A stretch of DNA of 64,000 nucleotides from Eledone cirrhosa (taxonomy: Eukaryota): positions 25,420,001-25,484,000 of the forward strand of contig OZ024760.1 of assembly GCA_964016885.1 (NCBI GenBank), in the 5' to 3' direction. Both the position numbers and the translations under genes were made by a program. The notes beneath the pieces were generated by a model, which saw nothing but the letters and a program-made list of their open reading frames with translations, had not been told where the DNA came from and ran no database searches. Positions 1 to 64,000 of the stretch are shown here, piece after piece. Position 1 is the stretch's first letter. The number at the start of each line of letters is the position of its first letter.

Positions 1-2
1 GA

Positions 3-1836
3 CCAGTCTGTGGGGCTAACATTGCTAGTAACTACAGACTGTCCTACTTCCTCTCCCTGATCATACGCCCCATCATTGAGATGTCCCCAGATGTGTGTGA
101 CAGCACGGAGGACCTCCTCAGCAGAATCGGCGCGGGTAACCGATCTGGGGACCTAACAAACTGCATAATAGGCAGTATGGATGTTGTGACCCTGTACCCA
201 TCTATTGACGTGGATTTTGCTGTGGAGAAATGCGTAGAAATGATCAGCGAGAGCAAGGTTGAGTTCCGTGGGATTGATACCAGTGAGCTGGGACTTCTAC
301 TTAAGCTTACCCATAGTAATAGTTACCTAGACACATATGACCTTAGCAACCTGTGCCCTACAAGACCAGCAAGAGGCAGACCACCTACCATTACCTCAAT
401 GGCCAAGAAAACCCACACAGATAGATGGAACGGGTGGACCAGAGCCATACGGACACCCGAAAACCACGATGAACTGAAGAAAATGATTGCACATGCGGTA
501 GGGGCCAGCATAAAATTAACCCTTAAGGAACATATGTTCAAATTTAATGGTAAAACATATGCCCAAGAGGAAGGAGCAGCCATTGGTGTTAGCATTGCAG
601 GCGACATAGATATATATTCATGGTATGGTGGGACAGTAGACTTAAACAAAAACTTAATGAACAATTAGAAGACAGCTTAACCCTGATAATGTACTCCCGC
701 TACGTAGATGATATAAACATCGTAGTTAAGACACCCCCACTAAAGAACAGTCAGGAACTAGAGAAAAACACAATGGAAAGCATCCAGCAAATAGCAAACT
801 CCATCCACCAGAGCATTAGAGTTACTATAGACTACCCAAGTAGACATCCCAACCATCTATTACCTGTACTAGACACAGAGCTCTGGTTAGATACCATTAA
901 CAACCAAAAACAAATCCTCCATTCCCATTATGCCAAACCCATGACTTCCAAACATCTGATCCACCGAAACTCGGCCATTTCGGACCATACCAAAATCAAC
1001 ATACTGATTGCGGATTTGGTACGGGTGACGAGAAACGTGTCTCGCATGTGCAACCCCAAAGAACTAAACTAGAGAGACACATACAACACTTCATCCACCG
1101 TATGCAGTTCTCTGGTTACAACCAGAGAGATAAAATCAGAGTATATAGAGGAGCCAGAACCAAATGGGAAAAAATGGTAAATAATGACATAAATGGGACC
1201 TGCCCCTTGTATAGGAGCAAATTTTGGAATAGAATAGAAAGAACTAGGAACAAGGCCAATAGAATAAACTCATGGTATGATAGCAATAAATACCAGAGTG
1301 TAATGTTCATCAATACAACCCCTAGAGGCGAACTAGCCTACAAATTTAGAAGGGCCCTAAATAAACATAATCTCAATATTAAGATAGTAGAAAGACCTGG
1401 TACCTCCGTAAAAACACTTATTAGCAAGACATACCCGTTCCAAAGACCCTCATGTATAGATAAGAAATGTATAACCTGTAAAATAAGCCCCCATATTAAC
1501 TGTAAAACTAGAAATGTAGTGTATAGCATAAGATGTACTGAAGGACAATGTAGAAACAAAAATATAGTGTACATAGGTGAGACAGCTCGTAGTATAGGGG
1601 AACGAATAAATGAACACTGGCGAGACCTCCAAGATAATAAAGAATCATCTGTGCTCTACCAACATGCTAAGATAGAACACAGGGGTAGATTAGAGAGCAT
1701 AGAAATAAAAATAGAATCCACGCACAGAAAAGACGCAATGTTTAGGCAAATTACAGAGGCAGTAAGCATAAAAGAATTAAAACCAAAATTAAATAGAAAA
1801 TATGAGTGGAACAGCAACATCACAACTTACAATTAA
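3..1836 (+). pseudogene. Penelope-like retroelement ORF (RT plus C-terminal GIY-YIG endonuclease), runs off the window 5' edge, two frameshifts (~615, ~1068)
   Basis: Consecutive frames give RT motifs PVCG, GSMDVVTLYPSI, QEEGAAIG, YSRYVDD, LPVLD and HYAKPM. These are followed by a Cys-rich linker CIDKKCITC and a GIY-YIG domain VVYSIRC...[16 protein letters not shown]...HAKIEH...[15 protein letters not shown]. Confidence 0.93.
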
Positions 1837-2330
1837 GGACAAAATGAAAACACACACACACATAGAACAAACAACTTACAATTGAAAACACACACAAAAT
1901 GAAAACACACACAGGACAAAATGAAAACACACACACACATAGAACAAACAACCAACCAACAATAAATAAATAAACAAATAGAAAAATGAACACAAACACA
2001 CACAGACACCCGGATGTGGCACATGCGCAAACTGAGCACACAACACACACACAGAAACAAAATGGCGTAGGATAGAAGAAAGAAAAGGCACAGAAACGAA
2101 GAAAGGAATCCCCAGTCACTGAAGAGGTCACAGAGTGTGTGACGAAAGGACTATGACTATATATATAAACAACTATCTGGTTGTGGAACCAACCAACCAG
2201 CCAGAAATTTATAATTTATAAGTTTGTAGATTTGTAAATTTATAAATTTATAAATATATAATAAATTGAAGTGAAAGCAACTGGTGCGTGTGATTCTTAT
2301 TGGCAACATGACCCTCCCAAAGTATAACAA
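1837..2330 (+). mobile_element. PLE 3' UTR / pseudo-LTR ending in (TA)n
   Basis: Same sequence recurs at 25229-25720, 53940-54410 and 55292-55690, and it carries a hammerhead motif. Confidence 0.85.
2114..2158 (+). ncRNA. Minimal type I hammerhead ribozyme in PLE pseudo-LTR
   Basis: AGUCA-CUGAAGA-G-GUCAC(AGAGUGU)GUGAC-GAAA-GGAC-UA-UGACU: stems I and II pair and the core is intact. Confidence 0.85.
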
Positions 2331-2348
2331 TATATATATATATGTATA

Positions 2349-2389
<41 letters not shown>

Positions 2390-2576
2390 ATATATATGTA
2401 TATATATATGTACATATATATATAAATGTATATATATGTATATATATATTTATCTATATATATATGTACATATATATATATATGTATATATATGTATATA
2501 TATATTTATGTATATATATGTATATATATATGTATATATATATATATTTATGTATATATATGTATATATATATGTA

Positions 2577-2607
<31 letters not shown>

Positions 2608-2830
2608 ATATATATATATATATATGTACATATATATATATGTATATATATGTATATATATATATGTACATATATATATATATGTATATATATGTATATA
2701 TATATATATGTACATATATATGTATATATATGTATATATGTATATATATGTATATATGTATATACAATAAACATACAGACAATATATATAAATTCATACA
2801 TATACAAATACAATATAAGCACACACACTA

Positions 2831-2916
<86 letters not shown>
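2331..2916. repeat. (TA)n/(TATG)n microsatellite
   Basis: Direct reading. Confidence 0.97.
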
Positions 2917-2919
<3 letters not shown>

Positions 2920-3105
2920 AGTGAGCTATGGAGGAAAGCTCTTCTGTAATTTGTAAATTGTATCAGGGCAATCCCCGTCAGTATCAGACTCTCTAGAAAT
3001 GTCTATGGCACACAAACACACGTGTCGGAATTACCAATATCGGCAGCTCTGATGATTTACCAAAAATTTGGCATTCTGCCAGCGGTTCTGTAGGAGAACA
3101 GCTTG

Positions 3106-5754
<2,649 letters not shown>

Positions 5755-5760
<6 letters not shown>

Positions 5761-5998
5761 TGTACGTGTACATACTTATATTTAAGTAACAGCCGTACTA
5801 AGAGTGAGAAATGAACTTTCGTTTCATTTTTTCCGGTTATCGTTTTCGGTACCCCGGCCGATTAACTCACTCGATATGCAAATTAGGCTGCTCAGCCGTT
5901 AATATGCATAAGGAAAGTATATACTTTCAGACGTTCAACCATCTGGCAGGAAGGTATACGTTGCTGACGATAGCTAATAAGCTTGAAACTAGTACAGC
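5755..5998 (+). mobile_element. Non-coding HHR-bearing repeat (family B), partial copy
   Basis: Homologous to 17225-17855 and 42878-43130. Confidence 0.8.
5960..5998 (+). ncRNA. Minimal type I hammerhead ribozyme (family B)
   Basis: GUUG-CUGACGA-U-AGC(UAAUAA)GCU-U-GAAAC-UA-GUA-CAGC, with palindromic stem III ACUAGU. Confidence 0.8.
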
Positions 5999-6035
<37 letters not shown>

Positions 6036-6052
6036 CTTGTATATATATATAT

Positions 6053-6725
6053 ACAAACATAAATTATCGAGATTCGCATTTCGGCCCACGAAACAACGAA
6101 AAACAACCTCCGAGATGTGAGGCAAACACACTGAGACGATGGTTAAACAATAATTCGCATAGCCAAAAAAACGATCAAGTAATTCGGGTATTGAAAAATT
6201 ACCCGGTGTCTGGAAGGTTGGTAAAATCCAGTATTCTGGGGCTCCTAAAGCAAGTACCGTCCGCTTACATAAATAATGTCAGGCTTCTGGTAAGATGATT
6301 GAACAAGTAAGCCACTTTCTCAACAGGTTTTAGTTCAATGTTAATACAAGGACTGACTATTGCTGACTCCACGTGGGGATCGGCAAGGGAGACAGACCCT
6401 ATATCAGGCGAATAAATTCAGTTGTGTATATTTTTACAAGAATGCAAAAACAACACAAATCGAATAGAGTTCTCAACAGAAGGGTTAAAATTAACATAAG
6501 CTATTCATCAGTCAATAGAATCAACTAAAAAATCAAGAAAATTAACTGGTCAATAGCTAGAGTCTGGAGATAAATACAAACATAAATTATCGAGATTCGC
6601 ATTTCGGCGAACGAACTAAAGAAAAACAACCTCCGAGATGTGAGGCAAGTGCTCAATGGCTCAGATGAACCGGAGCTATAACAAACGTTAAACGCCAAAC
6701 ACACTGAGACGATGGTTAAACAATA

Positions 6726-6728
<3 letters not shown>
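6053..6728 (+). repeat. Unclassified repeat with ~100-150 bp direct repeats (6053-6155, 6575-6728); related sequence at ~19250-19440 (-)
   Basis: Shared acaaacataaattatcgagattcgcatttcggc...acactgagacgatggttaaacaataatt. Confidence 0.65.
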
Positions 6729-6781
<53 letters not shown>

Positions 6782-6977
6782 TATAAGGAATTTATATCTA
6801 GTAACATTTATATACACACAGAAGCACATCAATGCTAGCAAATATATAGGTTTTGTCTTATTAACAATATGGTTCAATGCATGGGGTTGCAGAACAATAA
6901 TATGAGAGACGTAAAATAAGAAAATTATAAAATTAACTTACTTACTAAAAAATCATTTATTTTACGTCTCTCATATA

Positions 6978-7016
<39 letters not shown>

Positions 7017-7061
7017 ATATATACATACATATATCTATATATATATATGTATATATATATG

Positions 7062-7092
<31 letters not shown>

Positions 7093-7186
7093 ATATATAC
7101 ATATCTATATATATATATGTATATATATGTATATATATATATATATTTAGTCTTCAGATTTTAGTCTTCAAATTTAATAATATTAC

Positions 7187-7293
<107 letters not shown>

Positions 7294-7471
7294 TATGTCT
7301 TATATAAAATAATACAACTGGCTATCCGCAAAATACATATAGTTAGCACCCCAAACGTAAAATTGGGATTATACTAAGGTATATCATGATGTTTGTTGAG
7401 TGAGACGGAAGCCGGTCGGAGTATTGCTTAAAGCTTTCCTGATAATGTATTAGATATATATATATATAGAC

Positions 7472-7504
<33 letters not shown>

Positions 7505-7527
7505 TATATATATATACATATATATAC

Positions 7528-7618
<91 letters not shown>

Positions 7619-7765
7619 TATCTATATATATATATATATATATACATATATATCTATATACATATATATATATATATATATACATATATATCTATATACA
7701 TATATATATATATACATACATATATATATATATACATACATATATATATATATATACACATATAC

Positions 7766-7796
<31 letters not shown>

Positions 7797-7841
7797 TATA
7801 TCTATATATATATATACATACATATATATATATATACATAC

Positions 7842-7874
<33 letters not shown>

Positions 7875-7981
7875 CATACATATATATATATATTTACATA
7901 CATATATATATATTTACATATATATACATATATACATATATCGATATATATACATACATATATACATATATATATATATAC

Positions 7982-8012
<31 letters not shown>

Positions 8013-8043
8013 CATATATATATACATATATACATATATATAT

Positions 8044-8078
<35 letters not shown>

Positions 8079-8105
8079 CATATGTATATATATACATATG
8101 TATAT

Positions 8106-8138
<33 letters not shown>

Positions 8139-8311
8139 TATGTATATATACATATATACATATATATACATATATATATATATATACATATATATAATTT
8201 ACCGATATCTGCATTGCTTTATTGTACTACAATAAAACTCACCTCCTACATTATATATATATATATATATATAAATATATATATACATATATACATATAT
8301 ATATATACATA

Positions 8312-8527
8312 GGCGTGTGGCTGAGTGGTTAGAGAATTGGATTCGCAATCATAAGGTTGTGAGTTCGATTCCTGGACCAGGCGATGCGTTATGTCCTTGG
8401 GCAAGACACTTTATTTCACGTTGCTCCTTCTACCTGGAGTTGCGACCGATAGATAGTATTAGCAATTGGAAAGACCAACGGAAACATTGTTCCCTCGGTC
8501 CGATTTGACGAAAGTCGATCGACTCCT
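8312..8527 (+). mobile_element. tRNA-derived SINE with CORE-like domain
   Basis: A box TGGCTGAGTGG, B box GAGTTCGATTCC, CORE-like TGTCCTTGGGCAAGACACTT. Copies at 21197, 46485 and 56901. Confidence 0.85.
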
Positions 8528-8674
8528 ATATATATATATATATATATTCCATATATATACATATATACACATATATATATATATATGTATATATGTATAT
8601 ATGAGTATACATATATACATATATATATGTATACTCATATATACATATATACATATATATATATATATATTTAC

Positions 8675-8723
<49 letters not shown>

Positions 8724-8724
8724 C

Positions 8725-8779
<55 letters not shown>

Positions 8780-8810
8780 TAAATATATATATATATATAC
8801 TTATATATAT

Positions 8811-8870
8811 CGTTTCTGAATTTGTTTAGCAAGATTATTGGCAACATGACCCTCCCAAAGTATAACAATA
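8811..8870. mobile_element. Tiny rearranged PLE pseudo-LTR end inside (TA)n
   Basis: cgtttctgaatttgtttagcaagatt (as at 53943) fused to attggcaacatgaccctcccaaagtataacaata (as at 2299), in opposite element orientations. Confidence 0.75.
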
Positions 8871-8931
<61 letters not shown>

Positions 8932-8948
8932 GTATGTATATATATATG

Positions 8949-9056
<108 letters not shown>

Positions 9057-9163
9057 AATATATATATATATACATATATATATACATACATATATATATA
9101 CATATATATATATATACATATATATATACATATATATATATACATATATATACACATATATAC

Positions 9164-9194
<31 letters not shown>

Positions 9195-9297
9195 CATATA
9201 TATACATATACGCACATATATATATACATATATATATACACACATATATATACATATATATACATATATATATATATACACATATATATATATATAT

Positions 9298-9354
<57 letters not shown>

Positions 9355-9647
9355 TATACACACATATATATATATATACATATATATATACACATATATA
9401 TCTATATACATATATATACATATATATATATACATATATATACATATATATATATACACATATATATACACATATATATATATACATATATATATATATT
9501 CTTATACACATATATATATATATACATATATATACATATATATATATACACATATATATATATACACATATATAGATATACATATATATATATTCTTATA
9601 CACATATATACATATATACACTTATATACATATATATATATATACAC

Positions 9648-9678
<31 letters not shown>

Positions 9679-9904
9679 CATATATATATATATACATATA
9701 TATACATATATACATGTACATATATACATATATATACATATATATATATACATATATATATACATATATATATATACATATATATATATACACATATAAA
9801 TATATACATATATATATATTCTTATATATATATACGTATATATATATACACATATATATATATACATATATATATATTCTTATATATATATACATATATA
9901 TATA

Positions 9905-9938
<34 letters not shown>

Positions 9939-9943
9939 TATAT

Positions 9944-9989
<46 letters not shown>

Positions 9990-9990
9990 T

Positions 9991-10058
<68 letters not shown>

Positions 10059-10176
10059 CACGTACTGTTGAAGATAGCTCAGTACTCTGAAATATGTATA
10101 ATAAAATATACTTGATCACACGAATGTCTATTTTTGTTAATATTTTGAATTAATATACATATATATATATACATAC

Positions 10177-10207
<31 letters not shown>

Positions 10208-10294
10208 CATATATATATATGTATATATATACATATATATATGTATATATATATACATATATATATATGTATATATATATATATATGAATATGT

Positions 10295-10358
<64 letters not shown>

Positions 10359-10467
10359 GTATATATATAAATATATGTATATATATATATGTATATATAT
10401 ATATGTATATATATATATATGTATATATATATATGTGTATATATATATATATATGTATATATATATG

Positions 10468-10534
<67 letters not shown>

Positions 10535-10786
10535 GTATATATATATTTGTATATATATATGTATATATATATATGTATTTATATATGTATATATATATAT
10601 ATATATGTATTTATATATGTATATATATATGTATTTACGTGGGAAAGTTAAAAATCGGAGAATAGACCGTTAAAACATGTTTATTGAAAATATCAACTAC
10701 GTACGTTTCGCCCATATATATGTATTTATATATGTATATATATATATGTATTTATATATGTATATGTATATATATATATGTATATG

Positions 10787-10851
<65 letters not shown>

Positions 10852-10864
10852 GTATATATATATG

Positions 10865-10895
<31 letters not shown>

Positions 10896-10896
10896 G

Positions 10897-10927
<31 letters not shown>

Positions 10928-11042
10928 GTATATATATATGTATATATATATGTATTTATATATATATATCAATATATATATGTATATATATATGTATATA
11001 TATATATATATATGTATTTATATATGTATATATATATATATG

Positions 11043-11073
<31 letters not shown>

Positions 11074-11080
11074 GTATTTA

Positions 11081-11121
<41 letters not shown>

Positions 11122-12230
11122 TTATATATGTATATATATATATATATATGTATTTATATATGTATATATATATATATGTATTTATATATGTATATATATA
11201 TATATATGTATTTATATATGTATATATATATATGTATTTATATATGTATATATATATATATATGTATTTATATATGTATATATTTATATGTATTTATATA
11301 TGTATATATATATATATATGTATTTATATATGTATATATATATATATATGTATTTATATATGTATATATATATATATGTATTTATATTTGTATATATATA
11401 TATATGTATTTATATATGTATATATATATATGTATTTATATATGTATATATATATGTATTTATATATGTATATATATATATGTATTTATATATGTATATA
11501 TATATATGTATTTATATATGTATATATATATGTATTTATATATATATATATGTATTTATATATGTATTTATATATGTATTTATATATGTATATATATATA
11601 TGTGTTTATATATGTATATATATATGTATATATATATGTATTTATATATGTATATATATATGTATTTATATATGTATTTATATATGTATATATATATATG
11701 CATTTATATATGTATATATATATGTATTTATATATGTATATGTATTTATATATGTATATATATATATATGTATTTATATATGTATATATATATATATGTA
11801 TTTATATATGTATATATATATATGTATTTATATATGTATACATATATATATATGTATTTACATATGTATACATATATATATATGTATTTATATATGTATA
11901 CATATATATATATGTATTTATATATGTATAGATACATATATATTTATGTATATATATACATATACATATGTATATATAATGTATGTGAATGTGTGTGTAT
12001 ACGTATATTTACATACATATAGGCTGATAGATCGATAAAGTTTTGTACTTTCAGTTTAATACATATCAATTCAAGTAACGTGATAAATATGGAAATATTC
12101 TTAGAATTTCAGCCATTTAAAGAGTCTTTCACTTCTGTAACACTGACAGGACGTTTTAAAGACACACCATCTCTCTTCCAAAACCAATCAATGGATCGAT
12201 ATTTATTGTTATTATTAGTTATATTATAAG

Positions 12231-13140
12231 GGCGGTGGATTGGCAGTATCGGTAGAGGGTCGGACGCCATGCTTTCTAGCATAGTTACGTCCCTTTGCGA
12301 TCTGAGTTCGAATCCGGCCGAGGTTGACTTTGCCTTTCATCCTTACGGGGTCGATAAAATAAAGTACCAGTGATGCACTGGGTAATTGCTGGCCTTGTGC
12401 CTAAAGTAGAATCAATTCTTAGTTATATTATTAAGGCGGTGGATTGCTAGATGGTCGGACGCCATGCTTTGAAGCATAGAGTTACGGCCCTTGCCATTCT
12501 GAGTTCAGATCCCACCAGGTTAACTTTGCCTTTCATCCTTACGAGGTCGATAAAATAAAGTACCAGTGGTCTACTGGGATATTTGCTGGCCTTGTGCCCA
12601 AAGTAGAAACGATTATTAATTATATTATTAACGCTTTGGATTGGCAGTATCTGTAGAGCGTCAGACAGCATGCTTTGCACCATTGAGTTAATGCCTTTTA
12701 TGTTCTGATTTCTAATCCCGCTGATGTTAACTTTGCCTTTCATCCTTACGGGGTGGATAAAATAAAGTCCCAGTAATACACTGGGGTAATTGCTGGCCTT
12801 GAGCCAAAACAGTAACAATTATTAGTTATATTATTAGCTTTGTCGTTACGTGTCTATAAAATAAAATACGAGTAATACACTGAGATAATTACTCGCCTAA
12901 AGAAGAAACAATGTTTCTACTGTGCCAAAAGTAGAAACAATTATTATTAATGGCGGATTGGCAGAATCGGTAGAAAGTCCGATTCCATGCTTTGCAAGCA
13001 TAGAATCATGGTCCTTTATGATCTGAGTTCAAATCCCGTCGAGTTTAACTTTGCCCTTCATCATTAAGGGGTTGATAAAATAAGGTACCAATGATGTACT
13101 GGGGTAATTGCTGGCCTTGTGCCAAAAATAGAAATAATTA
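12231..13140 (+). mobile_element. Tandem array of ~4.5 tRNA-derived SINEs with Nin/Deu-like domain (octopus OK-like)
   Basis: Repeated TGGATTGGCAG...GAGTTCGAATCC...GCCTTTCATCCTTACGGGGTCGATAAAATAAAGTACCAGT...GGCCTTGTGCC units with (TTA)n tails. Confidence 0.85.
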
Positions 13141-13151
13141 TACTTATCATT

Positions 13152-14143
13152 ATTGGCACCTGGAATGTTGCCAGACACTCACTGCCCTCTACCAAGCGGG
13201 CAATGCGATCAGTGGAACTTCCACTCTCGAGTTCTATACAGGATTAGTCGTGGGCAAGTGCGATGACGCACTCGGAGAAGCTTAGGGCCTCGACGAAGTC
13301 GAACTGACCAGTCTGTACCGGAGGACTTTCGACAATTTCCAGAAATCCCTCGCTTGGCACTACTACCGGGGGATAAACTCTGCTACCGGTTCGGGATAAA
13401 CTCTAGGGGCACGGAATTGCTGTCAGACGGACCTGTCTAAGATGCGCACAGAGCGACGAAACCGTTCTGCACGCACTTGTCCAATGTCCGTGCATTACTG
13501 ACTTGTGGAGTTATGTCGAACAGCTACTGTCGCGTGTGGAACGGACCCGGCTATCGGCCGAGTCCATAGTGAAGATCGACGCGCCGCCTTCCTTAGGTCA
13601 GGAAGAGCAGGAAATTTTCCTCTGTCGGGTGGCAGTTGCGAAAGAGCTTATATGGTGGACCAGGTTAAAAGGACTGAAGACAGACACTTTTCTCTTCGGC
13701 CAATCCCTCATCAACTTCTTCAAGTTTCACCTGGAAAGGAAGGTGAGGGTGGAGAGAGAAGTGCTGCCCCCCCCCCCTCCTCAGTATATTTGCTAAAAGG
13801 TGGATGAATGTGGCGAGAATGGCCCGTGTGAATGGGCCTAATCTGAACATGCGCCTATAGTCTAGCTAACTTGAGGAGGAGAGGGGGTGCTCTCCCTGGG
13901 TGCCCTAGAAGCGCAGGGTGGTTCAGGGTTGGTGGGGTACCCGAGTCACCCCAGGGTCAACCACTCCCTATAGGGGAATTTATTTTGTTATATTTATGTA
14001 TAGTTTATTTTATATTTTTTATATCTTCATTGTTAAATTAGTCTTTCCATTGTGCACTTTCACTCAACCTTATCGTAAACCCCTACTGTCCCTGTCTTTG
14101 TATTGTCCCGTACATGTCGGCCCTTGTGGTTAATAAATGAAAT
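13152..14143 (+). mobile_element. 5'-truncated Tx1/L1-type LINE (ORF2 C-terminus with CCHC finger, 3' UTR, (ATT)n tail)
   Basis: Reads ...TCLRCAQSDETVLHALVQCP..DLWSYVEQLLSRV. Homologous to 27430-28400, with in-frame stops. Confidence 0.85.
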
Positions 14144-14244
14144 CATTATTATTATTATTATTATTTTTACTTCATCACTACATCCTGTAGAAGCGGACCT
14201 GAATTGAATACCAGATGTACGCCTGGCCTTCAATTTACAAAATT

Positions 14245-15618
14245 ATCACCAATACCACAACCAATAGCAATAATACCTGCACCAGCACCACCACCACAAC
14301 CAACACCACCACTGACACAAGCATGAACACCACCAACAACACCAATACCACCCCCACCAGCCCCACCAACACCACCCCCAACAACACCAACCCCAACAAC
14401 ACCAACAACACCACAAACACCACCACTACCAACACCACCATTACCAACACCACCATTACCATCACCACCAACACCAACACCACCAACACCAACACCACCA
14501 ACACCAACACCACCACCATCAACACCACCACCATCAACACCACCCCCAACACCACTACCACCACCACCAGCAATACTACCAACACCACCGCCAACAACAC
14601 CACCAACACTACCAACACCATCACCACCACCACCACCAACACTACCATCAACACCAACACCACCGCCAACAACACCACCAACACCACCACCACCACCACC
14701 AATACCACCATCAACACAAACTCAACCATCAACACCAACGCCACCACCAACAACACCATCACCACCACCACCATTACCATCACCACCAACACCAACACCA
14801 CCAACACCAACACCACCACCATCAACACCACCACCAGCAATAATACCAACACCACCGCCAACAACACCACCAACACCACCAACACCACTACCACCAACAC
14901 CACCACCACCACCACCACCAACGCCACCATCAACCCAACACCAACATCAACACCAACACCATCACCAGCAACACCATCACCACCACAATCACCACCACTA
15001 ACAACACCACCATTACCATCACCACCAACACCACCACCATCAACACCACCACCAACACCACCAACACCACCATCACCAATACCACCACCAACACCACTAC
15101 CACCACCACCAGCAATACTACCAACACCACCACCATCAACTCCACCAACAACACCACCAACACCACCACCATCAACACCACCACCAATACCACTACCACC
15201 ACCACCAGCAATACTACCAACACCACCGCCAACAACACCACCAACACCACCAACACCACCATCACCACCATCAACAGCATCACTACCACCACCAAGACCA
15301 CCATCAACACCACCAACACCACCACCAACACCAGCAATACTACCAACACCACCGCCAACAACACCACCAACACCACCAACACCACCATCACCACCATCAA
15401 CAGCATCACCACCACCACCAAGACCACCATCAACACCACCAACACAACCACCAACACCAGCAATACTACCAACACCACCGCCAACAACACCACCAACACC
15501 ATCAACACCACCAACACCATCATCAACACCACCACCAACAACACCACCACCACCAACACCACCACCAACAGCAACAGCACCACCACCACCACCACCACCA
15601 CCACCACCACCACCACCA
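14245..15618. repeat. (ACC/AAC)n degenerate trinucleotide repeat
   Basis: Direct reading. Confidence 0.92.
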
Positions 15619-16347
15619 AAATGTAATTACGTTGTCAAATTTCGAATAAGAGTGAAAGTTAAAAATAGCTAAAAAAAAAAAAAAAATCAAAAATGGCGGA
15701 TTTGAAAGGCGGGAAAAAATAGCTTCAATCTGGCTGAGGAATTAATTGTGGATGTCTGAGTGAAAGACGTACAATAACAAGAACAGCAATAATATAGACA
15801 ACAACTGCAGTAGGTGGACAGTAAGAAGAGAAACAAGAATATCAGAAATAACAGCAGGAAGACATAATTCAACTTATTTCTCTCTCTCAGTCTCGCTCTG
15901 TCTCTCTCTCTCTCGCTCCTAATCTCATTCTCTCTCGCTCCTAATCTCTCTCTTTCTCTCTCTCCCCATTCCTCTCTCTCTCTCTGTCTGTCTCTCTGTC
16001 TCTCTCTCAGCAAGTTTTAATCTGTAGACTCGACCTCCCATGGTTCTGTATATCTATCTATCTAACTCTAGCTATCTATCTATCTAACACCCTCCCTTCT
16101 CTCTCTCTATATATATATACATATATATAGTATATATATATATATACACACACATGTATCTATCTCAATTAATCTATATCTATATATCTATATATATATA
16201 TATGTGTGTGTGTCTGTGTGTGTGTATGTATATATATATATATATAATATATAATCTACATCTATATATCTGTCTAGCTATCTCTCCCTCTCTATACATA
16301 TATATGTATATATAATAATAAAATGTGGAGAAGGAGCACACGAGTTA

Positions 16348-16394
<47 letters not shown>

Positions 16395-16398
<4 letters not shown>

Positions 16399-16680
16399 CA
16401 AATGGGGAGAAGAATACTGCTGGTTGCACATGGATAACATGTAATAAAATAAGTCCCTCATCAGTGATTTGCCGACGATCATAGATATTTCATTGCATTA
16501 AAAATCATATACCTCACGTCGGTGCAATAATAAATAAATTAAGTTATTAGGACAATTAAAACGCGTAAAGCGAGTGAAACAAGATAACAACAAGGAGGAT
16601 AGCTAACCGTAGAAGGAAGGAAACAAGCTTCATAGTTATTCTGTTAGCATAAGCTAGGTGAATATATGAGCGCTTAGAAA
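16395..16680 (-). mobile_element. Non-coding repeat family P (permuted-hammerhead family), copy A
   Basis: Homologous to 56345-56780, 36205-36945 and 21945-22335, and abuts (TA)n. Confidence 0.8.
16453..16522 (-). ncRNA. Candidate non-circularly permuted hammerhead with k-turn, copy A
   Basis: CCGAC-GUGA-GGUAU-A-UGAUUU..GCAAU-GAA-AUAUC-UAU-GAUC-GUCGG-C-AAAUCA-CUGAUGA-GGGAC. Confidence 0.6.
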
Positions 16681-16689
16681 AAAGACCTT

Positions 16690-16745
16690 TCAGTTTCAGA
16701 AGATCCCGTTAAGGGTGAAAGCAGCGATTAAACTTTAATCTGTTA

Positions 16746-16822
<77 letters not shown>

Positions 16823-16950
16823 TAAAATAACAGATTAAAGTTTAATCGTTGCTTTCACCCTTAACGGGATCTTCTGAAACTCAGAAGATCCCGTTAAAGG
16901 TGAAAGCAGCGATTCTTTGCTTAAACTTTAATCTGTTATTTTAATAAATA
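16690..16950. repeat. ~60 bp unit present three times (forward, inverted, forward) around (TA)n
   Basis: tcagaagatcccgttaa(g/a)ggtgaaagcagcgatt...ctttaatctgttattttaa at 16696 and 16881, reverse complement at 16818-16880. Confidence 0.8.
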
Positions 16951-17191
16951 TTTGCTCTACGGTTCTTATATATTTGATATATATTTATCCTTATCGAGCC
17001 CTCTTTGGATTTTAGTCTTCAATTTTTTAATTATTACTATATATATATATATATACATGCATATATATAATGAGAAGAAATTGATAATATTGTTCACAAT
17101 GATATTGCTGTTAAGGATGTCCATGATGATGATGATGCTACGAATATTTCTGATGATTTCGAGCGAATGAATCAGTACTAGTCCTGTAGAA

Positions 17192-17224
<33 letters not shown>

Positions 17225-17225
<1 letters not shown>

Positions 17226-17851
17226 TTATAATAAATGTTCATTACAATAAATGTTCGGTGAATCAATACGTACATATATATATATATATATGTGTGCGTG
17301 TATGTATATATATATACATACTACTGTACGTCTGTATACATATATGTATGTACGTATACATACTTATATTTAAGTAACAGCCGTACTAAGCGTGGGAAAG
17401 AAAATTTCGTTTCATTTTTTTCCGTTTATCGTTTTCGGTGCACCCGGCCGATTAACCCACTCGATATGCAAATTGGGCTACTCAGCCGTTAATATCCATA
17501 AGGTAAGTATATACGTTCAACAATCTGGCAGGAAGGTATACGTTGCTGACGATAGCTAATAAGCTTGAAACTTGTACAGCGTTCCTTTGTCGGTGTTGAA
17601 CAAACGAGCAATGATGGTTGCTGGACACTACGGCTTAATACGGGATGTTTGTTTACAAACACACCGAGCATTATAATAAATGTTCGGTGAATCAATACGT
17701 ACATATATATATATATGTGTGCGTGTATGTATATATATATATATACATACTACTGTACGTCTGTATACATATATGTATGTACGTGTACATACTTATATTT
17801 AACTAACAGCCGTACTAAGAGTGGGAAATGAAATTTCGTTTTATTTTGTCC

Positions 17852-17855
<4 letters not shown>
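17225..17855 (+). mobile_element. HHR-bearing repeat family B, ~1.4 tandem monomers of ~430 bp (retrozyme-like)
   Basis: aataaatgttcggtgaatcaatacgtac...cagccgtactaag..tggga occurs twice ~430 bp apart with an HHR between. Confidence 0.8.
17540..17582 (+). ncRNA. Minimal type I hammerhead ribozyme (family B)
   Basis: ACGUUG-CUGACGA-UAGC(UAAUAA)GCUU-GAAAC-UU-GUA-CAGCGU. Confidence 0.8.
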
Positions 17856-17927
<72 letters not shown>

Positions 17928-17969
17928 CTATGATTCTATCTATCTATATACATCGATGAAAAAAGTTTG

Positions 17970-18046
17970 TCTTTCATCCTTACTGGATCGATAAAATAAA
18001 GTACCAGTTATGCACTGGGGTAATCGCTGGCCTTGTGCTAAAAGTA
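17970..18046 (+). mobile_element. 3' fragment of Nin/Deu-type SINE
   Basis: ctttcatccttactggatcgataaaataaagtaccagt...ggccttgtgc. Confidence 0.75.
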
Positions 18047-18178
18047 AATACTCTATATACACTAACCACAAACAGCTCCATTAACGCACGCACTCGCACG
18101 TGTATTATTGAACTACATAGCTTGACCTGAATAAAAAAGAATTGGCTGTGATGAGCTGGATATATATATATATATATA

Positions 18179-18279
18179 TAGGGTGTCCCCCAAAAATGTA
18201 TATACACTTTGATTACATGTACTGGCAATATTTATTAGAATGCTGTTGAAGTGTGTATGCATTTTTGAGGGACACTCTG
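18179..18279. mobile_element. Small MITE with ~30 bp Tc1/mariner-like TIRs
   Basis: agggtgtcccccaaaaatgtatatacactt ... aagtgtgtatgcatttttgagggacactct. Confidence 0.65.
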
Positions 18280-18366
18280 TTTAATACATACCGGGCAAAA
18301 TATGTTTCCATGGAGATAGCTCACTTTAGAGCTACAGCCCGAAGCTTTTTGAATCACACACTACCA

Positions 18367-18420
<54 letters not shown>

Positions 18421-18424
<4 letters not shown>

Positions 18425-19147
18425 GAAATGGTGCTCTGAAGTAGCGATATATATATGAATGTATATATAGTGTATTTTGCAATACACTGTATGCTTAATT
18501 AAAAGCATTTTGAAGACCATACGCCGTTGTTTTAAAGTAGCGACATTGTCGCTTACTTAAATTTTCAGCAGACAAGGGAAGATAAGTTGACAGCTCTGTT
18601 TCGTACTTATTAAAACTCACTACTCTCCCTGTCTGCCGAAAATTGTGTGTTGGTTTCTTATAGAATTCCAGTAACCAAAAAGTACGAAACAGAGCTGTCA
18701 ACTTAGCTCCTCCTGCCTGCCGAAATTTTAAGTAAGCGCCAATCTCGCTACTTTAAAACAATAGCCTATGGTCTTCAAAATGATTTGAATTAAGCATACA
18801 GTGTATTGCAAAATACACTATATATACATTCATATATATATATCGCTATTTCAGAGCACCTATTCTAATTTTCAATTTCTGCTGGGCCGGCGACCGCTCT
18901 GTAAAATCAGTTCCTGATTGTTACTGGAATTCTATAAAAATCCAACACACATAATTTTCGGTAGACAGGAAGAGTAGTGAGTTTTGATAAGTACCAAAAA
19001 GTACGAAACAGAGCTGTCAACTTATCTCTCCCTGTCTGCTGAAAATGTAAGTAAGCGACAATGTCGCTACTTTAAAATAATAGCGTATGGTCTTCAAAAT
19101 GCTTTCAATTAAGCATACAGTGTATTGTAAAATACACTATATATACA

Positions 19148-19152
<5 letters not shown>
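18421..19152 (+). mobile_element. HHR-bearing repeat family C: inverted copy (18421-18675) plus ~1.5 tandem monomers of ~319 bp
   Basis: caaaaagtacgaaacagagctgtcaactta at 18676 and 18995. 18421-18675 is the reverse complement of monomer sequence. Flanked by (TA)n. Confidence 0.85.
18961..19039 (+). ncRNA. Type I hammerhead ribozyme with U3-A8 core variant and extended stem I
   Basis: UGAGUU-UUGAUAA-GUAC(CAAAAA)GUAC-GAAACAG-AG-CUGUC-AACUUA. Distal GUAGACAGG pairs with CCUGUCUGC. Confidence 0.8.
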
Positions 19153-19184
<32 letters not shown>

Positions 19185-19547
19185 ATAAGAATATTTATAT
19201 TTATATATGTTTCATTCATATGATTTATTGATTTTTTGATATTTTATCTGAGTGACCCGAATCTTCCTGATCGTAATTTTTCGGTCGCATGGGTGATTTT
19301 AGACATGATCTTTGTGTGTTGGTATTTTAACGATAGTTATAGCTCTGATTTATCTGAATTATTGAGCCCTCTGCCACTCATGTCGAATTTGTTTATCGTA
19401 AACTCGTGAGCCGATTTTTCGATACTCGATTATTCTACTATGTATGATATAACTATAAATATGTAGGCTAGTACTAAGTACTAGCCGGTTACCGGTATGA
19501 CAAAAGGCTCAATGCAAATGTTCAAGTGTTTTACAGAGCCTAGATAC

Positions 19548-20511
19548 AAAGTGTTGAAACGATCAAATTTTAGTTTAGAACATTTATTTGCTGACAATTG
19601 TTTCTTCCAGAGGGAAGTCTGGAATCATCGGAGCATAAGGAATGTCGAAACATGTAATTAAAATCCTAGTCATTTAGAACATTTAGGGTACATAATTGTT
19701 ATTAGTGTCAAAGGCATCATGTGGAGAGTCAGGAGTTAAAAAGATGTTCTGTCTGAAAGAACACAATTACAGGCAGCAGTGGTTGGAAGTGTAATAGGTA
19801 TAATTAAAAAGCACAAGAAAAAAAATATCATAAGCTAGAAAAAAGACAGGCAAAAAAGTTATAAGCAAGGAAAATTGGTGTAAAATGCAGGAGTCAATAC
19901 AGTTAATAAGGTATGTATGAGGAAAGAGTTATAATGCAGTGATGTGTTAAAGCATGTTATAAGTGTTATAAATGTTTAAGATAGTGTGAAATTTGTTAGA
20001 GATGCATGTGGTGATAATGTAGGTATGTGTTATGTAAGGTTTAATACAAAGCACATGATAGAGTTGGGTATGTGATTTTCATATAAGTGTTTTTGTGTTG
20101 TAGTTCGTATGTATGTGTGTGTGTTGTTTGTTACTCACAGCTATTAACCATGGGATTATTTCTGTATTGACTCCTGCATTGTACAACAATTTTACTTGCC
20201 TGTGACTTTTTTGCCTGTCTTTTTTCTAGCTTATGATATTTTTGGGCTTGTGCTTTTTAATTATACCTATTACACTTCCAACCACTGCTGCCTGTAATTG
20301 TGTTCTTTCAGGCAGAACATCTTTTTAACTCCTGACTCTCCACGTGGTGCCTTTGACACTAATAACAATTATGTACCCTAAATGTTCTAAATGACCATGA
20401 TTTTAGTGACATGTTTCGACATTCCTTATGCTCCGATGATTCCAGATTTCCCTCTGGAAGAAACAATTGTCACCTAATAAATGTTCTAAACTAAAATGTG
20501 ATCGTTTCAAC

Positions 20512-20516
<5 letters not shown>
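19548..20516. mobile_element. ~355 bp inverted repeat pair (19548-19902 / 20162-20516), each arm with an HHR motif (family D)
   Basis: Arms are reverse complements with scattered substitutions and a ~260 bp spacer. Confidence 0.85.
19589..19635 (-). ncRNA. Hammerhead ribozyme variant (CCGAUGA core)
   Basis: UGCU-CCGAUGA-UUCCAGA(CUUCCC)UCUGGAA-GAAAC-AAUU-GUC-AGCA. Second copy at 20429-20475 (+) has a damaged stem I. Confidence 0.65.
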
Positions 20517-20552
<36 letters not shown>

Positions 20553-20721
20553 GTTTAAATTCCGTGGTTTATCACTGGGTAGAATCGGTCATTCTGCAAT
20601 GTTAATCATAGCGTAATATGATAAAAGCACTCGAAGTTATGCACCTCATCCATCTATCTCTGATTTTCAATCATGTTGGTGGTGCGGGAACGGAGTAAAT
20701 GTATTATAAAGGATTTCAGTT

Positions 20722-20767
<46 letters not shown>

Positions 20768-20932
20768 TGCTAATACTGGAATTGAATAATCAAAACCGTA
20801 GCGGTATGTTACATATGAAATCATATATTTTGTCTGATGAAAACGAACTTAAACACCATAGTACCTTTGAAATATGTATAATAAAATGTATATTCTGATT
20901 TTGAGAATATTTTTTCATTTATTAACATTTTG

Positions 20933-20986
<54 letters not shown>

Positions 20987-20987
<1 letters not shown>

Positions 20988-21182
20988 TAACAAAGGAATT
21001 GTGGTAAGGAACCAGATGGATCATAACGCACCAGAGTACTCAATACTTAGGGTATTAGAGTGGGTAATAGGAAAAAGTATGACCCAATCGGCAGAGCCCA
21101 AGCTGTTTTGACGGCTATTTCTGGACTAAAAACAGAAATAGCCGTCGAAACTGCTTGAGCTCTGCCGTCGGAGTCATACATT
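20987..21182 (+). mobile_element. Non-coding repeat family F ending in a long foldback
   Basis: Homologous to 53503-53708 and (-) 45678-45781, 45842-46005. Confidence 0.8.
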
Positions 21183-21196
21183 TATATATATATATA

Positions 21197-21411
21197 GACG
21201 TGTGGCTGAGCAGTTAGAGAATTGGATTCACAGTCTTGAGGTTGTGAGTTCGATTTCTGGACCGGGCGATGTGTGATGTCCTTGAGCAAGACACTTTATT
21301 TCACGTTGCTCCTGCTACCTGGAGTTGCGACCGATAGATAGTACTAGCAACTAGAAAGACCGACGAAAACATTGTTTCCTCGGTCCGATTTGACGAAAGT
21401 CGATCGATCCT
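21197..21411 (+). mobile_element. tRNA-derived CORE-like SINE
   Basis: Homologous to 8312-8527. Confidence 0.85.
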
Positions 21412-21705
21412 TTATATGCATATATAAGTATTCCCACAACAGCAGTTAATTCCCCCTTTCCGAGAAAATTTGTTTCACTTTAGATGGATCATCAGCTCGG
21501 TTTAAATGAGATTATAGGAACACGCAAGTGCAAATGAAGTTCTTCCCAAATGGGAGGTAACTCACATTACATCGTTGTGGGAAGACTTTGAAAATTCCTG
21601 TGTGGATTACTCAATTCAAAGAAAAGTTATAACTAAACCATACGGAAATGTTCTACTCACTTTGGCGGCACGATTCGAAACATATTTAAAACGTAATTTT
21701 AAAGC

Positions 21706-21750
<45 letters not shown>

Positions 21751-21944
21751 TATATATATATACGTATATGGCGATTGAAGGAAGACGTCTATGCCAGGAT
21801 CGCCTGTCTTCGTGAAACCCTTCGTAAATGAAATAATTATCTCATGTTGTCTATTACATAACTAAAAAGCTCTGTAGCCTACATAGAGCACACTCTTTTC
21901 CTTTAATTTTTCCTACGGAAATACTTTATATATATATATATATC

Positions 21945-22334
21945 GTCTGCGACTTCACAGAACTTATGTTTACCGAATTCGCAGACCAGACCCCTTCTTC
22001 CTCCCGTTAGACCTGTGCGAAATTCCTTCCTTGGTCACATTTCAACCAGGTTTGATGGTCTTTATTCTCTCGTTCACGATTCCACCGAATTTATATTCAT
22101 AGAAATCTGGGACTTGTTTCTTCTTCATCACTTTCTGTTGCTTAAACCATTTTGTTTGTTTACCCTAGCGTCCCCCTTATTTACGTGTCCCAACGACTTT
22201 TTTTAGCCGTTGCTCGCACCAACCTGAGGTATATGGCCTTTAATGCGACGAAATGCCTACGACGGTTGGAAGGCCACTGATGAGGACAAACTTTTTCATA
22301 TGTAACCCATTTGCAGCGCCGCAGCTCCATTATT

Positions 22335-22335
<1 letters not shown>
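21945..22335 (+). mobile_element. Repeat family P, copy B
   Basis: Reverse-complement homology to ~36215-36580 (e.g. caaccaggtttgatggtctttattctct). Flanked by (TA)n. Confidence 0.8.
22219..22287 (+). ncRNA. Candidate non-circularly permuted hammerhead with k-turn, copy B
   Basis: CCAAC-CUGA-GGUAU-A-UGGCCUU-UAAUGCGAC-GAA-AUGCC-UAC-GACG-GUUGG-AAGGCCA-CUGAUGA-GGAC. Confidence 0.65.
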
Positions 22336-22389
<54 letters not shown>

Positions 22390-22552
22390 GATCTCCGAAT
22401 CAATTTAACCTAATAGCAAATGTTATGAAGATCTAAAACGGAGAAAGCATGCTTTGCGAACATCAGTTTTTAATACATGTTATAAAGATCGTTTTCATAT
22501 ATACCAGGTGCACTTTTCGTACCATTTTTTTTTTTTGTCATTTTCCTCATAT

Positions 22553-22932
22553 AATTGTTTCTACTTTAGGCACAAAGCCAGCATAATACCCAGTACATTA
22601 CTGGTACTTTATTTTATCGACCCTGTAAGGATGAAAGGCAAAGTTAACCTCGGCGGGATTCGAACTCAGACAGTAAAGGGACGTAACTCAATGTTTCAAA
22701 GCATGGTGTCCAACTTTCTACCGATACTGCCAATCCACCGTTATAATTGTGTCTACTTTTGGCACAAGGCCAGCAATTACCCAGTACATTACTGGTACTT
22801 TATTTTATCGACCCTGTCAGGATGAAAGGCAAAGTTAACCTCGGCGGGATTTGAACTAAGACTGTAAAGGGACGTAACTATGCCAGAAAGCATGGCGTCC
22901 AACCCTCTACCGATACTGCCAATTCACCGCCC
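22553..22932 (-). mobile_element. Two tandem Nin/Deu-type SINEs
   Basis: Reverse complement of the 12231 unit, twice. Confidence 0.85.
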
Positions 22933-23024
22933 TTCCTCATTTTCCTCATATAATGGAATATGCATAGAAGGTATTCTAACGTCCACACACTCCCCCACAC
23001 ACACGCACACACACACGCACACGC

Positions 23025-23055
<31 letters not shown>

Positions 23056-23284
23056 TTTATGTGAATTCTACAGGACTAGAATTGAATCATTCGCTTGAAA
23101 TCATCTGGTAAATAAATGATACTGGTGATGTTAATGATGATGATGATGATGATTGTGATCAGGATGATAATGTTGATAAATGATTTTGCTAATGATAGTG
23201 AAGATGGTGATGATGCTAATAATGATGATGTTGATGAAAATTATGAAGATGAGAATGAATACGACGATGATGATGATGATGTTA

Positions 23285-23472
23285 ATAAATTGTTCTACTT
23301 TTGGCACAAGGCCAGCAATTATCTCAGTGTATTACTGGTACTTTATTTTATCGATCCCCGGTAAGGATGAGAGGCAAAGTTAACGTCGGCGGTATTTGAG
23401 CTCAGATCATAAAGGGCCGTAACTCTATGCACCAAAGCATGGTGTCCGACCCTCTACCAATACTACCAATCC
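23285..23472 (-). mobile_element. Nin/Deu-type SINE within (GAT)n
   Basis: Reverse complement of the 12231 unit. The adjacent 23440-23680 block is locally duplicated at 23685-23960. Confidence 0.8.
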
Positions 23473-24135
23473 TTTAATAATGATGATGTTGATGACGACG
23501 ATGTTGATGACGACGATGAAGATACCGATGACGATGAAGATGCCGATGACGATGAAGGCGCCGATGACGATGACGATAAAGATAAAGAATTATGTTGATG
23601 AAAAGCGAAAGACGTGAAACATAAAATATGTAAAAATAAATTTAAAAAATTAGAAAAAAATAACAAAACAAGATGCAAACAACATAGTGTCCGATCCTCT
23701 ACCAATACTACCAATCCGTTAATAATGATGATGTTGATGACGATGATGATGACGACGACGATGAAGATGCCGATGACGATGAAGATGACGATGAAGATGA
23801 AGAATTATGTTGATGAAAAACGAAAGAAGTGAAACATAAAATATGTTAAAAAAAAAAAAAAAATTAGAAAAAAATATGTAAAAAAAAAAAAAATTAGAAA
23901 AAAAAAATGTAAAAATAAAAAAAAAATTAGAAAAAAATAACAAAACAAGATGCAAACAAAAGAAAATAAACATAACAGTAGATGAAAGCAAAAATGGTGG
24001 AAGAGATTCTCCGCCATTTTAACAACTAGGTGTATATGTCTAGAGAAGTGAAGATCAAAGACTTGCCAAAGTAGAACGGTTTCAAACCTGGAGAAAAGTG
24101 TGCTGAAAATCGGATCTAATAAGTATTTTAGTAGA

Positions 24136-24980
24136 TTGAGTGAGTGGGTGGGTGTTGAGGGTGGTGGCGTTGGTGGTGTGTATGGTGGTTGCATGGTGGT
24201 TGTGTTGGTGGTGGTGTTTGTGTGTGTGGTGGTGGTGTGTGGTGGTGTTGTGTGCTGGTGTATGGTGGGCTTGAGTGGGTGGGTGTTGAGGGTGGTGGCG
24301 TTGGTGGTGTGTATGGTGGTTGCATGGTGGTTGTGTGTGTGGTGGTGGTGGTTGAGTGTGTGGTGGTCGTGTGTGTGGTGGTGTTGTGTGCTGGTGTATG
24401 GTAGGCTTGTGGTGGTGGTTGCGTGTGGTTGTAGTGGTGTATGGTGGTGGTTGTGGTGGTGGGGTGTGTGTGGTGCTGGTGGTTGTCTGTGTGGCGGTCG
24501 TGTGTGTGGTGGTGTTGTGTGCTGGTGTATGGTAGGCTTGTGGTGGTGGTTGCGTGTGGTTGTAGTGGTGTATGGTGGTGGTTGTGGTGGTGGGGTGTGT
24601 GTGGTGCTGGTGGTTGTCTGTGTGGCGGTCGTGTGTGTGGTGGTGTTGTGTGCTGGTGTATGGTGGGCTTGTGGTGGTGGTGGTGGTGGTGGTAGCGTGT
24701 GGTTGTAGTGGTGTATGGTTGTGGTTGTGGTGTGTGTGTGTGTGTGGTGCAGGTGGTTGTGTCTGTGGTTGTGGTGGTGTGTGGTGTTGGTGGTGGAGGT
24801 ATGTAGTGTGTAGTTGTGGTGGTGGTGGTTGTGTGGTGGTGGTTGAGGTGGTGTGTGTGTGGTGGTTGGGGTGCGGGTGGTTGTGTGTGTGGTGGTGGTT
24901 GTGGTGATGGTGGTGGTGGTTGCGTGTGGTGGTGGTGGTGTGTGTGTGGTGATGGTGTGTGTGTGCGGTGATGGTGGGAG
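24136..24980. repeat. (GGT/GT)n low-complexity tract
   Basis: Direct reading. Confidence 0.9.
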
Positions 24981-25172
24981 TGTTATGCTAATTTCTGAGC
25001 CAGATATAGCATATGGTTGTAATATTGATAATCTCTCTCTCTCTCTCTCTTCCCTCTCTCCCCCTCTCCCTCTCTTCCACCTCTCTCCCCCTCTCCCTCA
25101 CTTCCCCCTCTCTACCCCTCCCCTTCTCTCCCCTTCTCTCTCTCTTCGTATATATATATATGTGTATAAATA

Positions 25173-25228
<56 letters not shown>

Positions 25229-25231
<3 letters not shown>

Positions 25232-25720
25232 CGTTTATGAATTTGTTTAGCAAGCTTCTTTATCTGAAAACGTGTGTTGAAACCGATATTGTTATACTTC
25301 GGGAGGGTCATGTTGCCAATAAGAAACACACGCACGAGTTGCTTTCACTCCAATTTATTATAAATTAAATTTATAAATTTCCGGTTGGCTGGTTGGTTGG
25401 TTCCATAACCGGACGGTTGTTCATATATTGTCAAAGTTCTTTCGTCACACATTCTGTGACCTCTTCAGTGACTGAAGATGGCGTAGGACAGAACAATGGA
25501 GAGGCACAAAACAAAAAAAAGAATCCCCAGTCACTGAAGAGGTCACATAATGTGTGACGAAAGAACTTTGACAATATATGAACACCCGTCCGGTTATGGA
25601 ACTAACCAACCAACCGGAAATTTATAAATTCCTAAATTTATAAATTTATTATAATAAATTGAAGTGAAAGCAACTGGTGCGTGTGTTTCTTATTGGCAAC
25701 ATGACCCTCCCAAAGTATAA
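25229..25720. mobile_element. Two PLE pseudo-LTRs in inverted (divergent) arrangement, each with an HHR (25430-25472 -, 25530-25572 +)
   Basis: Both arms match 2060-2330. HHR reads GUCA-CUGAAGA-G-GUCAC..GUGAC-GAAAGAAC-UU-UGAC. Confidence 0.88.
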
Positions 25721-25768
25721 CCGATCTATAAATCTGTCTCTCACTCTCGCTCTCTATCTATCCATCTA

Positions 25769-28400
25769 TGGATACTGGAAGCTAAACATGTCGCTCCCGG
25801 TGCATAAGACCTACAGTAAACGGATTAGCACCTTAGTTAAGTCCCAGTTGACGAGGGCGATCGTCAACAACAGGTGATGGAGCTCTCTCAATTAGAATAG
25901 AATTGATAGCATTTACTAAGAAAGTAGCTTTCGAAAAAAGAAACTGAAAAGGAACTGGTAGCTAAAATAGAAGAGGCACTTATGAATGGCAGTACAGCTG
26001 ACGTGCTAGCGGCGAGAAGCGCACTAGACCAGTTCTTCAACGTGAAACACGAAGGTTGTATCGTCAGAAGTAGAACACGTGCTCTAAGAAACGAGGGAGC
26101 CAAAGCTGTTAGCTGGGCCCGAGTTGCAGAGGCTCAAAGTGGCAACAAATCCACAATTCGGTCTTTGATAGACAAAGATGGACGCATTATACTTGAATCC
26201 AAGCAGATGTGCACGGCCTTCCAGCAGCATTTTGCATAACTGTTCGGGCAAAGCGGTACATCGAGCGAGGTGATGGACTTCCGCTCCTACCTCGACGGCG
26301 TACTGCGATTCTCAAGCACGGATGCAGAGAGGTGCGAAAGGCCGATCACAGCGGGCGAAATAGAAGATGCCCTAGGCCACTGCGGGAAACGCAAATCACC
26401 CAGGTAGATGGTCTACCCTATGAGTTTTACATAGGCATGCCAGACTTGTTCTCTGGCGTCCTCGAAGTGGTCTACTGCAACTGGCAGCAAAACAGGAGGA
26501 TTCCCAGTTCTGTAGGCAGAGGCGTAGTAACGCTGATCAGGAAAGATGAGAACAAGGGGGATGAGATAAGCAATTTCAGGCCCATAACTCTGCTCAACAC
26601 AGAGTTAAAGATTTTGGCCAAGGTGTTAGCAGTAAGGCTGGCGCTTGTCGTCGAGAACCTGGTGGGGGAAGCCCAAACGTGTGCAATCCCGACCAGGTCC
26701 ATACACAACAACCTCCACCTCATGCGATACATCATAGAGAGGGTTGGCTGTAATCCTGGCTTCGGTGGGGCTCTGATCAATTATAACCGTAATGGTGTCG
26801 AAAACCTCGGCAATCGGGGTAATCGGCAACCTATTACAGGAATACGAAACGTTGACAGAAGCAAGACTAAACACAAACAAGTCTGTGGGTTTGCAACTCG
26901 GCACATGGAGAGGCAAACCCATGCCTTCCGACAGTTTCATTGGACGTTGGACGGAAGGATAGGTGAAATTGCTCGGGGTTCTGTTTGATCCAGACCTCCA
27001 GGTGGACAAGAACTGGAAAGTGGTCACGGCAAAGGTGTTTGCACTCACCCAGAAGTGGGCTGAGTGCAAACTCTGCTTGAAAGGTGGAACGAAGGTGGCG
27101 AACACTTACATAGCGTCCGTCATCTACTACCGCTTGACAGTCGTGCCTTGCCCCCGCGAATACCTTACCAAAATGGAACGCCTACTCTTCAAGTTCCTCT
27201 GGAAGAAACAGGCTCCATTGGTGAGGAGATCCATCTGCTGTCAACAACCTTCTAACGGAGGGCTGGGCATGCCGTGGCTGATGATGCGCAAACGCGCGCT
27301 GAGGCTACGCCATCTCCAGGTATTCCTGACCGAGGAATCGGTGTGGCTGTCGTTTGTGAGACAAGCTCTTCCACAACTCGTCTCACTAACAGAGCTGCAC
27401 TCCTGGGTCAAGCGAAGACCGAAAATGGGTGCCTGGCGCCTCGAGTGCCTACAGGTGCTCACAGCCCTCTACCCAGCGGAGACGGCAATCAGCGGAGACT
27501 CCACTTCGACATTCTATAGGGGATTAGTGGAGGGTAGGTGCGACGACGTTCTCGGGGAAACTCTAGGCATCGAGGAGCACGAACTGACGAGTCTGTTCGG
27601 GAGGACTTTTCGTCCAGGGCCTATGGATAACTACCAGAGGTCTCTGGCCTAGCAGTGCTACCGAGGAGCTCTACCAGTTCGAGACAAAATCTACAGGCAC
27701 GGACGCCCTGGCAGAGATCCTGCCAAAATAACCTGTCCAAGACGCGAGCAGGACATCGGAACCGTTCTGCACGCAATTGTTCAGTGCCCAGGGGTGACTG
27801 ACCTGTGGGATTATGTCGAACAGCTGCTGTCACGTGTGGGACGCATCCAGTTGTCAGCCGGGTCCATCGTGAGGATCACCCCGCGGCCTTCATTTAAGAA
27901 CGAAGAAGAGGCGGTCTTCCTCTGTCTGGTGGCTATGGCGAAAGAGGTAATATGGTTGACGAGGTTAAAAGGACTGAGGGCAAGCACCTTACTCTCCTGA
28001 CAACAACTTATCCCCTTCTTTAAGTATCACTTCAGAAGGAAGGTGGGAGTGGAGAGAGAGGTGCTACACCCCATTAAATTCGCTGAAAGGTGGGTGAATG
28101 TTTCGAAAATGGCCCGGGCGAATGGGCCTTCTCTGTATATAAACCTGTAGGTTGAGGAAGATAAACAGAGGGAAGACGGGAACACCTACAAAACGTGTTC
28201 CTGGTGTTGAGGGTTGTTCTATCCACGGGGTGTAAAACAACCCTGCAGTAACGTTCCCTCTTACTGGGGATTTCAATCGTTATTTTATTATATATAGTTT
28301 GTTGTTATTTATTAATGTTAAAGTTATTTTTATGTAAAATCCCCGCCGTCACGTCTTGTAATGTCCCATTTTTGTACGCCCCTGTGGCAAATAAAGAAAG
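25769..28400 (+). mobile_element. 5'-truncated Tx1/L1-type LINE ORF2 pseudogene with internal RT deletion and (TATC)n tail
   Basis: GYWKLNMSL; DGLPYEFY; NFRPITLLNTELKILAKVLA; QTCAIPTRSIHNN; KLLGV; GGLGMP; C-terminal HAIVQCP. Stops and frameshifts are present, and the sequence jumps from GALIN to post-YADD sequence at ~26782. Confidence 0.92.
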
Positions 28401-28471
28401 ATATCTATCTATCTATCTATCTATCTTTTGCACACACACACCTTAAAAATAAGTGAATATATAAAATCTAA

Positions 28472-28717
28472 GTGACACAGAGGAGACTGAGGTTAGCTGG
28501 ACATGCTCACCGACATCCAGAGTTGACATTGAACTCAGTACTCCTTTGGGAACCCCTACATGGACACACTAGAAGAGGAAGACCAAGGTTAACGTATGTT
28601 GATGCCCTAAGGACAGACACTGGTCTGTTGGAGACGCAGGACATGGCAGCGATAATGAGGGACAGAGACCGCTGGAGAGAACTCGTCCATGGATCTCGGG
28701 AATTTTACCCGCCTTAG
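28472..28717 (+). mobile_element. RTE-clade LINE 3' end with (TAGA)n tail
   Basis: RRLRLAGHAHRHPE...LLWEPLHGHTRRGRPRLTYVD...RDRWR, a typical RTE ORF C-terminus. Confidence 0.85.

Positions 28718-46003: not shown

Positions 46004-46005
<2 letters not shown>
45678..46005 (-). mobile_element. Two partial copies of repeat family F separated by (TA)n
   Basis: Reverse complement of 53503-53640 and 20987-21075. Confidence 0.78.
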
Positions 46006-46065
<60 letters not shown>

Positions 46066-46117
46066 AATTAAGTCAAATATGTAAAATTTGGCTTAGTCTA
46101 TTATAAATTATAGATAT

Positions 46118-46172
46118 ACTGGTATATATATTTCGGTGACAGCGATCATTGACTGAGACCTCTTCAGGCAGT
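46118..46172 (-). ncRNA. Hammerhead motif with (AU)n stem III, one core-proximal mismatch
   Basis: ACUG-C-CUGAAGA-GGU..CAG..CUG..ACC-GAAA-UAUAUA-UA-C-CAGU. Confidence 0.55.
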
Positions 46173-46279
46173 CTGAATTGGTGTGGGAAAGACAGGTACA
46201 CATGTTGTTGAAGTGTGTTTTACTCCGTCAATACTCCGATATGTCCAGCTCCTGGTTGTTTTGTTATTTCTCTCAGGAA

Positions 46280-46329
<50 letters not shown>

Positions 46330-46484
46330 TATATATGTTAAGTATTTCCGAAGAAACAGCATAGGAAAAAAGAGTGCTCTGTGTATAATACAGAGCTGTT
46401 TAATTAGAATTAAACAGTAATTAAATCAATATAGCTAATCCAGTTATATCGTGTTGTTTACTTTCTAATTAAATATATTAATGA

Positions 46485-46700
46485 AGGCGTGTGGCTGAGT
46501 GGTTAGAGAATTGGATTCGCAATCGTAAGCTTGTGAGTTCGATTCCTGGACCAGGCGATGCGTTATGTCCTTGAGCAAGACACTTTATTTCACGTTGCTC
46601 CTACTACCTGGAGTTGCGACCGATAGATAGTATTAGCAATTGGAAAGACCAACGGAAACATTGTTCCCTCGGTCCGATTTGACGAAAGTCGATCGTTCCT
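46485..46700 (+). mobile_element. tRNA-derived CORE-like SINE
   Basis: Near-identical to 8312-8527. Confidence 0.87.
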
Positions 46701-46703
46701 ATG

Positions 46704-46789
<86 letters not shown>

Positions 46790-46974
46790 AAGAATATATA
46801 TATATGTAGCAATCATAAATATGAAGAGCAAATGGACAAAATGTTTTCTAATATTTTCTTCAAAGTTCCGACAATGCATTTTCGCACACTAGTATACATC
46901 CAGAGTGCAACTAAGATGCTCAGGGACCGTGAGATTTCGGTTTATCAAGATACTCCTCCTATATGTATAAGCAG

Positions 46975-47034
<60 letters not shown>

Positions 47035-47138
47035 AACTATTTCATTTGACGAACGAGCTGGACTTTTCTGTAAGGATCATCTATTTTCCCGAAACAGTTG
47101 GAAAGGAATAATTATATTGCGCTGATTATTATGTAATT

Positions 47139-47180
<42 letters not shown>

Positions 47181-47251
47181 ATATATAGAGATAGATAGGG
47201 AGATGGATGGATAGATAATGTATATATGTGTGTGTATATATATATATATAA

Positions 47252-47298
<47 letters not shown>

Positions 47299-47689
47299 TG
47301 CACACACGTACACACACACAAATAGTATACTCCTCTGGGGTTTAAAAATATTTGCCGCTGCACCTATCACGTGGTTGCGGCGCGAAATCCTTAGCCCGGC
47401 AGGCATACTTGTACCAATAATTACAGCTTCTTTCATGTATGGCGGGATCATCTGGTGACAATGGATCATCTGGTGACAATGTTGGACACCATGTTTCGGT
47501 ATTTCTCCTGGCTTCATCAGTGAAGTATAGTTTTCGTCTTACAACAGATAACCTAGTCGTTAATCATAAAATATCTATTTTTCATTTAGGTGTATGGAGA
47601 AGGACAAAGTCGTTTATACCCACCCGCAGTATATGACTGGTACTTTATTTTATTAATGAAAAGCAAAGATGACGTCGGCAAGATTTGAA

Positions 47690-47859
47690 ATGCATGGGCG
47701 GCTTCACTTTGAAGGACTTTGTGAAGTGGTCGGAGCACTAAAAAAAGTACATTGAAGTCAGAGGATCCCACTTTGAAAGAGGTAAGAGTTTCGTATTTAT
47801 TTGAAATTAATAAATGTCACTCCTGAGGAAGTCTCGAAACTTCCTGAATGCTCCTTGTA
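47690..47859 (+). mobile_element. Mariner transposase C-terminal remnant with probable 3' TIR
   Basis: Frame reads KDFVKWSEH*KKYIEVRGSHFE (mariner W..RW.KCI...G.YFE motif), ending ...ttcctgaatgctccttgTA. Confidence 0.55.
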
Positions 47860-47867
47860 CACTGTTG

Positions 47868-48198
47868 GCTTCTGGTTTAGGCAAAAGGCCAGCAAATTTA
47901 GGGGATTGGGAGGGCAAAGTTGATTAAAGTAACCCAAGTCATTACTAGTATTCCATTTTCTCACCCCTGAAAGGATGAAAGGCAAAGTTGATGTCGGCAA
48001 GATTTGGATTGTATATAAAATAACTGTTTCTTCTTTTGGCACAAGGCCAGCAATTACCCCAGTACATTATTGGTACTTAATTTTATCGACCCCGTAAGGA
48101 GGAATGGCAAAGTTAACCTTTGCGGGGTTTGAACTCAGCCCCTAAAAGGCCGTGATTCTATGCTACAAAGCATGGCGTCCGGCCCTCTGCCAATCCAC
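47868..48198 (-). mobile_element. Two Nin/Deu-type SINE copies
   Basis: aaggccagcaa...cccc.(t/a)aagga.gaa.ggcaaagtt. Confidence 0.75.
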
Positions 48199-48213
48199 AA
48201 ATTGTATATAAAA

Positions 48214-48797
48214 CTAGCAGTGGTACCCAGCGTTGCACGGGATAAGGTATTTTGTAACGCGGCCGCCAACAGACCTTATCATGGAAAGACTGCATGCCTG
48301 GGCAATATGTAAAGAAAATAAACCGAATACTCTGATGGCTGGACAATCTTTAAGAATTTCCTCGATGAAGCAGGAAAAATGCAGGTTTTCACCTAATGAG
48401 GGCCCTAGGGGTTCAAGAAAATGAATTATTTTTATGTGCATAAAACACCTTGAAATTTCAGGAAAATAGGCTAGACGTAACGCTTCAAAAAAGCCCTAAA
48501 AAGCTGGAAAAATGAAGTTTTTCACCTAGGCCATAAAAAAGTTGGATTTTCTTTGCTCGTGATATGAAGAAGAGACTGACTTATACATAGTTACAATTTC
48601 AAGGAAATCGGTCTGACGTAACGCCTAGGGGATCAAAAAGTTGAATATTTTTATGTGCATAACATCCCTGAAACATAAGTAATACACATGTAAAGGTTGA
48701 AAAAAATCGGTTGGGTACTTCTTGAGTTTTAGGGATTCAAACTCACAGACACACATACAGACAGACAGACAGACATCCTCAGTTTTATATATATAGA
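48214..48797 (-). mobile_element. Non-autonomous Helitron
   Basis: Minus strand starts a|TCTATATATATAAAA, has (GTCT)n near the 5' end, and ends with a GC hairpin CCCGTGCAACGCTGGG then CTAG|t. No TSD. Confidence 0.75.
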
Positions 48798-48919
48798 TAA
48801 CATCTTCTAATTTTGGCAGGAGACCAGCAATTTGAAGGGAAAGGAGAGAAAATTGAATAGATGGGTCCCGGGATATTACTGGTATGTTAATTTGACGGGT
48901 ATTACTGGTATGTTAATCT

Positions 48920-49122
48920 CTAGGGCGGGTAAAATTCCCGAGATCCATGGACGAGTTCTCTCCAGCGGTCTCTGTCCTTCATTATCGCTGCCATGTCCTG
49001 CTTCTCCAACAGACCAGTGTCTGTCCTTAGGGCATCAACATACGTTAACCTTGGTCTTGCTCTTCCAGTGTGTCCATGTAGGGGCTCCCACAGGAGCACT
49101 GAGTGCATTGTCAACTCTGGAT
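48920..49122 (-). mobile_element. RTE-clade LINE 3' end
   Basis: Highly similar to 28515-28717 (VLLWEPLHGHTGRARPRLTYVD). Confidence 0.85.
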
Positions 49123-49135
49123 GTATATATATATA

Positions 49136-51560
49136 TGGTGGTTTGGTGGTGTAGTGATATAGTGGTGTAGTGGTGTGGTGGTGTAATGGTGTGGGGGTGT
49201 GATGGTGTGGTGGTGTGATGGTGTGGTGGTGTGATGGGGAAGTGGTGTGGTTGTGTGGTGGTGGTGGTATAGTGGTGTGGTGGTGTAGTGGTATGGTGGT
49301 TTTGCGGTGGTGGTATAGTGGTATGGTGGTGTGGCGGTGGTGGTATAGTGGTGTGATGGGGTAGTGGTATGGTGGTGTGGCGGTGGTGGTATAGAGGTAT
49401 GGTGGTGTGGCGGTAGTCGTATAGTGGTGTAGTGGTATTGTGGTGGTAGTGGTATAGTGGTGTCGTGGTGTAGTGGTGTCCTGGTGTAGTGGTGTGGTGG
49501 TATGGTGGTGTGGCGGTGGTGGTATATTGGTGTGGTGGTGTTGTGGTGTAGTGGTGTGATGGTGTAGTGGTGTGATTGTGTGGTGGTGTAGTGGTATGGT
49601 GGTATGGTTGTGCGGTGGTGGAGTGGTCGGGGGTGTAGTGTTGTGGTGGTGTAGTGATGAAGTTGTAAGGTGGTATGGTGGTGGTGGTATAGTGGTGTGG
49701 TTGTGTGGTGGTGTAGTGGTGTGGTTGTGTGGTGGTGTAGTGGTATGGTGGTGGTATAGTGGTGTGGAGGTGTAGTGGTATGGTGGTGTGGAGGTGTAGT
49801 GGTATGGTGGTGTGGCGATGGTGGTGTGGTGGTGTAGTGGTATGGTGGTGTGGTGGTGTAGTGGTATGGTGTGTGGTGGTATGGTGGGGGAGAATACGAA
49901 GGAAGCAATCCGAGATATGAAAGTTGTAAGGAGGGCGGGCTGTGAACATGAGTCTTTTACAGATATTTGTTTACAATGGTGGTGGGGGTGGTGATGGTTG
50001 GTGGTGATGGTGGTGGTGGTGGTGGTGGTAGTGGTGGTGGTGGTGATGGTTGGTGGAGGTGGTGCTGGTCATGGTTGGTGGCGGTGGTGATGGTTGGTGG
50101 TGGTGGTGGTGGAAGTGGTGATGGGGGTGGTGGGGGTGGGGGTGCTGCTGGTTGGTGGGGGTGGTGATGGTTGGTGGTGTTGGTGGAGGTTGTGGCGGTG
50201 CTGGTGGTAGTGGTGATGGTCGGTGGTGGCCGTGGGGGATGTAGTGGTGGTGGTAGTGTTGGTGGTGGTGGTGTTGGTTGGTGGTGGTGGTGATGGTTGT
50301 GGTTGTGGTGGTGCTGGTGGTCGTGGTGATGGTTGGTGGCGGCTGTGGGGGATGTAGTAGTGGTGGTGGTGGTGGTGGTAGTGTTGGTGGTGGTGGTGTT
50401 GGTTGGTGGTGGTGGTGGTGGTGGTTGTGGTGGTGCTGATGATGGTTGGTGGCGGCTGTGGAGGATGTAATGGTGGTGGTGGTGGTGGTAGTGTTGGTGG
50501 TGGTGGTGTTGGTTGGTGGTGGTGGTGATGGTTGGTGGTGGTAGTAGTGGTGTTGGTCGGTGGTGGTGGTGATGGTTGGTGGTGGTAGTAGTGGTGTTGG
50601 TCGGTGGTGGTGGTGGTTGGGGTAATGGCGGTAATTCTTGGAGGTGGGGGCGATTGTTACTGGTGGCTGTGGTTGCTGGTGGTGTTGGTGGTTGTAGGGG
50701 GGAGAATAATTGCAGTTCCATAGACTGAGTGTCTGTTATGGAATTGGATAGGGTGGGGAGGGTGGTGTGGGTCGGTGTAGGGTAGGGTGTGGGTGGGGGG
50801 GGGGGGGGGGGGGGGTAAGAAGCGGACACTGTGGTGTGTAAGTGGAGGTGGTCGATGGTGGTGGTGGTGGAGCTTGTGATGGTGGTGGTTGGTTATCGTA
50901 GAGGTGGGGTGGTTGGTCTTGGTGGTGGTTTTTGGTTATGGTGGCGCTGCTGGTGGTGGTGGTGGCGCTGCTGGTGGTGGTGTTTGGTTATGGCGCTGGT
51001 GGTGGTGGTTGGGGGGGGGGGGGGGGGGGGGTGGCGATGGTGGTGGTGGTGGTGGTCGGTAATGGTGGTGGTGGTGGTGGCGCTGGATTGTTGTGGTGAC
51101 GGTGGTTGGTTGTGGTGGTGGCGCTGGTGATGATGGTGGTGGTGGTGCTGGTGGTGGTGGCGCTGGTGGTGGTGGTGTTTGGTTATGGTGGTGGTTGGTT
51201 GTGGTGGTGGCGTTGGTGGTGGTGGTGGTGGTTGGTTGTGGTGGGGTGGTTGTGGTGGTGGTGGTGGTGGTTGGTTATGGTGGTGGCGCTGGTGGTGGTG
51301 GTGGTTGGTGTTAGTGGTGGTTGTTGTGGTGGTGGTGGTGGTGGTGGTGGTGGTTGGTTATGGTGGTGGCGCTGGTGGTGATGGTGGGTGGTTGTGGTGG
51401 TGGTGGGTGGTTGGTTGTGTTGGTGGCGCTGGTGATGGTGGTGGTGGTGGTTGTGATGGTGGTGCTGGTGGTGGTTGGTTATGGTGGTAGTGGTGGTGGT
51501 TGGTTGTGGTGGGGGGGGGGGGGGGGCTGCTGGTGGAGATGTTTGGATGTGGTGTTGGTA
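49136..51560. repeat. (GGT/GTAGTG)n low-complexity tract
   Basis: Direct reading. Confidence 0.9.
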
Positions 51561-51585
51561 TGTTGGTTAAGCGGTTGTGAGGTAA

Positions 51586-51616
<31 letters not shown>

Positions 51617-51724
51617 ATAGATGTAATAGAGAGTGAAAATAGAGAGAGCGTGGAGGGAATAGAGACAAAGAGGTGTTGTATAGAATGGAGAAAGGTGGGG
51701 TGGATATTTAGGTGATGTGAGATA

Positions 51725-52250
51725 TAGAACGAGAGGGGGGGGAGAGAGAGCGTGAGTGATGGGTAGAGAAAAAGAGAGAAAACGAGAGGGAGGGGGCAGA
51801 GAGAGGGTGTGTGTGATGGGTAGAGACAAAGAGAGAAAACGAGAGAGAGAGGGGGAAAGAGAGGTGTGAGTGATGGGTAGAGAGATAGAGAGAAAATAAG
51901 AGAGGGGGAAGAAAGATGGTGTGAGTGATGGGTAGAGAAAACGAGAGAGATAGAGGGGCAAGGGAGAGGGTGTGAGAGATGGGTAGAGAGAAAACGAGAG
52001 AGAGGGGGAAGAGAGAGCGTGAGTGATGGGTAGAGAGAAAGAGAGAAAACGAGAGAGTGGGGGGCAAGAGAGAGGGGGAAGAGAGAGCGTGAGTGATGGG
52101 TAGAGAGAAAGAGAGAAAACGAGAGAGTGGGGGGCAAGAGAGAGGGGGAAGAGAGAGCGTGAGTGATGGGTAGAGAGAAAGAGAGAAAACGAGAGAGAGA
52201 GGGGCAAGAGAGAGAGCGTGTGTGATGGGTAGAGAGAGAGACAGAGAGGG
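51725..52250. repeat. Purine-rich minisatellite, ~60-70 bp unit
   Basis: gagtgatgggtagagag at 52021, 52091 and 52161, plus degenerate upstream copies. Confidence 0.85.
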
Positions 52251-52331
52251 GAGTCCAGAATGTTGAGGAGGAGGGGGGTGTAGATAATAAAATATTAACA
52301 ACAACAACAATAACAACAATAACGGTAATAA

Positions 52332-52497
52332 CAATTGTTTCTACATTTGGCACAAGGCCAGCAAAAACCCCCCAGTGTATTACTGGTATTTTATTTTATC
52401 GACCTCGTAAGCATGAAACGCAAAGGTAACCTAGGCGGGATTTGAACTCAGAACGTAAACGGTCATAGCTCTATGCTGCAAAGAATGGTGTCTGACG
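52332..52497 (-). mobile_element. Nin/Deu-type SINE
   Basis: Reverse complement of the 12231 unit. Confidence 0.78.
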
Positions 52498-52604
52498 AGG
52501 CACAGGGCCAACAAAGGGGCCAGTTGATTAAAACGAGCCCAGTCGTGGTTTGTACTTTATTTATCGACCTTTTGTCGAATCAGTGAGATTAATAAGAAAA
52601 ATAT

Positions 52605-53275
52605 GAACAATAACATCAACAACAACAATATAACAACCACAACAACAACAATATTAACAATATAACAACAACAACAATATTAATAACATAACAACATCAA
52701 CAACAACAATATTATAACATTAGTATCAACAACAAAAATATGGACAACAATTACAACAACAGCAACAATAACAACAATAACAACAACAGCAACAATAACA
52801 ACAACAATAACAACAATAACAACAGCAACAACAACAACAACAATAACAACAACAGCAACAATAACAACAGCAACAACAACAACAATAACAAAAATAACAA
52901 CAGCAACAACAGCAACAATAACAAAAATAACAACAACAGCAACAATAACAACAGCAACGACAACAACAACAACGACAACAACAATAACAACGACAATAAC
53001 AACAATAACAACAACAATAACAACAACAGTAACAATAACAACAAAAGCAACAATAACAACAACAACAACAATAATAACAGCAACAATAACACCAGCAACA
53101 ACATCAAATAACGACAATAACAACAACAACAATAACAACAACAGCAACAATAACAACAATAACAACAACAGTAACAATAACAACAAAAGCAGCAACAACA
53201 ATAACAACAATAACAACAATAACAACAACAGCAACAATAACAGCATATATAACAACAACAACAACAGCAATAACG
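52605..53275. repeat. (AAC/AAT)n microsatellite
   Basis: Direct reading. Confidence 0.95.
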
Positions 53276-53453
53276 ACGAAAGAAGAAAAACTGTCTTTTG
53301 TCCTGTTGCTATGGATGCTTCAGTAGCTTAGCAACAGTGGAGTTCTCGTCGTTCCAGATATGACCACCACGTTGTATTTCAAACATTCAAGCATAACACC
53401 TTTTCTTTCTCAAATCTGCCACATACTTTATCGAACTATATATATCGAACTAC

Positions 53454-53486
<33 letters not shown>

Positions 53487-53502
53487 TAAATATATGTATA
53501 TA

Positions 53503-53702
53503 TAACGAAGGAAATGTGGTAAGGAACCAGGTGGACCATAACGCACCAAAGTACTCAATACTTAGGGTAGTAGAGTGGGTAATAGGAACGAGTAGGACCC
53601 CGACGGCTGAGCTCAAGCCGTTTCGGCGGCTAATTCTTGACTAATTTAGTCCAGAATCAGCCGTCGAAACGGCTTGAGCTCAGCCGTCGAGGTCCTACTC
53701 GT

Positions 53703-53708
<6 letters not shown>
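53503..53708 (+). mobile_element. Repeat family F with ~60 bp-arm terminal palindrome
   Basis: aacgagtaggaccccgacggctgagctcaagccgtttcggcggctaattc / gaatcagccgtcgaaacggcttgagctcagccgtcgaggtcctactcgtt. Confidence 0.85.
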
Positions 53709-53755
<47 letters not shown>

Positions 53756-53829
53756 TATATATGTATATATATATATATGTATATATATGCATATATATGT
53801 ATATATATATATATGTATATATATGCATA

Positions 53830-53926
<97 letters not shown>

Positions 53927-53939
53927 GTATATATATATA

Positions 53940-54740
53940 TTTCGTTTCTGAATTTGTTTAGCAAGATTCTTTATCTGAAATCGTGTGTTGAAACCGATAT
54001 TGTTATACTTTGGGAGGGTCATGTTGCCAATAAGAAACACACGCACTAGTTGTTTCACTTCAATTTATTATATATTTATAAATTTATAAATTTACAAATC
54101 TACAAACTTATAAATTTCTGGTTGGTTGGTTGGTTCCACAACCAGATAGTTGTTTATATATAGTCATAGTCCTTTCGTCACACACTCTGTGACCTCTTCA
54201 GTGACTGGGGATTCCTTTCTTTGTTTCTGTGCCTTTCCTTTCTTCTGTCCTACGCCATTTTGTTTCTGTGTGTGTGTTGTGTGCTCAGTTTGCGCATGCG
54301 CCACATCCGGGTGCCTGTGTGTGTTTGTGTTCATTTATCTATTTGTTTATTTATTTACATGTTGTTGGTTGGTTGTTTGTTGTATGTGTGTGTGTGTTTT
54401 CATTTTGTCCTTAATTGTAAGTTGTGATGTTGCTGTTCCACTCATATTTTCTATTTAATTTTGGTTGTAATTCTTTTATGCTTACTGCCTCTGTAATTTG
54501 CCTAAACATTGCATCTTTTCTGTGTGTGGATTCTATTTTTATTTCTATGTTCTCTAATTTACCCTTGTGTTCTATCTTAGGATGTTGGTAGAGTACAGAT
54601 GATTCTTTATTATCTTGAAGGTCTCGCCAGTGTTCATTTATCCGTTCCCCTATACTACGAGCTGTCTCACCTATGTACACTATATTTTTATTTCTACATT
54701 GTCCTTCAGTACATCTTATGCTATACACTACATTTCTAGC
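53940..54740 (-). mobile_element. 5'-truncated PLE copy (GIY-YIG end, pseudo-LTR, HHR at 54162-54206)
   Basis: Near-identical to 1508-2330. [25 protein letters not shown]. Confidence 0.92.
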
Positions 54741-54766
54741 TGTGGTTATATGTATATGGTTATATG

Positions 54767-54821
<55 letters not shown>

Positions 54822-54894
54822 GTATATATATATATGTATATATACATATATATGTATATGTATATATATATATATGTATATATATATATGTATG

Positions 54895-54925
<31 letters not shown>

Positions 54926-54952
54926 GTATATATATATGTATATATATATATG

Positions 54953-56305
<1,353 letters not shown>

Positions 56306-56344
56306 TATATGTATATATATATATATATATAAAAACATGAGAAG

Positions 56345-56780
56345 AAAGAAGAATACTGCGTGGTTGCATATAGGTTACATATGATGAAAATAGTCCTTCG
56401 TCAGTGATTTTCCAACCATCATTGGTATTTCATCGCATTAAAAATCATATACCTCAGGTTGGCGCGAGAAATAACTAAAAAAAGTTATTGGGACCAGTAA
56501 ATCGCGTAAAGCGAGGGGGACAAGTGAACAACATAGAAGGATAAAAGCAAACCAAAGAAAGGAAATAAACAAGCAACATGGTAGTCCTGGTCAGCATAAG
56601 CTGGGTGGATTTCATGAGCGAAAGGTACAGACACGTCCAGCGTGAGTGGGATGTAAGCAAGAAGCGGCCCACTGTTAGCCAAATGGGAGAAGGGGAGAAA
56701 CAGAGAGTGAGCGAGTGGAAGTGCGAGGAAGCGGTCAGTCGAGAGAAAGTATAACTGACAGAGGGGGCGAAAGAAGGTGA
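56345..56780 (-). mobile_element. Repeat family P, copy E
   Basis: Homologous to 16395-16680. Confidence 0.8.
56393..56462 (-). ncRNA. Candidate non-circularly permuted hammerhead with k-turn, copy E (best match to model)
   Basis: CCAAC-CUGA-GGUAU-A-UGAUUUU-UAAUGCGAU-GAA-AUACC-AAU-GAUG-GUUGG-AAAAUCA-CUGACGA-AGGAC. Confidence 0.68.
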
Positions 56781-56787
56781 GATATAC

Positions 56788-56818
<31 letters not shown>

Positions 56819-56900
56819 CACACACATATATATATACTCATATATATATATACACACATATATATATGTATTTATTTATATATATATATATATTTAGTGA

Positions 56901-56968
56901 AGGCGTGTGGCTGAGTGGTTAGAGAATTGGATTCAGAATCATGAGGTTGGGAGTTCGATTCCTGAACC
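56901..56968 (+). mobile_element. tRNA head of CORE-like SINE (truncated)
   Basis: ggcgtgtggctgagtggttagagaattggattc...gagttcgattcctg. Confidence 0.8.
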
Positions 56969-57357
56969 TGCGGTTGGCAAGCTCAGCGCCTATGTTGGTA
57001 AGTAGGGAGTTAGCCATAGAGCACAGAACACCAGAAGTCCCCACTTCTACGAGTAGCCAACTCAAGGCCTAAGGTAGTGGATGGGAGGTGGTCCTAGGGC
57101 CCAGGTCACCAGATGTCTCCACTGCGACGGGTAACCAGTTCAGCGCCTATGGTGGTGAGTATGAGGTGGTCCTAGGACCAAGGACACCAGAAGTCTCCAC
57201 TGCGGCGGGTAACCAGTTCAGCGCCTATGGTGGTGAGTATGATGGTGGTCCTAGGGCCAAGGACACCAGAAGTCTCCACTGCGGCGGGTAACCAGTTCAG
57301 CGCCTATGGTGGTGAGTATGATGGTGGTCCTAGGGCCAAGGACACCAGAAGTCTCCA
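56969..57357. repeat. GC-rich 78-79 bp tandem repeat (~3.5 conserved plus ~1.5 diverged units)
   Basis: ggtggtcctagg at 57087, 57165, 57244 and 57323. Confidence 0.9.
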
Positions 57358-57599
57358 TTTGTCATTAATGTGGGAGTTAGTGTGGTGGTTATTGGTGTTG
57401 ATGTTGTTTTTGTTGTTGTTGTTGTTACTGTTGTTGTTACAGCTGATATTGTAGTTAATATTAATGTTATCCTTGTTGTTGTTCCTATTGTTGTTGTTAG
57501 TAGGATTCTTGATATTGTGAGGACGTTTGTTTTGTAGTTAGAACGAGTGTTGTTTTTAGTACATTTGTCATTAATGTGTGAGATACTGTGGTGGTTATT

Positions 57600-58773
57600 G
57601 GTGTTGATGTTGTTGTTGTTGTTACTGTTGTTACTGTTGTTGTTACTGTTGTTGTTACTGTTGTTGTTACTGTTGTTTTTACTGCTTTATTACTGTTGGT
57701 GATGTTACAGTTGTTCGTGTTGTTGTTACTGTAGTTGTTGTTGTTTCAGTTGTTGTTGTTGTTGTTGTTACTGGTGTTGTTGTTACTGTTGTTGTTACTG
57801 TTGTTGTTGTTGTTACTGTTGTTGTTACTGTTGTTGCTGTTGTTACTGTTGCTGTTGTTACTGTTGTTGTTACTGTTGTTGTTACTGTTGTTGTTACTGT
57901 TGTTGTTACTGTTGTTGTTGTTACTGTTGTTGCTGTTGTTGTTACTGTTGTTGTTAATGTTGTTACTATTGTTGTTGTTACTGTTGTTATTGTTTCTGTT
58001 GTTGTTGTTGTTGTTACTGGTGTTGTTGTTACTGTTGCTGTTACTGTTGTTGTTGTTACTGCTTTTGTTACTGTTGTTGTTACTGTTGTTGCTGTTACTG
58101 TTTTTGTTACTGTTGTTGTTTTTACTGTTGTTTTTGTTGCTGTTGTTGTTGTTGTTACTGTTGTTGTTGTTGTTGTTTTTGTTGTTACTGTTGTTGTTGT
58201 TGTTGTTGTTACTGTTGTTGTTGTCACTGTTGTTGTTGTTGCATTTTCTGTTGTTGTTGTTGTTGCAGCTACTGTTGTTGTTACTGTTGTTGTTGTTTCT
58301 ATTCTACCCACCACGGGGTCGATAAAATAAAGTACCAGTAATACACTGTGATAATTGCCGGCCTTGTGCCAAAAGCAGAAACAATTATTACCATCTGTCT
58401 ACCGTCTGCCTTAACGACAGCCACATCTTAATCTACTGTCACCTTACCACTACCACCACTACCACTACCACCACTACTACTACCACCACAACTACCACTA
58501 CTACTTCTATTACTACTACACATGCTGCTGCTACTACTATTACAGCCACAACTGCTGCTACTGCTACTGCTATAACTCTGTCTACTGCTGCTGCTGTTGT
58601 CACCACTGTCGTTGGTTTGACATTGTCAACTGCCTCCTACTCCTCCTCTTGATATACTACTGCTGCTACTACTACCACTACTACTACTGCTGCTGTTGCT
58701 GGTACTACTACCACTACTGCTGTTGCTACTACAACTACTTCTACTACCACTACTACCACTACGACTGCTGCTT

Positions 58774-58818
<45 letters not shown>

Positions 58819-58947
58819 TTACTACTACCACTACTACTACTACCACTACTGCTGCTGCTACTGCTGCTGTTGCTGATACTACTACCACTACTGCTGTTGC
58901 TACTACAACTACTTCTACTACCACTACTACCACTACGACTGCTGCTT

Positions 58948-58980
<33 letters not shown>

Positions 58981-59031
58981 TTACTACTACCACTACTACT
59001 ACTACCACTACTGCTGCTGCTACTGCTGCTT

Positions 59032-59086
<55 letters not shown>

Positions 59087-59205
59087 CACTACTACTACTA
59101 CCACTACTGCTGCTGCTACTGCTGCTGTTGCTGATACTACTACCACTACTGCTGTTGCTACTACAACTACTTCTACTACCACTACTACCACTACGACTGC
59201 TGCTT

Positions 59206-59238
<33 letters not shown>

Positions 59239-59520
59239 TTACTACTACTACTACTACTACTACTATTACTACTACTGCTGTTACTACAACTGCTGATGCT
59301 ACTACTACTACTACAACTACTACTACTATTACTACTACTGTTACTACTACTGCTGTTACTACAACTGCTGATGCTACTAGTTCTACTACTACTACTACTA
59401 CTATTACTACTACCACTACTACTACTACCACTACTGCTGCTGTTGTTGATACTACTACCACTACTGTTGTTGCTTCTACAACTACTTCTACTACCGGTAC
59501 TACCACTACTGCTGCTGCTT

Positions 59521-59553
<33 letters not shown>

Positions 59554-64000: not shown

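Follow-up and report, generated by a model that had tools for sequence, protein, structure and literature searches.

Analysis of a 64,000-nucleotide stretch of the Eledone cirrhosa genome (contig OZ024760.1; here called the window) revealed a 5'-truncated copy of a non-coding repeat unit of about 620 to 630 bp at 21943..22340 on the forward strand. The copy is flanked by (TA)n and is 96 to 99% identical to other loci from 21943. It carries three blocks that follow one another, 5' to 3', as cleavage site (S), GAAA (G), and CUGAUGA (C), with a link of about 3 nt leading from stem I to stem II. All elements of this motif lie on the forward strand. The upstream strand of an extra helix, P0, which pairs with the strand after the core, occupies 22186..22190 and is followed by an upstream hairpin with a U-rich loop (22191..22212), a predicted fold with one covarying pair, the rest of the helix being out of register there. 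The non-bulged strand of a kink-turn (k-turn) NC helix (9n to 4n) lies at 22219..22224, positions 3n (U), 2n (G), and 1n (A) at 22225..22227, and the 3' strand of hammerhead stem III, which is also the k-turn C helix (-1n = G), at 22228..22232. By analogy with the hammerhead core, 22233 is H17 of an AUA triplet, and the predicted cut falls between 22233 and 22234. The stem I strand 3' of the cut site (block S; 22234..22240) leads into the 3-nt link (UAA) and the 3' side of stem II, ending in position 11.1 (22241..22249), and then into the GAAA core with the 5' strand of stem III (block G, -1b = C; 22250..22257). The 3-nt k-turn bulge L1 to L3 (UAC) at 22258..22260 is followed by 1b (G), 2b (A), 3b (C), and the bulged strand of the NC helix (4b to 9b) at 22261..22269. 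The stem I strand entering the core (22270..22276) is joined to the NC helix without a linker, and the CUGAUGA core, position 10.1, and the 3' strand of P0 complete the motif (block C; 22277..22288).

The two k-turn strands of this copy read CCAAC-C-U-GA-GGUAU (22219-22232) and AUGCC-UAC-GA-C-G-GUUGG (22253-22269). They give a 5-bp C helix, a 3-nt bulge, G.A, A.G, C.U, and G-C, and then five Watson-Crick pairs. The resulting NC helix, referred to below as the return helix, has 9 pairs and runs directly into stem I. A k-turn built on stem III had been proposed at 22219..22276 in the original prediction. The layout is indeed present there and is that of a standard k-turn by sequence, but the strand quoted for it, AUACC-AAU-GA-UG-GUUGG, belongs to another copy (copy E) at 56398..56462 on the reverse strand. 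This is a box C/D-like variant with L3 = U, U.U, and G-C, in contrast to the copy at 22219-22269, in which L3 is C and 3b.3n is C.U. The compensatory changes attributed to the NC helix of copy A (CCGAC-GU-GA / GA-UC-GUCGG) were found at 16458..16522 (reverse strand), where 4b.4n is C-G. The window holds a further reverse-strand copy with U.G at 3b.3n (36261..36325) and, one unit upstream of it in head-to-tail orientation, a more decayed one (36879..36944). Both GA dinucleotides are kept in all five copies while the bulge varies (UAC, AAU in three copies, and UAU), as had been predicted. U.U, which had been listed as part of the motif, occurs in only two of the five, the others having C.U (the copy at 22219-22269) or U.G (two copies).

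The hammerhead core letters CUGAnGA, GAAA, and NUH are all present, with AUA, GUA, and GUC as NUH variants. The order of the blocks identifies the host RNA as a hammerhead of the non-circularly permuted type SGC, for which cleavage is predicted. Stem II consists of one covarying pair, paired in 20 of 24 compared rows, and the strand after it pairs with the upstream P0 strand, unlike in known hammerheads. P0 has 4 pairs in family A, to which the sampled copies of the repeat belong; 95% of the cells are paired, and one pair shows two-sided change (16 rows). In most family D loci with enough flank, P0 reaches 10 to 12 bp and competes with a 5-bp stem II that contains a mismatch. In single family A copies, P0 showed no significance against shuffled sequences (P = 0.07 to 0.66), and the single-strand fold of most copies was no more stable than that of shuffles (z = -0.4 to -2.1). 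A scan of the window against Rfam returned no match, which is attributable to the Rfam models being unable to match the permuted order.

The S-G-C motif occurs once per 620- to 630-bp unit. Units were found head-to-tail, 5' truncated, and in inverted pairs within (TA)n, with full units head-to-tail in loci L005, L019, and L020. By the strict pattern, 15 of 100 places were in head-to-tail pairs at 500 to 700 bp and 22 were in inverted pairs. These properties suggest that the repeat is a non-autonomous Penelope-like or retrozyme-like element. A search of the genome for an autonomous partner with a Naiad reverse transcriptase (RT) motif pattern gave no match. Pairs 2.9 kb apart were considered as such a partner and rejected because the Penelope-like element in them was unrelated and ran on the opposite strand; a GIY-YIG fragment adjoining a repeat copy was assigned to another element. 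Contigs of three sequencing runs of unspecified kind yielded no information on RNA ends or expression.

The window also contains, at 35960-36220 on the reverse strand, the 3' fragment of a Penelope-like element with an RT, a Cys linker, and, at its C terminus, a GIY-YIG domain (L081-L086). It resembles Neptune, a name taken from PMC8557442. Long copies of this Neptune-like element have a frame of about 1,150 amino acids that breaks at a G run inside the nuclease, and their 3' untranslated region has a hammerhead-like core in canonical order. Hammerhead-like cores in canonical order (type I), with short or palindromic stem III, are found in other repeat families of the window as well, none of them at the Rfam threshold. 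The CTGANGA positions of these canonical-order cores are +2119, +25534, -25468, -54201, and -55482; +5964, +17546, and +42948; -42360; and -39239.

To determine the conservation of the k-turn across the genome, copies were collected with a pattern that contained the hammerhead core only, without any k-turn letter, and the reversed pattern served as a control. The core pattern gave 10,821 matches and the reversed control 2. GA stands exactly 3 nt past stem III in 10,474 of the 10,821 copies, and 9,595 have GA on both strands together with G at -1n, 5'-truncated copies being scored as misses. The GA dinucleotides and the 3-nt bulge are thus conserved genome-wide. Identity of letters among young copies is shared by descent, so covariation and recurrence in unrelated families constitute the stronger evidence. 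Covariation was assessed in 24 distinct rows, picked by hand for diversity and mutually related (18 of family A, 5 of family B, and 1 of family E). No row departs from A at 1n, G at 1b, or A at 2b; 21 rows have G and 3 have U at 2n, and the bulge and 3b.3n are variable. Two-sided changes were found at five of six NC helix pairs (96.5% paired), four of five stem III pairs (helix 100% paired), and six of seven stem I pairs. The covariation score was 0.66, compared with 0.26 for shuffled and at most 0.16 for slid alignments. Every core letter is invariant in these rows, across families whose stems differ. The lengths are likewise fixed in the k-turn families: stem III has 5 to 6 bp, the bulge 3 nt, and the return helix 9 pairs in each, followed by 7 to 8 nt to the core. 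By sequence, the motif is a standard k-turn with a 3-nt bulge, G.A and A.G pairs, and paired C and NC helices.

Whether a k-turn folds with metal ions or with protein can be read in part from its pairs. G at 3n or C at 3b permits folding in Mg2+, and Watson-Crick pairs at 3b.3n block it (McPhee et al., PMC4382518). C-G at -1b.-1n favors folding in Mg2+, and U.U combined with G-C at 4b.4n marks box C/D k-turns and impairs ion folding (Ashraf et al., PMC5689011). These positions were scored in the first 100 genome places, of which 97 could be scored and 3 were dropped because they lacked the 5' strand. Both GAs are present in 87 of the 97 copies. The 3b.3n pair is U.G in 31, C.U in 27, U.U in 13, A.A in 13, A.G in 11, and another combination in 2, with no Watson-Crick pair among these 97 family A copies. 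The ion-folding type (3b = C or 3n = G) accounts for 70 copies, and U.U or A.A for 26. C-G stands at -1b.-1n in 90. G-C at 4b.4n, which impairs ion folding somewhat, is found in 70. The full box C/D set (U.U, G-C at 4b.4n, and L3 = U) is present in 2 of the 97 sampled copies and in 695 of 10,821 genome-wide.

The label "box C/D-type" given to the motif in the original prediction therefore fits a minority subfamily only: the copy at 22219-22269, with L3 = C and C.U, lacks the set, as do most copies, and the repeat has no snoRNA context. The prediction had further suggested that cleavage may depend on a host protein; in a protein-gated ribozyme, the kink would form only with 15.5K/Snu13 bound. 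All k-turns tested fold with L7Ae (PMC5689011), U.U occurs in the 695 copies, in members of family B, and in Octopus Naiad consensi, and 4b.4n is mostly G-C in family A, all of which would suit such gating. Against it, ion-folding pairs are present in the copy at 22219-22269, in 70 of the 97 sampled copies, and in 12 of 14 family D loci. The U4-type block to folding, a Watson-Crick 3b.3n pair, is absent from the sampled family A copies, tertiary contacts can also fold k-turns (PMC5061560), and families without a k-turn exist. Since most copies have ion-folding pairs at both 3b.3n and -1b.-1n, protein dependence is not predicted for most of them, and they probably fold without protein. Protein-gated cleavage as a general property is accordingly judged highly unlikely from these pairs. 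15.5K/Snu13 could nevertheless bind and stabilize the motif, most plausibly in the U.U/G-C subfamily, without being predicted as a requirement.

The k-turn is not confined to the repeat. A metagenome scan with a pattern free of any k-turn letter returned 55 matches, of which 38 were chance matches and 17 belonged to a second S-G-C family, family D. Family D had first been found by a pattern that required the bulge-strand GA and that also gave many chance matches, and it was counted apart from family A, its MAFFT alignment being one column out of register with that of A. In the scan, GA follows after exactly 3 nt in all 17 loci. Among the 14 loci with a 5' strand, that strand has GA in 12 and AA in 2, and 3b.3n is of the ion-folding type in 12, C-G in 2, and U.U in none. 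The NC helix shows covariation at four of six pairs. In the E. cirrhosa genome itself, all 12 family D rows counted carry A at 2n. The family D motif lies about 55 nt past the stop codon of an RT open reading frame that also encodes a CCHC knuckle and a nuclease motif of REL type, and the same reading frame end was found in 8 of the 17 metagenome loci. The RT matches Pfam RVT_1 (1e-20), and its best solved relatives are R2 proteins. We take the LINE clade of this element to be HERO. In locus L197 (2900-6900), consecutive copies of the REL-type LINE are directly fused, 3' end to 5' start; a single transcript would therefore carry two motifs, as happens in Penelope tandems. A hairpin lies just upstream of the family D motif and has a self-complementary hexamer in its loop, a possible kissing loop, in eight of nine loci among those listed (L276, L216, L223, L228, L259, L261, L263, and L294). 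Inspection by eye of the supplement of PMC8557442 showed that two Octopus Naiad consensi also end in S-G-C order with the k-turn layout, in a different sequence. The layout is thus shared, at the level of sequence, by Penelope-like repeats, Octopus Naiads, and the 3' end of an RT-REL LINE.

Other families keep the permuted order and bend differently. In family C, which retains S-G-C order, stem III has 7 bp, the one-sided bulge 5 nt, and the return helix 6 bp, and GA pairs are absent from all 16 loci. At L090-L105 and L299, two S-G-C families were observed whose stem III has 7 bp and in which a 5-nt bulge replaces the k-turn. By eye, the supplement of PMC8557442 shows 13 bp, a 7-nt bulge, 9 bp, and 1 nt in coral Naiads, other bulges at squid, coral, and box-jelly Naiad ends, and C-S-G order in nematode and spider Naiad consensi (File S5). 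C-S-G is the other non-circular order and is described in PMC10085705 from only two metagenome sequences. The earlier claim that the k-turn makes the permuted topology possible is therefore too strong, given family C and the link of 0 to 44 nt in the published type SGC. From the sequences compared, the constant feature is a bend with a return helix, and the k-turn is one solution. Elsewhere, too, a k-turn can be replaced by another bend, as in the lysine riboswitch and RNase P (PMC5061560, PMC4382518).

Type SGC hammerheads, HRIMA-1 and its variants, were found in metatranscriptomes and shown to cleave by Eckert et al. (2023, PMC10085705). HRIMA-1 and the octopod motif have in common the S-G-C order, a spacing of about 3 nt from stem I to stem II, and the core letters. 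HRIMA-1 is metatranscriptomic, with a helix through which stems I and II interact and a link of 0 to 44 nt (PMC10085705), whereas the E. cirrhosa motif is genomic and multicopy and has a k-turn with a return helix and a 1-bp stem II with P0. The HRIMA-1 helix that bridges stems I and II on their free sides has no counterpart here; the strand concerned forms the NC helix, and the stem II side pairs upstream. In a few SGC cases, no nucleotide separates the far end of stem III from a place that is distant in the crystal structure, a connection that Eckert et al. left unexplained; the words "kink" and "k-turn" do not appear in the article text and supplement of PMC10085705 consulted. As a k-turn, the motif resembles Kt-7 and that of the SAM-I riboswitch in its 3-nt bulge, G.A and A.G, C-G at -1b.-1n, and ion-folding 3b.3n (PMC5061560, PMC4382518). 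In some families it resembles Kt-23, with A.A or A.U at 2b.2n, both known from non-standard k-turns (PMC5061560). It differs from all three in that the C helix is stem III of a self-cleaving-type ribozyme, with strands on opposite sides of the predicted cut. Copy E and the 695 genome copies share L3 = U, U.U, and G-C with the box C/D snoRNA k-turn (PMC5689011), but most copies do not, and the motif sits in a mobile repeat.

Among retroelements, the repeat shares (TA)n targets and tandem and inverted copies with Naiad Penelope-like elements (PMC8557442); unlike these, the repeat at 21943..22340 is non-coding. Naiads were described as having no canonical hammerheads, with a "HHR_half_core" flag (Craig et al. 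2021, PMC8557442). Non-LTR retrozymes, proposed to be Penelope derivatives, likewise consist of non-coding head-to-tail units with one hammerhead each; the text covered from that report mentions neither a permuted order nor a kink (bioRxiv 10.64898/2026.07.22.740005). In the open-access literature covered, no small self-cleaving ribozyme with a k-turn on its stem III was found, nor was the combination of SGC order and k-turn, its genomic or retroelement setting, or the altered stem II. The permutation has been described, and the k-turn is, as judged from sequence, unremarkable within its family; the combination, the retroelement setting, and the altered stem II appear to be new.

The role of the kink was addressed with a crude rod model of assumed geometry and a reach of about 25 A. 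For a monomer, the gap to be bridged was 61 A when the helix was straight, narrowing to 34 A at an angle of 90 degrees and to 17 A at the 50 degrees of a k-turn. The proposal that the kink folds the return strand back into stem I was thus borne out in part: with the join of 0 to 2 nt, the modeled monomer closes only with a bend of about 50 degrees. The k-turn on stem III of type SGC hammerheads at retroelement 3' ends is, with a little better than even confidence, an architectural hinge that closes the core within one unit. By analogy with characterized k-turns, the motif would fold with Mg2+ into the kinked shape, turning the 9-pair return helix back through about 130 degrees. The 3' strand of this helix would then enter stem I with 0 to 2 nt and complete the catalytic core in one unit, and self-cleavage after NUH, suggested by analogy with hammerheads, would split tandem transcripts into RNAs of unit length. 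In stem III, the NC helix, and P0, the two strands lie on either side of the predicted cut; the product ends would thus stay clamped, whether in a monomer or between two units, and re-ligation into unit circles would be favored. Such circles could be copied by a Penelope/Naiad or LINE enzyme.

A hinge within one unit has to be weighed against an exchange between two. The k-turn may be real and instead close a two-unit ring, in which each unit's core is completed by block C of its partner, the NC helix stacks on the partner's stem I, and two coupled cuts free a unit-length RNA from a tandem transcript. A join of 0 to 1 nt between helices usually means stacking, and the hammerhead has an angle of about 130 degrees between stems I and III. 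The short join suits coaxial stacking, which is impossible in the rod-model monomer (45 A versus 14 A). In the model, a 50-degree kink and the stem I/III angle of about 130 degrees would close a two-fold ring with any helix length, and such a ring would also fit family C, which closes barely as a monomer, and coral Naiads, which do not close at all. The motifs are often paired, as in the head-to-tail places and the family D tandem of L197, the family D upstream hairpin has the self-complementary loop in eight of nine loci among those listed, and the title of one paper says that Penelope-associated hammerheads cleave as dimers. However, most copies are solitary by the strict-pattern count, the strict lengths of 5-6/3/9/7 together with a 50-degree motif are exactly what a monomer needs, the family A upstream loop is U-rich and not self-complementary, and short published SGC constructs cleave during transcription (PMC10085705). 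The two-unit ring is thus a possibility to be taken seriously, though a rather unlikely one.

It is also conceivable, but very improbable, that the motif is no working ribozyme at all and serves as a structured 3' signal for the element's RT or for 15.5K, the hammerhead letters being kept by descent. Stem II is nearly absent, its strand being taken by P0 (10 to 12 bp in family D), genomic copies extend to either side of the predicted cut, and the window gave no Rfam match, a silence that the permuted order explains. Descent fits poorly with core letters that are all invariant across families with differing stems, with the NUH rule being kept (AUA, GUA, and GUC), and with the same core in unrelated retroelement classes. 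The most far-reaching reading would place one class of k-turn-locked scrambled hammerhead in Penelope-like repeats, Naiads, and a REL-type LINE alike. It would be the first small natural ribozyme with a k-turn, its swapped two-unit ring would excise and circularize one unit, and 15.5K would switch it on in U.U subfamilies; we regard this combination as improbable.

With the monomer hinge as the preferred reading, the motif offers a testable answer to how the chain returns from the far end of stem III almost without a linker in non-circularly permuted hammerheads. It moves the SGC permutation from environmental RNA to animal genomes, in at least three retroelement settings, and the k-turn SGC layout may explain why Naiads seemed to have no hammerheads. 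The thousands of natural variants, with a k-turn, a non-standard k-turn, or a plain bulge, could serve to test k-turn folding rules inside a predicted catalytic RNA. Older S-G-C copies with U at 2n, giving a Kt-23-like A.U at 2b.2n, were seen by eye at L199, L200, L201, L202, and L284.

Follow-up and report, generated by a model that had tools for sequence, protein, structure and literature searches.

The window analysed here, 64,000 nucleotides of Eledone cirrhosa DNA (assembly GCA_964016885.1, contig OZ024760.1, positions 25,420,001 to 25,484,000), contains five copies of a short motif in which the strands of a hammerhead core can be recognised, in an order that is none of types I, II and III. 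This raises the questions of whether such an RNA would cut itself, where its stem II would come from, and what kind of element carries it. We think it probable that the motif is a self-cleaving ribozyme with a stem II drawn from upstream strands, and that its host is a retrozyme derived from the tail of a Naiad Penelope-like element (PLE).

The motif in the window

The five copies had been reported in a preliminary description of the window, and on re-reading all of them lie where it placed them (Table 1), each with block S (GGUAU-A and a stem I strand) followed by block G (GAAA and a stem III strand) and block C (a stem I strand and CUGANGA). The variants of stems I and III that it listed, and the complementary 10.1/11.1 pairs, are also as it gave them. 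It had argued that the order S-G-C is a non-circular permutation, and indeed types I, II and III share the circular order C-G-S; its caution about novelty was well placed, as the order had already been published as type SGC (Eckert 2023, PMC10085705).

The pattern TTAANGCNNNGAAAN{20,26}CTGANGA, which runs across blocks G and C and leaves block S outside it, has exactly five matches in the window, these being the five copies (shuffled sequences gave a mean of 0.00, with 0/100), and an nhmmer profile found the same five places and nothing else. Rfam gave nothing at gathering score for the window copies, and its weak matches, of snoRNA type with E of 0.1-8, were rejected.

In other respects the preliminary description needs extension. 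Its extent for copy E, 56393-56462, is too short by about 32 nt on the 5' side, where the motif continues to 56494; the core that it recognised stands, and four more helices in the 5' half had been overlooked. There are five copies as it said, which represent four independent insertions since 36874-36944 and 36256-36357 belong to one tandem insertion, and the first of these, copy D, which it took for a full core, is 5'-truncated and degenerate, with a 1-nt insertion in stem I and a G-G mismatch in stem III. It could see one pair of stem II and missed the remainder, for which we look to P2b and P2a, two upstream strands separated by a hairpin. Nor did it cover the repeat that carries the motif, which is non-coding, arranged in tandem and present in about 20,000 copies, or the link to Naiads.

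Table 1. Positions in the window of the predicted ribozymes, their parts, their host repeats and neighbouring elements
Feature	Position	Strand	Remarks
Copy E, complete predicted ribozyme	56393..56494	-	from sequence and covariation
Copy E, P2a 5' strand	56491..56494	-	partner 56393-56396, the strand after CUGACGA-A
Copy E, hairpin with U-rich loop	56470..56490	-	closing pair lost in copy E (56469)
Copy E, P2b 5' strand	56463..56467	-	partner 56433-56437, the strand before 11.1 and GAAA; predicted stand-in for stem II
Copy E, P0 5' strand	56457..56462	-	partner 56412-56417; equivalent of the stem I/II interaction helix
Copy E, block S	56441..56453	-	stem III strand 56453-56449, H17 = A56448, stem I strand 56447-56441
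Copy E, block G	56424..56432	-	U11.1 (56432), GAAA, stem III 3' strand
Copy E, block C	56397..56411	-	stem I 3' strand, CUGACGA 56404-56398, A 56397 pairing with U11.1
Copy E, host repeat	56318..56788	-	5'-truncated monomer, subfamily spacing ~526 nt, ends at (TA)n
Copy B, predicted ribozyme	22186..22288	+	G10.1-C11.1; predicted cut after 22233, as in the preliminary description
Copy B, host repeat	21943-22353		monomer 610-630 nt; many 100% identical copies in genome
Copy A, predicted ribozyme	16453..16553	-	P0 and P2b compensatory
Copy A, host repeat	16385-16693		monomer ~516 nt
Copy C, predicted ribozyme	36256..36357	-	inside tandem insertion 36190-36945, monomer ~630 nt
Copy D	36874..36944	-	upstream unit of copy C's tandem insertion; without P2a, hairpin and P2b
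Window PLE	1-2330	+	RT, CX4CX2C motif, C-terminal GIY-YIG; Neptune- or Nematis-like
Window PLE, copy	~55300-56305	-
Window PLE, copy	53708-54739	-
Window PLE, copy	25475-25721
Window PLE, minimal type I hammerhead	2114-2158	+	copies at 55482 (-), 54201 (-) and 25534 (+)
Dispersed repeat	12211-13157, 22550-22934, 23278-23484, 33242-33407, 48013-48198, 52326-52497		unit ~190-200 bp, partly tandem

The predicted fold and its conservation

From 5' to 3' the predicted layout is P2a, hairpin, P2b, P0, stem III, the NUH site with stem I, a short linker, P2b', GAAA, III', P0', I', CUGANGA and P2a'. In copy E the linker after stem I is UAA and the word in block C is CUGACGA, and by analogy with published SGC ribozymes (PMC10085705) the cut is predicted between 56448 and 56447. 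Folding of single sequences gives only nested helices (in copy E these are P2a, the hairpin, P0 and III), with z of -0.7 to -2.3, and is uninformative here because the motif has several pseudoknots.

To check the motif the preliminary description had proposed collecting copies genome-wide, aligning them and testing covariation; with this done the core proves conserved and the stems covary. Our searches covered the 3.0-Gb assembly that contains the window. A BLAST-type search gave 2082 candidates with copy B, 1734 with copy E and 1209 with copy A, and among the 40 candidates per query that were scored the top ones are 96-100% identical. The pattern across blocks G and C has 9754 + 9940 = 19,694 matches in the genome as against 1 + 1 in the reversed control, and there are two related, older families, with 364 matches (0 in controls) and 222 matches (2 in controls).

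For the family of the window (family 1) 24 of 40 clusters were aligned, those dropped having a 5' module that is truncated, inverted, deleted or at the edge of the locus. In this alignment CUGANGA and GAAA are invariant by selection, 89% of cells are paired and 25 of 35 pairs have double changes. None of 500 shuffles reached the observed value, which is not a probability because the shuffle ignores relatedness, and slid controls gave 29-45%. Taken helix by helix, P2a is 81% paired, being partly misaligned through a 1-nt deletion in some subfamilies, the hairpin is 95% paired with 4 of 7 pairs compensatory, P2b 86% with 3 of 5, and P0 94% with all 6 of its pairs compensatory. The covariation of stems I and III that had been noted between the window copies is borne out, with 5 of 7 and 2 of 5 pairs compensatory among the 24 representatives. 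Family 2, with 18 of 27 clusters aligned, is 90% paired with 9 of 38 pairs compensatory. There are seven covarying helices and no strand is shared by two of them.

Features free of the search pattern were examined in 93 of 102 copies, those reaching at least 12 nt upstream of the site, and as block S was outside the pattern the site itself is among them. An NUH site lies between stems III and I, with A at H17 in 71 copies and C in the other 22, so that G and U do not occur there; U16.1 is retained in 91/93. Five or more of the 6 stem I pairs can form in 93/93, and four or more of the 5 stem III pairs in 92/93. In 53 distinct profile matches, in which three subfamilies dominate, conservation of the core bases is 0.96-1.0 and that of N7 is 0.57. 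On these sequence data the motif is very likely to be a hammerhead-type ribozyme.

Signs bearing on cleavage

If cut RNA is copied by reverse transcriptase the cDNA should end at the cut. At head-to-head junctions spacers of 14 nt or less were found in 27 of 39 cases at the cut anchor (41 matches, with two unrelated ones dropped) and in 7 of 29 at the control anchor (Fisher p 5e-4), the expectation for uniform ends being 24%, equal to the control anchor; the excess is confounded, since the counts can be raised by palindromic microhomology and TA microhomology close to the site. With perfect palindromes removed, in a count by eye, the figures are about 20/31 and 4/26. When we take 5' ends that lie within 100 nt of the site, those falling near it are 8/27, 4/6 and 6/16 in families 1, 2 and 3, a weak excess (p of 0.019, 0.003 and 0.10 respectively, the first becoming 0.099 if each pair of arms is counted once), and the family 3 ends are 2-17 nt short of the site. 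We regard the clustering of insertion ends near the predicted cut as suggestive.

It could be argued that the fold is a hammerhead relic which a retroelement protein recognises as a non-catalytic tail, and which is retained for binding or for choice of the RT start site. Self-cleavage of the motif is a prediction and its stem II is unusual, and passages of the study of a Poseidon PLE (PMC11167929) report that hammerhead cleavage is not needed for insertion in vitro, being dispensable for PAc insertion, and that RNA-seq ends were not seen at the cleavage site. However the NUH rule at H17 is kept in every one of the 93 copies, N7 varies while its neighbours do not, and the insertion ends lean to the predicted site. 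Furthermore there is no conflict between helices, since stems I and III, P0 and P2b, all of them covarying, have separate strands. We therefore consider a non-catalytic tail unlikely, and continue with the motif as a probable ribozyme.

Stem II and the wiring of the core

The difficulty lies with stem II. The strand after CUGANGA forms 0-2 bp with the strand before GAAA in 101/101 family 1 copies, and in a family from metagenomes, discussed below, an ordinary stem II after CUGANGA has 0 bp in 38/38 copies, 26 of which have a 6-7 bp upstream partner that begins with G. We also tried the motif as a canonical hammerhead, in which a hairpin and GAAA would come downstream, and rejected this as there are none after CUGANGA.

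In the SGC-1, SGC-2 and SGC-3 oligonucleotides there is one bulged U between A9 and G10.1, according to the passages of PMC10085705 compared, and we infer that our motif may be the SGC/CSG ring opened at that bulge, with P2b as the working stem II. P2a and the hairpin would hold the opened ends together, and the A9-G12 side would have a four-way junction. The 5' flank would contribute G10.1 in Naiads and in families 2 and 3, and in the family of the window the junction would be shifted by one pair, with a single A-U, G-U, G-C or U-A pair capping the core. The model thus predicts a split stem II, made through an upstream strand and a four-way junction. We counted against it that Eckert 2023 (PMC10085705) assumed block C to be indivisible, and found no tested precedent for a split stem II in the literature. 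The comparison with the 176 published SGC variants was made on passages of the supplement.

The alternative is ordinary SGC cutting, either with a stem II of one pair or with two tandem units forming a dimer, and a purely accessory part for the 5' helices. In family 1 the base after A9 can form a standard or wobble pair with 11.1 in 86 of the 93 sampled copies, and passages of PMC7229834 report that PLE and salamander hammerheads cut better as dimers. The pair is absent in the other 7/93, and in one of the older subfamilies G frequently faces A or G. The stronger objection comes from family 2 and the metagenome family, in which these two bases are A and C in 29/30 and 37/38 copies respectively, so that no standard pair is possible, whereas an upstream G can pair with C11.1; in addition P2b and P0 covary locally. 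A one-pair or dimeric stem II seems to us improbable, and the split stem II remains our preferred model.

The host repeat

Copies of the motif occur singly, in tandem or head-to-head. Tandem spacings are mostly 497-683 nt, with clusters at about 516, 526, 624, 630 and 672 nt, and the five commonest monomers have 39-45% GC and a longest ATG ORF of 32-108 aa. Within 200 nt downstream there is a (TA)4+ tract in 85 of 101 sampled copies, as against a background of 31%, and the (TA)n tracts are mostly 100-130 nt past the predicted cut. ORF scans beside about 290 loci in this genome found no copy joined to an RT frame. Judged by its anatomy in sequence, the repeat is a non-autonomous Penelope-type repeat, like the non-LTR retrozymes.

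The older families (loci L181-L210 and L251-L280) also have the split SGC layout, with GUC/GUU or GUA sites, and family 3 has a 7-bp P2b and an 8-bp stem III. Further motifs that have blocks G and C, each single or rare, occur at L281-L291, and an S block is recognisable in L282, L283 and L290, which suggests that there are more families in this genome. The window also contains another dispersed repeat (Table 1).

Mobilisation could proceed as follows. Read-through transcripts of tandem copies would be cut after NUH once per unit, and the monomers of 500-680 nt could be circularised. With a Penelope-type RT/endonuclease supplied in trans, cDNA would start at the (TA)n target, about 100-130 nt downstream of the cut, and one to several units would be copied, and cDNA made on cut RNA would stop near the cut. 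With regard to transcription, the hairpin loop at 22191-22212 and its equivalents in other copies have a run of up to 7 U. A U run of this length would be expected to stop RNA polymerase III, and read-through by polymerase II is thus the more likely route.

The proposed relationship to Naiads

Naiads are described in passages of Craig et al. 2021 (PMC8557442) as having (TA)n targets and being without canonical hammerheads, with 18 cases in which only HHR_core or HHR_half_core was flagged. We read by eye the 3' ends (last 150-600 nt, with names assigned by entry order) of 30 of the 54 published Naiad consensus sequences, and in these stretches 15 of the 30 have SGC or CSG cores. The split SGC layout was seen in eight, Bfor, Amil, Aacu, Anas, Movir-2, Plae, Obim and Ovul, with four phyla among the tails in which it was seen. 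Esco and Ppla have another SGC form, that of Ppla with a long insert and an ordinary stem II, and CSG was seen in Nbra-1, -2 and -3, Hpol and Smim, the last with a bulged U. A clear core was not found by eye in the viewed stretches of the other 15. The tail of Movir-1 may resemble a twister. It and the tails of CGi, Olur, Pmar, Chem-1 and Chem-2, in the parts of File S5 of PMC8557442 covered, have other conserved RNA-like motifs and no hammerhead core.

A metagenome scan gave 120 loci, of which about 46 are one family with the split layout. Some 74 were rejected as chance matches, and L334 passed the filter and is bacterial. In contig L309 a Naiad RT ORF has its stop codon 325 nt before the motif, and the end of this ORF has 90% identity with P0002 and 65% identity with P0030, a full Naiad of 953 aa with an N-terminal GIY-YIG, the words DKA and DFSTLYT, and a C-terminal RT. 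Only one of the approximately 46 metagenome copies reaches an ORF. From these tails and L309 it is likely that the predicted fold in which many Naiads appear to end is the ribozyme that they were reported to lack.

The situation within the Eledone genome is different. Three Naiad protein-motif patterns gave nothing real there (1 match against 1 in the control, none, and 2 non-Naiad matches), a protein search gave only decayed Naiads (29-35% identity, stops in most), and a look at 20 stretches downstream of these revealed no core. An upstream ORF with N-terminal GIY-YIG and C-terminal RT, as in an autonomous Naiad, was found at L309 only and beside none of the copies scanned in this genome. The remnants of Naiad RT at loci L413-L430 are in an advanced state of decay and share long 3' regions. 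Naiad descent is thus unsupported within this genome, its Naiads being decayed and having no core downstream, and as the repeats are young they need another helper. The genome has intact frames of PLEs with a C-terminal endonuclease, also within (TA)n, and we see these as the likely candidate.

These points are also the case for a real ribozyme in a repeat that is not derived from Naiads, being either an independent retrozyme lineage or one from a canonical PLE of this genome. However the hammerhead in the window's canonical PLE is of type I, ordinary and minimal, and the split layout is found behind the Naiad RT of L309 and, by eye, in tails of Naiads from four phyla. Naiad ancestry is compatible with mobilisation by a canonical PLE today, and we think a non-Naiad origin very improbable. 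As to the window PLE itself, its type I hammerheads were missed by Rfam, Pfam found no family in four of its ORF pieces, and one fragment lies next to copy E, with a (TA)n tract between them.

That the motif is like a box C/D snoRNA, or is a satellite sequence arisen by chance, is scarcely credible, as the weak Rfam match to snR66 (E 0.1 and 25 bits, where the cut-off is 65) is offset by CUGA standing after and not before the 3' stem strand and by a box-C-like word that is broken in several subfamilies, and chance is excluded by the controls and covariation.

Returning to Naiad descent, we favour, with some reserve, a broader proposal, that Naiads carry SGC/CSG hammerheads, that the commonest of these has a new wiring, opened inside the CUGANGA block and with stem II from a distant 5' strand via a four-way junction, and that it is active and drives animal retrozymes with more than 20,000 copies in one genome. 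If this is correct, non-circularly permuted hammerheads are present in animal chromosomes in tens of thousands of copies, where the previous record was a few hundred sequences from metatranscriptomes and two of type CSG. It would also give a testable answer to the stated puzzle of how Naiads spread with only cores or half cores and no canonical hammerhead, and would challenge the indivisible block C that is the assumption behind the six-permutation scheme. Surveys of retrozymes with type I models would then be missing a whole class.

Comparison with known systems

The motif has neither the circular C-G-S order nor the Rfam match of hammerhead types I, II and III. With the SGC type (HRIMA-1 and variants; Eckert, Friedrich, Weinberg and Weinberg 2023, PMC10085705) it shares the order S-G-C, the conserved core, the NUH site, the short linker from stem I to the strand that precedes GAAA and an extra helix that uses the strand 5' of stem I'. 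This helix, P0, joins the far sides of stems I and II, its partner strand following P2b in the 5' flank, whereas in published SGC it is at the 3' end. In published SGC a stem II of 4-5 bp is made by the strand after CUGANGA, past one bulged U. In our motif that strand pairs with the 5' flank, there is no multi-pair stem II directly after CUGANGA, the helix under GAAA comes from the upstream strand P2b in its place, and a hairpin and P2a are added. Type SGC came from metatranscriptomes and was not found in genomes of known organisms (PMC10085705), whereas the host here is a high-copy animal repeat, and in the open-access literature we found no report that Naiads, retrozymes or animal genomes carry permuted hammerheads. 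We file the motif as an SGC variant, as its working would be SGC-like and the uninterrupted block C is absent. The CSG type (two sequences, PMC10085705) has the same helix ring opened elsewhere and differs in block order and in its intact stem II; the CSG cores that we saw by eye are in nematode and spider Naiad tails.

The non-LTR retrozymes of animals, as described in parts of Cervera and de la Pena 2020 (PMC7229834) and of Li, Clavereau and Pollet 2026 (10.64898/2026.07.22.740005), are like the window repeat in that their monomers are non-coding, in tandem and have one hammerhead each, and also in low GC content (39-45% here), copy numbers in the thousands and a proposed origin from PLEs. 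They differ in having type I hammerheads and monomers of 150-450 bp, as against an SGC core and 500-680 nt, and passages of the 2026 preprint describe searches with type I models only. The window repeats, unlike Naiad PLEs, code for no protein, and several Naiad tails carry other motifs, but the two have in common the RNA layout, as seen behind the RT of L309 and by eye in consensus tails of PMC8557442, and also the (TA)n targets and tandem or inverted 5'-truncated insertions, which are common to other PLE clades and not diagnostic.
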